DNA of 64,000 nucleotides from positions 15,188-79,187 of IMG/VR virus record IMGVR_UViG_3300025085_000010; one strand, written 5' to 3'. Below, in pieces: positions 1 through 64,000 of this stretch (the stretch's first letter is position 1; the number at the start of each line of letters is the position of its first letter). The notes beneath the pieces were generated by a model that saw nothing but the letters and a program-made list of their open reading frames with translations, did no database searches and had not been told where the DNA came from. The position numbers and the translations under genes were made by a program. Source of the stretch: a virus.

Positions 1-2
1 AT

Positions 3-3000
3 GTAAGTATAGACGCAGTAGTTAACGTGTTTAAAAACGCGCTGAGTATTAATGATGATGCAACTTTACCATCAACAGTGGCATTTACTAACTCTTCAAT
101 TACAACAAAACTAGGAGAATATACAGGAACCGATAGCGACATTAAGAGAGAGTTCATGCTTGAGCATGAAAATAAACAAATCTTTGAAAGATATTTTGAA
201 GGTGACAGTAGCTCTGTCGTTGATATTAGTGCAAACACTATCAAGATTCCAGACCATTTCTTCGTAAGTGGAGAAAAACTGAGGTATGTTCATGTTGGAA
301 CTGCATCATCTGCAGTTGGAATTGCTACAACCAGTTTCGTTGGTGTGGCAGATACTACTTTCCTCCCAGGAGAAAATCTCTTTGCAGTCAAGGTTGATGA
401 CAATCTCATCAAGATTGCATCTAGTGCAGAGAATGCACTGAAGTCAATTCCACAAGTTGTTCAGTTGGAAAGTGTTGGTATTGGCACATCTCATAGATTT
501 ATTTCTACGAATCAAAATGCCAAAGCGATTGTTGCTATCGATAATGTAATTCAGTCCCCAGTTGTTTCTACTGCTGTTACATCGCATCTAGCAAATCAGA
601 TGTCGGATACCGATAATCTATTGACGTTTAGCGGAATAACCTCATTCTTTGGATCTGACTTAATTCAGATTAGTGATGAGATTATGAAGATCGAAGGTAT
701 TGGTATTGGAAGCACAAACGTTATACGAGTTCGTAGAGAGTGGTTAGGAACTAAGATTGGAACTGCAGGAACTGGAGAACTAATTACAAAAGTTGCTGGC
801 AATTATAATATTGTTGATAATCATCTCAACTTCGTTGAGGCTCCTTTTGGAAATACTCCAATTGGATCTACTACTAATCCTCCTGATGAAAGAGACTGGA
901 CTGGTATTACAACGTCTTCTAGTTTCCAAGGAAGAACCTTCATAAGGTCTGGTATTGAAAACACATCAAATGAGTCCTATCATAAAAATTACATCTTTGA
1001 TAATATTTCAAGTCAATTTAATGCAACTGAAAATGAATTCACTCTGAAGCAAAATGCCTCAGATGTTCCTGGTATTTCTACTGAAAATGCAATCATTCTT
1101 GTTAATGATGTATTCCAAACTCCAGGACTTCTGAATCAGTATACTTTAGATGAAGCAGCTGGAATTACTACTATTACATTCCAAGGAACAGAAACAACTC
1201 CTCTGGGTTCTGATGTTGGAATCTCTAGTTATCCAAAGGGTGGAATTATTGTTTCCGTTGCTTCTGTTGAAGGTCTTGGATATCAATCTCTTATTTCTGC
1301 TGGTGGAACCGCAGTTGTATCTGGAGCAGGAACTGTTTCTTCGGTTAGTATTGCCAATACTGGAACTGGATATAGAGGAAGAAACCAATATGAAATTTTA
1401 ACTGACACATCCAGCCCTGTTGGAGTTGGATCTACTGAAATTTATTTGGAAGATTCAAATAGTGTTTATGATATTATTAGTTTGTTGAATACCGGCGATA
1501 ACGTTACTATTGGTGTTGGAACATTCTTAAAATCAAATGTAACGGTTGTTTCTACTGCATCTACTTTCGTTAGAATTGGAGTTGGTTCTACAAGTGCTCT
1601 TGAAATTCCAACTGGAACTCAAGTTAGCATCGGTGTTACAAATCCAACTCTTGGATATGTTAACGTAAGTGTTGCCAATAGCGATATTGGTGCAACTACT
1701 TCAATATTCCATGTTGGTTTTGCAACCATTATGACTGGAACTGGCAACATCTCCACAGAGGTGACTGTCACAAATGATGGGGCAGAATTTAATTCGTCAT
1801 CTTATGTTGTTGTAGATGATCCAGATTCTTATTCAAACCTCGACCTTACTTATTCCGCTTCTTCATCTGGAGTTGGAACTCATGCAACAATTGATGTTGT
1901 TGTTGGTCAAGGATCTAGTGTAATTGATTTTGAACTCAAAAATAACGGATATGGTTATGGTAACGGAGATATTTTAACTGTTCCTATTGGAGGATTGACA
2001 GGAATTCCAACAACATCATCTTTCAGTGAATTTACTTTAACTGTTGACAAAACTATTTTTGATAAATTCTCTGGATGGTCTCTTGGAACTCTCCAAGTTC
2101 TTGATGATGTTGGGAGATTTATCGATGGTGCAAGAAAAGATTTCCCACTTTCTCTTGCAGGCGGCACAGTTTCTATTGTTGCTGCAAAAGGATCGAATAT
2201 CAACGTTCAGGACGTGCTTCTTATTTTTGTTAATAATACACTTCAAGTTCCAGGAGAAGGATACACATTTGCTGGCGGAAGCACATTAAACTTTACAGAG
2301 GCACCTAAACTTGGAGATATAATCGAAATTGTGTTCTATAAAGGAAGTGGTGACACAGACGTTATTTTCAGAAACATTATCGAAACTGTGAAAAAAGGTG
2401 ACTCTTTACAAATTAAAAATGATTCTTCCAGAAATCAAGCATCTTCACTTATTGAAGATGAAAGAATTGTTGATAATATTAAATCTACAAGCACTGTTTC
2501 CACAAATCCATACTTTGGACCAGGAAATACAAATGATATCACTTTAGATAGACCCGTTGTTTGGTGCAAACAAACTGAAGATGTCTTTGTCGATGAAATT
2601 GCTATTGGTAAAGATCGTGAACTTTATGAACCAGTCATTAACCCTAGTGCTTATATTATTAAGTCTGTTGGTGTTGGATCAACTGCAATTTACGTGGACA
2701 ACCTGAGACCCATGTTTAATCCACAGAATGAAAATGATACTGATCTAACCTTCCAGAAGAAAGTTAAATTCGTCGCTCAGGAGTCCAAAACGGCAGCTGC
2801 AGCAACTGCAATTGTCTCTGGTCTTGGAACCATTTCTTCGATATCAATTTCTGACGGTGGTTCTGGATATGCATCAGCACCAGTCGTAACGATTGGAAGC
2901 ACGGTTCAGGCAGTTGGTGTTGGAACCACTGCTCTTGCAACAGCATCCATTACCGCTGGGGTGGTAACAAACATTACTATTTCTAATGCTGGAACTGCCT

Positions 3001-3638
3001 ATACAAACGTAAGTCCACCACCAGTTCTCATCGCACCTCCAACATATTCTGAAGAAGAGATTGCTGTCGATTCATATCAGGGTGATAATGGTATCATCGT
3101 TGGATTTGGAACTACGGCTGTTGGAGTTGGAACCACTCAGTTAGTTCTTGACCTACATATTCCATACGACTCTTTCCTCAGAGAGTCTGCTATCGCAGGA
3201 ACTGCTATTACAGTAAGTTCTCTTGCAGCGAATGATTATTTTGTTGTAAGAAATTCAAATGGTGGTGTTGGATCTACCTCAGTCACTTCTCTGGATACAT
3301 CTGGAAACACTGTTGGTGTTGGAACATCCTTCATAGATAATGTCTACTACGTCTCCAGTGCTGAATTTATCTCAACCAGTGTGTCTGGAATAGACACTAC
3401 TGTTAAGAGAGTCTTTGTCAAGGTTGACGATTACGCAAGTGGATACTCTGGTATTAATACATCAGACTTCTTTGGATCATTTAGTTGGGGAAGAATTGAT
3501 GTCACTGGAAGAACAGAGACAAACTCTTATTCCGCATATACCGAATCTGGAATCGGTGCAACTGATGGAACTGGCATTTCAACATCAACCATGGTTGTCA
3601 GATCTAACTTCTTGAAATTCAAAAACTATATCGTCTAA
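3..3638 (+). CDS. Large baseplate wedge protein (gp7-like), 5' truncated by the window edge
   Basis: Frame is open from position 3 (no stop upstream of the ORF-track start at 27). G/S/T-rich beta-repeat structural protein lying directly upstream of gp8, the usual gp7 position in T4-like cyanophages. Confidence 0.7.
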   Translation, partial: VSIDAVVNVFKNALSINDDATLPSTVAFTNSSITTKLGEYTGTDSDIKREFMLEHENKQIFERYFEGDSSSVVDISANTIKIPDHFFVSGEKLRYVHVGTASSAVGIATTSFVGVADTTFLPGENLFAVKVDDNLIKIASSAENALKSIPQVVQLESVGIGTSHRFISTNQNAKAIVAIDNVIQSPVVSTAVTSHLANQMSDTDNLLTFSGITSFFGSDLIQISDEIMKIEGIGIGSTNVIRVRREWLGTKIGTAGTGELITKVAGNYNIVDNHLNFVEAPFGNTPIGSTTNPPDERDWTGITTSSSFQGRTFIRSGIENTSNESYHKNYIFDNISSQFNATENEFTLKQNASDVPGISTENAIILVNDVFQTPGLLNQYTLDEAAGITTITFQGTETTPLGSDVGISSYPKGGIIVSVASVEGLGYQSLISAGGTAVVSGAGTVSSVSIANTGTGYRGRNQYEILTDTSSPVGVGSTEIYLEDSNSVYDIISLLNTGDNVTIGVGTFLKSNVTVVSTASTFVRIGVGSTSALEIPTGTQVSIGVTNPTLGYVNVSVANSDIGATTSIFHVGFATIMTGTGNISTEVTVTNDGAEFNSSSYVVVDDPDSYSNLDLTYSASSSGVGTHATIDVVVGQGSSVIDFELKNNGYGYGNGDILTVPIGGLTGIPTTSSFSEFTLTVDKTIFDKFSGWSLGTLQVLDDVGRFIDGARKDFPLSLAGGTVSIVAAKGSNINVQDVLLIFVNNTLQVPGEGYTFAGGSTLNFTEAPKLGDIIEIVFYKGSGDTDVIFRNIIETVKKGDSLQIKNDSSRNQASSLIEDERIVDNIKSTSTVSTNPYFGPGNTNDITLDRPVVWCKQTEDVFVDEIAIGKDRELYEPVINPSAYIIKSVGVGSTAIYVDNLRPMFNPQNENDTDLTFQKKVKFVAQESKTAAAATAIVSGLGTISSISISDGGSGYASAPVVTIGSTVQAVGVGTTALATASITAGVVTNITISNAGTAYTNVSPPPVLIAPPTYSEEEIAVDSYQGDNGIIVGFGTTAVGVGTTQLVLDLHIPYDSFLRESAIAGTAITVSSLAANDYFVVRNSNGGVGSTSVTSLDTSGNTVGVGTSFIDNVYYVSSAEFISTSVSGIDTTVKRVFVKVDDYASGYSGINTSDFFGSFSWGRIDVTGRTETNSYSAYTESGIGATDGTGISTSTMVVRSNFLKFKNYIV

Positions 3639-3644
3639 TCACTA

Positions 3645-3651
3645 ATAAATA
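3645..3651 (+). promoter_or_regulatory. gp55-type late promoter (ATAAATA)
   Basis: Matches the T4 late TATAAATA core; in the intergenic gap 18 nt before the gp8 ATG. Confidence 0.7.
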
Positions 3652-3669
3652 AAGAAAAACTCTGTTAAA

Positions 3670-5223
3670 ATGGCCGCAATAATTACGGATCAGATTAGAA
3701 TATTGAATGCAAAGAATTTTGTTGCGGGGGTAAACAATTCCTCTAATGCATATTATTCTTTTGTTGGTTTGCCAAACCCAGCAGATTATCAATCTACTTG
3801 GGATTCTGATCCCCCTTCACCAAAAGATAATTTTACCGAAGAGGATGATTATTGGGATACCATGATCGCTTTGAAGAAAATTAATTCTGCAGATGCAAAG
3901 CAGGTTGTTCCCAAGAGAACTTGGTCCTCAGGAACGACCTATGACATGTATCGTCATGATTACAGCAGATCAAATACCGCTGTAATTTCTGGATCTACGT
4001 CACTGTATCTTGCAAACTATTTTGTATTAAATAGCGACTTCAGAGTTTATCTTTGTTTGCAAAATGGTATTGATCCCGATAATCCATCGGGAAGACCATC
4101 CTTGGACGAACCAACTTTTACTGATTTAGAACCTAAGGCGGCTGGCACTAGTGGTGATGGTTATATCTGGAAGTATCTTTACACTATTGCTCCAAGCGAT
4201 GTAACAAAATTTGAATCGACTGATTATATGCCAGTTCCTGCAGACTGGTCAACTGCAACTGATAATGCTGCAGTAAGAGATAATGCCGTTGATGGATCTA
4301 TTAAGATTGTCACGATTACTAATAAAGGTGTTGGTCTTGGCACTGCAAACTCGACTTATACTTCCGTTCCAATTAGAGGAGACGGCACAGGAGCAGAGTG
4401 TACCATAGTAATTGATGCTGATTCTAAAGTTAGTTCTGTAACAGTTTCTGCTCAAGGTTCAGGTTACACCTATGGAAATGTTGATTTAGTTGCTGGTGGA
4501 GTTCCAACAGGAACCACTAGACCAGCATTTGATGTAATTATTCCACCACAGGGTGGTCATGGTGCTGACATCTACAGAGAATTGGGTGCATATAATGTTC
4601 TCCTTTATTCAAGAATTGAAAATGATAATGAAAACCCAGACTTCATTACAGGTAACCAAATTGCCAGAGTCGGTGTTATAGAAAATCCACAACAGTTTGG
4701 ATCTACAACTTTTCTTTCAGCAGATAAAGCAAGTGCTCTTGGGGCATTAAAATTAGTTGGGACAGGATATAGTACAGCAACATTTACTGCTGATGCATAT
4801 TTCATTCAAACAGTTTCCACAGGAACAACTGCTGTAGGAAGAGTTATTAACTATGATCAGAATACTGGAGTATTGAAATTCTGGCAAGATAGATCTCTTG
4901 CTGGATTTAACACCGTTGGAACTGCACAAACTCAACCAACATATGGGTTTGATTTGACAGAGTTTACATCATCTCCTGGGACTGGTGGAGCACTGACTAT
5001 CGTACCATCAACTGGACAAGATTTGACTATTGATAGTGACTTTACGGGTATATCTACAGTAATAAATAATCGTACATACTATCTTGGTCAAACTTTTACG
5101 AGTGGTATTTCTAATCCTGAGGTCAAAGCGCATTCGGGAAACATCATTTACGTTGACAACCGACCAGCCATAACTCGATCAGCGAGTCAAAAGGAAGACA
5201 TAAAAGTTATTTTGCAGTTCTAA
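3670..5223 (+). CDS. gp8: Baseplate wedge subunit gp8
   Basis: MAAIITDQIRILNAKNF start, YDMYRHDYS, VYLCLQNG, DGYIWKYLYTI and the C-terminal IIYVDNR...QKEDIKVILQF are typical of cyanophage gp8. Confidence 0.88.
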   Translation: MAAIITDQIRILNAKNFVAGVNNSSNAYYSFVGLPNPADYQSTWDSDPPSPKDNFTEEDDYWDTMIALKKINSADAKQVVPKRTWSSGTTYDMYRHDYSRSNTAVISGSTSLYLANYFVLNSDFRVYLCLQNGIDPDNPSGRPSLDEPTFTDLEPKAAGTSGDGYIWKYLYTIAPSDVTKFESTDYMPVPADWSTATDNAAVRDNAVDGSIKIVTITNKGVGLGTANSTYTSVPIRGDGTGAECTIVIDADSKVSSVTVSAQGSGYTYGNVDLVAGGVPTGTTRPAFDVIIPPQGGHGADIYRELGAYNVLLYSRIENDNENPDFITGNQIARVGVIENPQQFGSTTFLSADKASALGALKLVGTGYSTATFTADAYFIQTVSTGTTAVGRVINYDQNTGVLKFWQDRSLAGFNTVGTAQTQPTYGFDLTEFTSSPGTGGALTIVPSTGQDLTIDSDFTGISTVINNRTYYLGQTFTSGISNPEVKAHSGNIIYVDNRPAITRSASQKEDIKVILQF

Positions 5224-5229
5224 AGAATT

Positions 5230-8200
5230 ATGCCCCAACAAACGAACCTCAACGTAGCTCCATACTTTGATGATTTTGATGCAGCTAATGATTACCATAA
5301 GGTATTATTTAAACCAGGATATCCTGTTCAGGCAAGAGAGTTAACAACTCTGCAGTCTATACTGCAAAATCAGATTGAAAAGTTTGGGCAGCACTTTTTT
5401 AAAGAAGGTGCAAAAGTAATACCAGGAAATATTGGGTATAGTCAATTATATTACTGCGTACAGTTAGAAAATACATATCAGGGTGTTCCAGTATCGGCGT
5501 ATGCTGATCAGTTGGTTGGAACAAAAATTACTGGGCAGACTTCTGGGGTAACTGCTTTTGTTGATAATGTTCTGTTGCCTGAGGACTCTGAAAGAGGTAA
5601 TTTAACACTTTATATTAATTATCTTACATCAAGCACGGGAAATAATTCTACACAAACTTTTTTTGATGGAGAATTGCTGACATGTAATGAAGTAGTAACT
5701 TCTGGATTACTTGGAAATACTACAATTGCTGCAGGATCACCTCTTGCATCTACTTTAACTAATGCTGCGACTGCGACTGGATCCTCTTTCCAAATTGAAA
5801 ATGGTGTTTATTTTATTCGTGGAAATTTTATAAACGTTGATAGAGAAAATCTCCTTCTTGATCAATATGGAACAACTCCAAGTTATAGAATTGGTCTGTT
5901 TATTAATGAAGAGATTGTTAATGCAGATTTAGACGAAACTCTTAATGATAACTCTCAGGGATTTAACAACTATGCAGCACCAGGTGCTGATAGACTTAGA
6001 ATTTCTACAAGTCTTTTCAAGAAACCTCTTGACGATTTTAACGATGATAACTTTATTTTACTCGCCACAGTAATCAACGGAGTTCTCCAATCTCAGCAGA
6101 AGAAGAAAAAGAACTATGGTGGAGTATTTTACGATGATTTAACTGATGTTCTTGCAAGAAGAACTTTTGATGAGTCTGGACATTATTTTGTAAAAGCATT
6201 TAATATTAGTGCAGTCAACTCTTTAAACGACGGACTTGGGAATGATGGTATTTTTGAAACAGGACAGTTTACTCCTAGTGGAACAACTCCAACAGATGAT
6301 TTAGCTCTTTATAAGATTGGTCCTGGAAAAGCATACGTAAAGGGATATGAGATTGAAACTTTGAGTGCAAAGTATCTTGATGTAGATAAACCAAGAACAA
6401 CCAAAACTATTGAAAATCAAAATATTGCCTATAATACTGGTCCAACATTAAAGATAAACAGAGTATTCAGATCACCAACAGTCGGATTTGGAACTTATGT
6501 TGTAAGTCTTAGAGATCAAAGAGTTGGATCTAATCAACAAACAACTCCTGGAAATGAAATTGGAGTTGCTAGAGTATATGACTTTAAATTAGAGTCTGGG
6601 TCATATGATGCTGCAAATGGAAATGTTAATGAATGGAATCTTGCACTATATGATGTCCAAACTAATGTAGAGATTGCTGTAAACCAGTCAACAACACTTT
6701 CTGTTCCTACATTTGTAAAAGGTGCAAATAGTGGTGCAACTGGATTCTTAAGACATGCAGTTTCTGCGGGAACTGCAGTTACTGTTTATGAAACTGAAGG
6801 ATCTTTTGTTCCTTTTGAGAAACTTATCTTTAATGGTATTGAAGGTGGTAGAGTTGCTATTGCCATCACGGAACATGGTATTGCTGACGTTAAATCTGTC
6901 TATGGAATGGATGGATATGATGGAACTTCTACAACCGTTGGCATCAATACATTTAGTGCCGACGTAATTCAATCCACTAAGTTTAGTGCAGGTATTGCCA
7001 CTGTTAGTGCTCTGTCTGGTGGAATTAGCACTATTACTGCTAAAAAGACTGCTTTCCCTGGAACTCTTGTAAAAGAGAATGATTTGATTGAATATACTGA
7101 TACTACAGCAGGACTGAGAAATGATCCTATTGTTGCAAGAGTTGTAGGTGTCGCAACAACAACTATCACTGTAGCTGCAGTAGAAGATGTTGTTGGTGTT
7201 GCTAGTGCATTTTTACCAGCAGCAACTTTAGACGTAACAGATTTAAAAGTTCTTAAGACAGACCTTGCATCTATTTCTGATTCGTCTTTATACACACCTT
7301 TAGCAAAAAGAAATGTTTCTAATGTTGATATTTCAGAAGCGACATTAGTAATCAGAAAAACTTTTAGCGTTGATATTGCTAATAATCAACTATCTTCGCA
7401 AGTAGTAGCAGGAACTAACGAAACATTCTTGCAATTTGATGAGGAAAGATATTTGTTAACAAGATCAGATGGATCTACAGAAGTTCTTACTGCAGATAAG
7501 TTTGATGTTGGTGCTGACGGCAAAACCTTACAAATCCGCAATTTAAGCACAGATGATACCGGTGCGACTTTAGTTGCTACTCTGAATAAAACCAGTCCAA
7601 AAGCAAAAGTTAAGATCAAGAATAGAGTTAACTCTATTATCGTTGACAAATCTAAATTGGCAGGATCTGGTATTGGATCCACGACTTTAAATAATGGACT
7701 TACTTCTGGAAACTATCCATTTGGAACCAGAGTTGAAGACGAAATTGTTTCCTTAAACTTCCCAGATATTATTGAAATTCATGGAATCTATGAATCTGCA
7801 GACACTTCTGCAGCTTCTGCTCCAAACATGACTCTACAGTCAATTAATAGTGCATCAACAACCACGACGGAACTATTGATTGGTGAGCAAATCGTTGGTC
7901 AAACTAGCGGTGCAAGAGCAATTGTATCCGAAAAACTTAATGACTCTACAATTACCTTTATTAGAAAAACAGAAACTGTTTTTGTTGAGGGAGAAACTAT
8001 AGAGGCACAAGAGTCAAATATTGGCGCAATAATCTCCAGTATTGGAACTCCAAGTTTTAACATTTCTGCAAATTATAAATTTAAAACCGGTCAGGAAGAA
8101 ACCTTCTATGATCATGGTCGCCTTAAAAGAAAAAAAGGAAAATCATCTCCTGCAAAACAATTAAAAATATATTTCTCTAGTGCATTTTTTGATTCTACTG

Positions 8201-11200
8201 ATACTGGAGATGTAGTAACAGTAAATTCGTATAATAATTTTGATTATGCTGATGAAATTAGATCTGTAGAAACCTATAGAACCTCAGACATTATTGATAT
8301 TAGACCTAGAGTTGCTGAATATACAGTAGATGCTGATGTGAGATCTCCGCTTGAATTCTTTGGAAGATCTTTTAACACATCTGGCCAGACTGCTGCAAAT
8401 ACTTTGGCATCTGATGAATCTATTATTCTGGACTATTCATATTATCAAGGAAGAATTGATAGAGTGTATTTGTCTAAGGATGGTAGATTCCAAATCATTT
8501 ATGGAACTCCATCAGATGATCCACAAAGACCAGAACCAATTGATGATGCAATTGAACTTTGTACAGTAAGTTTACCACCATATCTCTATGCTCCATCCGA
8601 TGCAAAACTTGCATTCTTGGATTATAAGAGATATCAAATGAAAGATATCAAGAAACTTGAGGATAGGATTAAGAGTCTTGAATACTACACTACATTATCA
8701 CTTTTAGAAAAAGAAACTGCAAACTTCTTTGTTCCTGATGCAGAAGGACTGAATAGATTCAAGTCGGGATTCTTTGTAGATAATTTTAATGATTTCTCTG
8801 CACAAGAAGATAGAATCGATATTAATAATGCTATTGATAGAAAGTATAATGAATTAAGACCAAGACATTATACTAACGCCGTAGATATGATTTTTGGACC
8901 AGTGGTTGACACTGATGCATCAGATGATGTCAACTTTGCTGCTATTGAAGGTAATAATGTAAGAAAGGAGAATGATGTTTTAACTCTTGATTATTCGGAA
9001 GTTGAATACATATCTCAAACTTTTGCAACTAGAACTGAAAGCGTTACTCCTTTCTTAATCAGTTTCTGGAATGGAACTCTTGAACTTACTCCAGCATCCG
9101 ATAACTGGGTTGATACCGCAAGACTTCAAGCTAAAATTATTGATGTTGAAGGTGATTATGCATCTACATTTAATAGACTTGCAGATAATGGGACTATTGA
9201 TCCACAAACAGGATTTGGTCCTATGGTTTGGGATTCTTGGGAAACCAACTGGACAGGTGTTGAAGTTGTGGATGCAACTAGAACAAGAGTTATTAATAAT
9301 GGACCTGATGTTATTCATCAAGGTGAAAGCTGGAGACCAGGAAGAAGCACATCAACTAGAACGGTTACTGACCAAGTAATTGAAGAACAACTCAGAACAA
9401 CTAGAGAGTTTGGCACTGTTTCTAGAAATGGTGTTAGAACTATCGTAACAGAACAGTTTGATCAGGAGTCTGTTGGAGATAGAACTGTTAGCAGAGATCT
9501 TATTCCATTCATGAGATCTAGAAACGTTGAGTTTGTTGCTAAGAAAGTTAAACCACTTACTAGACTTTATGCTTTCTTTGATGGTGTTGATATTTCTAAG
9601 TATTGCGTACCAAAACTGTTAGAAATTACTATGTCCTCTGGAACTTTCCAGGTTGGAGAAACAGTTAGTGGTACTAGTGGAGTAATTGCTGGACTTATTG
9701 ATCAATTCCGTCCAGACGCACAACCAGCTATAAAATTTAGAGTTGCACAATCTAATCATAGAGAAGGTCCATATGATTCCCCAACTAAAACATATCCACA
9801 AAATCCATATTCTAATATTGACCTAGCATCGACATATTCTTCTACTGCCACGATTTTGAATGTTGATACAGCATCACTTTCGTCAGAAGTAAGAGGAGAC
9901 TTCTTTGGATATACTGCAGCAGGAATGACTCTTGTAGGAGAAACAAGTGGAGCATTCGCACAAGTAACTAATGTAAGACTTGTTTCAGATCTTTCCTCGA
10001 CCTTGATTGGAAGTTATTTTGTTCCAAACGGCAACAACATAAATCATCCAAGATTTGAGTGCGGAACTAAAACATTTACTCTTGTAAATGATATTGATAA
10101 CAATCAGGATGATGCAACAACGATTGCTGAAGAATCATTCAGTGCTGAAGGAACTCTAGAAACGGTTCAAGAAAATATTGTCTCTGTTAGAAATGCAAGA
10201 GTTGAACTTAAAAATGAGTTCCAGAGCAGGAACGTTAGTAGAGATCTTGGAACTGAAGTTGTAAGTTCTGAAGTTATTGGATCTAGAACCAGAACACAAA
10301 CAATCATTTCTTACTATGACCCACTTGCACAGTCTTTCTTAGTTGAGGATGAGACTGGAGTATTTCTCACTAGTTGTGATGTTTTCTTCAGATCTAAGGA
10401 TGACATGGACATTCCTGTCGTCTTCCAACTTAGATCTATGAAGAATGGACTCCCAACTTCAAAAGTTCTTCCATTCTCAGAGATTGTTCTTGATCCTGGT
10501 GATGTTATTACCTCTGCAGATGGATCAATTGCAACAAATGTTCAATTTAAAGCTCCTGTTTATTTGGAAGGTGGAACTGAATATGCAATTTGTTTAGCAT
10601 CTAACTCAACCAAATATAGTGTCTATATTTCTAGAATTGGTGAGAATGATCTCTTAACAGATACGTTCATTTCTAACCAACCCTATCTTGGATCTCTGTT
10701 TAAATCGCAAAATGCTTCTACATGGGAACCAAGTCAGTGGGAAGATCTTAAGTTTACTCTGTATAGAGCAGACTTTATTGAGAATGGATCTGTTGAATTC
10801 TACAGTCCTGAACTAACGGAAGGTAACAGACAGATTCCTAATCTTCTTCCTGATTCAATTAATCTCAATTCCAGACAAATTAGAGTTGGTCTTGGAACCA
10901 CAGTGGCTGACTCTGGATATGAAATTGGCAATACCTTCTATCAACTGGGTACAAACGCCACAGGAGACCTTGTAGGCACCGCTGGATCCGCTACAGGCAA
11001 CCTTTCGATCACTAATGCTGGTCTTGGACTTACACCTGCTGATGGAAGTTTCACCTTTGCTGGTGTAAATCTTGTAACTATTACAGGCAACGGTAGAGGA
11101 GCAACGGCAGAGGTTAGTGTCAATAATGGAGCTATTGTTGCAAGTGGAGCAACAATAGCAACAGGTGGATCTGGGTATCAAATCGGAGACGTTCTTGGTA

Positions 11201-12771
11201 TTACCACTATCGGTATTGCATCGATGGGTAGAAACGTCAGGTTGACTGTTGCTGGAATTGGAATCACTAACGAAATTATTCTTAATAATGTTCAAGGCGA
11301 ATTTGTTGTTGGTGCTGCTAAGACTCTTGGATACTTTACAAGTGCTGGTGCAGCTACAACGTTGAATAATGATCTTCCAGGAGCACCTGGAGGAGATGTT
11401 CAGATTTCCTCAATAAATGTTGATAATGATGGAATGCACTTTACCGTGGACCACAAAAACCATGGAATGTATTTCTCCGATAACCAGGTGAAGATTTCTG
11501 GCGTTCGTGGTGATGTTAAGCCAACTAAACTTACAGTTGAACTTCCTTTAGGATCTACAGATGGTGTTACTGTTTCTTCAGCATCCTCATTCACAACATT
11601 TGAAAATGTTGGAGTTGGAACAACCAACGTAGGTTATCTACAGATTGGCGATGAAATCATTACCTATACTCAAGTTGCCGGAAACACACTTAGTGGAACC
11701 ATTACAAGAGGGGCAAATCCCAGAACGTATCCTGTCGGTACTCCAATTTACAAATATGAACTTGGTGGCGTTAACTTACAGAGAATTAATAGAACTCATG
11801 ATTTGAGTGATGTTACGCAAACAGATCCATTTACGTTCGACTCTTATAAAGTCAAACTGGATATGAGCAGCACTACTGGGACTGAAAGAAGCACTGATGT
11901 TGGATATCCTAAACTATACATGGGAGCTACAAGATCTGCTGGTGGATATGGTATCAAGGCTACACAAAATATGCCTTTTGAAATTATCACTCCAAACGTT
12001 CAAAATCTCACTGTTTCTGGCACATCTATTTCTGCTGAAGTTAGAACTGTTTCAAGTAAGAGTTTCAGTGGAAATGAAATCCCTTACGTTGATAAGGGAT
12101 TTGAAGACATTACCATCAATAAAAAGAATTACTTTGATTCTCCAAGAATGATTGCATCTAAGGTTAACGAAGATGCTAATCTCACAACGATTGAAGGTAA
12201 TAAGTCTATGAACATGAGACTGTTCCTCACGTCAACTGATACTCGTATTAGTCCTGTTATCGACTCTCAAAGAGTCAGTGCAATTCTAACATCAAACAGA
12301 GTTAATAATATTATCACTGATTATGCAACCGATTCTAGAGTTGATACAGTTGACGAAGATCCAACTGGATGTCAGTATATCTCTAAAGAGATTGTTTTGG
12401 AAAATCCAGCATCTTCCCTCAAGATTATTCTTGCAGGACATTTTACTGACGTGAATGATATTAGATCATTCTACTGTGTCAGTAACAAACCAGGTCTTGA
12501 GCCTATCTTTACTCCGTTTCCTGGATACACTAATCTTAACTCTAGAGGTCAGATTATTGCTCCAGAAAATAGTAATGGTGAACCAGATGTATTTGTTCTC
12601 AAATCAAATACATATGGATATGACAGCAGAGATCTAGATTATAGAGAGTATACGTTCACTATTGATCAATTACCATCATTTAGAACGTATAGAGTGAAAT
12701 TGAATCTGACTTCTACAAGTCAGTGCTTTGTCCCAAGAGTCAAAGAACTTAGAGTTATCGCCTTAGCATAA
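5230..12771 (+). CDS. Very large virion structural protein (VrlC/DUF4815-like)
   Basis: N-terminus MPQQTNLNVAPYFDDF...VLFKPGYPVQARELTTLQSILQNQ and internal DPLAQSF motif; 2513 aa; follows gp8. Confidence 0.8.
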   Translation: MPQQTNLNVAPYFDDFDAANDYHKVLFKPGYPVQARELTTLQSILQNQIEKFGQHFFKEGAKVIPGNIGYSQLYYCVQLENTYQGVPVSAYADQLVGTKITGQTSGVTAFVDNVLLPEDSERGNLTLYINYLTSSTGNNSTQTFFDGELLTCNEVVTSGLLGNTTIAAGSPLASTLTNAATATGSSFQIENGVYFIRGNFINVDRENLLLDQYGTTPSYRIGLFINEEIVNADLDETLNDNSQGFNNYAAPGADRLRISTSLFKKPLDDFNDDNFILLATVINGVLQSQQKKKKNYGGVFYDDLTDVLARRTFDESGHYFVKAFNISAVNSLNDGLGNDGIFETGQFTPSGTTPTDDLALYKIGPGKAYVKGYEIETLSAKYLDVDKPRTTKTIENQNIAYNTGPTLKINRVFRSPTVGFGTYVVSLRDQRVGSNQQTTPGNEIGVARVYDFKLESGSYDAANGNVNEWNLALYDVQTNVEIAVNQSTTLSVPTFVKGANSGATGFLRHAVSAGTAVTVYETEGSFVPFEKLIFNGIEGGRVAIAITEHGIADVKSVYGMDGYDGTSTTVGINTFSADVIQSTKFSAGIATVSALSGGISTITAKKTAFPGTLVKENDLIEYTDTTAGLRNDPIVARVVGVATTTITVAAVEDVVGVASAFLPAATLDVTDLKVLKTDLASISDSSLYTPLAKRNVSNVDISEATLVIRKTFSVDIANNQLSSQVVAGTNETFLQFDEERYLLTRSDGSTEVLTADKFDVGADGKTLQIRNLSTDDTGATLVATLNKTSPKAKVKIKNRVNSIIVDKSKLAGSGIGSTTLNNGLTSGNYPFGTRVEDEIVSLNFPDIIEIHGIYESADTSAASAPNMTLQSINSASTTTTELLIGEQIVGQTSGARAIVSEKLNDSTITFIRKTETVFVEGETIEAQESNIGAIISSIGTPSFNISANYKFKTGQEETFYDHGRLKRKKGKSSPAKQLKIYFSSAFFDSTDTGDVVTVNSYNNFDYADEIRSVETYRTSDIIDIRPRVAEYTVDADVRSPLEFFGRSFNTSGQTAANTLASDESIILDYSYYQGRIDRVYLSKDGRFQIIYGTPSDDPQRPEPIDDAIELCTVSLPPYLYAPSDAKLAFLDYKRYQMKDIKKLEDRIKSLEYYTTLSLLEKETANFFVPDAEGLNRFKSGFFVDNFNDFSAQEDRIDINNAIDRKYNELRPRHYTNAVDMIFGPVVDTDASDDVNFAAIEGNNVRKENDVLTLDYSEVEYISQTFATRTESVTPFLISFWNGTLELTPASDNWVDTARLQAKIIDVEGDYASTFNRLADNGTIDPQTGFGPMVWDSWETNWTGVEVVDATRTRVINNGPDVIHQGESWRPGRSTSTRTVTDQVIEEQLRTTREFGTVSRNGVRTIVTEQFDQESVGDRTVSRDLIPFMRSRNVEFVAKKVKPLTRLYAFFDGVDISKYCVPKLLEITMSSGTFQVGETVSGTSGVIAGLIDQFRPDAQPAIKFRVAQSNHREGPYDSPTKTYPQNPYSNIDLASTYSSTATILNVDTASLSSEVRGDFFGYTAAGMTLVGETSGAFAQVTNVRLVSDLSSTLIGSYFVPNGNNINHPRFECGTKTFTLVNDIDNNQDDATTIAEESFSAEGTLETVQENIVSVRNARVELKNEFQSRNVSRDLGTEVVSSEVIGSRTRTQTIISYYDPLAQSFLVEDETGVFLTSCDVFFRSKDDMDIPVVFQLRSMKNGLPTSKVLPFSEIVLDPGDVITSADGSIATNVQFKAPVYLEGGTEYAICLASNSTKYSVYISRIGENDLLTDTFISNQPYLGSLFKSQNASTWEPSQWEDLKFTLYRADFIENGSVEFYSPELTEGNRQIPNLLPDSINLNSRQIRVGLGTTVADSGYEIGNTFYQLGTNATGDLVGTAGSATGNLSITNAGLGLTPADGSFTFAGVNLVTITGNGRGATAEVSVNNGAIVASGATIATGGSGYQIGDVLGITTIGIASMGRNVRLTVAGIGITNEIILNNVQGEFVVGAAKTLGYFTSAGAATTLNNDLPGAPGGDVQISSINVDNDGMHFTVDHKNHGMYFSDNQVKISGVRGDVKPTKLTVELPLGSTDGVTVSSASSFTTFENVGVGTTNVGYLQIGDEIITYTQVAGNTLSGTITRGANPRTYPVGTPIYKYELGGVNLQRINRTHDLSDVTQTDPFTFDSYKVKLDMSSTTGTERSTDVGYPKLYMGATRSAGGYGIKATQNMPFEIITPNVQNLTVSGTSISAEVRTVSSKSFSGNEIPYVDKGFEDITINKKNYFDSPRMIASKVNEDANLTTIEGNKSMNMRLFLTSTDTRISPVIDSQRVSAILTSNRVNNIITDYATDSRVDTVDEDPTGCQYISKEIVLENPASSLKIILAGHFTDVNDIRSFYCVSNKPGLEPIFTPFPGYTNLNSRGQIIAPENSNGEPDVFVLKSNTYGYDSRDLDYREYTFTIDQLPSFRTYRVKLNLTSTSQCFVPRVKELRVIALA

Positions 12772-12772
12772 T

Positions 12773-13000
12773 ATGGATTTTTATGGATTAGAGGGTCATA
12801 AGGATCTCGCAAGAGATCCTGATACAAATGCAGTTGTTAATGTTAATACCTTAGAGTATCAACAGTATCTTTCAAGACGTAATGTGAAAACTGAAAAGAA
12901 TTATAAGGTACAGAACATGGAGCAAGAACTTGCTAACATGAAGGGCGATATTGATGAAATTAAGTTTTTACTAAAGGAGTTATTACATGGACCCAAATGA
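12773..13000 (+). CDS. Conserved hypothetical protein with C-terminal coiled coil
   Basis: 75 aa ORF packed tightly after the VrlC-like gene; heptad pattern ELANMKGDIDEIKFLLKELL. Confidence 0.7.
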   Translation: MDFYGLEGHKDLARDPDTNAVVNVNTLEYQQYLSRRNVKTEKNYKVQNMEQELANMKGDIDEIKFLLKELLHGPK

Positions 13001-13169
13001 TATAGAACTTTCAAATCTATCAAAAAGTTTTGCTTATCAAAAACTTGCTGCTGAAATAGATAATTGTGAGGATCGTGATGAACTTAGAAATATTGCAAAA
13101 TCTTTCATTAAACTATATTATAAACAACAAGAAACTATGGCAGTAATAGGTATTCCAAATGGCATCTAA
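12987..13169 (+). CDS. Small helical protein, NblA-like candidate
   Basis: AAGGAG RBS 7 nt upstream; 60 aa helix-loop-helix pattern LSKSFAYQKLAAEIDNCEDRDELRNIAKSFIKLYYKQQ. The ORF is solid; the family assignment is tentative. Confidence 0.5.
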   Translation: MDPNDIELSNLSKSFAYQKLAAEIDNCEDRDELRNIAKSFIKLYYKQQETMAVIGIPNGI

Positions 13170-13557
13170 AACAATTACCTTTGATAAAAGTTCTGGAGTT
13201 GCATACGGACTCAACTTGACGATGTATGGTGGATCTGATTTTGAGGTTACTTTGAATGTAAAAACTACATCAAGCGGTGCATTTGATTTAACTAATTACA
13301 GCGGGGCGGGAGCTATGTCTAAGAGTGTTGCCGTTGGAGCAACACTTGGAATAACTTCTGCATTTACTGTGGGATTTACAAGTGCATTTGATGGTGTAAT
13401 GAAATTGTCTTTGGCTGCGGTTAATACTAGAGCAACTACAGAGGGTAGATACGTTTACGATGTATTAGTAAAAGAGTCTGTTGGTGGAGGAGCAACCACA
13501 TATCCTCTGGTTAGCGGCAACGTGACAGTAATTAATCCAGTATCGTCAGCACCCTAA
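13159..13557 (+). CDS. Putative virion structural protein (beta-sandwich)
   Basis: 132 aa; FDLTNYSG...GRYVYDVLV...LVSGNVTV pattern resembles small baseplate/fibre adaptor domains; located in the structural module. Confidence 0.6.
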   Translation: MASKTITFDKSSGVAYGLNLTMYGGSDFEVTLNVKTTSSGAFDLTNYSGAGAMSKSVAVGATLGITSAFTVGFTSAFDGVMKLSLAAVNTRATTEGRYVYDVLVKESVGGGATTYPLVSGNVTVINPVSSAP

Positions 13558-13560
13558 ATA
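13554..13560 (+). promoter_or_regulatory. Late promoter (CTAAATA)
   Basis: Overlaps the upstream stop codon, 23 nt before gp13. Confidence 0.6.
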
Positions 13561-13583
13561 CACTTAGGAAACTTGTGAAATAA

Positions 13584-14432
13584 ATGGCAAAACCAGCAAG
13601 TAGGACAGATCTAGTAAATTATTGCAAAAGGCAACTAGGGGCTCCTGTCCTAGAAATTAATATTGCTGATGAACAAGTAGATGATTTAGTGGATGATGCT
13701 CTGCAGATATTTCATGAACGTGATTATGATGGAGTAACGCAAGCATTTTTAAAATATAAAATAACTCAGGATGATATTGATAGAGGAAGAGCTAGAGGCG
13801 GAACCAATAATGCTGCTGGAATAACAACCACTACAAATACTTCTACAATTGATGGTGCTACTGTAACTTTTTCTTTTGAAGAAAATAGTAACTATCTTAA
13901 GGTTCCCCCTGAAGTTCTTGGCGTAAATAAAATATTTAAATTTGATGGATCAAACACTGTAACAAATAACATGTTTAGTGTTAAGTACCAGTTATTCCTC
14001 AACGATATCTATTATTGGGGATCGACTGAAATTTTGACTTATAATATGACAAAACGATATCTTGAGGATATTGATTTTGCTTTAAGTACTGAAAAGATGA
14101 TTCGATTTAATCAAAGATCGGATAGACTTTATTTGGATATTGATTGGGGATCTGTAAACGTTGATGATTATATTATAATTGATTGCTATCGTTTGTTAGA
14201 TCCAGATACTCATACAAGAGTTTGGAATGATTCATTCTTAAAACGATACTTAACTGCTTTGATGAAGAGACAGTGGGGTCAAAATCTTATTAAATTCCAA
14301 GGAGTAAAACTACCAGGTGGAATCGAACTAAATGGTCGTCAAATTTATGACGATGCTGAAAAAGAATTACAAATAATAAGAGAGCAGATGTCAAATACTT
14401 ATGAACTCCCCCCATACGATATGATAGGTTGA
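13584..14432 (+). CDS. gp13: Neck protein gp13
   Basis: YCKRQLGAPVLEINI and KRQWGQNLIKFQGVKLPGGIELNGRQIY motifs. Confidence 0.92.
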   Translation: MAKPASRTDLVNYCKRQLGAPVLEINIADEQVDDLVDDALQIFHERDYDGVTQAFLKYKITQDDIDRGRARGGTNNAAGITTTTNTSTIDGATVTFSFEENSNYLKVPPEVLGVNKIFKFDGSNTVTNNMFSVKYQLFLNDIYYWGSTEILTYNMTKRYLEDIDFALSTEKMIRFNQRSDRLYLDIDWGSVNVDDYIIIDCYRLLDPDTHTRVWNDSFLKRYLTALMKRQWGQNLIKFQGVKLPGGIELNGRQIYDDAEKELQIIREQMSNTYELPPYDMIG

Positions 14433-14436
14433 TATC

Positions 14437-15891
14437 ATGGTATTAAATCCTTTCTTTACACAAGGCACATCCTCTGAACAAAACCTTGTTCAGGATTTGA
14501 TAAATGAGCAGCTCAGGACTTATGGTATAGATATCTTTTATCTACCCAGAAAATTTATGACAGAAAATACTGTCATAAGAGAAGTTGTGCAGTCAAAGTT
14601 TGATATGGCACTTCCTCTTGAGGCATATGTCGACAACTATGATCAGTATTCTGGTGCAGGAAATATTCTTTCAAAGTTTGGAATTGAGTCAAAAGATGAA
14701 GTAAGACTTATTATCTCAAGGGATAGGTTTGAAAACTATATTACCCCTTTGATTGAAGATCAGGCAAATGTAAAACTATCAACCAGACCAAAGAGTGGAG
14801 ACCTTATTTGGTTCCCTCTTGACGATAGGATCTATGAGATCAAAGATATTGAATATGCAAAACCATATTATCAGTTACAAAATCTCTATGTTTATGAATT
14901 ATATTGCGAACTCTTCCGTCTTGAGGATGAGGTTATTGCAACTGGTATTGATGATATCGATAACAACCTTATCGGTGAAGAATATGATGGTCTTACTGAT
15001 GATGGTATCAACACCATTCAAGGTCCAACACAAACACTTACTCTAGTTGGTGCTGGCGTAACGGCAACTGCGACTGCTGCTATCTTTGATGGTGGTATTA
15101 GATCGTTTACTGTAACAAATAGAGGCGGTGGATATAGTGTTGTTCCAACAGTGGGCGTTACATCAGCTCCCGCTGGAGGAATCACTGGTGTTGGTATCGC
15201 CACTATGATTGGTGGTATAAATGTATGTAATCAAAATACAAATGCAAAATTACAATCAGTCCAAGCAGTAAATGTAGTAAAATCTGGTGCTGGTTACACA
15301 GTTGCTCCTGGCGTAAGATTTGGTGTTCCATCAAATCAAACAGGAAGCGGTGCTACTGCAACGGCAACGATTGGTGATGGTGTTGTTGGTATTATCACCG
15401 TCACATCTGGTGGTGGAGGATATATAGATGCACCAACAATCACGTTCACTAATCAAATATTTGATGTGGGTGTAACCACTGCAGTTGCTGTCGCATATCC
15501 AATTGTAAGTGCTGCTGGAACCATTTCAGCAATTCACCTTTCAAATACTGGTGTTGGATATTCTATTGCACCTACTATTGTTGTGAGTGATCCAGAAAGT
15601 TCTGGGTCAGGAACCTTTACATTTAATGAAATCGTGACCGGATCTTCTAGTGGAACAACAGGAAGAGTTCGAGTTTGGAACTCTGAGACAAGCACTCTTG
15701 AAGTTGGAACAGTCACTGGAGAATTTACCGTTGGAGAAAATATTGTTGGATCTACATCTGGAGCATCTTATGCTTTACGTGTTGCAGATACTAATCCAGC
15801 AGATGATGGATTTGCAGATAATATCAATATTGAAACCGAAGCTGATTCAATTCTCGACTTTAGTGAAAGGAACCCCTTTGGTATTCCCTAA
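14437..15891 (+). CDS. gp14: Neck protein gp14 with G/T-rich insertion
   Basis: EQNLVQDLINEQLRTYGIDIFYLPR N-terminus and ILDFSERNPFG C-terminus. Confidence 0.9.
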   Translation: MVLNPFFTQGTSSEQNLVQDLINEQLRTYGIDIFYLPRKFMTENTVIREVVQSKFDMALPLEAYVDNYDQYSGAGNILSKFGIESKDEVRLIISRDRFENYITPLIEDQANVKLSTRPKSGDLIWFPLDDRIYEIKDIEYAKPYYQLQNLYVYELYCELFRLEDEVIATGIDDIDNNLIGEEYDGLTDDGINTIQGPTQTLTLVGAGVTATATAAIFDGGIRSFTVTNRGGGYSVVPTVGVTSAPAGGITGVGIATMIGGINVCNQNTNAKLQSVQAVNVVKSGAGYTVAPGVRFGVPSNQTGSGATATATIGDGVVGIITVTSGGGGYIDAPTITFTNQIFDVGVTTAVAVAYPIVSAAGTISAIHLSNTGVGYSIAPTIVVSDPESSGSGTFTFNEIVTGSSSGTTGRVRVWNSETSTLEVGTVTGEFTVGENIVGSTSGASYALRVADTNPADDGFADNINIETEADSILDFSERNPFGIP

Positions 15892-15894
15892 ATA
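15888..15894 (+). promoter_or_regulatory. Late promoter (CTAAATA)
   Basis: At the gp14 stop, upstream of gp15. Confidence 0.55.
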
Positions 15895-15931
15895 AAAATA
15901 TCTTAATATAAAGATATTGTAGGACTTAAAA

Positions 15932-16930
15932 ATGTTTGAGTATTTTTACAACGAAGTTTTGAGGAGGACCATTATATCTTTTGGTACTCTATTTAACAAC
16001 ATTTCGATTAAGCACGAAGATTCTTCGGATAACGTTGTTAGCGTTGTAAAAATTCCTCTGGCATATGGTCCTACTCAGAAATTTCTGGCAAGAATAAACC
16101 AGTCGCCAGATCTCAACAAGCCATTTGCCATCACTTTGCCAAGGATGTCATTTGAGTTTACTGGATTGACTTATGATCCTTCACGTAAGGTTTCTACAGT
16201 TCAAAACTTTACTATAAAAGATCCTAATGATGGATCTATTGTAAAAAAACAGTATATGCCTGTTCCTTACAATATGCAATTTGAGTTGGCAATCATGTCA
16301 AAATTAAATGATGATGCTCTTCAAATTATTGAACAAATCTTACCATACTTTCAACCAGCATATAATCTTACGGTTGAATTAGTAGAGTCAATTCAAGAGA
16401 AAAAAGATATTCCTGTGATATTAGAAAATATCACCATGCAAGATGATTATGAGGGAGATTTCACTTCTAGAAGAGTTCTTCTTTATACCCTAAGATTTAC
16501 GGCAAAAACATATCTGTTTGGTCCAGCAACTACTGCAACCAAGGATATCATCAAGAGGGCTTCTATCAGTTACCTCACTGGAACCGACACCTCCAACACC
16601 ACCAGAGAGGTTACTTACACAGCAACACCAAGAGCAACTCAAAATTATACTGGAGATGCTGCTACTACTCTCACAGCAGACATTACCAAGATAGCAAAAA
16701 CCTTTGAAGTTGCTGATGGTAGCACACTGACTGCTGAAACTTATATTAATATTGAGGGTGAGCAGATGTTCTTGAAATCTATCAGTGGAAATAATATCAC
16801 TGTTAGACGTGGAGAAGATAAAACAACGGCTACAATTCACCTCGGTGGAACAGAAATTCACGAAATCACTGCTGCTGATAATGCACTTATTGAATCAGGC
16901 GATAATTTTGGATTTGATGGTTCGTTCTGA
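15932..16930 (+). CDS. gp15: Tail sheath stabilizer/terminator gp15
   Basis: MFEYFYNEVLRRTIISFGTLFNNI, IPLAYGPTQKFLARI, LPRMSFE and QIIEQILPYFQP. Confidence 0.92.
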   Translation: MFEYFYNEVLRRTIISFGTLFNNISIKHEDSSDNVVSVVKIPLAYGPTQKFLARINQSPDLNKPFAITLPRMSFEFTGLTYDPSRKVSTVQNFTIKDPNDGSIVKKQYMPVPYNMQFELAIMSKLNDDALQIIEQILPYFQPAYNLTVELVESIQEKKDIPVILENITMQDDYEGDFTSRRVLLYTLRFTAKTYLFGPATTATKDIIKRASISYLTGTDTSNTTREVTYTATPRATQNYTGDAATTLTADITKIAKTFEVADGSTLTAETYINIEGEQMFLKSISGNNITVRRGEDKTTATIHLGGTEIHEITAADNALIESGDNFGFDGSF

Positions 16931-17358
16931 TGAAAATGACAAAAAACTTTGACGATCTAAATGACACATTCAATACCTCTGGTGACGTTATCAAACCAGA
17001 AGTTGTTGAAAGTAAAATTGAAAGAGTAAAAGAAGGTGTAGATGATATAAAAAAAGATTACGAATATACTAGAGGCAACTTATATTCGATTATAGAAAAA
17101 GGACAAGAAGCTCTTAATGGTGTTCTTGAACTTGCTCAAGAGAGTGAGATGCCTAGAGCGTATGAAGTCGCAGGTCAGTTGATCAAAAACGTTGCTGATG
17201 CAACTGATAAATTATTAGATCTTCAAAAGAAACTGAAAGACGTTGAAGCAGAAGAAAAGATTAAAGGACCATCTACAGTCAATAATGCTTTGTTTGTTGG
17301 ATCGACTGCAGATCTTGCAAAGATGTTAAAGGATGGACTGAAAGAAGATCCTAAATAA
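16930..17358 (+). CDS. gp16: Terminase small subunit gp16
   Basis: DYEYTRGNLY...PRAYEVAGQLIK...NNALFVGSTADL. Confidence 0.92.
   Translation: MKMTKNFDDLNDTFNTSGDVIKPEVVESKIERVKEGVDDIKKDYEYTRGNLYSIIEKGQEALNGVLELAQESEMPRAYEVAGQLIKNVADATDKLLDLQKKLKDVEAEEKIKGPSTVNNALFVGSTADLAKMLKDGLKEDPK
17351..17357 (+). promoter_or_regulatory. Late promoter (CTAAATA) followed by a TCGGGA/TCCCGA hairpin
   Basis: Motif at the end of gp16; hairpin at 17361-17378. Confidence 0.55.
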
Positions 17359-17399
17359 TATCGGGAGAGAAATCCCGAAGTATTTAAGTTACTAATAAA

Positions 17400-19838
17400 A
17401 TGTCGAAAGAAGACTTGCCTTCTATTGATGATTTGGTCAATAACGATCTACCATCAATTGAAGATTTTATAACAGAAGAGAACGCAGAGGAACTCCCTTC
17501 TGTTGAAGACTATATTGAGTTAGAAGAAAGCACTCAAACCATAGAAGATGCAGACGGAAATACATTTGCAGAAATACAAGATATAATACCACCTTGGCCA
17601 GAACTGGTCAGAATGATTAATGATGTTAGATCAGATATTCCTGACATTCCAGAAGTAAAATATTATGATAAAGAACTTGAGGAACTTGCAGAACAGATTA
17701 GTAATCTTCCTGAAGTCAGATACTATGATAGAGAAGTAGAAGCAATATGTGATCAGGTAGATCTTGTAAGGGAACAGATCAAAGTTCTACCTGAGGTCAA
17801 GTATTATGATGAGCAAGTTGATGCTATTGAAGATAGAATTGACACTCTTCAAACTGAGGTAACAAACTTACCAGAGGTCAAATATTATGATGCTGAGATC
17901 GCAGCAATTTGTGAGGCTATTGATACGGTAAAAGCATCTATTCCACAGTTTCCTAAGTGGGTTAATGAAATAAATGAAGTTCCAGACTTCTCATGGATTG
18001 GTAAAACTTTTAGTGTTATTGATGATGACTTTGTAAAGGTTAACGATACTATTGAAGGACTAAGAGGAAAGGTTGAATTTGATCTTGAACAACTTTCTGA
18101 AGATGTTGAAACAAAGCATTTTAATAGCACGATCAAGATTGAGAATGACATCTCCAATCTGAGTGAAAAAGTAGATACTCGTATTGATGAAGAGAAAGAT
18201 AAGATCTGGAAAGAACTCAGATCATCATCTCTCAAGATGTGGGAGTACCATAAAGAGTTTAAAGACGATGATCGCAAACTCAAGAAACAAATTCTTGGGG
18301 AATATAATACTCTCAAGCAAAACATTAATAAAGAACTTAAGGAGATTAATTACACCAGCACCAAGACTGATGAGTTACTTCTAAAGTATTTTACTGAGCT
18401 AAGAGAAGAGATCTCAGGACTTCCAGAAGTTAAGTATTATGATAAAGATATTGACTATGTAAAATCTGATATCAAAGGACTCTATAAAATTATAGAGGAA
18501 ATTAAATCATCTCAAAAACAACTGAAAGAAGAGCAAGAACTCCTAGCAGAGACAAATGTTCCTCTTGGGATGGACTCCCCAGATACAAATAATCCAGACC
18601 CTCTTACGCCACTTGATCAGAACTTTGTTACTCTGGATCAGTTGCAGACACACTACAAGAGATTTGTAGAGAGGGTACAGTATCAACTCGGATCTATCGG
18701 TGGCGGTGGTGCAGGATTTATTAGAGATCTTGATGATGTAACCTTTGATGCTACAGATGGTCAGTTACTGATCTATAACTCATCTACATCAAAATGGGTT
18801 GGTATTGCCAGCACTGCAGTTGGTGGTGGAGATGCATCTACATTAGCAGAAAATACAACAGGAACGAACCTTGTACTTTCAGGAAATTTAACAGTTGCAG
18901 GTATTGCAACATATGAAGATGTAAGAAATATAGATTCTATCGGTATTGTTACTGCAAGAAGTGGAATTAAAGTTCTAGATGGTGGCATCAACGTAGTTGG
19001 TGTTTCCACGATTAGCACTGGTGTTGGTACAATTCATGTTGGTGTTGGATCGACAGCACTTTTGGTTGAAGGTGATGCAAGAGTAACTGGTATCCTTACA
19101 ATTGGACAAGGATCAATTACTTTAGATCCAAACACAAAACAAGTCACTGGTATTGATGAAATCGTTGTTGGATCTGGAGCATCTTTATCATTAGCACCTC
19201 TATTCGCCAGTTCAGCCAAGTTTGTTATTGATTATTCTTCATTAACTTTACAAGGATATAACTCAAATAATGAAGGAACTTATGAAAGGCAAAGCACTTC
19301 TTTTGTACTAAGCACTGCACCAACTACATCTGGTAGTGCTAGATTCCAAGAGACAAGTGGATTTTATTACTTCTTACATGAAAGTGATAATTCAAAAATA
19401 ATTATTTTCAATATAGTTACTGGAAACTGGGACGCAGTTCATAGTTTTGGATCTGATTTTTCTTCTCCAAGTAGTGGGACACTAGTAAATCCAGTATCAA
19501 ATTATTCTTTTGTTACTCCAGTTAGAGCTAATTTTGATGACACTGGCAGAGCATATCCAGGATCTGGTTTTGGAGTTGTATATAAAACGACAGTTAGTGA
19601 GCAAACACAATCTATTGGTATTGCAACTGCAAGTTCTTTAGTTGTATCTGGTATTGCAACTGTTTCAACGGCATTCTATATGCCACAATACACAACATCG
19701 GCAAGAGATGCAGCTACCTTTGCTGAAGGTGCGATGATATACAATACAACAACTAAGAAAATGGAGTTCTATAATGGATCATCCTGGCAGTCGTTGCCTG
19801 GAATGTCGCTTGGTCTTACTGTGGCACTTGATGGATGA
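17400..19838 (+). CDS. Coiled-coil/fibre-like virion protein with PEVKYYD repeats
   Basis: Five (L/I)PEV(K/R)YYD repeats within a heptad-rich region, a GGGGAG hinge, then a G/S/T-rich fibre-like C-terminus ending GAMIYNTTTKKMEFYNGSSW. Confidence 0.7.
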   Translation: MSKEDLPSIDDLVNNDLPSIEDFITEENAEELPSVEDYIELEESTQTIEDADGNTFAEIQDIIPPWPELVRMINDVRSDIPDIPEVKYYDKELEELAEQISNLPEVRYYDREVEAICDQVDLVREQIKVLPEVKYYDEQVDAIEDRIDTLQTEVTNLPEVKYYDAEIAAICEAIDTVKASIPQFPKWVNEINEVPDFSWIGKTFSVIDDDFVKVNDTIEGLRGKVEFDLEQLSEDVETKHFNSTIKIENDISNLSEKVDTRIDEEKDKIWKELRSSSLKMWEYHKEFKDDDRKLKKQILGEYNTLKQNINKELKEINYTSTKTDELLLKYFTELREEISGLPEVKYYDKDIDYVKSDIKGLYKIIEEIKSSQKQLKEEQELLAETNVPLGMDSPDTNNPDPLTPLDQNFVTLDQLQTHYKRFVERVQYQLGSIGGGGAGFIRDLDDVTFDATDGQLLIYNSSTSKWVGIASTAVGGGDASTLAENTTGTNLVLSGNLTVAGIATYEDVRNIDSIGIVTARSGIKVLDGGINVVGVSTISTGVGTIHVGVGSTALLVEGDARVTGILTIGQGSITLDPNTKQVTGIDEIVVGSGASLSLAPLFASSAKFVIDYSSLTLQGYNSNNEGTYERQSTSFVLSTAPTTSGSARFQETSGFYYFLHESDNSKIIIFNIVTGNWDAVHSFGSDFSSPSSGTLVNPVSNYSFVTPVRANFDDTGRAYPGSGFGVVYKTTVSEQTQSIGIATASSLVVSGIATVSTAFYMPQYTTSARDAATFAEGAMIYNTTTKKMEFYNGSSWQSLPGMSLGLTVALDG

Positions 19839-19844
19839 TAAATA
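19838..19844 (+). promoter_or_regulatory. Late promoter (ATAAATA)
   Basis: Directly upstream of the AAGGAG RBS of the 592 aa ORF. Confidence 0.65.
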
Positions 19845-19866
19845 ATAAGGAGTAATCACTCTTTTG

Positions 19867-21642
19867 ATGGCTAAGAACGGACGCTGCCCTGCAGGACAAT
19901 ACTACTGTTATACTGATAAAGTATGCAAACCAATTCCTAAGGGATTTAGGGTTGTAGGACCTTCTGGAATGCTTCGTAAAGAAAATGGTCATTCTGTGGA
20001 TGACAATACCGAAACCAAAAAGAATGGTAACGGTAATGGAAATGGTAATGGTAATGGTGGAGGAGTAAGTGAATCGAAAAGTGGTGATTCTTCTCTGCGT
20101 GACTGGTTTGGCAAGAGTAAGTCTAGTGATGGCAAGCCTGGTTGGGTTCAACTGGGTGGGAAATACTCTGGAAAACCTTGTGCCAAGCAACCAGGACAAA
20201 CCACAAAGCCAAAGTGCGGTTCTTCAAAAATGAAACGCAATCTCTCTAAAGATGAGGAACAAGCAGCGTTTCGTAGAAAGAATAAAAAAGATCCAAATCC
20301 AAATAGATCAGGGAAGGCAATTAACGTGAATACTGAAGAATTTACAACACTACCTTTACAGATAGAAATCCCAGATAATATTAGAGATTTCAATCTTGGA
20401 CTTATGTTCCGTGAAAGTTTGGATATAAACAGTGGTATGCTCTTTATTTTTAATGAAGTGGCAGACCAGTCATTTCATATGACTGAAACAAAAATTCCTC
20501 TTGATATTGCTTTTATTAGAGAGGATGGCATAATCGAAAGTATTAAACAATTAGAACCATATGACGAGAACCCAGTTGCCTCAGATGGAGAGGTTCTGTG
20601 TGCATTAGAAGTAAATCGTGGATGGTTCGCGGAAAATAATGTAGAAGTGGGTGACGTGATTGATATTGAGGAAGGCGAGAAAGATGCTTGCTACCATAAA
20701 GTCAAATCACGTTATAAAGTTTGGCCAAGTGCATATGCGTCAGGAGCACTAGTCAAATGTCGTAAGAAAGGTGCTGCTAATTGGGGTAATAGCACAAAGA
20801 AGGAAGAAACTGAAATTAAAGAGAGTCACAAGAATCCTGAAAGTGTGAAAGGTATTGCCAAGGAACTTGATAAGGCTGTCGAGATGCACAAGAGTCAGGC
20901 AAAAAGACTCAGAAAATCTGGTGTATCTGAAGCATGTTGGAAAGGTTATGAAAAGAAAGGTATGAAGACCATGTTTGGAAAGAGATATCCAAACTGTGTT
21001 AAGAAAACCAAGAAAGAAGAAGTTGAACTTATTGATGAAAAGAAAGGATGCAACCACACTCATGAAGGTAAAGACTGTCCTGTTCATGGAATGTCTCCAT
21101 GTGATGGACCTCAAGGTGGAAATGGAGGAAAACCAGGTCCAGATAAAAATTATGTAAAACCTATGGGCGAATCCATAGATGAGGCAGTTAGAGTTCCAGC
21201 AAAGACTGGAAACATCATCGATACTTATTTCAACTATAGAGGTAAGTATTATGCTTTAAAGATGTTCTTCCCTCAAATCTCAGTACCCAAAAAATCTGAT
21301 GTTCAAGATCAGGTTTCTAAAGTATATCCTGGCGCGAAACTATTAACTTTTAACGTTTCAAGCTATGTACCAGGGCAACCACTCCTTCACGTCGAAGGAG
21401 CAGCATGGACGAAAAAATCAGGAAAAAATAAAGAAGGTGGACTCAACGAAAAAGGACGAAAGTCTTATGAAGCGCAAAATCCAGGATCTGACCTTAAAGC
21501 ACCAAGCAAGAAGGTTGGAAATCCCAGGAGGGCATCCTTCTGCGCTAGAATGAAGGGAATGAAAAAGAAACTGACTTCATCGAAAACTGCAAACGATCCA
21601 GATAGCAGAATCAATAAGTCACTTAGAAAGTGGAATTGCTGA
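19867..21642 (+). CDS. Modular K-rich late protein with an internal DUF192-like domain; putative head-internal polyprotein
   Basis: ATG at 19867 after AAGGAG. GLMFRESL...GMLFIF...FHMTETKIPLDIAFI...ALEVNRG is the DUF192 signature. The other modules are short, basic and Cys-containing. Confidence 0.75.
   Translation: MAKNGRCPAGQYYCYTDKVCKPIPKGFRVVGPSGMLRKENGHSVDDNTETKKNGNGNGNGNGNGGGVSESKSGDSSLRDWFGKSKSSDGKPGWVQLGGKYSGKPCAKQPGQTTKPKCGSSKMKRNLSKDEEQAAFRRKNKKDPNPNRSGKAINVNTEEFTTLPLQIEIPDNIRDFNLGLMFRESLDINSGMLFIFNEVADQSFHMTETKIPLDIAFIREDGIIESIKQLEPYDENPVASDGEVLCALEVNRGWFAENNVEVGDVIDIEEGEKDACYHKVKSRYKVWPSAYASGALVKCRKKGAANWGNSTKKEETEIKESHKNPESVKGIAKELDKAVEMHKSQAKRLRKSGVSEACWKGYEKKGMKTMFGKRYPNCVKKTKKEEVELIDEKKGCNHTHEGKDCPVHGMSPCDGPQGGNGGKPGPDKNYVKPMGESIDEAVRVPAKTGNIIDTYFNYRGKYYALKMFFPQISVPKKSDVQDQVSKVYPGAKLLTFNVSSYVPGQPLLHVEGAAWTKKSGKNKEGGLNEKGRKSYEAQNPGSDLKAPSKKVGNPRRASFCARMKGMKKKLTSSKTANDPDSRINKSLRKWNC
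20023..20058 (+). repeat. Low-complexity (Asn-Gly)6 coding repeat
   Basis: aatggtaacggtaatggaaatggtaatggtaatggt encodes an NGNGNGNGNGNG linker. Confidence 0.85.
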
Positions 21643-21649
21643 GTAATTT

Positions 21650-23299
21650 ATGTCTGATAATGTATACCTTGGCAATCCCAATCTAAAAAAAGCAAATACT
21701 GCAATTGAATTTACTCAAGATCAAATCTATGAGTTTATGAGATGCAAAGAGAATCCTGTTTATTTTGCTAATAACTATGTTAAGATTATTTCTCTTGATG
21801 AGGGTCTGACTCAATTTCACCCATATCACTTTCAAGAGAAGTTAATCAATAACTTCCACAATAACAGATTCAATATCTGTAAGATGCCACGTCAGACTGG
21901 TAAGTCTACTACTGTGGTATCGTATCTTTTGCACTATGCAGTATTCAACGATAGTGTTAATATTGGTATCCTTGCAAACAAAGCAGCAACTGCTAGAGAA
22001 CTTCTAGGAAGGTTACAGACTGCATATGAGAACTTGCCCAAATGGATGCAGCAGGGTATTATTGCATGGAACAAAGGATCTCTGGAGTTAGAAAATGGCA
22101 GTAAGATATTGGCAGCTTCTACGTCTGCAAGTGCTGTCCGAGGCATGTCGTTTAACATTCTCTTCCTCGACGAATTCGCATTCGTTCCAAACCATGTTGC
22201 AGACTCGTTCTTTGCATCTGTTTATCCTACTATTACTTCTGGTAAAAACACCAAAGTAATTATCGTATCCACCCCACATGGTATGAATCACTTCTACCGT
22301 TTGTGGCATGATGCAGAAAAGAGTAAAAATGATTACATTCCCACAGATGTCCACTGGTCAGAAGTTCCAGGTAGGGATGAAAAGTGGAAAAAGACCACTA
22401 TTAAAAACACTTCAGAAGCACAGTTTAAAGTTGAGTTTGAATGTGAGTTCCTAGGATCAGTTGATACACTGATTGCACCAAGTAAATTGAGGACTCTTAT
22501 CTATGATAATCCAATCAAAAAGAATGCTGGATTAGATGTATATGAACCATCTCAAGAGAAGCATGATTATGTGATGACAGTTGACGTTGCAAGAGGAGTT
22601 GGAGAAGACTACTCTGCATTTGTTGTTGTTGATATCACAGAGTTTCCTCATAGAGTCGTAGCAAAATATAGAAATAATGATATTAAACCGATGTTATTTC
22701 CCAATATCATCTATGAAGTAGCAAAGAGTTATAATAGTGCCTTTATCTTATGTGAGGTAAATGATATTGGAGATCAAGTTGCAAGTATTCTTCAATATGA
22801 TTTGGAATATCAGAACCTATTGATGTGTTCTATGAGAGGTAGAGCAGGTCAGATTGTTGGACAGGGATTCTCCGGTAAGAAAACACAACTTGGCGTCAAA
22901 ATGTCCAAGACTGTAAAAAAAGTTGGATCACTTAATCTCAAGACTCTTATTGAAGAAAATAAACTTATCTTTAATGACTATGAGATTATTTCCGAGTTAA
23001 CAACATTCATCTCAAAGCATAATTCATTTGAAGCAGAAGAAGGTTGTAATGATGACTTAGCGATGTGTCTTGTCATTTATGCATGGTTAGTCCAGATGGA
23101 CTACTTCAAAGAACTGACAGACCAAGATGTTCGTAAAAGATTATATGAAGAACAAAAGAATCAAATTGAACAGGACATGGCTCCATTTGGATTTATAGAT
23201 GATGGTTTAGACGATGAGAGTTTCTCTGATGGTAATGATAGATGGTTTAAAGCAGATGAATATGGAGATAGATCATTTATGTGGGAATACCTTTCTTAA
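21650..23299 (+). CDS. gp17: Terminase large subunit gp17
   Basis: YLGNPNLK, Walker A PRQTGKST, Walker B ILFLDEFAF, nuclease motifs TVDVARG and NDDLAM. Confidence 0.97.
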   Translation: MSDNVYLGNPNLKKANTAIEFTQDQIYEFMRCKENPVYFANNYVKIISLDEGLTQFHPYHFQEKLINNFHNNRFNICKMPRQTGKSTTVVSYLLHYAVFNDSVNIGILANKAATARELLGRLQTAYENLPKWMQQGIIAWNKGSLELENGSKILAASTSASAVRGMSFNILFLDEFAFVPNHVADSFFASVYPTITSGKNTKVIIVSTPHGMNHFYRLWHDAEKSKNDYIPTDVHWSEVPGRDEKWKKTTIKNTSEAQFKVEFECEFLGSVDTLIAPSKLRTLIYDNPIKKNAGLDVYEPSQEKHDYVMTVDVARGVGEDYSAFVVVDITEFPHRVVAKYRNNDIKPMLFPNIIYEVAKSYNSAFILCEVNDIGDQVASILQYDLEYQNLLMCSMRGRAGQIVGQGFSGKKTQLGVKMSKTVKKVGSLNLKTLIEENKLIFNDYEIISELTTFISKHNSFEAEEGCNDDLAMCLVIYAWLVQMDYFKELTDQDVRKRLYEEQKNQIEQDMAPFGFIDDGLDDESFSDGNDRWFKADEYGDRSFMWEYLS

Positions 23300-23520
23300 T
23301 GGATTTAGATGGTCAGATAAAACTTGGACATCTTCTTTTGCAAGATAGAAAATGTAGATCGTGTGGTGAGATAAAAAATTTAGTAGAAGATTTTTATAGA
23401 ACAAGAAAGGATAGAGGACCAGTTGCCTCATCATATTCTTATGAATGTAAAGACTGTACAATAAAAAGAATCATGGCAAACAAAAGATCAGACAATCGAT
23501 GGGAATACCCAGATTGGTAG
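23299..23520 (+). CDS. Small zinc-finger protein (CxxC...CxxC)
   Basis: ATG overlaps the gp17 stop (TAATG); CRSC and CKDC pairs; 73 aa. Confidence 0.7.
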   Translation: MDLDGQIKLGHLLLQDRKCRSCGEIKNLVEDFYRTRKDRGPVASSYSYECKDCTIKRIMANKRSDNRWEYPDW

Positions 23521-23557
23521 TTCACGTCACGTTTCCCCTGTGAAAACACTCTTTTTA

Positions 23558-23564
23558 ATAAATA
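23558..23564 (+). promoter_or_regulatory. Late promoter (ATAAATA)
   Basis: Upstream of the GGAG RBS of gp18. Confidence 0.7.
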
Positions 23565-23597
23565 TTTTGAGATACACTGAGATCCACGGAGAGAAAC

Positions 23598-25817
23598 ATG
23601 GCGACTCCTCAATTATCTCCTGGCGTACTAGTCAGGGAAGTTGACCTTACAGTAGGGAGAGCTGATAATGTCTTAGATAACATAGGTGCAATTGCTGGAC
23701 CATTCAGAATTGGACCTGTTGATGAACCAATTGATATTACTACTGAGCAAGAACTGATTGCAACCTTCGGTAAGCCTCTTTCAACTGACACTCAATATGA
23801 GTATTGGATGAGTGCTGCCAATTACCTCTCTTATGGGGGAATTCTAAAGGTAGTAAGAACAGGAAATACGAGCGACACCTTAATGGTGAACGCAAACGCA
23901 GGTGTTGGTATTGCATCAACTACCACACTTAAAATTAACAACTACGATGATTATCAGGAAAATCATAAGGAATCTGATACATCGTTCACATATGCAGCAA
24001 AGAACCCTGGAACCTGGGGTAACGGACTGAAGGTTTGCTACATCGATGACTTTGCAGATCAGACTGTTGGTATCGCAACCACAAGTCTTGCAAACATCGG
24101 CGCAACTATCGGATTCGGTGTTACTGCATCTCTTGATAATCAGGTTATTCCTGGTGCTGGTACAACTTCTGGATTCACTGGATTCCTGAAAGGTATCGTT
24201 GTTGGTCTTACCACAGATGCAACAGGGGGAGACAGTAAGGTAGATGTCAAAATTGTTTCTCGCGTAGAAACAGTCGGTGGTGGTTCAACTGAAACAAAGA
24301 TCGAATATCAAGAAGGTTTTGGTGGTGCATCATTTGGAACATCTGTTGCACTGAACTTCGTTGCTAATACTGGTGTTAATAGCACGGGCCCTGGCGCTGG
24401 CGCTATGACTCCTGGAACCTCAGTTGACTGGTATGATCAACAAACTCTTAATCTTACCAACGCAACGATTTCTTGGAAGTCAATTGCTCCAAGACCTACA
24501 ACTAATATCTATGTTTCCGATAGAAACGGATATAATGATGGTATTCACATCGTTGTAGTTGACGATAAGGGATCAATCACAGGAATCAAGGGTAACTTGA
24601 TTGAGAAGCACGTCAACCTTTCTAAGGCTGGAGATGCAATCTCTAACGTCAACGCTCCTCAGAGAATCTACTACAAGGATTACCTTCAAGACTTCTCTGA
24701 TAACATTTATGCGGGTGCTAACCCATCTGAAGCATTTGATGCATACTACTTAACCAATCCAAGAGCAACCGGATTCTCAACTGACTTCACTGCAGTTACG
24801 ACAGCAGACGGTCTGTTCGGTCTCGATGCACAGAACACAACGTATTCCGCACTTGGAAATGTTTCTTACACCTTCGGTGGAGGAAAAGATTATTCCGCAA
24901 CTGGTGGAATGAGTGCATCTCTCGCAAGTTTGATCACTTCCTACAACCTCTTCGAGAACAAAGATGAGATCGAAGTTGATTATCTGATCATGGGTCCTGG
25001 ATGTTCTACTAAGGAACAGTCTCAAGCAAAAGCAAACAAACTGATTGCACTTGCTACTGGCAGAAAGGACTGCATGGCTCTCATCGGACCACACAGAGGA
25101 GATCTGGTTGGTGTTACTAACACAAACACTCAAACCGATAATCTGATTGATTACTTTACAACCCTCACGTCTTCCTCCTACGCGGCATTTGACTCAGGTT
25201 ATAAGTATCAATATGATAGATTCAACAATCAGTTCCGCTATGTCCCTGCTAACGGAGACGTTGCTGGAATGATTTGTAGAACTGGAATCACAGCATTCCC
25301 ATGGTTCTCGCCCGCAGGTCAGCAACGCGGCGTTATCAATAACGCTGTTAAACTGGCATACAATCCAACCAAGGCACAAAGAGATCGTCTCTATCCACAG
25401 AGAATTAACTCTTTCGTCACAACACCCGGTGTCGGAACGATCCTCTTCGGAGATAAGACCGCACTTGGTTACGCATCCGCCTTTGACAGAATCAACGTTC
25501 GTCGCTTGTTCCTCACTGTTGAGCAAGCCCTGGAGAGAGCAGCACAAGCACAACTCTTTGAACTGAATGATGATATCACAAGAGCAAACTTCAGAAACAT
25601 CGTCGAACCATATCTCCGCGATATCCAAGCGAAGAGAGGTCTCTACGGATTCCTGGTTGTTTGTGATACCACCAACAACACTCCAGATGTTATTGACAAT
25701 AATGAATTCAGAGCAGACATCTTCCTGAAGCCTGCTAAGTCCATCAACTACGTCACCCTCACATTTGTCGCCACTAGAACTGGCGTCAGTTTTGAGGAAG
25801 TAGTTGGTAGAGTTTGA
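23598..25817 (+). CDS. gp18: Tail sheath protein gp18
   Basis: LSPGVLVREVDLT, PWFSPAG, FDRINVRRLF and KPAKSINYVTLTFVATRTGVSF. Confidence 0.97.
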   Translation: MATPQLSPGVLVREVDLTVGRADNVLDNIGAIAGPFRIGPVDEPIDITTEQELIATFGKPLSTDTQYEYWMSAANYLSYGGILKVVRTGNTSDTLMVNANAGVGIASTTTLKINNYDDYQENHKESDTSFTYAAKNPGTWGNGLKVCYIDDFADQTVGIATTSLANIGATIGFGVTASLDNQVIPGAGTTSGFTGFLKGIVVGLTTDATGGDSKVDVKIVSRVETVGGGSTETKIEYQEGFGGASFGTSVALNFVANTGVNSTGPGAGAMTPGTSVDWYDQQTLNLTNATISWKSIAPRPTTNIYVSDRNGYNDGIHIVVVDDKGSITGIKGNLIEKHVNLSKAGDAISNVNAPQRIYYKDYLQDFSDNIYAGANPSEAFDAYYLTNPRATGFSTDFTAVTTADGLFGLDAQNTTYSALGNVSYTFGGGKDYSATGGMSASLASLITSYNLFENKDEIEVDYLIMGPGCSTKEQSQAKANKLIALATGRKDCMALIGPHRGDLVGVTNTNTQTDNLIDYFTTLTSSSYAAFDSGYKYQYDRFNNQFRYVPANGDVAGMICRTGITAFPWFSPAGQQRGVINNAVKLAYNPTKAQRDRLYPQRINSFVTTPGVGTILFGDKTALGYASAFDRINVRRLFLTVEQALERAAQAQLFELNDDITRANFRNIVEPYLRDIQAKRGLYGFLVVCDTTNNTPDVIDNNEFRADIFLKPAKSINYVTLTFVATRTGVSFEEVVGRV

Positions 25818-25826
25818 TCACGATAT

Positions 25827-25833
25827 CTAAATA
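25827..25833 (+). promoter_or_regulatory. Late promoter (CTAAATA)
   Basis: Upstream of the AGGAGG RBS of gp19. Confidence 0.7.
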
Positions 25834-25852
25834 ACAAAAGGAGGATCAAAAA

Positions 25853-26461
25853 ATGGCCCAGTACAACACAATCGCTGATATCAGGAAGTCTCTTAATGGG
25901 GGCGGCGCACGCCCCAATCTATTTGAGGTTGACATTCCTGAGAACAGTCTCTTCAAATATATTGGAAGTGACTCCCAGTTAGATTCAAGAGTTCTTGTAA
26001 AAGCAGCTCAACTTCCTGCATCGAACGTTGCTTCAATCGACGTTCCTTTCAGAGGAAGAATCATGAAGGTTGCAGGTGATCGTACATTCGACACCTGGAC
26101 AGTTACAGTTATTAACGACACTGACTTCAACCTTAGAACTGCATTCCAAAACTGGATGCAGGCTATTGCACAATATGCTGACGCATCTGGTGAAGCAGAT
26201 CCACAGGCATATAAGTCAACCGCAACTGTTACCCAGTTGAAGAGAAAGTCTTCTAACTTAGGTCAGACATCTGACTCTGGTCTGGAAGCAGCATACACCT
26301 ATGACTTCTTCGGTATTTTCCCAACTAATATCAGTGCTATCGACCTTTCATACGATACTGCTGATACGATTGAAGAATTCACTGTTGAATTCCAAGTCGA
26401 TTATTGGGCACCTAAGGGTGTTAATGATACAATTGACGGAGCTCCTGGCGCAGGTGGTTGA
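25853..26461 (+). CDS. gp19: Tail tube protein gp19
   Basis: GGGARPNLFEV, VPFRGR..KVAGDRTFDTWTVTVIND and IEEFTVEFQV. Confidence 0.95.
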   Translation: MAQYNTIADIRKSLNGGGARPNLFEVDIPENSLFKYIGSDSQLDSRVLVKAAQLPASNVASIDVPFRGRIMKVAGDRTFDTWTVTVINDTDFNLRTAFQNWMQAIAQYADASGEADPQAYKSTATVTQLKRKSSNLGQTSDSGLEAAYTYDFFGIFPTNISAIDLSYDTADTIEEFTVEFQVDYWAPKGVNDTIDGAPGAGG

Positions 26462-26472
26462 TAATTTTGTCC

Positions 26473-26479
26473 CTAAATA
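26473..26479 (+). promoter_or_regulatory. Late promoter (CTAAATA)
   Basis: Intergenic, upstream of gp20. Confidence 0.6.
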
Positions 26480-26503
26480 GTAGGGCCAAATAAATTTGTA
26501 ATA

Positions 26504-28171
26504 ATGTCGGGTAAGTTATTTGGGTTCTCGATAGAGGACACAGAACCACTATCTCCATCAGCGGTCAGTCCCGTTCCTCCTAATAATGAGGATGGGTCTG
26601 ACCACTACATGAGTAGTGGTTTTTTTGGTTCTTATGTAGACATCGAAGGTGTATATCGCACTGAATTTGATCTCATCAAAAGATATCGTGAAATGGCACT
26701 TCATCCAGAGACGGATAGTGCTATTGAAGATATTGTTAACGAAGCTGTTGTTTCAGACTCCAACGATAGTCCAGTAGAGATTGAACTTTCAAATCTTAAT
26801 GCTAGTGATGGTATTAAGAGCAAGATTCGTAAAGAGTTTAAGTACATTCTTGATCTTTTAGATTTTGATAAAAAAGCGCACGAAATTTATAGAAACTGGT
26901 ATATTGACGGGCGTATTTACTATCATAAAATTATCGACTTAAAGAAACCCGAAGACGGTATTCAAGAGTTGCGTTATATTGACGCTATGAAGATGCGTTA
27001 TGTAAGGCAGCAAAAGAAGAAACCAAACGATGGAAAAAATAATCAATTAGTAAATCTTAGAAGTAATGATCCTATGGATTATGACTTTCCTGAGATCGAA
27101 GAATATTTCATCTATAATCCAAAATCTCAATATCCAACTGGCAACCCATCAGCAACCGGTGCAAGTCAAGGAATTAAAATTGCAAGAGATGCAATCACGT
27201 ATTGTACATCTGGTCTTGTAGATCGTAACAAAGGATCAACGCTTTCGTATCTTCATAAAGCCATTAAATCCATCAATCAACTTAGAATGATTGAGGATTC
27301 ACTGGTCATCTATAGATTGTCCCGTGCTCCAGAGCGTAGAATCTTTTACATCGATGTTGGTAATCTGCCTAAGATGAAGGCAGAGCAATATCTACGTGAT
27401 GTGATGATGCGTTATCGCAACAAACTAGTATACGATGCAAACACAGGAGAAATCCGTGATGACAAAAAATCCATGGCGATGCTTGAAGACTTCTGGCTTC
27501 CCAGGCGTGAGGGTGGAAGAGGAACTGAAATCACCACTCTCCCTGGCGGACAAAACCTGGGCGAAATCACTGATATTGAGTATTTTAAAAAGAAACTCTA
27601 CCGTTCACTTAACGTCCCTCCATCTAGAATGGATGGAGAAGGTGGGTTTAACTTGGGGAGATCTTCTGAGATCTTAAGAGATGAACTTAAGTTCACCAAG
27701 TTTGTTTCTCGTTTAAGAAAGAGATTCTCCAACATGTTTAATGACATGCTGAAGACCCAATTGATCCTAAAGAATGTAATTACTCCTGAAGATTGGGAGG
27801 TTATGAGTGAGCATATTCAGTATGATTTCCTTTATGATAATCACTTCTCTGAACTGAAAGAAGCAGAGTTGATGAATGAAAGATTGACTCTAGCTGCAAC
27901 TGCAGAACCATATATTGGTAAGTATTACTCACAAGATTATGTTCGCCGTAAGATTCTGCGTCAAACTGATGTGGAAATTATTGAACAGGATAAATTGATT
28001 GAGGATGAAATCAAAAAAGGTATCATTCCTGATCCAAGTATACCTGTAGATCCTGAAACTGGGCAACCTTTGGATGCAGCAACTATGGATTTAGGAAAAC
28101 CTCAAATGGAACCTGATATTGATGGATCTTCGACTGAAGCACCAGAGATGCCCAAGGGTGGTGAAATATAA
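26504..28171 (+). CDS. gp20: Portal protein gp20
   Basis: YRLSRAPERRIFYIDVGNLPK and EDFWLPRREGGRGTEITTLPGGQNLG. Confidence 0.98.
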   Translation: MSGKLFGFSIEDTEPLSPSAVSPVPPNNEDGSDHYMSSGFFGSYVDIEGVYRTEFDLIKRYREMALHPETDSAIEDIVNEAVVSDSNDSPVEIELSNLNASDGIKSKIRKEFKYILDLLDFDKKAHEIYRNWYIDGRIYYHKIIDLKKPEDGIQELRYIDAMKMRYVRQQKKKPNDGKNNQLVNLRSNDPMDYDFPEIEEYFIYNPKSQYPTGNPSATGASQGIKIARDAITYCTSGLVDRNKGSTLSYLHKAIKSINQLRMIEDSLVIYRLSRAPERRIFYIDVGNLPKMKAEQYLRDVMMRYRNKLVYDANTGEIRDDKKSMAMLEDFWLPRREGGRGTEITTLPGGQNLGEITDIEYFKKKLYRSLNVPPSRMDGEGGFNLGRSSEILRDELKFTKFVSRLRKRFSNMFNDMLKTQLILKNVITPEDWEVMSEHIQYDFLYDNHFSELKEAELMNERLTLAATAEPYIGKYYSQDYVRRKILRQTDVEIIEQDKLIEDEIKKGIIPDPSIPVDPETGQPLDAATMDLGKPQMEPDIDGSSTEAPEMPKGGEI

Positions 28172-28174
28172 ATA
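28167..28174 (+). promoter_or_regulatory. Late promoter (TATAAATA)
   Basis: Exact T4 late consensus. Confidence 0.75.
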
Positions 28175-28200
28175 TATCTAGTTGTTTACTATACAATTAA

Positions 28201-28410
28201 ATGGATGACCTTTTAGATATGATTATTGCGGATGAGTCACCATCTCAAATCAGTGATGCACTTAAAGATGTTCTTTATGCAAAATCAGCTGAGAGAGTTG
28301 ATGCATTTCGCCCTATGGTAGCTAATGCTTCTTTTGGTGGAGAAGATATTGAAGTCGAAACCGAGATCGAAGTTGATGATGAATCTATTGAAACCACAGA
28401 TGGTGTCTGA
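28201..28410 (+). CDS. Small acidic protein, probable prohead core component
   Basis: Lies between gp20 and gp21 (the T4 gp67/68 position); acidic C-terminal tail. Confidence 0.6.
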   Translation: MDDLLDMIIADESPSQISDALKDVLYAKSAERVDAFRPMVANASFGGEDIEVETEIEVDDESIETTDGV

Positions 28411-28414
28411 TAAT

Positions 28415-28422
28415 TATAAATA
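28415..28422 (+). promoter_or_regulatory. Late promoter (TATAAATA)
   Basis: Exact T4 late consensus. Confidence 0.75.
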
Positions 28423-28447
28423 ACTCATATTAGGAATTTATAAGAAA

Positions 28448-28717
28448 ATGGCTACCAGAGCATTAGTACTTGGTAATGAGATTGCAGTTCCAACTGTAGC
28501 GGGATCAGCAACTTCTTTTACACAGGCAACTGTGATCAGAGTTGTTAATGTTTCTGGGAGCAGTGGAACCATCGGAGTATGTACCGTTGTTGGTGCTGCC
28601 ACTACTAACTTTATAACTGTTCCAGATGGAACTGTTGAATATGTTGAAAAAAAATCAACCGATGTTTGTTATGGTACAGGAACTTTAAGAGCTGCAAAAG
28701 TAGGATTCACAGGTTAA
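28448..28717 (+). CDS. Hypothetical small beta-rich virion protein
   Basis: 89 aa ORF under a late promoter within the head module. Confidence 0.65.
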   Translation: MATRALVLGNEIAVPTVAGSATSFTQATVIRVVNVSGSSGTIGVCTVVGAATTNFITVPDGTVEYVEKKSTDVCYGTGTLRAAKVGFTG

Positions 28718-28721
28718 TCAA

Positions 28722-29372
28722 ATGAAACTTATCAGGGAAGAAATAGAATCAGTAGAGTTTCTTGTCGAACAAAAGAACGGCAAGAAATCTATGTATATTG
28801 AGGGAGTTTTCCTTCAGGGTAACATCAAGAACCGTAATGGTCGTATGTATCCTATGGAAACTCTACGCCGTGAGGTTGGTCGTTATAATGAGTCGAATGT
28901 TCAGTCTGGTAGAGCACTCGGTGAACTTGGTCATCCTGATGGTCCTACCGTTAATCTCGATAGAGTCTCCCATAAAATCGTATCTCTGAAAGAGAGTGGA
29001 TCCAACTTTGTTGGAAAAGCAAAGATTTTAAATACACCTATGGGTAAAATTGCATCTGCTTTGATAGAAGATGGCGTAAAACTCGGTGTTTCATCTCGTG
29101 GTATTGGTTCATTAAAGCAGACCCGTGAGGGTGTTAACATAGTCGGTGACGATTTTATGTTAGCAACTGCTGCTGATATCGTTGCTGATCCTTCTGCACC
29201 TGATGCTTTCGTTGAAGGCATTATGGAAGGTAAGGATTGGGTATGGGATGGAGGCATTCTTCGTGAGAAGTATGTAGAAAAAACTTACAGAGAAATCAAC
29301 ACTCTTGTAACTCAGAAACAACTTGACGAGAAAAAGTTAAATTTATTTAATGATTTCCTTGCGAATCTTTAG
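28722..29372 (+). CDS. gp21: Prohead protease gp21
   Basis: MKLIREE, NRNGRMYP, ALGELGHP, GVSSRGIGS and DIVADPSAPDAFV. Confidence 0.97.
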   Translation: MKLIREEIESVEFLVEQKNGKKSMYIEGVFLQGNIKNRNGRMYPMETLRREVGRYNESNVQSGRALGELGHPDGPTVNLDRVSHKIVSLKESGSNFVGKAKILNTPMGKIASALIEDGVKLGVSSRGIGSLKQTREGVNIVGDDFMLATAADIVADPSAPDAFVEGIMEGKDWVWDGGILREKYVEKTYREINTLVTQKQLDEKKLNLFNDFLANL

Positions 29373-29375
29373 TTT

Positions 29376-29383
29376 TATAAATA
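29376..29383 (+). promoter_or_regulatory. Late promoter (TATAAATA)
   Basis: Exact consensus upstream of gp22. Confidence 0.75.
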
Positions 29384-29420
29384 AATATAGTTTTAATACG
29401 GAAACAAACGGAGAGTTAAA

Positions 29421-30527
29421 ATGTCTCGTGGCAAAAAATTACAAGAAATGGAAGTAAAGACACAGCAATCCCGCACCGCTGTTAATGCTGGGGCAAAACC
29501 TGCCGATCCCATGCCTAAAATGGGAGATCCAGGTACTCAGTTAGCAGGTGTGGAGGATCTTGGTGGTCCTACCCCAGAAAACTACAAACCCGATGATGAT
29601 TCAGCTAAGCTGAAGACTCCAGGAGGAACCCTTAAGCAAGTTAAGGATGTAGTAACTAAAGGAGCAAAAGCTGCAGACCCCATGAAAGGTATGAAGGAAG
29701 AAGAAGAACTCTCCACCGAAGAGACCATCGAAGAGGAAGAAGTTTCCACTGAAGATGTTGTCGCTGAGGAAGAATCCGTAGAAAAAACTGCAGAATACGA
29801 CATCGAAGAGGACGTTAACGCTCTCCTCGGTGGCGAAGATCTCTCTGAAGAGTTCAAAAACAAAGCAAAAACCATCTTTGAAGCAGCAATTAATGCAAAG
29901 GTTGCTGAAGTCAAAGAAGGACTAGAAGCACAATACCAAGATAAGCTCGCTGAGGAAATCGAAGCAGCAAAAGAGTCACTCGCTGAACGTGTTGATTCTT
30001 ATCTTGAGTATGTTGCTGACGAGTGGTTTGAAGAAAACGCACTCGCAGTAGAAGCCGGTCTCAAGACTGAGATGACCGAATCATTCCTTGAAGGAATGAA
30101 GGGTCTTTTTGAAGAACATTATGTATCAATTCCTGAAGATAAGTATGATGTGCTTGAGAGCATGGTAGAAAAATTAGATGATATGGAGACAAAACTCAAC
30201 GAGCAAATTGAGAAGAATATCTCCCTCAACGGTCGTCTCTCAGAGGCAACTGCTGATGGAATCCTGGATCAAGTCTCTGAAGGTCTAGCGCAGACTCAGA
30301 AAGAGAAGCTCGCCTCACTTTCCGAAAGTGTAGAGTTTGAAAGTGAAGCACAATATCGTGAAAAGCTGGAAACACTCAAGGAGTCGTATTTCAACTCCAG
30401 GAAAGAGTCTTCCGCTGCTAAGACCGAAACCCTCTCTGAGGGTGTAGATCACTCTGGATCAGAGTCTCACTCTGATACCATGGCTGCATACCTGAGAACT
30501 CTCGGTTCTTTTAGCAAGAACAACTGA
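29421..30527 (+). CDS. gp22: Prohead scaffold/core protein gp22
   Basis: LSEEFKNKAKTIFEAA and VDSYLEYVADEW; E-rich; between gp21 and gp23. Confidence 0.93.
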   Translation: MSRGKKLQEMEVKTQQSRTAVNAGAKPADPMPKMGDPGTQLAGVEDLGGPTPENYKPDDDSAKLKTPGGTLKQVKDVVTKGAKAADPMKGMKEEEELSTEETIEEEEVSTEDVVAEEESVEKTAEYDIEEDVNALLGGEDLSEEFKNKAKTIFEAAINAKVAEVKEGLEAQYQDKLAEEIEAAKESLAERVDSYLEYVADEWFEENALAVEAGLKTEMTESFLEGMKGLFEEHYVSIPEDKYDVLESMVEKLDDMETKLNEQIEKNISLNGRLSEATADGILDQVSEGLAQTQKEKLASLSESVEFESEAQYREKLETLKESYFNSRKESSAAKTETLSEGVDHSGSESHSDTMAAYLRTLGSFSKNN

Positions 30528-30569
30528 ATTTAACATTAAATCAAACGTAAACATTACCCTTTAAAGCAA

Positions 30570-31964
30570 ATGTTCCAATCTGAACATCTGCAGGAAAAGT
30601 GGGCACCTCTCCTCAATCATGAGGGTCTTGATTCAATCAAAGACAATCACAAGAGAGCAGTGACCGCAGTCCTGTTAGAAAACCAAGAAAAATTCCTCCG
30701 TGAGCAATCCTCCTTCGAGCAAGGTGGAATGCTTACTGAGCAACCAACCAACCAAGTAGGAAACGGTGGATTCACCGGTTCCGCAACCGCAACAGGACCT
30801 GTTGCTGGTTTCGACCCCGTACTGATCTCCTTGATCAGACGCTCCATGCCTAACTTGGTCGCATATGACCTGGCTGGCGTCCAACCTATGAGTGGACCTA
30901 CTGGACTCATCTTCGCGATGCGTTCCCGCTACACCAACCAGTCTGGCACCGAAGCATTCTTCGATGAAGCAGATACCGCATTCTCTGGACAACCTAAGGG
31001 TCTTGATGATGCTAATGGTTTCAGTGGTGCTGCTGCTGGTTTAGGTACTACTTCACAGACAGGTACTAACCCTTCAGTCCTTAACCCAACCGGTAGTGCA
31101 GATAAGACTGCATACAACGTCGGTCAGGGTATGCGTACCGACTCCGCCGAATCACTCGACGGAACAGGTGCTAACGCATTCAACCAGATGGCATTCTCGA
31201 TCGAGAAAGTCACTGTAACCGCTAAGTCCAGAGCACTCAAAGCAGAGTACTCCTTGGAACTGGCACAAGACCTTAAGGCAATCCACGGTCTGAACGCTGA
31301 AGCAGAACTTGCTAACATCCTCTCTACTGAAATCCTTGCGGAAATCAACAGAGAAGTCATCAGAACCATCTATAAGGTTGCTGAACCAGGTGCTGCTGCT
31401 AACACCGCTACTGCTGGTGAGTTTGACCTGGACATCGACTCCAACGGACGTTGGTCTGTTGAGAAGTTCAAGGGTCTTCTTTTCCAAATCGAGAGAGATG
31501 CGAACGCAATCGCACAAAGAACTCGTCGCGGGAAGGGCAACATCATCATGTGTTCTGCTGACGTAGCGTCTGCACTGACCATGGCTGGTGTGCTCGATTA
31601 CACCCCTGCACTCAACGCTAACCTGAACGTTGATGACACCGGTAACACCTTCGCTGGTGTTCTCCAAGGTAAGTATCGTGTATACATCGATCCTTATTCG
31701 GCAAACGTCGCTGCTAACCAATACTACGTTGTTGGTTACAAAGGTTCTTCACCTTACGACGCAGGTATGTTCTACTGCCCATACGTTCCCCTTCAGATGG
31801 TTCGTGCCGTTGGCGAGAACAGCTTCCAACCAAAAATTGGATTCAAGACCCGCTACGGTATCATCGCAAACCCATTTGCACAGGGTACTTCCCAGGGATC
31901 TGGTGCTCTTACGAGCAACAGCAACCGCTACTACCGTCGCGTTACTGTCAAGAACCTTATGTGA
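30570..31964 (+). CDS. gp23: Major capsid protein gp23
   Basis: LISLIRRSMPNLVAYD, GVQPMSGPTGLIFAMR, SRALKAEYS, FYCPYVPL and FQPKIGFKTRYG. Confidence 0.99.
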   Translation: MFQSEHLQEKWAPLLNHEGLDSIKDNHKRAVTAVLLENQEKFLREQSSFEQGGMLTEQPTNQVGNGGFTGSATATGPVAGFDPVLISLIRRSMPNLVAYDLAGVQPMSGPTGLIFAMRSRYTNQSGTEAFFDEADTAFSGQPKGLDDANGFSGAAAGLGTTSQTGTNPSVLNPTGSADKTAYNVGQGMRTDSAESLDGTGANAFNQMAFSIEKVTVTAKSRALKAEYSLELAQDLKAIHGLNAEAELANILSTEILAEINREVIRTIYKVAEPGAAANTATAGEFDLDIDSNGRWSVEKFKGLLFQIERDANAIAQRTRRGKGNIIMCSADVASALTMAGVLDYTPALNANLNVDDTGNTFAGVLQGKYRVYIDPYSANVAANQYYVVGYKGSSPYDAGMFYCPYVPLQMVRAVGENSFQPKIGFKTRYGIIANPFAQGTSQGSGALTSNSNRYYRRVTVKNLM

Positions 31965-31987
31965 TCCATTTTCACAAGGTTATACTG

Positions 31988-32012
31988 GAGGGTCTTCGGA
32001 CCCTCTTTTTTT
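31988..32012 (+). terminator. Intrinsic terminator after gp23
   Basis: GAGGGTC-TTCG-GACCCTC stem with cUUCGg loop, followed by T7. Confidence 0.92.
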
Positions 32013-32014
32013 GT

Positions 32015-32021
32015 CTAAATA
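32015..32021 (+). promoter_or_regulatory. Late promoter (CTAAATA)
   Basis: Immediately after the gp23 terminator. Confidence 0.65.
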
Positions 32022-32043
32022 AGCATGTAGAGAACTAAGTAAG

Positions 32044-32256
32044 ATGCCTTTTCATATTAAAACCTCAAGCGTTTTGAATCCAACTATTGGTGATGTATAT
32101 TATAAGGGTGGTAATGCTTGGACCGATCTGTACGATGACAGAAAAGTCTATGTAAACGAAGCAGATGCTAATGCGGATAAAGCAACCACTGTTACCAAGA
32201 ATGGTGTAACTTACACTCCGAAGCATTTTGCCAACGCCACTATTGTTAGTGAATAA
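32044..32256 (+). CDS. Hypothetical protein
   Basis: 70 aa ORF under a late promoter, abutting gp3. Confidence 0.65.
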   Translation: MPFHIKTSSVLNPTIGDVYYKGGNAWTDLYDDRKVYVNEADANADKATTVTKNGVTYTPKHFANATIVSE

Positions 32257-32258
32257 TT

Positions 32259-32843
32259 ATGGCTGCTAGAGACGGTATATCTGACACTAGATTTGGAACT
32301 CCTATTTTAAATAGGAACTTTCTATCACCCACTGGATTTAAATTTGCTCTTAAGAGAAGTCCAGGGGTTGCTTTCTTCTGTAATCAGGCAAACATACCAT
32401 CTCTGGATCTTGGTATTGCAGTTCAACCATCTTACCTCAAGGACGTTGATGTCCCTGGAGATAAGATTCAGTTTGGAGATTTAACACTAAGATTCTTGGT
32501 TGATGAGGATCTTACAAACTATATGGAACTGCAAAAGTGGATCCGTGGACTTGGTTATCCAGAATCAGAAAAAGATATTAGAGATTTTCAAAGACTTGGA
32601 AGGGGTGATGTTGGTGGAGCATACACCAGAGAAGGATTAAACATCTATTCAGATGCTACACTACAAATCCTCAGCAATAACCTTGTTCCTAAATTTCAAG
32701 TTACTTTTAAAGATGTATTTCCATATACACTATCAACTGTTACTTTTGATGCAACTGATACAGATATCGAGTACTTTACAGCAGACGTAAGTTTCAAGTA
32801 TACTATCTATGATATAATAGATATGAGTGGCAATCCTTTATGA
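32259..32843 (+). CDS. gp3: Tail completion protein gp3
   Basis: NRNFLSPTGFKF, FFCNQANIP and LRFLVDEDLTNYMEL; gene order gp23-gp3-uvsY. Confidence 0.88.
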   Translation: MAARDGISDTRFGTPILNRNFLSPTGFKFALKRSPGVAFFCNQANIPSLDLGIAVQPSYLKDVDVPGDKIQFGDLTLRFLVDEDLTNYMELQKWIRGLGYPESEKDIRDFQRLGRGDVGGAYTREGLNIYSDATLQILSNNLVPKFQVTFKDVFPYTLSTVTFDATDTDIEYFTADVSFKYTIYDIIDMSGNPL

Positions 32844-33274
32844 TCGACCTTGATGCACTTCAAGGAATGTGGGAAAAAGATTCTAAGATTGATATGGATA
32901 ACCTCCATACAGAGTCCACAAATGTTCCCACCCTCCATGCGAAGTACTTTGAATTATATAATACCATCTTTCTTATGAGAAAGAAAGCAGAGCAACAAAG
33001 AAAGAATATCAGACACGAACGATATGAATACTTCAGTGGTAAAGCTGACCCTGATGTGTACATAGATAATCCTTTTCCCAAAAAAATTCGTGACAAAGAT
33101 ACGATGCAAAAGTATCTTGACGCTGACGAAAAATTGTCTACAGTATGTTTGAAAATAGACTACTATGATACGATGTTAGTATACATCGAAAGTATTCTAA
33201 AACAAATTACTAATCGCACATATCAAATCAAAAACGCAATAGAGTTTATGAGATTTAATTCAGGATTGGGATGA
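32840..33274 (+). CDS. uvsY: Recombination mediator UvsY
   Basis: WEKDSKID, LHAKY, YLDAD and RTYQIKNAIEF. Confidence 0.92.
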   Translation: MIDLDALQGMWEKDSKIDMDNLHTESTNVPTLHAKYFELYNTIFLMRKKAEQQRKNIRHERYEYFSGKADPDVYIDNPFPKKIRDKDTMQKYLDADEKLSTVCLKIDYYDTMLVYIESILKQITNRTYQIKNAIEFMRFNSGLG

Positions 33275-34377
33275 AAAAATTATCCATCATAGGTGCAGGA
33301 TCTGCTGGTTTACTCTCCGCAGTTCAAGGATATTATGCATTTGTTAATAGACCTGATTGGGAAGTAGAACTTATTCATGATCCTAATGTACCGCCAGAGA
33401 AGGTGGGGCAAGGAACTGTTCCTGGAATAATGAATTTATTATCTACAGTCTTTGATGTTGATTGGGCAGACAATCCATTTGAAGCCACGATAAAGCATGG
33501 AATTATGTATAAAAACTGGGGAAAGAAGAAAGACAAATTCTTTCATCCTTTTGGTATGGGTTATTCTGCAGCGCACTATGATGTAAATAAGTTTAGAGAG
33601 TTTATTCTTTCGTCAAACAAATTTAAAGTAATAGAAAAAAATATAAAAGATTATAATGATGTAGATTCGGATTACATTATTGATTGTTCTGGTAAACCAA
33701 CATCTTTCGATAACTATACCACGCTAACTAATCCGATTAACTCTGTATTGCTGGGTAGATCTGAAAAAGAAGATAACCTTCACTGGACAGATTGTGTTGC
33801 TACTCCAGATGGATGGTGTTTCAGAATTCCAAATATAGATTCTGTTTCTCATGGATATCTCTTCAATAAAGATATAACAACAGTAGAGCAAGCAAGAGAA
33901 AACTTTAGAGATATATTTGGAATTGATTCTACTGATAATTTAAATTTTTCAAATTACATATCCAATCAATTTATAATTGACGATAGAATTTTTTTAAATG
34001 GTAATAAATTAATGTTTATAGAACCTTTAGAAGCAAACTCAAATCCAGCATATGTACAGGCAACTAACAGATATTTGAGTTATATGTTAGGAGGAATGTC
34101 TAAGAAGCAAACGTATGATGAAATATTTTCGTACATAATTAAAATCCAAAATTATTTACTATGGTTGTATCAGTCTGGATCTAAATATAACACCCCTTTT
34201 TGGGACTATGCAACCTCATTAGAGTTTGATGATACTTTATTTGATGCATTAGTCAACGTGTGTAGCAATAGATCTATGGAATCTGTATGGTCTTTGATAG
34301 ATAATGAATCTGTTCCTGAAAAATATGGTCAGTGGGATTTATCAAGTTTCAAAACATGGATACAAAACACTAAATAA
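33271..34377 (+). CDS. Flavin-dependent tryptophan halogenase-like protein (PrnA family)
   Basis: GAGSAG FAD motif, VGQGT, ATIKHGI (catalytic Lys position), IDCSG, GWCFRIP and FIEPLEAN. Confidence 0.8.
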   Translation: MKKLSIIGAGSAGLLSAVQGYYAFVNRPDWEVELIHDPNVPPEKVGQGTVPGIMNLLSTVFDVDWADNPFEATIKHGIMYKNWGKKKDKFFHPFGMGYSAAHYDVNKFREFILSSNKFKVIEKNIKDYNDVDSDYIIDCSGKPTSFDNYTTLTNPINSVLLGRSEKEDNLHWTDCVATPDGWCFRIPNIDSVSHGYLFNKDITTVEQARENFRDIFGIDSTDNLNFSNYISNQFIIDDRIFLNGNKLMFIEPLEANSNPAYVQATNRYLSYMLGGMSKKQTYDEIFSYIIKIQNYLLWLYQSGSKYNTPFWDYATSLEFDDTLFDALVNVCSNRSMESVWSLIDNESVPEKYGQWDLSSFKTWIQNTK

Positions 34378-34381
34378 TCAG

Positions 34382-34567
34382 ATGGAAAACGAAGAGCAGT
34401 ATTATCAATTAGAACTGCCAATTCAAGCAGTTCGTATTATCCATACTGGGTTATCGCAGGCCTGTCAAAAATGGTCCGGTGGTCCTCCACATGAGCAAGA
34501 AGATTTATTTGCTATGCGTGATCACTTCTATAGAATCATGCTAGAACATAGGTTTAGCAATATGTAA
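34382..34567 (+). CDS. Hypothetical protein
   Basis: 61 aa from ATG 34382, just after CTAAATA at 34370-34376. Confidence 0.65.
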   Translation: MENEEQYYQLELPIQAVRIIHTGLSQACQKWSGGPPHEQEDLFAMRDHFYRIMLEHRFSNM

Positions 34568-34573
34568 TAAATA
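34567..34573 (+). promoter_or_regulatory. Late promoter (ATAAATA) for uvsW
   Basis: Motif upstream of uvsW, which is a late gene in T4. Confidence 0.6.
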
Positions 34574-34594
34574 TTCGTAGATGAATGGATCTAC

Positions 34595-36070
34595 GTGATT
34601 GACACTAGTGTAAATCTTGTTATATCAAAATCCAACGAAGTATTTCTTAAAATTAATACTGAACCTCATATAGAATATGAACTTAGAGATCACTTTAAGT
34701 TTGAGGTTCCTAATGCAAAATTTATGCCACAGTATCGTGGTAGAAACTGGAACGGAGAGATACATCTCTTTGATATGCGTTCCAAGCAAATCTATGTCGG
34801 TCTGTTAGATAAGATTGTATCTTTCTGTGAGAACTACGGATACAGTTACAAGTTTGAAGATAATAAATTCTACGGAACTCCTTATGAGGAGAATGAATTT
34901 ATTTCTTTTGAGGGAGTAAAGGATTATATAAAATCTATTTCGGTCCACGAGCCACGACAATACCAAGTCGAGGGAGTATTCGATGCTCTAAAACACAACC
35001 GAAGACTATTGATATCTCCCACTGCGTCAGGCAAATCTCTGATGATTTATTCATTAGCAAGATATTACGCTGAGCATGGGAAAAATATTCTGGTAGTTGT
35101 TCCCACGACCAGTCTGGTAGAGCAGATGTATAAGGACTTTGAGGAATATGGCTGGGACGTTGAGACCCACTGCCATAAAATCTATAGTGGTCGTGAGAAG
35201 AATGATACTCGTCCAATTGTCATAACAACATGGCAATCTATCTATAAGTTAGAAAGAAGTTGGTTTGAAAGATTTGAAGTTGTGATCGGTGATGAAGCAC
35301 ATTTATTCAAGTCTAAGTCACTAATACAGATCATGACCAAGTTGCATCATGCAAAGTATAGATTTGGATTTACTGGAACTTTAGATGGCACACAGACGCA
35401 CAAGTGGGTGTTAGAGGGACTGTTTGGACCATCATATAAAGTAACAAGAACTGATGAGTTGATGAGACAGGGACATTTATCTCAGTTAGATATTCAGTGC
35501 CTTGTTCTTAAACATGCGCCACAGACGTTTGAAACATACAACGATGAGATTGAATATCTTATCTCTCACGAACAACGTAATAGGTTTATTAAAAATCTTG
35601 CATTAGATCTAAAAGGCAATTCACTTATCCTTTATGCAAGAGTTGAAGCTCATGGACAGGTACTCTACGATCAGATAAATAAAGACAAGCGAGATGACCG
35701 TAAGGTATTTTTTGTACATGGTGGCATAGATGCAGAAGAGAGGGAATTAGTAAGAGAGATTACAGAACGAGAAAACAACGCTATCATCGTTGCCTCCTAT
35801 GGAACTTTTAGTACAGGTATCAATATTAAAAAACTCCATAATGTTATCTTTGCCTCTCCAAGTAAGTCCAGAATCCGCAATCTTCAAAGTATTGGACGAG
35901 TTCTTAGAAAAGGAAAAGATAAAGTAAAAGCAACTCTGTATGATATATCAGATGATTGCTCTACAAAAAACAGAAGAAACTACACACTCAATCATTTTAT
36001 AGAAAGAATTAAAACATATAATGAAGAAAACTTTAACTATGAAATAATCACTATTCAATTAAAGATATGA
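34595..36070 (+). CDS. uvsW: RNA-DNA/DNA helicase UvsW
   Basis: SPTASGKS, GDEAH, GFTGT and LQSIGRVLR SF2 motifs. Confidence 0.96.
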   Translation: MIDTSVNLVISKSNEVFLKINTEPHIEYELRDHFKFEVPNAKFMPQYRGRNWNGEIHLFDMRSKQIYVGLLDKIVSFCENYGYSYKFEDNKFYGTPYEENEFISFEGVKDYIKSISVHEPRQYQVEGVFDALKHNRRLLISPTASGKSLMIYSLARYYAEHGKNILVVVPTTSLVEQMYKDFEEYGWDVETHCHKIYSGREKNDTRPIVITTWQSIYKLERSWFERFEVVIGDEAHLFKSKSLIQIMTKLHHAKYRFGFTGTLDGTQTHKWVLEGLFGPSYKVTRTDELMRQGHLSQLDIQCLVLKHAPQTFETYNDEIEYLISHEQRNRFIKNLALDLKGNSLILYARVEAHGQVLYDQINKDKRDDRKVFFVHGGIDAEERELVREITERENNAIIVASYGTFSTGINIKKLHNVIFASPSKSRIRNLQSIGRVLRKGKDKVKATLYDISDDCSTKNRRNYTLNHFIERIKTYNEENFNYEIITIQLKI

Positions 36071-36471
36071 TAGAAGACGATTTTTACTGCACAGTTAAAT
36101 TAAAATCAGGTGAAGAAATCTTTGCCAAAATAGCTGCTTCCGAAGAGGAGGATAGAACCATGCTTTTGGTTTCTCATCCTATCATCGTAAATGAAATTAA
36201 AGGAAGAATGGGAGTAGTAGGATACAAAATTGAACCATGGTTAAAGACAACCACTGATGATATGTTTATTGTTAATCTATCTGACGTACTTACTCTATCA
36301 GAATCATCTGATATTGATATGATTATGATGTACCAAGATTACATTCGATCATCTGAATCTAATAAAAACTCAACAAATCAATCAATCATCGATCGTAAGA
36401 TGGGTCGTCTAGGAAATGTAAATGATGTAAAAGAAATCCTAGAGAAGATCTATAACAAAACTCAAGAGTAA
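36067..36471 (+). CDS. Conserved hypothetical protein (Sm-like beta fold likely)
   Basis: VKLKSGEEIFAK pattern; between uvsW and gp55. Confidence 0.7.
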   Translation: MIEDDFYCTVKLKSGEEIFAKIAASEEEDRTMLLVSHPIIVNEIKGRMGVVGYKIEPWLKTTTDDMFIVNLSDVLTLSESSDIDMIMMYQDYIRSSESNKNSTNQSIIDRKMGRLGNVNDVKEILEKIYNKTQE

Positions 36472-36501
36472 TATAGCCTCCTTATCAAACCCCACAAAGG
36501 T

Positions 36502-36529
36502 ATTCTATCTGGTATTTGAAATGTGTCAA
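36502..36529 (-). promoter_or_regulatory. Sigma70-type promoter on the minus strand, divergent from gp55
   Basis: Reverse complement reads TTGACA-N16-TAGAAT. Confidence 0.5.
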
Positions 36530-36535
36530 GTCCTC

Positions 36536-36564
36536 TTGTCACTTTGGCACTAAGGTGATATAAT
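36536..36564 (+). promoter_or_regulatory. Sigma70-type promoter for gp55
   Basis: TTGTCA-N17-TATAAT with extended -10 TG. Confidence 0.7.
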
Positions 36565-36588
36565 CTATACATATTATGAGATAAACTT

Positions 36589-37122
36589 ATGATACCAAAT
36601 ATGACCAAACGAAAAAGGTCTGAACACTACGTTAACAATAAGGAATTTCTCGCCGCACTGATTGAATATCGTAATGATGTTGAAAATGCATTCATTAAGA
36701 AGTATGGTAGAATTCCTGAGAAAGCTGATCGTGCTACAAGATGGGATACAAAACCACCAATTCCACGCTATATTGGTGAGTGTTTCTTGAAGATTGCAAA
36801 TCATCTATCATTCAAACCAAACTTCGTCAACTACATGTTCAAAGAGGACATGATCTCTGACGGAATTGAGAACTGTGTTCAGTACATACATAACTTTAAC
36901 CCAGAGAAATCCCAGAATCCCTTTGCGTATTTCACTCAGATTATTCATTACGCTTTTCTGCGTCGTATTCAGCGAGAGAAAAGACAGTTAGAAATCAAGA
37001 ATAAGATTATTGAAAAGTCTGGGTACAGTGAGGTGTTTGATGATAACAATACCCTTGACGGATCAAACTATTCCGACTACAATCAAATCAAAGATAACGT
37101 TCATTCCAAACTGCGTGGTTAA
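36589..37122 (+). CDS. gp55: Late-transcription sigma factor gp55
   Basis: HYVNNKEFL, YIGECFLKIANHLS, DMISDGIENC and NPFAYFTQII. Confidence 0.96.
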   Translation: MIPNMTKRKRSEHYVNNKEFLAALIEYRNDVENAFIKKYGRIPEKADRATRWDTKPPIPRYIGECFLKIANHLSFKPNFVNYMFKEDMISDGIENCVQYIHNFNPEKSQNPFAYFTQIIHYAFLRRIQREKRQLEIKNKIIEKSGYSEVFDDNNTLDGSNYSDYNQIKDNVHSKLRG

Positions 37123-37664
37123 TGAAAGTAAGGTCTTACTGCGACGTTGTAGTTGGTAATTACCCTGATGCAAAAAGTTTTGCTGAAGAATTAAAACCAA
37201 TACTAGAAAACGAAACAATCACAGTAGGACATACTAATGTCAAAGCTACGATTCATACCGTTTGGAATTATCTACCAGATCACCCTGAGGTGATAAATTT
37301 TAAAAAATTTATTACTAAAGAAGTTGATAAACATTTTAATCCTCTAGGAATAGAAGGAGAGAAAGCAAATGTTGTTCAAAATGAATTTTGGGGAAATGTA
37401 TACACTAAAGGTGATTATGCACAATCCCATCATCACATTCCAAATTCAATTTCTTTAGTATATTTTTTAAAGGCAAAATGGTACGATTCTCCACTCGTCT
37501 TTTCTGATTTCAACGAAAAGGTAGAACCAGAAGAAGGTAAATATGTTTTGTTTCCTTCTCACATTCATCATCATGTTCCAATACATAAGTTTGAACACAA
37601 AAGAATAACGTTGTCCTCAAACTTTGTAATTTGTATGCCTCACCTTTCTCATCTTTACGAATGA
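37122..37664 (+). CDS. 2OG-Fe(II) oxygenase-like protein
   Basis: WGNVYTKGDYAQSHHH, LFPSHIHHHV and RITLSSN. Confidence 0.8.
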   Translation: MKVRSYCDVVVGNYPDAKSFAEELKPILENETITVGHTNVKATIHTVWNYLPDHPEVINFKKFITKEVDKHFNPLGIEGEKANVVQNEFWGNVYTKGDYAQSHHHIPNSISLVYFLKAKWYDSPLVFSDFNEKVEPEEGKYVLFPSHIHHHVPIHKFEHKRITLSSNFVICMPHLSHLYE

Positions 37665-38698
37665 AAATTGCAATCATCACCGATCAACACTTTGGGGCTC
37701 GTAAGAATTCAAAGTTGTTTCATGATTACTTTCTAAAGTTTTATAATGATGTCTTTTTTCCATATCTAGAAGAGAATGGCATCACTACCATCGTTGATAT
37801 GGGTGATACTTTTGACAGTCGTAAAGGTATTGATTTTTCTGCTCTAGCATGGGCAAAAGATAATTATTATGATCGCCTTAAAAGTATGGGCATTAAAATC
37901 CATACTATTGTAGGTAATCATACAGCATATTACAAAAATACTAATGAAGTAAATGCAGTTGATCTTCTGCTTCGTGAATATAGTAATGTAATTGTTTACT
38001 CTGAAACTGTTGAAGTTAAACTGGATAAACTGAAGGTATTGTTTATTCCGTGGATCAATAAAGAAAATGAAGAAAGCACTTTTAAACTCATTAAAGGTTC
38101 AACTTGCAAGTGTGCGATGGGGCACCTTGAGCTCAACGGATTTAGAGCTCATAGAGGGTGCGTCATGGATCATGGTCATGCAAGCGAACTATATTCAGAG
38201 TTCGAGAAGGTCTTCTCCGGTCACTATCACACTCGATCGGATGATGGACGAATCTATTACTTGGGCAATCCCTATGAGATGTTCTGGAACGATGTCGATG
38301 ATCGGAGAGGATTCTCCATCTTTGATACAGAAACTCTTGAACATTTTCACGTAGATAATCCTTATCGCATCTTCTACAATATCTACTACGAAGATACTCC
38401 ACATCAACTCTTTGATGCGAGTGAGTATGAAAATAAAATTGTAAAGGTTATTGTTCGCAAAAAAACTAATACAAAGAACTTTGAGAAGTTTGTTGATAAA
38501 ATTACTGATGTAGCTGCAGATATTAAAATTGTAGAAAACTTTGATTTAAACGATCCTGAAGAGTTTGAAGTTTTTGAATCTGAAGATACTATCTCTATTT
38601 TGAATAGGTACATCGAGGAGGCAGAAATTGAACTTGATAAGTCTAGAGTACAAAATATTATGAGACAAACTTATCAAGAGGCATGTGAGTTGATTTGA
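37661..38698 (+). CDS. gp47: Recombination endonuclease subunit gp47 (Mre11/SbcD-like)
   Basis: ITDQHFG, GDTFD, VGNH and SGHYH phosphoesterase motifs; start at ATG 37661. Confidence 0.95.
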   Translation: MKIAIITDQHFGARKNSKLFHDYFLKFYNDVFFPYLEENGITTIVDMGDTFDSRKGIDFSALAWAKDNYYDRLKSMGIKIHTIVGNHTAYYKNTNEVNAVDLLLREYSNVIVYSETVEVKLDKLKVLFIPWINKENEESTFKLIKGSTCKCAMGHLELNGFRAHRGCVMDHGHASELYSEFEKVFSGHYHTRSDDGRIYYLGNPYEMFWNDVDDRRGFSIFDTETLEHFHVDNPYRIFYNIYYEDTPHQLFDASEYENKIVKVIVRKKTNTKNFEKFVDKITDVAADIKIVENFDLNDPEEFEVFESEDTISILNRYIEEAEIELDKSRVQNIMRQTYQEACELI

Positions 38699-38699
38699 G

Positions 38700-38972
38700 A
38701 TGTATATTTTAACAATTTATGGAAAAGAAACGGATGGCGCATATTCGGTAACTGATGAGGAAGGTGATCAAATTTTATATTTGTTCAAAGGCGAAGACGA
38801 TGCGATGAGGTATGCTATGATGTTGGAGGACGGTGGAAGTCCAGAAATGCATGTCATAGAAATTGAAGATGATATAATGATTAAAACTTGCGAGTTGCAT
38901 GACTATAAGTATGCAATCATAACTGAAAACGATCTTGTAATTCCTCCCGAAACTACACATGATTTTATTTGA
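38700..38972 (+). CDS. Conserved hypothetical protein
   Basis: 90 aa ORF tightly packed between gp47 and gp46. Confidence 0.7.
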   Translation: MYILTIYGKETDGAYSVTDEEGDQILYLFKGEDDAMRYAMMLEDGGSPEMHVIEIEDDIMIKTCELHDYKYAIITENDLVIPPETTHDFI

Positions 38973-40668
38973 GAAAATTCGTTGGAAAAATTTTCTATCC
39001 ACTGGTAATCAGTATACTGAGATAGGATTTACACAACACCCAACAAATCTGATTATTGGAACTAATGGAGCTGGCAAGAGCACTTTACTTGATGCTCTCA
39101 CCTTTTCTCTGTTTGGGAAACCATTTCGTAAAATCAACAAACCTCAACTAGTCAATTCAGTCAACGAGAAGGACTGTATTGTTGAGGTAGAGTTTTCTAT
39201 TGGGAATACTAATTGGAAAGTTGTTCGTGGTATCAAACCAAATGTTTTTGAGGTGCATCGTGATGGCACTCTTCTAGATCAGTCTGCAGCTGCACTTGAT
39301 CAGCAGAAGTGGTTTGAGCAAAACGTCATCAAGATGAACTATAAATCTTTTACTCAAATTGTAATTCTTGGTAGTAGCACGTTTGTTCCTTTTATGCAAC
39401 TGACTGCTACAAATCGTAGAGATGTGATTGAGGATCTTCTTGATATTCGTATCTTCTCCTCTATGAATAATCTGATGAAGGATAAGATTCGTCAGGTCAA
39501 AGAGGATATTAAAGTTTTAGATCTTAAGAAAGAATCTTTGAGCGATAAAGTTAAGATGCAAACTAACTTTATTGAAGAGATTGAGAATAAGAGTCAGGAA
39601 GATATTGCCATCAAAGAAAAGAATATTGGTTATATCTTGAATGAAGAGAACAATTTGATGAATCATGGCGAGAGACTGAATGAGGAACTCATTTCTCTTG
39701 AAAAGAAACTTGAAAAGTATTCTGGAGCTACAGAGAAACTCCGTACACTGGGTAATCTGAAAGGTAAGATCTCTAATAAGGTAGCGACGATTACGAAGGA
39801 GCATAAATTCTTCACACAAAATACGGTTTGTCCTACCTGTGATCAAGCGATTGAAGAGACCTTCAGAATAAATAGAATTACCGACGCTCAAAATAAAGCA
39901 AAAGAGTTGCAATCCGGTTATAAAGAACTGGAACAGGCGATTAATAAGGAAGAAGAGCGAGAGCGTCAATTCACCACTCTATCGAAGGAGATTACTACCC
40001 TAACACATGGCATTTCTCAAAACAATATTAAGATCGCTGGATGTCAACGACAGGTCAGAGATCTGGAATCGGAAATTCAAAGAGTTACCGATAACCTTGC
40101 AAATAGAACTACTGAGAATGACAAGTTAGCAACCTTCAAGGATAATCTAAAAACTACATACGACGAACTCGTTCAACGTAAGGACACGATCAACTATTAC
40201 GATTTTTCGTATAGTTTACTTAAAGACGGTGGAGTCAAATCTAAAATCATCAAGAAGTATTTGCCGCTGATAAATCAGCAAGTCAATAAGTACTTGCAAC
40301 TTATGGACTTCTATATTAACTTCTCTCTTGATGAGGAATTTAACGAAACCGTCCAGTCCCCAATTCACGACAATTTTTCTTATTCTTCTTTCAGCGAGGG
40401 AGAGAAGATGAGAATCGACCTGGCCCTACTCTTCACTTGGCGTGAAGTGGCACGGATGAAGAATTCTGTAAATACAAATCTACTTATTATGGATGAAGTG
40501 TTTGACAGTTCTCTTGACGGATTTGGAACAGAAGAATTTTTAAAGATCATTCGGTTCGTTATCAAGGATGCGAATATCTTTGTTATCTCTCATAAGGAAT
40601 CTTTGCACGATAAGTTTGCAGATGTGATTCGATTTGATAAGGTGAAAGGATTTAGTAGGATGGTTTGA
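38959..40668 (+). CDS. gp46: Recombination ATPase subunit gp46 (Rad50/SbcC-like)
   Basis: GTNGAGKST, CPTC zinc hook, FSEGEK signature and LIMDEVFDSSLD. Confidence 0.96.
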   Translation: MILFEKIRWKNFLSTGNQYTEIGFTQHPTNLIIGTNGAGKSTLLDALTFSLFGKPFRKINKPQLVNSVNEKDCIVEVEFSIGNTNWKVVRGIKPNVFEVHRDGTLLDQSAAALDQQKWFEQNVIKMNYKSFTQIVILGSSTFVPFMQLTATNRRDVIEDLLDIRIFSSMNNLMKDKIRQVKEDIKVLDLKKESLSDKVKMQTNFIEEIENKSQEDIAIKEKNIGYILNEENNLMNHGERLNEELISLEKKLEKYSGATEKLRTLGNLKGKISNKVATITKEHKFFTQNTVCPTCDQAIEETFRINRITDAQNKAKELQSGYKELEQAINKEEERERQFTTLSKEITTLTHGISQNNIKIAGCQRQVRDLESEIQRVTDNLANRTTENDKLATFKDNLKTTYDELVQRKDTINYYDFSYSLLKDGGVKSKIIKKYLPLINQQVNKYLQLMDFYINFSLDEEFNETVQSPIHDNFSYSSFSEGEKMRIDLALLFTWREVARMKNSVNTNLLIMDEVFDSSLDGFGTEEFLKIIRFVIKDANIFVISHKESLHDKFADVIRFDKVKGFSRMV

Positions 40669-41294
40669 TGCCGACATTTGTACATAAGGAAACGGGAAAG
40701 AAAATATTCTTCGCGCATATTCCTAGAACAGCAGGAAGATTTGTAGAAGCTAATCTGTTAGAAAATGGGTTTGATTGGGGTGATAGTCACCTTGATACTG
40801 GGTTAGGCGTGATGTCTGTTGTGAATAATATTGAGATAGCACACTATCATCGCAAGTATTATCAAAAGTATTTGAATGTAGAAGAAGATACCCCTCAGTT
40901 CTCTATTGTTAGAAATCCTCTCACTCGATTTATTTCTGGCTCAATTTATCTAAAGAGAACATACGGTAACGATATACAATCGCAGATGGAAGATCCTATG
41001 TTGTTTGGGTCGATGATACAAAATCTTCCTTTTGAAGGATCATGGAATTGGTATCGACCACAAGTAGATTTCTTGAGCAATCAAACTCACATTTGGAAAT
41101 TTGAAAATAAGATTGGAGATGAGTTTGCTGTTTGGTTAAGTGATATCATCGGCATTAATTTAAAGTTTGATGATAAGGTAGAGTATCCAAAATCTCATGA
41201 TGAAGGAAATAAATTAAAGATGTCTCCTGCTTTGGAGGTAAATATTAGAGGTGCCTATAATAAAGACTTTGAAGTATTGTATCAAAATAGATAA
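40665..41294 (+). CDS. Sulfotransferase-family protein
   Basis: FAHIPRTAG (5'-PSB-like) and IVRNPLTRFIS (3'-PB-like) PAPS-binding motifs. Confidence 0.7.
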   Translation: MMPTFVHKETGKKIFFAHIPRTAGRFVEANLLENGFDWGDSHLDTGLGVMSVVNNIEIAHYHRKYYQKYLNVEEDTPQFSIVRNPLTRFISGSIYLKRTYGNDIQSQMEDPMLFGSMIQNLPFEGSWNWYRPQVDFLSNQTHIWKFENKIGDEFAVWLSDIIGINLKFDDKVEYPKSHDEGNKLKMSPALEVNIRGAYNKDFEVLYQNR

Positions 41295-41421
41295 AACATA
41301 TTAAATATAACGCTAACTTCATTAAGTTAGCATACGCTGACTATATAATATAGAATTGAGAGAGAATCTTATGTAACGAAAGTCTCGTTGTTATTTCTCG
41401 ATTGTATTATTAGGAGACATT

Positions 41422-41604
41422 ATGCACAATCTCATTTCACACAATCAATTAGCGGGTTGGAAACTAAGCGTTGAACGGTTGAATCATACATTAGACAAAG
41501 CGATGGATGAATCAGATGTTTTAAACGATTACTATAACTGTTTAATTGAGTGTGATGATGATCAGTCTACCTGTAAACGAGTTTGTAGGAGCATTCTTTC
41601 ATAA
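41422..41604 (+). CDS. Small Cys-containing hypothetical protein
   Basis: AGGAG RBS; 60 aa; C-x3-C-x6-C-x3-C C-terminus. Confidence 0.75.
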   Translation: MHNLISHNQLAGWKLSVERLNHTLDKAMDESDVLNDYYNCLIECDDDQSTCKRVCRSILS

Positions 41605-41639
41605 CCAACCATAGACACTTAAGAAACTGTCACTGAGGG

Positions 41640-41662
41640 CCCTCACCGAAAGGTGGGGGTTT
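41640..41662 (+). terminator. GC-rich hairpin, possible terminator
   Basis: CCCTCACC-GAAA-GGTGGGGG followed by only three T. Confidence 0.45.
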
Positions 41663-41693
41663 AGTATTATGGGTACATACAAGAGAAACCACC

Positions 41694-43829
41694 ATGGCAG
41701 TCAAGCACGAAATCAAATCCCAACTTGCTAAACTGCTTGCTACTGAAGACTTGATCGTGGAGCACAAGCAAGTGCAGACCGCTTGCTTCAACGTCCACAC
41801 CCGTGTCCTGACCCTTCCTATGTGGGAGAAGGCAAGCAACACCGTCTATGACCTGCTGGTGGGACATGAGGTTGGCCATGCACTCTTTACTCCTGATGAG
41901 AACTGGTTAGAGAAGGTTGCAGTTCCTCCCCAGTTTGTGAACGTGGTTGAGGATGCGCGAATTGAGAAACTGATGAAGCGCAAATATGCCGGACTAGCAA
42001 AAACTTTCTACCATGGGTACAAGGAATTACAAGCAGAAGACTTTTTCTCTATATCTGACAGCAGTATTGCTGATCTTAATCTTGCTGATCGTGCAAATCT
42101 ATACTTTAAGGTCGGTAATTTTGTAGATATTTCTTTTGATTCTGAAGAGAAAGTATTGATTCAGAAAATCGCAGATGTAGAAACATTTGATGATGCGTTA
42201 AGAGTTGCTGAAGAATTATATCTTTATTGTAAGAAAGAAAAAGAAGAGAAAGTAACTGATATGCCTATGCCACCTAATGAGATGGGTGGTGAATCTGAAC
42301 AACCTGCAAATGAACCAGTACAGGAGCAGCAGGAATCTGCTGGAGAGGGTGCTGGTGACTTTATGACTCATGAGGAGATGCTTGAGGAAGCAGCACGTAG
42401 AGAGACTGGTGCTCCTCTTAAAGATGAACCAGAGGTGCAGACTGCTGATGCTCTAGAATCAAATCTGCAAGATCTTGTAGACACTGATAGTCGTGAGAAT
42501 GTATACGTGGAGATCCCTAAAGTTGATCTGAAGTATATTATTGCCAAGAACGATGATATCCATAAAGATATTGATGCTTGGTTTAATCATCAGAAGAATA
42601 ACTGTTCTCTAGGTATTTTTGAGATAGCTGATGAAGAGTTTGTTAAGTTCAAACGTAATGCACAGAAAGAAGTTAACTATCTGGTGAAAGAGTTTGAGTG
42701 TCGCAAGGCAGCAGATTCCTATGCCCGTGCTACCACTGCTCGTACAGGCATTCTTGATACTTCTAAACTGCATACCTACAAGTACAACGAAGATCTATTC
42801 AGGAAAGTCTCTGTGATTCCTGATGGTAAGAACCATGGACTGATCTTTGTTCTTGACTGGAGTGGTTCTATGAGCCGTGTGATGCTTGACACAATCAAGC
42901 AACTCTATAATCTGATCTGGTTCTGTAAGAAAGTCTCCATTCCTTTTGAGGTGTATGCTTTCACGAATGAGTGGAAGAAACCTGAAATCAATTATGAAAC
43001 TAATGAACTTGTGAAATCTGCAGACTGGACTTCTTCTTATGTGAAGAAAGAAAATCTCCTTGCTGTTCATGAGCAGTTCTCTATGATGAATCTTCTGACC
43101 AGCAAAACAAATGGTAAGCAACTAGAACATCAGTTGATTAACATCTGGCGTATTGCAAAATCCTTCAGTAATTTCTACGGATCTCCTTATTCTGTTCCTA
43201 CTCGTTTGGGTCTGTCTGGCACTCCTCTAAATGAAGCATTTGTGTGTCTTCACCAGATCCTTCCTCAGTTCCAGAAGCAGAACAAACTGCAGAAGGTTCA
43301 GTGTATTGCCTTGACCGATGGTGAAGCAAATCATCTTTGTCGCCATGTTGAAGTACAGCGTCGTTGGGAAGATGAACCTTACATGGGAACTCGTCAGTTG
43401 TCTGGTGGTGTTACTTTCCTTCGGGATCGTAAGACTGGCAATACCTACCAGGTTCCCTATGGTTATCACGGATTCTCTGACTTGATGCTACAGAATCTAC
43501 GTGATAACTTTCCGTCTGTAAATTTTGTGGGTATTCGTGTTCTTGAGGGTCGCGATGCAAACCATTTCATGAAATTGTATTATGATCAGAATTCTAATGA
43601 GTTCCGTAAGATTCAAAGTGAATGGAAAAAGCAGAGGAGTTGTATTATTAAGACCTCTGGTTATCATGCATACTTTGCGATATCTGCTGCTTCTCTATCT
43701 CAAGATGCAGACTTTGAAGTTGATGATGGTGCAACCAAAGCAAAGATTAAGTCTGCATTCATCAAGTCTCTTAAGACTAAGAAACTAAATAAGAAGGTTC
43801 TTGGTGAATTTATTTCTCTAGTAGCATGA
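41694..43829 (+). CDS. CobT-like protein: N-terminal HExxH metallopeptidase-like domain plus C-terminal VWA domain
   Basis: GHEVGH, NVVEDARIE, MIDAS DWSGS, SGTPL and LTDGE. Confidence 0.85.
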   Translation: MAVKHEIKSQLAKLLATEDLIVEHKQVQTACFNVHTRVLTLPMWEKASNTVYDLLVGHEVGHALFTPDENWLEKVAVPPQFVNVVEDARIEKLMKRKYAGLAKTFYHGYKELQAEDFFSISDSSIADLNLADRANLYFKVGNFVDISFDSEEKVLIQKIADVETFDDALRVAEELYLYCKKEKEEKVTDMPMPPNEMGGESEQPANEPVQEQQESAGEGAGDFMTHEEMLEEAARRETGAPLKDEPEVQTADALESNLQDLVDTDSRENVYVEIPKVDLKYIIAKNDDIHKDIDAWFNHQKNNCSLGIFEIADEEFVKFKRNAQKEVNYLVKEFECRKAADSYARATTARTGILDTSKLHTYKYNEDLFRKVSVIPDGKNHGLIFVLDWSGSMSRVMLDTIKQLYNLIWFCKKVSIPFEVYAFTNEWKKPEINYETNELVKSADWTSSYVKKENLLAVHEQFSMMNLLTSKTNGKQLEHQLINIWRIAKSFSNFYGSPYSVPTRLGLSGTPLNEAFVCLHQILPQFQKQNKLQKVQCIALTDGEANHLCRHVEVQRRWEDEPYMGTRQLSGGVTFLRDRKTGNTYQVPYGYHGFSDLMLQNLRDNFPSVNFVGIRVLEGRDANHFMKLYYDQNSNEFRKIQSEWKKQRSCIIKTSGYHAYFAISAASLSQDADFEVDDGATKAKIKSAFIKSLKTKKLNKKVLGEFISLVA

Positions 43830-43972
43830 CAAAAGAAAATTGGAGAGAAATTGCAAAGGCATCTGAAAAGGACCCTAAGGTGATTAAAATCCTTGAGGAT
43901 GGTCCTAGATCTCTTGGTCAGGCATATCTACTCCAAGCCATGCGATACAAGTATGGACAGTCTGGAAAGTGA
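43826..43972 (+). CDS. 48 aa hypothetical protein (not in the ORF track)
   Basis: ATGA overlap with the upstream stop; MTKENWREIAKASEKDPKVIKILEDGPRSLGQAYLLQAMRYKYGQSGK fills the gap. Confidence 0.65.
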   Translation: MTKENWREIAKASEKDPKVIKILEDGPRSLGQAYLLQAMRYKYGQSGK

Positions 43973-43977
43973 CACGC

Positions 43978-44001
43978 GGGGGGTTTGAGACCTCCCTTTT
44001 T
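43978..44001 (+). terminator. Intrinsic terminator-like hairpin
   Basis: GGGGGGT-TTGAG-ACCTCCC followed by T5. Confidence 0.55.
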
Positions 44002-44033
44002 CGTTTATAATAACTTCAGTTCAAACAAACCAC

Positions 44034-45098
44034 ATGTCCCTCTCACCTGAGTTCATTCGCACTTCCCTTCAGGGATTGTATGGTGAGTCTGTTGCTGCTG
44101 CTGATATTCGTGCCTGGTGTGCTATGAATGGTGCGAACTATCAAACTGTCACCAACAAACTTACTGATTACAAAACTAGTCGTGGAAAGTGGAACTTGAC
44201 CGTACAAGAAAAACTAGAGCAAACCTATCAGGCACCAACTGCTATGCCTGCCGTTGAACAAAACCTTATTCCTGCAAAAGATGATACCTTCGTCAGCTTT
44301 GGTAACTTCGCTGATGTTAAAAAGATTATTAAGTCCAATCTATTTTATCCTACGTTCATTACGGGTCTTTCAGGTAATGGTAAGACGTTCTCTGTGGAGC
44401 AAGCATGTGCTCAATTGGGTAGAGAACTTATCCGAGTCAACATTACAGTAGAAACCGATGAAGATGATCTTATTGGCGGTTTCCGTCTTGTTGGTGGAGA
44501 AACCGTTTGGCACAACGGACCAGTTATCGAAGCACTGCAACGGGGTGCTGTGCTGCTCCTTGATGAGATCGACCTTGCCTCAAACAAAATTCTCTGTCTT
44601 CAATCTATTCTCGAAGGAAAAGGAGTTTTCCTCAAGAAGATTGGCAAATGGGTTACTCCCGCAGAAGGTTTCCAAGTATTCGCAACCGCAAATACCAAAG
44701 GTAAAGGTTCCGACGATGGAAGATTCATCGGAACTAACGTGCTCAACGAAGCATTCCTTGAGCGATTCCCTGTGACCTTTGAGCAAGAGTATCCTGCTGC
44801 TGTCACAGAACAGAAGATCCTTGGTAAGATTTGTGAGGATGCAGATTTCTGTAAGCGTCTCTCTGACTGGGCTGACATCATCCGCAAGACCTTCTATGAT
44901 GGTGGTATTGAGGAGATCATCAGCACCCGTCGTTTGGTCCATATCGTGAAGGCATACAGTATTTTTGGAGACAAGGCAAAGGCAATTCAAGTTTGTGTAA
45001 ATCGTTTTGATGATGAGACAAAACAAGCATTCCTTGAATTGTATGATAAAGTTGACGCAGACTTCGTGATGCCCGTTGACGAAACCCCTACAATTTGA
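44034..45098 (+). CDS. cobS: CobS-like / MoxR-type AAA+ ATPase
   Basis: GLSGNGKT Walker A, LLLDEID Walker B, ATANTKG, NEAFLERF and ISTRRL. Confidence 0.9.
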   Translation: MSLSPEFIRTSLQGLYGESVAAADIRAWCAMNGANYQTVTNKLTDYKTSRGKWNLTVQEKLEQTYQAPTAMPAVEQNLIPAKDDTFVSFGNFADVKKIIKSNLFYPTFITGLSGNGKTFSVEQACAQLGRELIRVNITVETDEDDLIGGFRLVGGETVWHNGPVIEALQRGAVLLLDEIDLASNKILCLQSILEGKGVFLKKIGKWVTPAEGFQVFATANTKGKGSDDGRFIGTNVLNEAFLERFPVTFEQEYPAAVTEQKILGKICEDADFCKRLSDWADIIRKTFYDGGIEEIISTRRLVHIVKAYSIFGDKAKAIQVCVNRFDDETKQAFLELYDKVDADFVMPVDETPTI

Positions 45099-45104
45099 TA
45101 TAAT
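45076..45104 (+). promoter_or_regulatory. Sigma70-type promoter
   Basis: TTGACG-N17-TATAAT with extended -10 TG. Confidence 0.7.
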
Positions 45105-45105
45105 T

Positions 45106-45696
45106 ATGACGAACTCTTGGAGTCTACTTTACGATACGATGACTGAACATTCAAAGTATTATTATGATTATGATCGTAATGATCCAAACAGAGAAAACCC
45201 ATTTGTAGAAGATCAAAGTTTTTGGGAAGAGGATGGATTTAGTTTGACTGGTAATCCGATGGCAGCTCAAGATACCATTTGTATGGGATCAGGATCTGAT
45301 ACGATTACCTTTGGTGCTGCTCAATCAGTTCCTATGGATTATCTCTCCCTTGGTGGCGAAGACCACATTACCTTTGATCTAACTATGGATAAAAAATCCG
45401 AATCTAATAATAGACAGAAGTATAGTGAAGATGTAATTATTAAAGAACTGAAAGACTATATCACTAGAACATATGACCAGCACTATTCTGCTGGAGATGA
45501 TAAGATTCAAACCTTGGATCTTATTGAAGCTTGTGGTGATGGTGAGGCATTCTGTCGCAGCAACATCCTCAAGTATGCCTCTCGTTACGATAAGAAAGGC
45601 ACTGCACGTCGTGACATTATGAAGATTCTGCATTATGCTGTGCTTCTGATGCATTTCAACGATAAGAATGCACAACGTGAAACCTACCCCCAGTGA
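45106..45696 (+). CDS. Protein with C-terminal DUF3310-like domain
   Basis: HYS...DLIEA...FCRSNILKYASRYDKKG...DIMKILHYA. Start is uncertain (45106 or 45139). Confidence 0.65.
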   Translation: MTNSWSLLYDTMTEHSKYYYDYDRNDPNRENPFVEDQSFWEEDGFSLTGNPMAAQDTICMGSGSDTITFGAAQSVPMDYLSLGGEDHITFDLTMDKKSESNNRQKYSEDVIIKELKDYITRTYDQHYSAGDDKIQTLDLIEACGDGEAFCRSNILKYASRYDKKGTARRDIMKILHYAVLLMHFNDKNAQRETYPQ

Positions 45697-46382
45697 AACT
45701 GAGACCTTCTAATACTATGAAACTGTCCGATAAAACTATCTCTGTCCTGAAGAACTTTTCTTCGATCAACCAATCGATTCTCTTTAAGGAGGGTAGTAAA
45801 CTTCGCACTATTAGTGTGATGAAAAACATCCTTGCAGAGGCAACTGTTACTGAAGAGTTCATGAAGGATTTTGGTATCTATGATCTTAACCAATTCCTTA
45901 ATGGTTTGAGTCTGCACTCTAGTCCTGAACTTGACTTCCAAAATGATGGATATGTGATGATCCGTGAAGGTAAATCACGTTCTAAGTATTTCTTTGCAGA
46001 TCCTAACGTGATTGTTACTCCTCCTGAGAAAGACATTACTCTCCCTTCTGAAGATGTTTGCTTTGAAGTGAGCACCGATCAATTGGAGAAATTGCTTAAG
46101 GCATCGGCTGTGTACCAATTGCCAGATCTTTCTGCTGTTGGTGATAATGGTGTTGTTAAACTTGTTGTTCGCGACAAGAAGAATGATACCTCTAATGACT
46201 ATGCTGTAGTCGTTGGTGAGACTGAAGCAACATTCTCTTTCAACTTCAAAGTTGAGAACATCAAAGTCCTTCCTGGAACTTATGAAGTGGTCGTGTCACA
46301 AAAACTTTTGTCACGATTTACCTCTAAGAACCATGATCTGACTTATTATATTGCTCTAGAGCCTGATTCTACTTTCGGATGA
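45693..46382 (+). CDS. gp45: Sliding clamp gp45
   Basis: MKLSDKTISVLKNFSSINQSI, FGIYDLNQFL and YYIALE; start may be ATG 45717. Confidence 0.95.
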   Translation: MKLRPSNTMKLSDKTISVLKNFSSINQSILFKEGSKLRTISVMKNILAEATVTEEFMKDFGIYDLNQFLNGLSLHSSPELDFQNDGYVMIREGKSRSKYFFADPNVIVTPPEKDITLPSEDVCFEVSTDQLEKLLKASAVYQLPDLSAVGDNGVVKLVVRDKKNDTSNDYAVVVGETEATFSFNFKVENIKVLPGTYEVVVSQKLLSRFTSKNHDLTYYIALEPDSTFG

Positions 46383-46906
46383 ACATCTTTGTGACCTCTC
46401 CCAGTCCTTGGGAGTCTGCCAGGGTTCTCCCTGACAAGCACATCGTCAAGATGCCCCTAGAGACCTGTCAGATGCTTGCTATTGTATGCTCTGACAAGTG
46501 GGGTCATAACTTCGGCACTCTTCCTAGAGCAGATGGTACTCCCTATGCTACTGAGAAGGGTGCTTTTCGTAATCACCCTTGCACTATCTGGGCAAATGAG
46601 TTTGTGATTAACTGGCAGTGGCTTCTTGCTCATGGACTTGCTATGTGTGATGAGTATACTGCTCGTTATGGTAAGGTTCACACTTGCCAGAAGACGCTTC
46701 TAGCAGCAAAGGAGATACTTCCTACCGCAGACCCTCAAGGTCGCAGTGGAAAGGATACAACACCCTTTGTCTTTGCAGGACCTGATGAGTTCAAGTTAGA
46801 TACTTCAATATCCATCTTTGAAAAATATAAGATGTATATTGCATCTAAACCATGGGTATGTGATAATTATCTTCGTATCCCAGATCGTAAACCTGAGTGG
46901 GTGTAA
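46379..46906 (+). CDS. Pyrimidine-dimer DNA glycosylase-like protein (DenV-related family)
   Basis: MNIF...DKHIVKMPLETCQML...NHPCTIW...EYTARYGKVH. Confidence 0.65.
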   Translation: MNIFVTSPSPWESARVLPDKHIVKMPLETCQMLAIVCSDKWGHNFGTLPRADGTPYATEKGAFRNHPCTIWANEFVINWQWLLAHGLAMCDEYTARYGKVHTCQKTLLAAKEILPTADPQGRSGKDTTPFVFAGPDEFKLDTSISIFEKYKMYIASKPWVCDNYLRIPDRKPEWV

Positions 46907-47241
46907 TGAAACATATTCTTTTTACCTTGAAAGGATGTCCATTTGATTTACTTGATGATAAAGAGTTTATACGAATGGTTTTGTTCAGAGCATCAAAAGA
47001 ATGCAAATCAACACTGCTTGATTTGACAGTACATAAGTTTGAACCACAAGGTGTAACTGGAATTGCTATGCTTGCTGAGAGTCATCTCAGCATCCATACT
47101 TGGCCAGAGAATGGCATGGCAGTTTGTGATGTCTTTACTTGTGGGGATACTGCTATACCTGAAAATGGTGTAGAATATATGAAAGAACAATTGAAGGCAA
47201 CTGATATTGTGTCTCATGAATTTGTTCGACCTTTGGAATGA
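46906..47241 (+). CDS. speD: S-adenosylmethionine decarboxylase proenzyme (pyruvoyl-dependent)
   Basis: HKFEPQGVT...LAESHLSIHTWPE self-cleavage motif and DVFTCG. Confidence 0.92.
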   Translation: MKHILFTLKGCPFDLLDDKEFIRMVLFRASKECKSTLLDLTVHKFEPQGVTGIAMLAESHLSIHTWPENGMAVCDVFTCGDTAIPENGVEYMKEQLKATDIVSHEFVRPLE

Positions 47242-48188
47242 TTATGCGTAATGAATTTTTGTGGGTAGAAAAATATCGCCCCAAAACTATTGAAGATTGT
47301 ATTTTACCAACAAATATTAAGAAGACTTTCCTAGACTTCCTAGATAAAGGTGAGATACCTAACATGCTGCTCGCAGGTCCTGCAGGGTGTGGTAAAACAA
47401 CTGTCGCTAAAGCACTCTGTAACCAACTAGGGGTAGATGTATATGTCATCAACGGATCCGATGAGGGACGCTTTCTTGATACGGTCAGAAATACTGCAAA
47501 GAATTTCGCTTCGACCGTCTCACTTCAAGCAACTGGCAAACACAAAGTCATCATCATCGATGAGGCTGATAACACAACAAACGACGTACAACTCTTACTT
47601 AGGGCGTTTACAGAGGAGTTTTCTGGAAACTGCAGATTCATCTTTACCTGCAATTTCAAAAACAAAATTATCGAACCTCTCCACAGCAGATGCGCCTGTA
47701 TTGATTTTTCAACCAACTCCAAAAGCAAACCTCAACTTGCCGCCCTCTTCTTCAAAAGACTCCAAGAAATCTTGGCTACAGAATCTATTGAATATGATAA
47801 CAAGGTCCTGGTAGAATTAATCAACAAACACTTCCCTGATTGGCGACGTGTTCTGAATGAATGCCAACGCTACTCTGTCAGTGGTAAAATTGACTCTGGT
47901 ATTCTTGCAACCTTTAGTGATGTAAAAGTAAATGACCTGGTTAAGAAACTTAAGGAGAAAGATTTTCCCGAAGTACGTAAATGGGTTGTCAATAACCTGG
48001 ACAACGATACTTCTGTCCTACTGCGTCGTATTTACGATGCTTGTTATGATTCCATGGTTCCGAATAGTATTCCTGCTGCTGTGCTTACTCTTGCTAAGTA
48101 TCAGTATCAAATGGCGTTTGTGGCGGATCAAGAAATAAATATGCTTGCTTGTCTAACTGAAATTATGGTGGAGTGTGAATTCAAATGA
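47238..48188 (+). CDS. gp44: Clamp loader large subunit gp44
   Basis: WVEKYRP, GPAGCGKTT, IIDEAD and PLHSRC. Confidence 0.96.
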   Translation: MIMRNEFLWVEKYRPKTIEDCILPTNIKKTFLDFLDKGEIPNMLLAGPAGCGKTTVAKALCNQLGVDVYVINGSDEGRFLDTVRNTAKNFASTVSLQATGKHKVIIIDEADNTTNDVQLLLRAFTEEFSGNCRFIFTCNFKNKIIEPLHSRCACIDFSTNSKSKPQLAALFFKRLQEILATESIEYDNKVLVELINKHFPDWRRVLNECQRYSVSGKIDSGILATFSDVKVNDLVKKLKEKDFPEVRKWVVNNLDNDTSVLLRRIYDACYDSMVPNSIPAAVLTLAKYQYQMAFVADQEINMLACLTEIMVECEFK

Positions 48189-48478
48189 TTAATGTAAAAC
48201 TGTTTCGTATTACTACTGGTGAAGAAGTGGTTGCAGAACTTGTTTCTGAAACTGATGATACTATAACCGTTCAGAATGGTTTAGTTGTTCTTCCTACAAA
48301 TACTGGTGTGGGATTTGCACCATGGGCCACTGTGATTGATCAGGAAAATCCAGAGATTACAGTGTCTAAACACCATGTCGTTTATATTGCTCCTGTGCAA
48401 GAAGATGTGGCCAAACGCTATAATGAAATGTTTGGTAGCAAGTTAATTACACCTGATAAGAAAAAACTGATTGTCTGA
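48185..48478 (+). CDS. Conserved hypothetical protein
   Basis: 97 aa; VKLFRITTGEEVVAEL Sm-like pattern; ATGA-coupled to gp44. Confidence 0.7.
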   Translation: MINVKLFRITTGEEVVAELVSETDDTITVQNGLVVLPTNTGVGFAPWATVIDQENPEITVSKHHVVYIAPVQEDVAKRYNEMFGSKLITPDKKKLIV

Positions 48479-48480
48479 TT

Positions 48481-48684
48481 ATGAAAAACCAAAAAGTAAA
48501 AGCACAAGTTAAATCTAAGTGGTACTACATTTTCTGGGGTACTGCCACTGTGTCAGTTGTTTTAGGTCAACTATATGTTGGCACTGGATATCGTTACATG
48601 TATAGTGGTATGCAAGAACTACTTAATAAAGTTGATGGAGTTCTTCTTCATACAACCCCTGATAATGAATCTAAATTTTATTGA
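48481..48684 (+). CDS. Small single-pass membrane protein
   Basis: Basic N-terminus followed by WYYIFWGTATVSVVLGQLYVG. Confidence 0.6.
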   Translation: MKNQKVKAQVKSKWYYIFWGTATVSVVLGQLYVGTGYRYMYSGMQELLNKVDGVLLHTTPDNESKFY

Positions 48685-49808
48685 TGATCATATCTAATGA
48701 TGATGCCGTTTGGGCCGCAGATGAATTCATCAAGTATTTCTCTCAGATGGGAAATATTGAGGACTATCTGCGTTTTGTGAAAAAAGAAGTAATCAAGTCT
48801 ACAAGTTCTCTTGCACCACTTCATGATGAGTTCTTTAACGAGGACATTCATCCGCAAGAGATGGAGTTTGATATCAAGTTTGTTGGTGCCCGCTTTCAAC
48901 ACTCTCTGCCACAAGAACACTATGGCAATCTTTTGAGAGCAGTATCTTCTCATAATAATGAGAGCAACATTCCTGGCAGAGAACTGCGTTGGATGGTCTT
49001 TGAGAAGAAAACTCAAACTTGTCTTGGGTTTATTCGTTTTGGATCTCCTACTATCAACTCCAAACCAAGAAATATCTGGTTGGGTCAAGCACCTAACCTT
49101 TCAATCTTTAATCGCCATGCAGCCATGGGATTTGTGATCGTGCCATCTCAACCCTTTGGATACAATTACCTTGGAGGTAAACTCCTTGCGTTATTGTGCT
49201 GCTCACACTATGCCCGTGAGACGCTGAACCAGGTCTTTGAGAAGGACATCGCCCTGTTTGAAACCACGTCTCTCTACGGGTCTACCACCGATGCCTCACA
49301 GTATGATGGCCTTAAACCATTCATGAGGTATAAGGGACTGACTGAGAGTAAGTTCCTGCCTTTGCTCCATGATGAGGCATTCCATCGTCTTCATGATCGG
49401 TTTACTGTGTGGAATAACAACCAACCTTTGACTGACAAGAAAGCATCATCCAAGAAGATGAAGCGTCAAACAAAGATGATCTCTATCACTCGTAATTCTC
49501 TAAAGGAATATGGGATGGATGAGAAACTGGAGCAGTTCAATTCAGTGATAGAAACCGCACTGTCTCTCACTCAGAAGAAGAGAACTTACTTTTGCGAATA
49601 TGGATATTCAAATGTCAAAGAAGTAATTCTTGGTAATCAAGATGAATTGGTTCGTGGTCCTAATTGGGACAAGTTCTACCTTGAGAATATTATTGTCTGG
49701 TGGAAGAAGAAAGCGACCAAGAGATATGAAAAACTTAAGGCAGAAGAAAGATTCAGAACAAAGGTCGAACTCTGGACTGACGATGATGAAATTCAAATTA
49801 TTAGATAA
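48684..49808 (+). CDS. DUF4338 / Druantia DruA-like protein
   Basis: PGRELRWMV, LGFIRFGSP, VPSQPFGYNYLGGKLLALL and FETTSLYG...SQYDG motifs recalled from DruA-like proteins. Confidence 0.65.
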   Translation: MIISNDDAVWAADEFIKYFSQMGNIEDYLRFVKKEVIKSTSSLAPLHDEFFNEDIHPQEMEFDIKFVGARFQHSLPQEHYGNLLRAVSSHNNESNIPGRELRWMVFEKKTQTCLGFIRFGSPTINSKPRNIWLGQAPNLSIFNRHAAMGFVIVPSQPFGYNYLGGKLLALLCCSHYARETLNQVFEKDIALFETTSLYGSTTDASQYDGLKPFMRYKGLTESKFLPLLHDEAFHRLHDRFTVWNNNQPLTDKKASSKKMKRQTKMISITRNSLKEYGMDEKLEQFNSVIETALSLTQKKRTYFCEYGYSNVKEVILGNQDELVRGPNWDKFYLENIIVWWKKKATKRYEKLKAEERFRTKVELWTDDDEIQIIR

Positions 49809-50188
49809 TGGAACTCAAAGACTGGTTAAATTCAATAAACTTTAATAAGGAAAATCTTATTAAAGACGACCCAGATATCGTTAAACAATATCCTCCATAT
49901 ATTATCAATCGTTGTTTATCTGGTCACATGGACTGTGTGATGTATGCAAATGAAATGAATAAGTATAACTTTCTTGATAAAGATATGCAATATTCGTTTT
50001 ATCTAAATAGTCTGAGGAAACGAAAGAGGTTCTCTCCTTGGCTCCGAAAGGATAAAGTCCAGGATTTAGAATGTGTCAAACAATACTATGGTTATAGTAA
50101 TGAGAAGGCATCTCAGGCTCTGAAAATTCTTACACAAGAACAGATTACTTTTATTAAACAACGACTTGATACTGGAGGAATGAAATGA
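49808..50188 (+). CDS. gp62: Clamp loader small subunit gp62
   Basis: YPPYIINRCLS, ANEMN, RKRKRFSPW and YYGYSNEKA. Confidence 0.93.
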   Translation: MELKDWLNSINFNKENLIKDDPDIVKQYPPYIINRCLSGHMDCVMYANEMNKYNFLDKDMQYSFYLNSLRKRKRFSPWLRKDKVQDLECVKQYYGYSNEKASQALKILTQEQITFIKQRLDTGGMK

Positions 50189-50622
50189 GTACTATGGTTG
50201 AACCAACGGTACAGTGGTCACAAGATCAAATGGTGCAGGTGCTTCTAAGTGAACCTGATGACTTCCTAAAAGTTCGTGAGACACTGACACGCATCGGAGT
50301 TGCATCACGTAAGGAAAAGAAACTCTATCAGTCTTGTCATATCTTGCATAAGCAAGGTTTATACTACATCGTCCACTTCAAAGAGCTCTTTGCACTGGAT
50401 GGAAAACATGCTAACCTTACTGTTAACGATGTACAGAGACGCAATCGTATTGCACGTCTTCTTGCTGACTGGGGATTAATCTCCATCGTAAAAGAAGAAT
50501 CAGTTCTCGACATCGCTCCACTAAATCAAATCAAAGTTCTGGCTTATAAGGATAAGTCGGATTGGATTCTGGAGCAAAAGTATAATATAGGAAAAAAAGG
50601 TAAGCAACAAGAAAGTGAATGA
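50185..50622 (+). CDS. regA: Translational repressor RegA
   Basis: DDFLKVRETLTRIGVAS and LYQSCHILHKQG.YYIVHFKELFALDG. Confidence 0.97.
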   Translation: MSTMVEPTVQWSQDQMVQVLLSEPDDFLKVRETLTRIGVASRKEKKLYQSCHILHKQGLYYIVHFKELFALDGKHANLTVNDVQRRNRIARLLADWGLISIVKEESVLDIAPLNQIKVLAYKDKSDWILEQKYNIGKKGKQQESE

Positions 50623-51104
50623 AAACTATTGAACGTCATCGTTATAAAGACAAAGAGATATTTCAGACCAGAACATTAACTTATAATCCATATCCCATGA
50701 CTGAGATCGAATCGGTCATGGGACTTATTGTTAGCAACCTAAAACCAGAAATGGTTAGTAAGAAATACCGTGAGGAGAATTTGACCAACCCCATGTTTGG
50801 CCACTGCTACCATTCCTCACAAGCCCTGTTTTATCTGATGGATACGAATGTCCTTGAGCAGAGAACTGCAATTGATTATCATGATGAAGCACACTGGTGG
50901 TTAGTTGATACTACTAATGAAAAAATTTATGATATCACCGATGATCAATACTATCATGTTGGTCAGACTCCACCATATGATGATGGGAAGAAAAAACCTT
51001 GGTATGGTTGGAAACAAAGACCCCATCAGAGGACGTTGGATCTGATGGTTCTGGTTCTTGGAGACAGATTGGCCCTTGACAAGATTACTGATCAACCTGT
51101 ATAA
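50619..51104 (+). CDS. Putative Cys-His-Asp (transglutaminase/papain-like) enzyme
   Basis: NPMFGHCY (C63), AHWWL (H92) and IYDITDDQ (D105). Confidence 0.55.
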   Translation: MKTIERHRYKDKEIFQTRTLTYNPYPMTEIESVMGLIVSNLKPEMVSKKYREENLTNPMFGHCYHSSQALFYLMDTNVLEQRTAIDYHDEAHWWLVDTTNEKIYDITDDQYYHVGQTPPYDDGKKKPWYGWKQRPHQRTLDLMVLVLGDRLALDKITDQPV

Positions 51105-51105
51105 T
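51076..51105 (+). promoter_or_regulatory. Consensus sigma70-type promoter
   Basis: TTGACA-N18-TATAAT. Confidence 0.7.
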
Positions 51106-51182
51106 ATCCAAGTACATAGGTGAAGCACTCGCTTGCAGCGGACAAGACTTCACTATTAATTGCTACCCAGCAGGAGACGCAC

Positions 51183-52277
51183 ATGGCTGTTAAAGTCAGA
51201 AAGGGATTTGGTCCCCAAAAACAAGACATCGATCTGAACAAGTATGAAAATCGATGGTCTAAAGAAGAAATTCAGAGTCACTCCAAACGAGGAACGTTTA
51301 TTCGGTTCGCTTTCCTTGATCTTAATAAGTTTGGCGGTGATCTCTTTCACGAAGAGTTGATCAACCTTGCTATTCGTGAAGATGGTAATCGTAGCAATAC
51401 TGATAGAGGTATTGCATATTCTTTCAACACAAAGGGATGGAGCTATGATCCATTCCCTCCTATTGTTGATACTACATTTAAGGTAAAAGATGGTCGCACT
51501 CGCATCCGTGCTGCGATGCTTGCAGGATGCACTTTCATCGTGGTCGCAGTCTTTGCCTATCCTGATGAACAAGATCCTAAAACTGCTTTTGTTCAGTCTC
51601 TTTCTGAAGCTATTGTTGGTAACGATGACCTCATCAGTCGCCCCACTAAAACCGGTGACCTGTTTGAAGCTAGCGTTGCTGCCGTTACTGATGGTGGTGT
51701 TGAGCATGATAAAACTGCAATTGCAGATTTGCTCTTTAATGAATTTGAAGCACTGCGTTTTATCAAACAAGATGAAGTTGCTAACTTAGTAGAAGCAGTC
51801 TATGATGCTGTTCTGGGCGGACAACGTGCGGTTTGGATTCCTGATCGTGCCGATGTTCTTGCATATTTGAAAAAGTCTCCAGACATGCCTCAAGATGCTG
51901 CACTGGAAGATGAAGTTAGACTTGGAAAGAAACGAGTCTTCGTGTATGCTGCCCCTAGCAATACCAATCAGGGTCGTCTTTGGGGTATGATTGCAAAAGA
52001 AGTCCCCGAAGATTGTTATGTGGTGCTTTATACCACAAAGAAAGTCCCCTCTAAAATCAAAATGGGGTACAAAGATTTCATGGCATTTATTGAAATGCGA
52101 TATCAAGAATGTTTTGAGATCGTAAATCGCACTGCATCTGCTACTGGATTCAATATCGATCTCAAACCTCCCACCAAACGTCCCTGGAAAGTGATAGGTG
52201 TTATTCCTCAAATGAATGACGAAACTCATGAGACTCTCCGTAGATCTCACCGTCTGATTCAGATTGAGGATTGTTGA
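51183..52277 (+). CDS. Protein with N-terminal ParB/Srx-like domain
   Basis: AGGAG RBS before ATG 51183; SFNTKGWSYDPFPPIVD...VKDGRTRIRAA resembles the ParB/Srx DGxxR motif. Confidence 0.55.
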   Translation: MAVKVRKGFGPQKQDIDLNKYENRWSKEEIQSHSKRGTFIRFAFLDLNKFGGDLFHEELINLAIREDGNRSNTDRGIAYSFNTKGWSYDPFPPIVDTTFKVKDGRTRIRAAMLAGCTFIVVAVFAYPDEQDPKTAFVQSLSEAIVGNDDLISRPTKTGDLFEASVAAVTDGGVEHDKTAIADLLFNEFEALRFIKQDEVANLVEAVYDAVLGGQRAVWIPDRADVLAYLKKSPDMPQDAALEDEVRLGKKRVFVYAAPSNTNQGRLWGMIAKEVPEDCYVVLYTTKKVPSKIKMGYKDFMAFIEMRYQECFEIVNRTASATGFNIDLKPPTKRPWKVIGVIPQMNDETHETLRRSHRLIQIEDC

Positions 52278-52363
52278 TAAATAAGACTGAGACCTTTCGT
52301 GCGGTCTCTACAAAAGTCGGAAACCCTATAAAGAGGTTCGGTAAATACCGTTCCTCTTTTTTT
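52277..52363 (+). ncRNA. Candidate late sRNA unit (promoter, hairpin, terminator)
   Basis: ATAAATA at 52277-52283; GAGACC/GGTCTC stem at 52289-52308; terminator at 52330-52363; no ORF. Confidence 0.35.
52330..52363 (+). terminator. Intrinsic terminator
   Basis: AAAGAGG-TT-CGGT-AAAT-ACCG-TT-CCTCTTT followed by a T run. Confidence 0.75.
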
Positions 52364-52373
52364 GTTTTTATGT

Positions 52374-52381
52374 TATAAATA
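52374..52381 (+). promoter_or_regulatory. Late promoter (TATAAATA) for hsp20
   Basis: Exact T4 late consensus. Confidence 0.75.
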
Positions 52382-52386
52382 AGTAT

Positions 52387-52439
52387 GGATGCCTTCGGGG
52401 TCCACACAATCAAATCTCGCTTTCAAAGGAGAAGTAAAG
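52387..52439 (+). promoter_or_regulatory. ROSE-like RNA thermometer candidate in the hsp20 5' UTR
   Basis: 5' cUUCGg hairpin, then UCGCU pairing with the AGGA Shine-Dalgarno leaving a bulged G. Confidence 0.5.
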
Positions 52440-52874
52440 ATGGGAAACCTACAGAAGTTTCATGCAGCCGATTTACCAAAGTTGCTTGAGAAGATAAATA
52501 GGAATAGTATTGGTATGGATGATTACCTTAGCAGGGTGTTTGATCTTCACGAAACAACTGCTAGCTATCCTCCATACAACTTAGTGACAGTCAGTAATGT
52601 TGAGTCTAGACTGGAACTAGCACTAGCAGGATTTAAGAAAAAGCAAGTAAATGTCTACACGCAAGACGGAAAACTCTTTGTCGAAGGGCAAAGAGAAGAT
52701 GGAGAAACTGGAACAGAATACGTCCATAGAGGAGTGGCTCAAAGATCATTCACTAGATCATGGACCCTCAGTGACGAGACGGAAGTTAGATCAGTTGAAT
52801 TTGAGGATGGGTTGCTGAGTATCACACTCGGTAGAATTGTTCCCACTCATCATCAGAGGAAAGACTGGTTCTAA
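52440..52874 (+). CDS. hsp20: Small heat shock protein Hsp20 (IbpA-like)
   Basis: SYPPYNL, LELALAGF, YVHRGVAQRSFTRSWTL and FEDGLLSI; start ATG 52440 after AAGGAG. Confidence 0.95.
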   Translation: MGNLQKFHAADLPKLLEKINRNSIGMDDYLSRVFDLHETTASYPPYNLVTVSNVESRLELALAGFKKKQVNVYTQDGKLFVEGQREDGETGTEYVHRGVAQRSFTRSWTLSDETEVRSVEFEDGLLSITLGRIVPTHHQRKDWF

Positions 52875-52897
52875 ATACTATTGAATATCGTCGCCGC

Positions 52898-52939
52898 AGA
52901 GGGGCAACTGGCACAATCCAGTTGACGCCCCTCTTTTTT
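52898..52939 (+). terminator. Long-stem intrinsic terminator after hsp20
   Basis: AGAGGGGC-AACTGG-CACAAT-CCAGTT-GAC-GCCCCTCT followed by a T run. Confidence 0.8.
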
Positions 52940-52950
52940 CTTGGTAGAAT
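52922..52950 (+). promoter_or_regulatory. Sigma70-type promoter for the gp43 operon
   Basis: TTGACG-N17-TAGAAT overlapping the terminator 3' arm. Confidence 0.65.
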
Positions 52951-52972
52951 AGAAATGAAGAAAAACTGACTT

Positions 52973-53353
52973 ATGACTATCAAATTACTGCTCTTGAAAT
53001 CAGGTGAAGACATGATTGCCAGTGTGGCAGAGATGGGATATGGAGAAGGTGAAGACCGACGAGTGGTTGGATATTATCTCAACAAACCTTGCGTGATCAA
53101 GATGCGTGATCCTAACGTTCTTGATGATGTAAGTGAGGGACGTGGGCGCAAGGCTGGGTATGAGGTATCTCTCTTCCCTTGGATGCCACTGTCTGCCGAA
53201 GAGACCATCCCTGTTCCTTCTGACTGGGTTGTGACTATGGTGGAACCAACCATCAAACTAAAAGAAATGTACATCGAGGACATCGTAGACCATGGAAAAA
53301 ACGATCAAAGCACTACTACTGACGACGGGTCAGATTCTGATAACTCAGATTAA
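52973..53353 (+). CDS. Conserved hypothetical protein
   Basis: IKLLLLKSGEDMIA...PWMPLS...DWVVTMVEP Sm-like pattern; upstream of gp43. Confidence 0.75.
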   Translation: MTIKLLLLKSGEDMIASVAEMGYGEGEDRRVVGYYLNKPCVIKMRDPNVLDDVSEGRGRKAGYEVSLFPWMPLSAEETIPVPSDWVVTMVEPTIKLKEMYIEDIVDHGKNDQSTTTDDGSDSDNSD

Positions 53354-53549
53354 TGAAGTAGGGGCAGACATCGGAGAACCCGATTGTAAAATGACCAATC
53401 CTTTCTTGTTAAAGGATGACGGAACATTAGAACCCTGGTTACTAAATGTATCTCGTCAAGACGAATTTATGATTAGTTCTGATAAGATTATTACTCTTAC
53501 AGAACCCATGCCCACCCTAGTTGAAAAGTACGAAGAACTCACTAAGTAA
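53292..53549 (+). CDS. Conserved hypothetical protein
   Basis: ADIGEPDCKMTNPF...MISSDKIIT; TAATG-coupled to gp43. Confidence 0.75.
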   Translation: MEKTIKALLLTTGQILITQINEVGADIGEPDCKMTNPFLLKDDGTLEPWLLNVSRQDEFMISSDKIITLTEPMPTLVEKYEELTK

Positions 53550-56044
53550 TGCGTTTCTACACTAATGTTCAGTTGATTGGTAATCAGTTCCTCGTCCGGG
53601 GAGTTGAGAATGGTAGGAGGTATGAACATAGAGATGAATTCTTCCCTACCTTATTTGTGAAATCTAAGAGAGATTCAAAGTATAGAACATTAAGTGGAGA
53701 ACCTGTAGAAGAGATTCATCCTGGTAGTGTTCGCGACTGTCGCGACTTCTACAAGAAGTATGATGAAGTTGATGGATTTGAGATCTATGGTAATGATCGA
53801 TACATCTATCAATATATTTCTGAGAAGTATCCTGAAAATGAGATCAAGTTTGACATCAGCCAGATCAAACTGGTAACTCTTGATATTGAGACTACTGCAG
53901 AAAAAGGATTCCCTGATGTGGAGTCTGCATCAGAAGAGATTCTTGCAATTACAATTCAGGATTACACCACCAAACAGATTACTACTTGGGGTGTGAAACC
54001 GTTTATTAATAAACAGAAGAATGTTACTTATCATCACTGTACTTCTGAGCATCAACTGCTGAGCCATTTCATCAATTATTGGATGCAGGACGTTCCTGAT
54101 GTTGTAACTGGTTGGAACATTCAACTGTTTGATATCCCATACATCTGTAAGCGACTTAACAGGGTGCTTGGAGAGAAGTTGATGAAGAGATTCTCCAACT
54201 GGGGTCTTGTGACCGAAGGAGAGGTTTTTATCAAGGGTAGGAAGCAGATCACCTTTGACGTTGGTGGACTCACTCAACTTGATTATCTTGATCTATACAG
54301 AAAGTTCACTTACAAAGCACAGGAATCTTATCGACTTGACTACATCGCAGAAGTAGAACTAGGACAGAAGAAACTGGATCACAGTGAGTTTGATACCTTC
54401 AAAGATTTCTATACTCACGGTTGGCAGAAGTTCATCGAGTATAACATCGTTGACGTAGAACTTGTTGACCGTTTGGAAGACAAGATGAAACTGATTGAAC
54501 TTGCGTTGACCATGGCATATGATGCTAAGGTAAACTATGCTGATGTGTTCTATCAGGTCCGCATGTGGGACAACATTATCTACAACTATCTAAAGAAACG
54601 TGGCATCGTTATTCCACCAAAGATTCGTTCAGACAAAAATGAAAAGTATGCAGGAGCATATGTCAAGGAACCGATTCCTGGAAAGTATGATTGGGTTGTG
54701 TCTTTTGACCTTAACTCTCTCTACCCTCATCTTATCATGCAGTATAATATCTCCCCAGAAACCTTACTGGAAGAACGTCACCCCACGGCTACAGTTGATC
54801 GAATACTTAATGAAGAAATAAACTTTGAGTTGTATAAGGATAATGCTGTCTGTGCGAATGGTGCCATGTATCGCAAGGATGTTCGTGGGTTTCTACCAGA
54901 ACTCATGGAGAAGATGTATGGCGACCGTGTAATCTTCAAGAAGAAGATGATTCAAGCAAAGAAAGATTATGAAAAAACTCCTACTAAGACTCTGGAGAAA
55001 GAGATTGCGCGATGCAATAATATTCAGATGGCTAAGAAGATTTCACTCAACTCTGCTTATGGTGCAATCGGTAATCAGTATTTTAGGTACTACAAATTGG
55101 CCAACGCGGAAGCGATTACGCTTTCTGGTCAAGTCTCTATCCGTTGGATTGAGAGTAAGATGAATGAGTATCTAAATAAACTGTTGCAAACAACCGAAGA
55201 GGATTACGTAATTGCATCTGACACAGATTCAATTTATCTTAATCTTGGACCTCTTGTTGATAAATTTTTTGCTTCTAAGTCTAGCGACAAAGCTGCAATT
55301 GTTTCCCTACTTAACAAGATCTGCGAAGAAAAATTTGAACCGTATATCGATCAGTGCTACCAGAATCTTGCGGACTATGTTTCGGCATACGACCAAAAGA
55401 TGCAAATGAAACGTGAGAATATCGCTGACCGTGGCATCTGGACTGCGAAGAAACGATACATTCTCAACGTGTGGGATAGTGAGGGTGTTCGTTATGAAGA
55501 TCCCAAACTTAAGATGATGGGTATTGAGGCAGTCAAATCATCCACTCCTGCTCCATGTAGAAAGATGATTAAGGATGCCTTGAAGTTGATGATGAGCGGC
55601 ACTGAAGAAGATGTGATTGACTTTATAGATAAGTCTCGGACAGAGTTTAAGAAGTTGCCACCAGAGCAAATTTCTTTCCCGCGATCAGTTTCTGATGTTC
55701 AGAAATATAAATCCTCATCCGACATTTACATGAAGGGAACTCCCATTCACTGTCGCGGGGCTCTTCTGTTCAATCATTATATTAAAGAGAAGAAACTTAC
55801 TAATAAGTATTCTTTAATACAAAATGGTGAAAAGATTAAATTCTGTTATCTTAAAAAACCAAACATTATTCATGAGAATATCATCTCATTTATTCAAGAG
55901 TTCCCTAAAGAACTCGACCTTGACAAGTACATCGACTATGATCTACAATTTGAAAAGTCCTTTGTCGAACCACTGAAAGCAATTCTTGATGCTATCGGTT
56001 GGAATGTCGAAAAAACTGTAAACCTAGAGCTATTTTTCTCCTAA
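53549..56044 (+). CDS. gp43: Family B DNA polymerase gp43
   Basis: DIET exonuclease motif, FDLNSLYPHL, KISLNSAYGA and SDTDS; no intein. Confidence 0.98.
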   Translation: MRFYTNVQLIGNQFLVRGVENGRRYEHRDEFFPTLFVKSKRDSKYRTLSGEPVEEIHPGSVRDCRDFYKKYDEVDGFEIYGNDRYIYQYISEKYPENEIKFDISQIKLVTLDIETTAEKGFPDVESASEEILAITIQDYTTKQITTWGVKPFINKQKNVTYHHCTSEHQLLSHFINYWMQDVPDVVTGWNIQLFDIPYICKRLNRVLGEKLMKRFSNWGLVTEGEVFIKGRKQITFDVGGLTQLDYLDLYRKFTYKAQESYRLDYIAEVELGQKKLDHSEFDTFKDFYTHGWQKFIEYNIVDVELVDRLEDKMKLIELALTMAYDAKVNYADVFYQVRMWDNIIYNYLKKRGIVIPPKIRSDKNEKYAGAYVKEPIPGKYDWVVSFDLNSLYPHLIMQYNISPETLLEERHPTATVDRILNEEINFELYKDNAVCANGAMYRKDVRGFLPELMEKMYGDRVIFKKKMIQAKKDYEKTPTKTLEKEIARCNNIQMAKKISLNSAYGAIGNQYFRYYKLANAEAITLSGQVSIRWIESKMNEYLNKLLQTTEEDYVIASDTDSIYLNLGPLVDKFFASKSSDKAAIVSLLNKICEEKFEPYIDQCYQNLADYVSAYDQKMQMKRENIADRGIWTAKKRYILNVWDSEGVRYEDPKLKMMGIEAVKSSTPAPCRKMIKDALKLMMSGTEEDVIDFIDKSRTEFKKLPPEQISFPRSVSDVQKYKSSSDIYMKGTPIHCRGALLFNHYIKEKKLTNKYSLIQNGEKIKFCYLKKPNIIHENIISFIQEFPKELDLDKYIDYDLQFEKSFVEPLKAILDAIGWNVEKTVNLELFFS

Positions 56045-56214
56045 TGGACCTGCCTATTACTGATAAAGAACTTGCAACTATTGTAAGTGCTCTTCTTCTT
56101 GGAGGAGATACTTCTTTATATCAAAAACTCAAGAAGATTAAGGATATCCGTGATGCTAACCCAGGCGGACCTTACAAAAAAATTGCCCGTGAAGAATTTG
56201 GATTTGTATTGTAA
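56044..56214 (+). CDS. Hypothetical protein
   Basis: 56 aa; TAATG-coupled at both ends. Confidence 0.7.
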   Translation: MDLPITDKELATIVSALLLGGDTSLYQKLKKIKDIRDANPGGPYKKIAREEFGFVL

Positions 56215-57218
56215 TGGATTTTTTAAAAGAGATTGTAAAAGAGATTGGCGATGACTTTACCAGACTGGCAAAAGACATCGACGACACAGAAACTTACGTG
56301 GACACAGGTTCGTACATCTTTAACGGACTTTGTTCAGGTAGTATATTTGGTGGTGTATCTGGGAATAAGATTACTGCCATCGCTGGGGAGTCTTCTACTG
56401 GAAAAACTTTCTTCTCGCTTGCAGTTGTCAAAAATTTCTTGGACGCTAATCCTGATGGCTATTGTCTATATTTTGACACTGAAGCCGCTGTTAACAAGAG
56501 TCTTATCGCAAGTCGGGGTATTGATTTAGAGCGACTGGCTGTTGTAAATGTTGTTACAATTGAGGAGTTTAGAACCAAAGCACTGAAGGCAGTCGATATA
56601 TACCTTAAGAAACCAGAAGACGAACGCAGACCTTGTATGTTTGTGCTAGACTCTCTGGGTATGCTTTCTACAGAGAAGGAAATTCGTGACGCACTAGACG
56701 ACAAGCAAGTTCGGGACATGACTAAATCCCAACTTGTCAAGGGAGCATTTCGTATGCTTACACTCAAACTTGGTCAAGCAAAAATTCCATTAATCGTCAC
56801 CAATCATACCTATGATGTCATCGGATCATACGTTCCCACCAAAGAAATGGGCGGAGGCAGCGGTCTCAAATATGCAGCGTCTACAATCATTTATCTCAGC
56901 AAAAAGAAAGAAAAGGATGGAACAGAAGTCGTTGGCAATCTTATTAAAGCTAAGACAGCAAAGTCGCGTTTAAGTAAGGAGAACAAAGTTGTTACAGTGC
57001 GTCTTTATTACGATGAGCGTGGTCTTGATCGATATTTTGGTCTTCTTGAACTCGGTGAGATTGGCGGACTTTGGAAAAATGTAGCAGGTCGTTATGAGAT
57101 AGACGGCAAGAAAGTCTATGCCAAAGCAGTTCTTAAAGATCCAGAAACATACTTCACACCTGAGGTGATGGAGAAACTGGATGAGATTGCAAAGGAGGAG
57201 TTTAGTTACGGTTCATGA
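56214..57218 (+). CDS. uvsX: RecA-like recombinase UvsX
   Basis: AGESSTGKT, FDTE, LDSLGML and MGGGSGLKYAAS. Confidence 0.96.
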   Translation: MDFLKEIVKEIGDDFTRLAKDIDDTETYVDTGSYIFNGLCSGSIFGGVSGNKITAIAGESSTGKTFFSLAVVKNFLDANPDGYCLYFDTEAAVNKSLIASRGIDLERLAVVNVVTIEEFRTKALKAVDIYLKKPEDERRPCMFVLDSLGMLSTEKEIRDALDDKQVRDMTKSQLVKGAFRMLTLKLGQAKIPLIVTNHTYDVIGSYVPTKEMGGGSGLKYAASTIIYLSKKKEKDGTEVVGNLIKAKTAKSRLSKENKVVTVRLYYDERGLDRYFGLLELGEIGGLWKNVAGRYEIDGKKVYAKAVLKDPETYFTPEVMEKLDEIAKEEFSYGS

Positions 57219-57757
57219 TTAAAGTTATCAAAACTGGAATCAACGTATCTAAAATCGTCGAACAATTGAAGAAATATCCACAGGATTGGGATCACCAGAA
57301 AACTCTGGAAGGATCTCAATCCTTAGTTGATAGAGGGTTTGATGACTTGCCAGTTGGCGCACTTCAACTTATAATGGGTGGAGTCAAACACAAGGAAGAC
57401 TTTGTGGGAGACTCAGAAATCAACATCAAGACTCCTGCCTATGCACATCATAGTGAGATCCGAAAGATCATACGCAAGCAATTTAAGAATGCAGATATTC
57501 ACAGATGCGGCTTTCTTTCACTCCCTATTGATGGTATAGTTGGAGCACATATTGATGAAGGAACATACTATCTGAGCAGAAACAGATATCACCTTTCAAT
57601 ACTCGGAAGGTATCAATATTTCTGTGGCAAAGAAACTGTCATCGTTGAACCAGGAACTCTTCTTTGGTTCAACAACAAACTACCTCATGGCACCGTTAAT
57701 ATCGGTGATGAAACACGTATAACCTTCGTATTTGACATTCCGCATGGACAAAGTTGA
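57215..57757 (+). CDS. Aspartyl/asparaginyl beta-hydroxylase-like 2OG-Fe(II) enzyme
   Basis: AHIDEG, RYHLSI and WFNNKLPHGTVN...RITFVFD. Confidence 0.75.
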   Translation: MIKVIKTGINVSKIVEQLKKYPQDWDHQKTLEGSQSLVDRGFDDLPVGALQLIMGGVKHKEDFVGDSEINIKTPAYAHHSEIRKIIRKQFKNADIHRCGFLSLPIDGIVGAHIDEGTYYLSRNRYHLSILGRYQYFCGKETVIVEPGTLLWFNNKLPHGTVNIGDETRITFVFDIPHGQS

Positions 57758-59120
57758 AATCCTAATTTTAAGAAATCTTCTTTATAATGAGGAATATCTC
57801 CGTAAGGTAATTCCTTTTATTAAATCGGATTACTTTGAAGATCCTCATCAGAAGATCACATTCCAAGAGATTGAAAAATTTGTCACAGAGTATAATAAAC
57901 CTGCAACCAAAGAAGTTCTTTGTATTGAGGTAGAAAAACGTCAAGACATTACTGATACTTCTTTTACTGAGGTGACTAAACTCATTAGTTACCTTGAAGA
58001 TGTTGCTACAGACTATGATTGGTTGTGTGACACGACAGAAAAATGGTGTCGTGATCGTGCTATCTATCTGGCACTGATGGAGTCCATCGCACTCGCTGAT
58101 GGGAAAGATAAAGATAAAGACCGTGATGCAATTCCTAGTATTCTATCAGAGGCTCTGGCAGTTTCTTTTGATGCTCATGTAGGACATGACTACCTGCTCG
58201 ATTATGAGGAGAGATTTGAATCATACCATCGCAAAGAAGACAAGATTCCATTTGATCTTGAGTATTTCAACAAGATTACAAAAGGTGGTCTTCCGAACAA
58301 AACGCTTAATATTGCTCTCGCTGGCACTGGTGTCGGCAAAAGTTTGTTTATGTGCCATGTTGCAGCTTCCGCACTCTTGGGAGGGAAAAACGTATTATAC
58401 ATCACGGCTGAAATGGCTGAAGAGAAAATTGCAGAGAGAATTGATGCTAACCTGCTCAATATACCTATCCAAGAGATAACAGAACTTCCTAAACAAATGT
58501 TTGAGGAAAAGGTAACAAAACTATCGCAGAAAACTCAAGGTTCTCTTATAATTAAAGAGTACCCAACTGCTTCTGCACATAGTGGCCACTTTAGGGCACT
58601 TCTTAATGAGCTTGCACTTAAGAAGTCATTTAGACCTGATATTATTTTCGTTGATTACCTTAACATATGTGCTTCCGAAAGATATCGCGCAGGCAGTAAT
58701 GTCAATTCATATACAGTTGTCAAGGCTATTGCTGAAGAACTTCGAGGATTGGCTTGCGAGGCGAACGTACCTATCGTTTCTGCCACCCAGACCACTCGTT
58801 CTGGTTATGGCAGCAGTGATGTTGAGCTTACTGACACTAGTGAGTCCTTTGGTCTCCCTGCTACTGCTGATCTTATGTTTGCCCTTATTTCAACTGAAGA
58901 TCTTGAAGGACTCGGGCAAATTATGGTGAAGCAATTGAAGAATAGATATAATGATCCGACCATTTCTAAGAGGTTTGTGGTAGGTATCGACCGTGCTAAG
59001 ATGCGTCTGTATGATTGTGAGCAGTCAGCACAGGATGATATTCTTGACAGTGGTAAAGAAGAAGAGTATAATAACGATGAAGCAAAACCAAAAAAATCAT
59101 TTGAGGGATTTAAGTTTTGA
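57744..59120 (+). CDS. gp41: Replicative helicase gp41
   Basis: AGTGVGKS, IIKEYPT, VDYLNI, SATQTTR, SESFGLPATAD and KQLKNRY. Confidence 0.97.
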   Translation: MDKVEILILRNLLYNEEYLRKVIPFIKSDYFEDPHQKITFQEIEKFVTEYNKPATKEVLCIEVEKRQDITDTSFTEVTKLISYLEDVATDYDWLCDTTEKWCRDRAIYLALMESIALADGKDKDKDRDAIPSILSEALAVSFDAHVGHDYLLDYEERFESYHRKEDKIPFDLEYFNKITKGGLPNKTLNIALAGTGVGKSLFMCHVAASALLGGKNVLYITAEMAEEKIAERIDANLLNIPIQEITELPKQMFEEKVTKLSQKTQGSLIIKEYPTASAHSGHFRALLNELALKKSFRPDIIFVDYLNICASERYRAGSNVNSYTVVKAIAEELRGLACEANVPIVSATQTTRSGYGSSDVELTDTSESFGLPATADLMFALISTEDLEGLGQIMVKQLKNRYNDPTISKRFVVGIDRAKMRLYDCEQSAQDDILDSGKEEEYNNDEAKPKKSFEGFKF

Positions 59121-59410
59121 ACGGTTACTATTCTGTGTTTAATCCTAGAGGTGAAAAGATTGCTGATTGTGGTTCTGAAAAAGATGCAGTCAATCTTCTT
59201 GGCATGAGAAACCGTAGATGGGAAGGACATTATTATTCGTTCATTCCTTTGCCTGGTGACATTATTGATGTCTCTAATGGTAAACAACTTCCTACCCGAG
59301 ATATCGTTGTTAATATGGACGGTGGTGTTGGTGGTAGTTGGAAAGAAGTAGTAATTAAAGAACTCCCTCAAAATTGTCAAGAACCATTTATCCCCGATTT
59401 TCATGACTAA
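59117..59410 (+). CDS. Hypothetical protein
   Basis: 97 aa; TTG start overlapping the gp41 stop; fills the gap to mazG. Confidence 0.55.
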   Translation: MNGYYSVFNPRGEKIADCGSEKDAVNLLGMRNRRWEGHYYSFIPLPGDIIDVSNGKQLPTRDIVVNMDGGVGGSWKEVVIKELPQNCQEPFIPDFHD

Positions 59411-59813
59411 AGTTGATACTGAAAAATACGTAGAATTTGTTAAGGGTGTGACTAGCGATCCGTCTTTGGATTATGCTGCATTCCTTACTCGCACCAACTC
59501 TCTTGAACTTCAGGAGGATTGTAATGTGACACAACTTCTGACTGCAGCTCTTGGCCTTGCCGCAGAGTCTGGCGAGTTCACTGAAGTTGTGAAGAAGATC
59601 ATCTTCCAAGGCAAACCTTACAACGAAGAGAATGTCTTTCACATGAAACGTGAACTGGGAGATATCTGTTGGTATCTGGCACAGGCATGTATGGCACTTG
59701 ATACAACCTTTGATGAAGTGATTGAGATGAACGTTGAGAAACTCAAAGCACGATATCCAGGTGGAGAGTTTGATGTTCACTACTCCGAGAACAGAGAAGA
59801 AGGCGACGTTTAA
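59403..59813 (+). CDS. mazG: MazG-like nucleoside triphosphate pyrophosphohydrolase
   Basis: LGLAAESGEFTEVVKK, ELGDICWY and NVEKLKARYP. Confidence 0.92.
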   Translation: MTKVDTEKYVEFVKGVTSDPSLDYAAFLTRTNSLELQEDCNVTQLLTAALGLAAESGEFTEVVKKIIFQGKPYNEENVFHMKRELGDICWYLAQACMALDTTFDEVIEMNVEKLKARYPGGEFDVHYSENREEGDV

Positions 59814-60004
59814 TGCTTACTGCAATCAACTACATAACAGCATTCTGGACTGTAGTTGTGATGAATTGTATTCAACCGGTCAATTGGAAAGCATGTGCTC
59901 CAGTTCATGAATGGTTACTTCCTGAACTGGAGTATGCATGGAAACTCAAGACTGGTGAGATAGTTCCTTATCAAAATGAAAAGGATATTATTAATGGGTT
60001 ATAA
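59813..60004 (+). CDS. Hypothetical protein with hydrophobic N-terminus
   Basis: 63 aa; TAATG-coupled to mazG. Confidence 0.6.
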   Translation: MLTAINYITAFWTVVVMNCIQPVNWKACAPVHEWLLPELEYAWKLKTGEIVPYQNEKDIINGL

Positions 60005-60006
60005 TT

Positions 60007-60519
60007 GTGAAAATTATTGAGAATGTATTAAGTGATAGTTTTTTTAATGAAACACTAGATATTCTAAACAAACACTCCAGAGAATTCTGTTGGAAACCAA
60101 ATAAGTTTTTTTGGCCAGATTATTTGATGAAGGGTTTGTATGGGACTGTAATGGTTTCTCTTGCTCCTGAAGAATATGATCGTAAGTTTGCAAAAGAATT
60201 GTATAATGTTATTCCAGAGTTTGATAAGTTGAAATGCATCTTTCAGTGTTTTGATAGAGGTGCTGGTATCGCTGTTCATGATGATCTTGATCAATACAGA
60301 TGGGCAGCAACACTTTATCTTAACTTTAAGTGGAATGTGAATGACGGTGGAATTTTTTGTTGGAAACCAATCGATACTGATCAAGACTTTCTATGGAGAA
60401 GTATCGTCCCAAAGAAAAATCTACTCGTTATAAATGATCAAAACGAAAAACACTTTGTCACTCCAGTGAGTCCTTATTCGGAAGAAGAAAGATATACTGT
60501 TCAAATATGGGCAAAGTGA
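60007..60519 (+). CDS. Prolyl-hydroxylase-like 2OG-Fe(II) oxygenase
   Basis: VHDD, ATLYLN..W...DGG, HFVTPV and RYTVQIW. Confidence 0.8.
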   Translation: MKIIENVLSDSFFNETLDILNKHSREFCWKPNKFFWPDYLMKGLYGTVMVSLAPEEYDRKFAKELYNVIPEFDKLKCIFQCFDRGAGIAVHDDLDQYRWAATLYLNFKWNVNDGGIFCWKPIDTDQDFLWRSIVPKKNLLVINDQNEKHFVTPVSPYSEEERYTVQIWAK

Positions 60520-60523
60520 TCGC

Positions 60524-60596
60524 GGGGTTATAGCTCAGTTGGTAGAGCGCCTGCTTTGCAAGCAGGATGTCAGGAGTTCGAGTCTCCTTAACTCCA
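60524..60596 (+). tRNA. tRNA-Ala (anticodon UGC), CCA not encoded
   Basis: GGGGTTA/TAACTCC acceptor stem with the G3:U70 Ala identity pair; D arm GCTC/GAGC; anticodon arm CCTGC-TTTGCAA-GCAGG; T arm AGGAG-TTCGAGT-CTCCT. Confidence 0.97.
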
Positions 60597-60598
60597 TT

Positions 60599-60605
60599 CT
60601 AAATA
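60599..60605 (+). promoter_or_regulatory. Late promoter (CTAAATA)
   Basis: 2 nt after the tRNA discriminator base. Confidence 0.6.
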
Positions 60606-60625
60606 CTTAAAAAGTATTGTGTGTT

Positions 60626-61906
60626 ATGAGTAACACTGCCAAACAAGAAGATTGTTCTATTTTATTCTTTAAAGAGCACTGCGATAAGAAATTCAAACTT
60701 AGTGACAAGCAATACGCCGAGTTGGATAAGAAAGCATTTGGTAAGAGCGGAGTTTATCCTCAGGCAAATGCTGTTTGGAGAAGAAGTTATGATGAGCAAG
60801 TTATTGGTCTCATGAATTACATGATATCAAGGGGTATCACGACGACTGGTTGGTCTTGGTCAAGAGATCAGGCAAATGGTATGATGAACTTCTTGAATAA
60901 AATCGCACAACAGAAAGGTGGAGTCACAGGATCTCTTGACAGTTGGAATCCCATGGATGTTGTTGCTGTAAAAAAATCAGAAGAGGCAAAGATAAAAAAA
61001 AGAATAACTGAGATGTGTGATACTGGTGATAAACTATTAAATTTAAATACTTTGAATTCCTTAATGGAAGAATATATTAGAGATAAAAAATTGATGCCAA
61101 TATCTCTTAAGCAAGTGGGTAAGAACGAAAGAGGAACTTTTGAAATGAGTTCAAATCTTAAAACTAGAGAAGCAAAACGAAGATCTCTTCATGAGTTTAC
61201 TGCAGATAACTTTGCATGTGATTTGGCATGGGATGCGAATGCAAATGAATGGAAATTTGCACAGGAAATTTCTTGGGATATGATTGATAGTGGAGGTGGA
61301 GGCAGAGAGGCTATGTCTGTCCATGTTCAAGGAAGAACTTTTCAGGCAAAACAACCAAGAGAAAAACCTCAACATAGTGGTGCAGCTATTGGTGCTACAG
61401 GAGCTATGCTTGGTAAAGCATCTGTTGGAAAATTAGATGCTTTTGTAAAAAAATGTGGTTTAAGTGAAGTGCCTGCCCCAGCAAAACATCCACATATTCC
61501 CAATCCTGGGGCTGTTTGGTCTGATGCCGATAAAAAGTATTGGATTAATTTGTACAATACTCTGAAGAACGCATCTATTGATGGAAAAAGAATAGATTTT
61601 GGTAGACCAGGAAAATATGAAGAAGGAACTAATCCATCTGAAGATGGATTTGAAGCAGCACTTAATGAAGCTTGTCTTGCAGACCAAAGAGATGCGAAAA
61701 CAAAAACTGGTAGATCTGCTGGAAGTAGATTAACTGCAAAGTTGTGGGGAATGGAATGGTTGCATCGTTACTATATGATGTCTAAAAAGAAAAAGTTTGA
61801 TGTCTTCATGCATGTACTAGTTGATGCGATGAAGAAAGAGTCTTCAACTGCGGGACCTTTTGTTAAAGTGTTCGGTAAACCAGGACTTACCGCAAGAAGA
61901 TACTAA
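60626..61906 (+). CDS. PD-(D/E)xK-like endonuclease candidate
   Basis: TAKQE helix, DSWNPMDVVAV and LMPISLKQ motifs; ATG at 60626. Confidence 0.5.
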   Translation: MSNTAKQEDCSILFFKEHCDKKFKLSDKQYAELDKKAFGKSGVYPQANAVWRRSYDEQVIGLMNYMISRGITTTGWSWSRDQANGMMNFLNKIAQQKGGVTGSLDSWNPMDVVAVKKSEEAKIKKRITEMCDTGDKLLNLNTLNSLMEEYIRDKKLMPISLKQVGKNERGTFEMSSNLKTREAKRRSLHEFTADNFACDLAWDANANEWKFAQEISWDMIDSGGGGREAMSVHVQGRTFQAKQPREKPQHSGAAIGATGAMLGKASVGKLDAFVKKCGLSEVPAPAKHPHIPNPGAVWSDADKKYWINLYNTLKNASIDGKRIDFGRPGKYEEGTNPSEDGFEAALNEACLADQRDAKTKTGRSAGSRLTAKLWGMEWLHRYYMMSKKKKFDVFMHVLVDAMKKESSTAGPFVKVFGKPGLTARRY

Positions 61907-61909
61907 ATA
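61903..61909 (+). promoter_or_regulatory. Late promoter (CTAAATA)
   Basis: Upstream of the AAGGA RBS of the nucleotidyltransferase gene. Confidence 0.6.
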
Positions 61910-61932
61910 ATGTATAAGGATTATCAATATAA

Positions 61933-63156
61933 ATGAAAAGTTTCTTTCAGTTCCTGAATGAGGCTCAGTCGCAAGCAAGTATGCAAGCGAGAAAACTGAA
62001 CCTTGTAAGTGATGGCCACGGTGGTTGGTTAGATTCCCGTGGTAAATTTGTTGCGACTACTGAAGATGGTAAGTTAAAATTTGCAGATAAGAAGAAAAAG
62101 AAAGCAGAAGATGACAAACCTGCACAACAAAAAACAACACAATCAGAACCTGAAGCAAAGACTAAGAAACCTGCAACTCAAACGACTGGCGCGAAGAAAG
62201 CAGAAGCAGGTGAAGGAGATCAAACTTCTGGGGAGACTACAGAAACTCTGACTGTTACATTTGGTCGTTTCAATCCACCAACTGTTGGACACGGAAAACT
62301 CCTTGCCGCAGCCCAAAAGGCAGCACAGGGTGAAGATATGAAGATCTATCCATCACGATCGCAGGATGCTAAGAAGAATCCACTAGATCCTGATATGAAG
62401 GTTTCATTTATGAAGAAGATGTTCCCTGATTATTCTGAGAACATTATTAATGATGATGAGATGAAGTCAATCTTTAATGTATTGGTTGCAGCAGATGAGG
62501 CAGGATATAAGAACGTCAATATTATTGTAGGATCAGATCGTCAGGCAGAATTTGAGAACCTAGCAACCAAGTATAATGGTGAACTCTATAACTTTGACAA
62601 CATTCGTGTCATCTCTGCTGGTGTAAGGGATTCTGATGCAGAAGGTGTTGAAGGAATGTCTGCATCCAAGATGAGAAAAGCAGTCATGGATGATGACTAT
62701 GATTCATTCCGTAGAGGAACACCAAAAGAATTAAATGATGGTGATACCAAGGCACTGTTTAATGCAGTTCGTCAGGGTATGGGTTCTAAGAAGAAAAAAG
62801 AAGTTGCTGAGATGTGGGAGATTGCTCCTGAAATTGATCCGAAGGGGTTACGTGACAACTATGTATCTGGCAATATCTTTAATCTTGGTGATGTTGTAGA
62901 GAATTTAAATACTGGTCTGATTGGTAAGATTGTTCGCCGTGGAACAAACCATCTTATCTGTGTGACACAAGAGAACTATATGTTCAAGTCCTGGATTCGT
63001 GATGTTATGGAAGCAGTTGTGAATTATTCAGGTCCATCTGGGGTTCCATCAAACCAGAGAGAGGTTGGAACTGATGCAAATCGTAACTATACGATGAGAA
63101 TGACCGGCACGGCTGGTATTAAAAATTTAATAAATAAGTATAAGATTAAAAAGTAA
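61933..63156 (+). CDS. HIGH-superfamily (cytidylyltransferase-like) nucleotidyltransferase
   Basis: TFGRFNPPTVGH, IIVGSDR and MSASKMR. Confidence 0.85.
   Translation: MKSFFQFLNEAQSQASMQARKLNLVSDGHGGWLDSRGKFVATTEDGKLKFADKKKKKAEDDKPAQQKTTQSEPEAKTKKPATQTTGAKKAEAGEGDQTSGETTETLTVTFGRFNPPTVGHGKLLAAAQKAAQGEDMKIYPSRSQDAKKNPLDPDMKVSFMKKMFPDYSENIINDDEMKSIFNVLVAADEAGYKNVNIIVGSDRQAEFENLATKYNGELYNFDNIRVISAGVRDSDAEGVEGMSASKMRKAVMDDDYDSFRRGTPKELNDGDTKALFNAVRQGMGSKKKKEVAEMWEIAPEIDPKGLRDNYVSGNIFNLGDVVENLNTGLIGKIVRRGTNHLICVTQENYMFKSWIRDVMEAVVNYSGPSGVPSNQREVGTDANRNYTMRMTGTAGIKNLINKYKIKK
63130..63136 (+). promoter_or_regulatory. Late promoter (ATAAATA)
   Basis: Within the 3' end of the NTase gene, 32 nt upstream of ATG 63169. 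Confidence 0.5.
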
Positions 63157-63168
63157 GATAGTATCACC

Positions 63169-64000
63169 ATGTCTAATGGAATCGGATCTAACCCTTTGAA
63201 TGCTATTTCAAAGGTATACTTAGAGCAAATTGCTGAGAAAAAAGACGATTCATATCTTGAACCTGATATGAAGAAGCGTCAGGCAAATAACGAGAAGGCA
63301 CGTAAGGAAATGGAAAAGGTGAAGGGTCAGAAGAACCCTCACTTTGAGGAAAAGGATCCTTTCGGTAGACCAGATGGAAAGCATGGTGGTGTTCCTAAGA
63401 AGGGTGGTGGATATGATAAAGCATATCAAGCCAACATGAAGAAGGTTAAAGAGTTAGATAAGAAAGAAGGATGGGATGCTGTAAATGCTCTTGCTGATGC
63501 ATATAAAGAAATGCATCAGGTGGATGAGAATCGTGCTGCTATGGGAAGAATCGCCAGAGAATATAAGAAGAGGAAAGAAGAGGAGGGCATGAAAAAAAGG
63601 ATGGCGGATCATGCCGATAAAATGAAAAATGATCCTGAGTACGCCGCAAAAAGAAGAGCACAGAATAAAATTCATAGAGAAGAACTTGAGTTAGACGAGA
63701 ATCGTCGTGCTGCCCGTGCTGCTGGTGGGTATAAGGATGACTCTAAAAAGCAGAATGATCCCTCCAAGGCAGGTTTCACTGGCGTCGGTAACATGAGTAT
63801 CGACCAGATCCGTAAGATGTCTGCTCGTATGGATAAGGAAAAAACTCAGAAAGAAGGACTTGATCCTGTCGGTAAGGAAGATGGTGATGTCAATAATGAT
63901 GGTAAGAAAGATAGTACTGATTCTTATCTGATGAAGCGCCGTAAGGCAATTGGTAATGCCATCAAAGGCAAGATGAAGAAAGAAGAAGTTGAGAATGTAG
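63169..64000 (+). CDS. K/E-rich modular protein, 3' truncated by the window edge (not in the ORF track)
   Basis: Manually translated; open for 277 codons: MSNGIGSNPLNAISKVYLEQIAEKKDD...EGLDPVGKEDGDVNNDGKKDSTDSYLMKRRKAI...KKEEVENV. Confidence 0.8.
   Translation, partial: MSNGIGSNPLNAISKVYLEQIAEKKDDSYLEPDMKKRQANNEKARKEMEKVKGQKNPHFEEKDPFGRPDGKHGGVPKKGGGYDKAYQANMKKVKELDKKEGWDAVNALADAYKEMHQVDENRAAMGRIAREYKKRKEEEGMKKRMADHADKMKNDPEYAAKRRAQNKIHREELELDENRRAARAAGGYKDDSKKQNDPSKAGFTGVGNMSIDQIRKMSARMDKEKTQKEGLDPVGKEDGDVNNDGKKDSTDSYLMKRRKAIGNAIKGKMKKEEVENV

What the first reader, a model, noticed from the sequence alone, without database searches (positions are those of the whole stretch)
19867..21642. 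Putative protease-processed head-cargo polyprotein: basic modules joined by gp21-type sites
Seen: the late-promoter-driven 592 aa ORF is a string of about nine unrelated modules. These are a Cys3 N-module with NG linker, a basic SLRDWF...KPC...PKC module, a DUF192-like domain, KDACYHKVK...KCRKKG, a short helix, ACWKGY...PNCVK, CNHTH...CPVHG, a beta-rich module and a C-terminal WTKKSG...SFCARM...KWNC module. Most boundaries end in a hydrophobic-x-Glu tripeptide (ORF-track numbering): VSE70, IEE270, IKE320, VSE356, IDE392, IDE440, plus the weaker TEE159 and HVE511. Established: T4 prohead protease gp21 cuts after Glu in (I/L)xE, and gp21 is encoded at 28722. Inference: the protein is built into the prohead core, cut into small basic Cys-rich peptides and possibly ejected with the DNA, making it a shufflable delivery cassette.
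Basis: partly seen in the sequence, partly recalled or inferred. Interest (0 to 1): 0.82.

Follow-up and report, generated by a model that had tools for sequence, protein, structure and literature searches.

The report
Modular head-cargo polyprotein of a cyanophage
A late gene of a T4-like marine cyanophage encodes a chain of nine small, mostly basic modules; the joints carry the head protease's cutting motif, so the protein is probably packed into the capsid and cut into separate pieces, though no experiment has shown this.

Summary
The ORF is real: 591 aa from the ATG at 19867, between terminase genes g16 and g17 of a T4-like cyanomyovirus.

- **Modules:** the nine modules are confirmed. In 150 diverse relatives they occur in many orders and subsets.
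- **Motif count:** the count of [ILV]xE in this one protein is not significant (9 vs 6.0±2.2, P=0.125).
- **Motif position:** position is significant. Hydrophobic-x-Glu ends 0-2 residues before 57% of module starts, against 5.8% background. Asp shows no enrichment.
- **Individual sites:** E355, E439 and E510 are invariant in 121 close relatives while neighbouring residues vary. IKE319 is not conserved. TEE158 and HVE510 are non-canonical.
- **Protease context:** the phage encodes gp21 (Peptidase_S77). Its gp23 has LTE aligned to T4's LTE65|A66 cleavage site.
- **Virion evidence:** homologues were detected in purified virions of S-SM1 and S-SCSM1.
- **Targeting tag:** 61 of 72 relatives of a family member (P0252), 55 of them flanked by g16 and g17, begin MKTF(S/Q)(Q/E)F(L/I)xE|A, close to T4's capsid-targeting sequence MKTYQEFIAE. 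This protein and its close relatives lack that tag.

Cleavage, head location and ejection remain untested. I class it as a new variant of the T4 internal-protein system. The scan noted the same kind of gene before on other genomes.

The parts
19838..19844 (+). Late-promoter-like box ATAAATA (GATAAATA, one mismatch to T4 TATAAATA), 23 nt before the ATG
   Evidence: All 16 ATAAATA in the window are on the + strand, and several lie 30-45 nt upstream of g18, g22 and the two small head genes. The total count is not above chance.
19847..19852 (+). Shine-Dalgarno AAGGAG
19867..21642 (+). ORF of 591 aa, 65 kDa, pI 9.4; member of cyanophage gene cluster T4-GC119 / PHROG 727
19867..20073 (+). M1 (aa 1-69): Cys3 beta module plus Asn-Gly repeat linker, ending in VSE69
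   Evidence: The site is present as [VMI]SE or [VI]DE|A in the 121 close relatives.
20074..20340 (+). M2 (aa 70-158): basic SLRDWF...PC...PKC module, pI 10.1, ending in TEE158 (non-canonical)
   Evidence: Many relatives start exactly here (MA|NKSGD, MNE|SKSGD). Stand-alone viral look-alikes of 77-86 aa exist, as a lead only.
20341..20673 (+). M3 (aa 159-269): DUF192 domain, acidic (pI 4.1), ending in IEE269
   Evidence: Pfam E=8e-25. Foldseek matches 3pjy and 3m7a with TM 0.66-0.75.
20674..20823 (+). M4 (aa 270-319): KDACYHKVK...WPSAYASGALVKCRK helical module. IKE319 at its end is NOT conserved.
   Evidence: E319 kept in 6 of 121.
20824..20931 (+). M5 (aa 320-355): variable helical spacer ending in VSE355; Phi-x-E is invariant here in 121 of 121 relatives
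20932..21039 (+). M6 (aa 356-391): ACWKGY...PNCVK beta-hairpin module ending in IDE391
21040..21183 (+). M7 (aa 392-439): Cys/His cluster CNHTH..C..H..C plus disordered linker, ending in IDE439 (E invariant, hydrophobic P3 in 118 of 121)
21184..21396 (+). M8 (aa 440-510): beta-rich module (pLDDT 82-89) ending in HVE510 (E invariant, P3 is His/Gln)
   Evidence: In 34 distinct contexts the residue before M8 is always E, and P3 is V/L/I/F/M in 97%.
21397..21639 (+). M9 (aa 511-591): DUF6321, very basic (pI 10.5), with a Cys pair
   Evidence: Pfam E=2e-21. Stand-alone 81-84 aa versions in a cyanopodovirus, a pelagiphage and phage MinM2 start MAK(T/S)PAW at the same point and have no Phi-x-E.
28722..29372 (+). 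gp21 prohead protease, the proposed processing enzyme
   Evidence: PHROG 207 E=7.5e-84; Pfam Peptidase_S77 E=4e-36.
30732..30740 (+). LTE55-57 of gp23, aligned with T4 gp23 LTE63-65, the site cut by gp21
   Evidence: alignment to PDB 6uzc/7vrt. The mature T4 chain has 456 of 521 residues.
61933..61962 (+). MKSFFQFLNE, a T4-type capsid-targeting sequence at the N-terminus of the 407-aa cytidylyltransferase-like protein (T4-GC190). It suggests this phage keeps the T4 head-loading tag.
   Evidence: The T4 CTS is MKTYQEFIAE (PMC8442874). T4-GC190 was detected in S-SM1 virions.

Best explanation
The gene encodes a late-made precursor that is taken into the prohead. There the gp21 protease probably cuts it after Glu in hydrophobic-x-Glu joints. 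The best-supported joints are E69, E269, E355, E391 and E439, and probably E510; E158 is uncertain and E319 is doubtful. Cutting would release six to eight small proteins of about 4-13 kDa. Most of these are strongly basic and would stay with the packaged DNA, as T4 internal proteins IPI-III do. They may then enter the host with the DNA. The modules are independent units that phages exchange, reorder, lose or encode as separate small genes. Shown here: modularity and shuffling; conservation and Glu-specificity of the joint motif; presence of gp21 and of a T4-like gp23 site; a T4-type capsid-targeting tag on family members in the same genome slot. Taken from papers: homologues are present in purified virions. 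Inferred: head-internal location, the cleavage itself, DNA binding, ejection, and what any module does.
For: (1) Modules M1-M9 occur in more than 50 different orders and subsets among 271 family members. (2) [ILVMF]xE ends 0-2 residues before 307 of 538 module starts in 150 representatives clustered at 50% identity. The background is 5.8%, giving 9.8-fold enrichment. No other P1 residue is enriched (Asp 1.0-fold), which matches T4, where Asp at P1 blocks processing. (3) E355, E439 and E510 are invariant in 121 close relatives, and P3 at E355 and E439 is almost always hydrophobic, while P2 and P4 vary freely (ELDE, LLGE, MLGE, EIGE; KVDE, PMGE, SIEE...). That is the signature of a short linear motif. 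(4) The joints lie in AlphaFold low-confidence linkers, whereas the non-junction sites E219, E224 and E528 lie inside folded parts. (5) Stand-alone DUF6321 proteins begin at the module boundary and lack the motif, so the motif is not part of the fold. (6) gp21 is present, and gp23 LTE aligns with the T4 cleavage site. (7) The S-SM1 homologue SSM1_115 (T4-GC119) gave 13 peptide counts in purified virions. The S-SCSM1 full-length homologue ORF29 is annotated 'virion protein' from mass spectrometry. (8) 61 of 72 complete relatives of family member P0252 start MKxFxxF[ILVF]xE, e.g. MKTFQEFILE|A, which matches T4 MKTYQEFIAE at 8 of 10 positions; 55 of these relatives are flanked by g16 and g17. (9) Seven of the nine modules have pI 9.2-10.5.
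Against: This protein and its 120 closest relatives have no capsid-targeting sequence (0 of 121), so its route into the prohead is unexplained. The motif count in this protein alone is not significant. Linkers are Glu-rich, which raises the chance of x-x-E. IKE319 is not conserved; TEE158 and HVE510 lack a hydrophobic P3. In most relatives without DUF192 the direct M2-M4 joint is KKGKGS|G, with no site. The neighbouring genes in the g16-g17 region are fibre-like, so virion detection could reflect a tail or fibre location. Paired cysteines suggest disulfides, as in externally exposed proteins. The homologue was not detected in S-PM2 virions. No peptide-level data show neo-termini.
Confidence: 0.6

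Rival explanations
1. The protein is an uncut, multi-domain virion accessory protein, for instance a flexible beads-on-a-string component attached to fibres, neck or capsid surface. On this view the hydrophobic-x-Glu joints are simply a feature of acidic inter-domain linkers.
For: The gene follows a fibre-like 812-aa gene here, and lies among tail-fibre genes in S-SCSM1. Cys pairs in most modules would fit disulfide-stabilised external domains. Virion proteomes do not reveal location or size. The query has no CTS.
Against: Free reordering and loss of modules is unusual for an architectural protein. The motif is specific for Glu over Asp and fixed in register just before unrelated modules. The modules exist as separate ~80-aa genes in other phages. 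Same-slot relatives carry a T4-type head-targeting tag.
Confidence: 0.2
2. The protein is loaded and cut by gp21 but serves head assembly or DNA packing rather than delivery. It would be a basic counter-ion or core component whose pieces neutralise DNA or are expelled like scaffold fragments, with no role in the host.
For: It is strongly basic overall (K+R 105 vs D+E 73). T4 gp22, gp67 and gp68 are cut at many sites and mostly leave the head, and T4 IPIII affects head assembly (PMC9026906). Several predicted products are only 4-5 kDa.
Against: The content is extremely variable and shuffled, and the gene is absent from some cyanophages (listed NP in Syn9). That argues against an essential assembly role and looks more like accessory, fast-evolving cargo. 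A folded DUF192 domain and a Cys/His cluster are hard to explain as mere counter-ions.
Confidence: 0.12
3. The protein is a cytoplasmic non-virion protein, the proteome detections are carry-over, and the junction motif is a by-product of Glu-rich linker composition and shared ancestry.
For: The within-protein count is not significant. The authors of the S-SCSM1 study themselves warn that some detected proteins may be carry-over. The enrichment test uses related sequences, which are not independent.
Against: There are two independent proteomes on different phages. The gene has a late-type promoter and lies in the structural block. Glu-specific enrichment is 9.8-fold while Asp shows none, although Asp is also common in the linkers. 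Same-slot relatives carry a CTS.
Confidence: 0.06

Closest known systems
[quoted passage not shown]
   Same: The host phage is T4-like, with gp20-gp67/68-like-gp21-gp22-gp23 in T4 order. The products are small and basic. The junctions have Glu at P1 and a hydrophobic residue at P3. Asp is not used at P1. Family members in the same slot begin with a near-identical CTS (MKTFQEFILE|A). The content is variable and non-essential-looking, as in the T4 IP locus.
   Different: In T4 each IP is a separate gene cut once. Here up to nine unrelated modules are strung in one ORF with a site at most joints, making it a polyprotein. The gene lies between g16 and g17, not at the T4 ip loci. No sequence similarity to IPI-III was found. 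This particular protein has no CTS.
Inner-body and ejection proteins of giant phages phiKZ, 201phi2-1 and SPN3US, cut by gp21-like proteases (PMC5694885, PMC9026906)
   Same: Head-internal proteins are cut after Glu at several sites per protein by a T4 gp21 homologue, and some are ejected into the host.
   Different: The motif there is S/A/G-x-E or A-x-E with a small P3 residue, not a hydrophobic one. Cleavage there removes long propeptides rather than separating a chain of independent modules. There is no homology.
Cyanophage gene cluster T4-GC119 / PHROG 727, 'DUF6321 domain-containing protein' (Sullivan et al. 2010, PMC3037559)
   Same: This ORF is a member. It matches SSM1_115 in three segments of 54-87% identity and PHROG 727 at E=6e-158. 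The cluster is listed as a virion 'structural protein' of variable size (276-2985 nt).
   Different: In the parts of that paper searched here, the cluster appears as a hypothetical or structural protein within a mobile cassette. No mention of modularity, protease sites or head targeting was found there. A full-text search for 'capsid targeting sequence' plus 'cyanophage' found only a T4 review.
Viral polyproteins cut by a virus-encoded protease (e.g. picornavirus, retrovirus Gag)
   Same: One ORF holds several functional units separated by short protease recognition sites, and cutting is coupled to particle maturation.
   Different: The virus class, protease and purpose all differ. This is an analogy only.

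Membership tests
T4-type head-internal cargo (CTS / gp21 system) | Encoded by a phage with a gp21 (Peptidase_S77) prohead protease and a T4-type head gene block | tested here: met
   g20, two small genes, g21, g22 (T4_CASP) and g23 in T4 order.
T4-type head-internal cargo (CTS / gp21 system) | N-terminal capsid-targeting sequence of the MKTYQEFIAE type | tested here: not met
   The query starts MAKNGRCPAG..., and 0 of 121 close relatives carry the tag. It is met in more distant same-slot family members: 61 of 72 begin MKxFxxF[ILVF]xE.
T4-type head-internal cargo (CTS / gp21 system) | Cleavage after Glu in hydrophobic-x-Glu by gp21 | tested here: inconclusive
   The motif is present, conserved, Glu-specific and located in disordered linkers. 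Actual cleavage cannot be tested with these tools.
T4-type head-internal cargo (CTS / gp21 system) | Protein present in mature virions, inside the head | tested here: inconclusive
   Homologues were detected in S-SM1 and S-SCSM1 virions. Their location within the particle is unknown, and the homologue was not detected in S-PM2.
T4-type head-internal cargo (CTS / gp21 system) | Small basic mature products | tested here: met
   The predicted products are 4-13 kDa, and seven of nine modules have pI 9.2-10.5.
T4-type head-internal cargo (CTS / gp21 system) | Ejection into the host with the DNA | not testable with these tools
   Inference by analogy with T4 IPs only.
Pfam DUF192 (PF02643) | HMM match above the gathering score, and the DUF192 fold | tested here: met
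   87.2 bits against a cut-off of 27. Foldseek match to 3pjy: E=1.7e-8, TM 0.75.
Pfam DUF6321 (PF19846) | HMM match above the gathering score | tested here: met
   77.1 bits against a cut-off of 28.5, covering 1-72 of 72 profile positions.
Cyanophage cluster T4-GC119 (Sullivan 2010) | Sequence similarity to SSM1_115 and position next to g16 | tested here: met
   tblastn E=4e-46, 4e-39 and 1e-30 on L001 23816-25021.
phiKZ-type inner-body proteins | S/A/G-x-E cleavage motif and homology to inner-body protein families | tested here: not met
   P3 here is V/L/I/M/F. No similarity to such proteins appeared in the Pfam, PHROG or fold searches.

The most novel reading that the evidence does not exclude
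T4-like cyanophages carry a combinatorial 'cargo cassette'. Each module would be a separate injected effector, for example an anti-defence or host-takeover factor or a DNA-protecting protein. The modules are made as one polyprotein, loaded into the head, and released by gp21 at portable Phi-x-E or CTS-like joints. Phages would then build new injected cocktails simply by shuffling modules at the joints. The same tag also loads enzymes such as the cytidylyltransferase-like T4-GC190.
Probability: 0.3. Interest if true: 0.85.

Novelty: new variant of a known kind. Interest (0 to 1): 0.7.

Why it matters
T4-like cyanophages are among the most abundant viruses in the ocean, and this family is very large: 18,859 cluster representatives at E<=0.001. 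If the reading is right, these phages package and probably inject a variable set of small proteins whose functions are unknown. They would generate that variety by shuffling modules between protease sites. That would give a concrete list of candidate injected effectors for Synechococcus and Prochlorococcus infection. It would extend the T4 capsid-targeting and gp21 paradigm from single-gene internal proteins to polyproteins. It would also explain why enzymes such as the cytidylyltransferase-like protein turn up in virion proteomes. The idea can be tested directly on cultured phages with existing methods.

Tried and rejected
- **Chance test on this protein alone:** [ILV]xE 9 vs 5.97±2.2 (P=0.125) and [IL]xE 7 vs 3.6 (P=0.055). 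The count by itself proves nothing, so the argument had to rest on comparative data.
- **Motif as part of the module folds:** rejected for DUF6321, because stand-alone versions lack the motif. Rejected for M6-M8, because the sites lie in low-pLDDT linkers 6-10 residues before the first strand.
- **Pfam on the other seven modules:** nothing at E<=1.
- **Fold searches:** Foldseek against the PDB found only the DUF192 fold. BFVD returned only unnamed, 'DUF6321' or 'virion protein' relatives.
- **ESM Atlas on M8 and M2:** only unnamed small viral proteins, with a weak DUF5872 lead for M2.
- **Literature:** 'DUF6321' gave 0 papers. 'DUF192' with 'phage' gave nothing relevant. 'Capsid targeting sequence' with 'cyanophage' gave only a T4 review.
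- **Paralogues in the same genome record:** none found, but the record is a 79-kb fragment, about 37% complete.
- Genomic context was obtained with the search for related loci instead.
- **Exact T4 late promoter:** TATAAATA is not present upstream; only ATAAATA is.
Full report
**What is there**

Window 19867-21642 (+) is an open frame of 591 aa. Homologues begin MAKNG..., so the ATG is the likely start. Upstream lie an AAGGAG ribosome-binding site and ATAAATA at 19838-19844. ATAAATA is one base short of the T4 late box TATAAATA.

The window belongs to a T4-like cyanomyovirus. The gene order is:
- g16 at 16930-17358
- a fibre-like 812-aa gene at 17400-19838
- this ORF
- g17, g18, g19, g20
- two small head genes
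- g21 at 28722-29372 (Peptidase_S77)
- g22 and g23

The closest cultured relatives are Synechococcus phages SynMITS9220M01, S-SM2 and Bellamy.

**Are the modules real?**

Yes. Pfam finds DUF192 (165-267) and DUF6321 (519-589). PHROG families match separate pieces: 76-150, 266-392, 351-392 and 506-591.

A full HMMER scan of 1.84 billion cluster representatives gave 18,859 hits at E<=0.001. The local matches start and stop at about 69/70, 158/159, 269/270, 315-320, 352-356, 390-392, 436-440 and 509-511. I built an HMM for each of nine modules, M1-M9, and scanned 271 family members. The modules occur in more than 50 architectures, including reordered ones such as M2-M6-M4-M9, M6-M2-M4-M8-M9 and M9-M2-M4.

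AlphaFold2 (mean pLDDT 63.6) gives small folded units separated by low-confidence linkers at 41-78, 150-159, 310-331, 346-354 and 382-445. The DUF192 part matches PDB 3pjy and 3m7a with TM 0.66-0.75. No other module has a named relative.

**Is the hydrophobic-x-Glu pattern more than chance?**

Within this one protein it is not: 9 [ILV]xE against 5.97±2.2 in shuffles, P=0.125. Comparison with relatives changes the picture.

- **Diverse representatives.** In 150 representatives, [ILVMF]xE ends 0-2 residues before 307 of 538 module starts. The background is 5.8%, so the enrichment is 9.8-fold. None of the other 19 residues at the last position is enriched more than 2-fold, and Asp is at 1.0-fold even though the linkers are acidic.
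- **By module.** Before M8 the residue is Glu in all 34 distinct contexts, and P3 is V/L/I/F/M in 97%. Before M6, M7 and M9 Glu is at -1 in 58-75% of contexts. Before M2 it is at -2 in 75%.
- **Close relatives.** In the 121 close relatives E355, E439 and E510 are invariant while P2 and P4 vary freely (ELDE, LLGE, MLGE, EIGE...). E69, E269 and E391 are kept as hydrophobic-x-Glu in nearly all of them, some with a one- or two-residue shift in register.
- **Sites that do not hold.** IKE319 is kept in only 6 of 121. TEE158 and HVE510 keep the Glu but have Thr/Lys or His/Gln at P3. In most relatives without DUF192 the direct M2-M4 joint is KKGKGS|G, with no site.
- **Caveat.** These sequences are related, so the counts are not independent events. 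The variety of flanking contexts argues against simple inheritance.

**Is the motif part of the folds?**

Probably not. The junction sites lie in the low-confidence linkers. The three non-junction sites (E219 and E224 in DUF192 strands, E528 in a DUF6321 helix) lie inside folded parts. Stand-alone DUF6321 proteins start MAK(T/S)PAW at the position where M9 starts (GAAW) and carry no hydrophobic-x-Glu. I checked three of these:
- 84 aa, next to the capsid gene of the T7-like cyanopodovirus P-SCSP1c
- 83 aa, in pelagiphage Lederberg
- 81 aa, in phage MinM2

Many family members that lack M1 start exactly at the M2 boundary, as MA|NKSGD or with a mini-leader such as MNE|SKSGD or MALNE|NKSGD.

**Link to the head protease**

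The phage has a gp21 homologue. Its gp23 reads GGMLTE|QPT, and that LTE aligns with T4 gp23 FLTE65|A66. The mature T4 chain in the PDB has 456 of 521 residues, so 65 residues are removed.

In T4, CTS residues 8 and 10 (P3 and P1) control processing, and Asp at P1 blocks it (PMC9026906). This fits the Glu-not-Asp specificity found here.

**Link to the virion**

The S-SM1 homologue is SSM1_115, cluster T4-GC119. Table S8 of Sullivan et al. 2010 (PMC3037559) lists T4-GC119 as detected in purified S-SM1 virions with 13 peptide counts, as present but not detected in S-PM2, and as absent from Syn9.

S-SCSM1 ORF29 aligns over the full length at 43% identity and has the same Cys-rich N-terminus. It is annotated 'virion protein' in a genome whose paper marked proteins found by virion mass spectrometry (PMC9602691). 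Neither study gives the protein's size in the particle or its location there.

**Link to head targeting**

Family member P0252 shares M2, M4 and M8 with this protein (E=1e-65 to it). It has 80 relatives in IMG/VR contigs. Of the 72 with a complete 5' end, 61 begin MKxFxxF[ILVF]xE, and 55 lie between g16 and g17.

Typical N-termini are MKTFSQFLLE|ATDPKG and MKTFQEFILE|ASCN. The second matches the T4 capsid-targeting sequence MKTYQEFIAE at 8 of 10 positions (PMC8442874). In these proteins each later module is again preceded by hydrophobic-x-Glu.

Other members carry CTS-like tags inside the chain (KSFKSFIDE|A, KTFDQFVSE|S, ISFQQFQE|K) or a second portable tag, S(D/N)WRxE(L/I)xE|, placed before different modules.

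This window itself holds a protein with such an N-terminus. The cytidylyltransferase-like T4-GC190 at 61933-63156 starts MKSFFQFLNE|AQ. Homologues in P-SSM4, S-RIM2 and ACG-2014f start MKKFSAFLKE|A, MKKFSAFLTE|A and MRSFLTFLTE|A. T4-GC190 gave 25 counts in S-SM1 virions. T4-like cyanophages therefore appear to keep the T4 tag-and-cut loading system.

**What does not fit**

- The ORF under study and its 120 closest relatives have no such tag. How they would enter the prohead is open. Possible routes are the Cys3 module M1 or plain charge attraction to the very acidic scaffold, and both are pure inference.
- The neighbouring genes are fibre-like.
- Paired cysteines in most modules would also suit an externally exposed protein.
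- No peptide-level data are available.

**Most likely mechanism**

The protein would be made late, taken into the prohead core and cut by gp21 at E69, E269, E355, E391, E439 and probably E510. This would release:
- M1 (7 kDa)
- M2, possibly still joined to DUF192
- DUF192 (12.6 kDa, acidic)
- M4 plus M5 (9.6 kDa)
- M6 (4.3 kDa)
- M7 (5.0 kDa)
- M8 (8.0 kDa)
- DUF6321 (8.9 kDa, pI 10.5)

The basic pieces would stay with the DNA and may be ejected, as T4 IPs are. I put about 0.6 on loading plus gp21 cutting. Virion association alone is considerably more likely. Ejection and effector function are much less certain.

**Comparison and novelty**

It works like the T4 internal proteins with their CTS and gp21. 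It also resembles, more loosely, the multiply-cut inner-body proteins of phiKZ-type phages, whose motif has a small rather than hydrophobic P3 (PMC5694885).

It is a member of cluster T4-GC119 and carries DUF192 and DUF6321. It fails one defining T4-IP feature, the N-terminal CTS, although its family meets it.

What is new relative to T4 is the polyprotein layout with a site at most joints and free module shuffling. I found no paper describing this. The scan has noted the same kind of gene on other cyanophage genomes, with similar conclusions.

**Verdict**

I class it as a new variant of a known kind, with interest 0.7.

Noticed in passing
window 61933-63156 (+): The 407-aa cytidylyltransferase-like protein (cluster T4-GC190) starts MKSFFQFLNE|AQ, a close match to the T4 capsid-targeting sequence MKTYQEFIAE. 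The tag is conserved in P-SSM4, S-RIM2 and ACG-2014f homologues, and the S-SM1 homologue was found in virions (25 counts). This enzyme is probably a head-packaged protein.
   Followed up: partly
window 17400-19838 (+): An 812-aa protein lies between g16 and the ORF. It has PHROG tail-fibre matches, mainly at the C-terminal 70 residues, and weak coiled-coil-type Pfam hits (baculovirus PEP/P10). It is a fibre-like gene in the hyperplastic g16-g17 region.
   Followed up: no
window 30732-30740 (+), gp23 residues 55-57: The LTE in gp23 aligns exactly with T4 gp23 LTE63-65, the gp21 maturation site. This predicts a 57-residue propeptide for this phage's major capsid protein.
   Followed up: partly
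whole window; e.g. 23558, 28168, 28416, 29377, 52375: All 16 copies of ATAAATA lie on the + strand. Several sit 30-45 nt upstream of late genes (g18, the two small head genes, g22). The total number is no higher than in shuffled sequence.
   Followed up: no
L002:1402-1656 (Prochlorococcus podovirus P-SCSP1c): A stand-alone 84-aa DUF6321 gene sits directly after the major capsid gene and before the tail tube genes of a T7-like phage. From general knowledge, not checked here, T7-like phages have no gp21-type protease. The small basic protein may therefore be a virion component in podoviruses too.
   Followed up: no
L012:2249-4438 and relatives L013-L019: These are 669-731-aa variants of the g16-g17 gene that start MDKLTFKEW instead of the CTS. 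They carry extra modules, including a YCxKC...EC Cys cluster and a long basic insert between M2 and M4. Most modules are again preceded by hydrophobic-x-Glu.
   Followed up: no
BFVD hit A0A218MMM0_2: A 947-aa 'cytidyltransferase-like domain-containing protein' from an uncultured virus aligns with part of the model (E=1.7e-8). This hints that the cytidylyltransferase and these modules are fused in some viruses.
   Followed up: no
window 28201-28410 and 28448-28717 (+): Two small ORFs lie between g20 and g21, where T4 has gp67 and gp68. The first is very acidic with an IEVETEIEVDDESIE tail. Neither has a Pfam match; both match PHROGs of unknown function.
   Followed up: no
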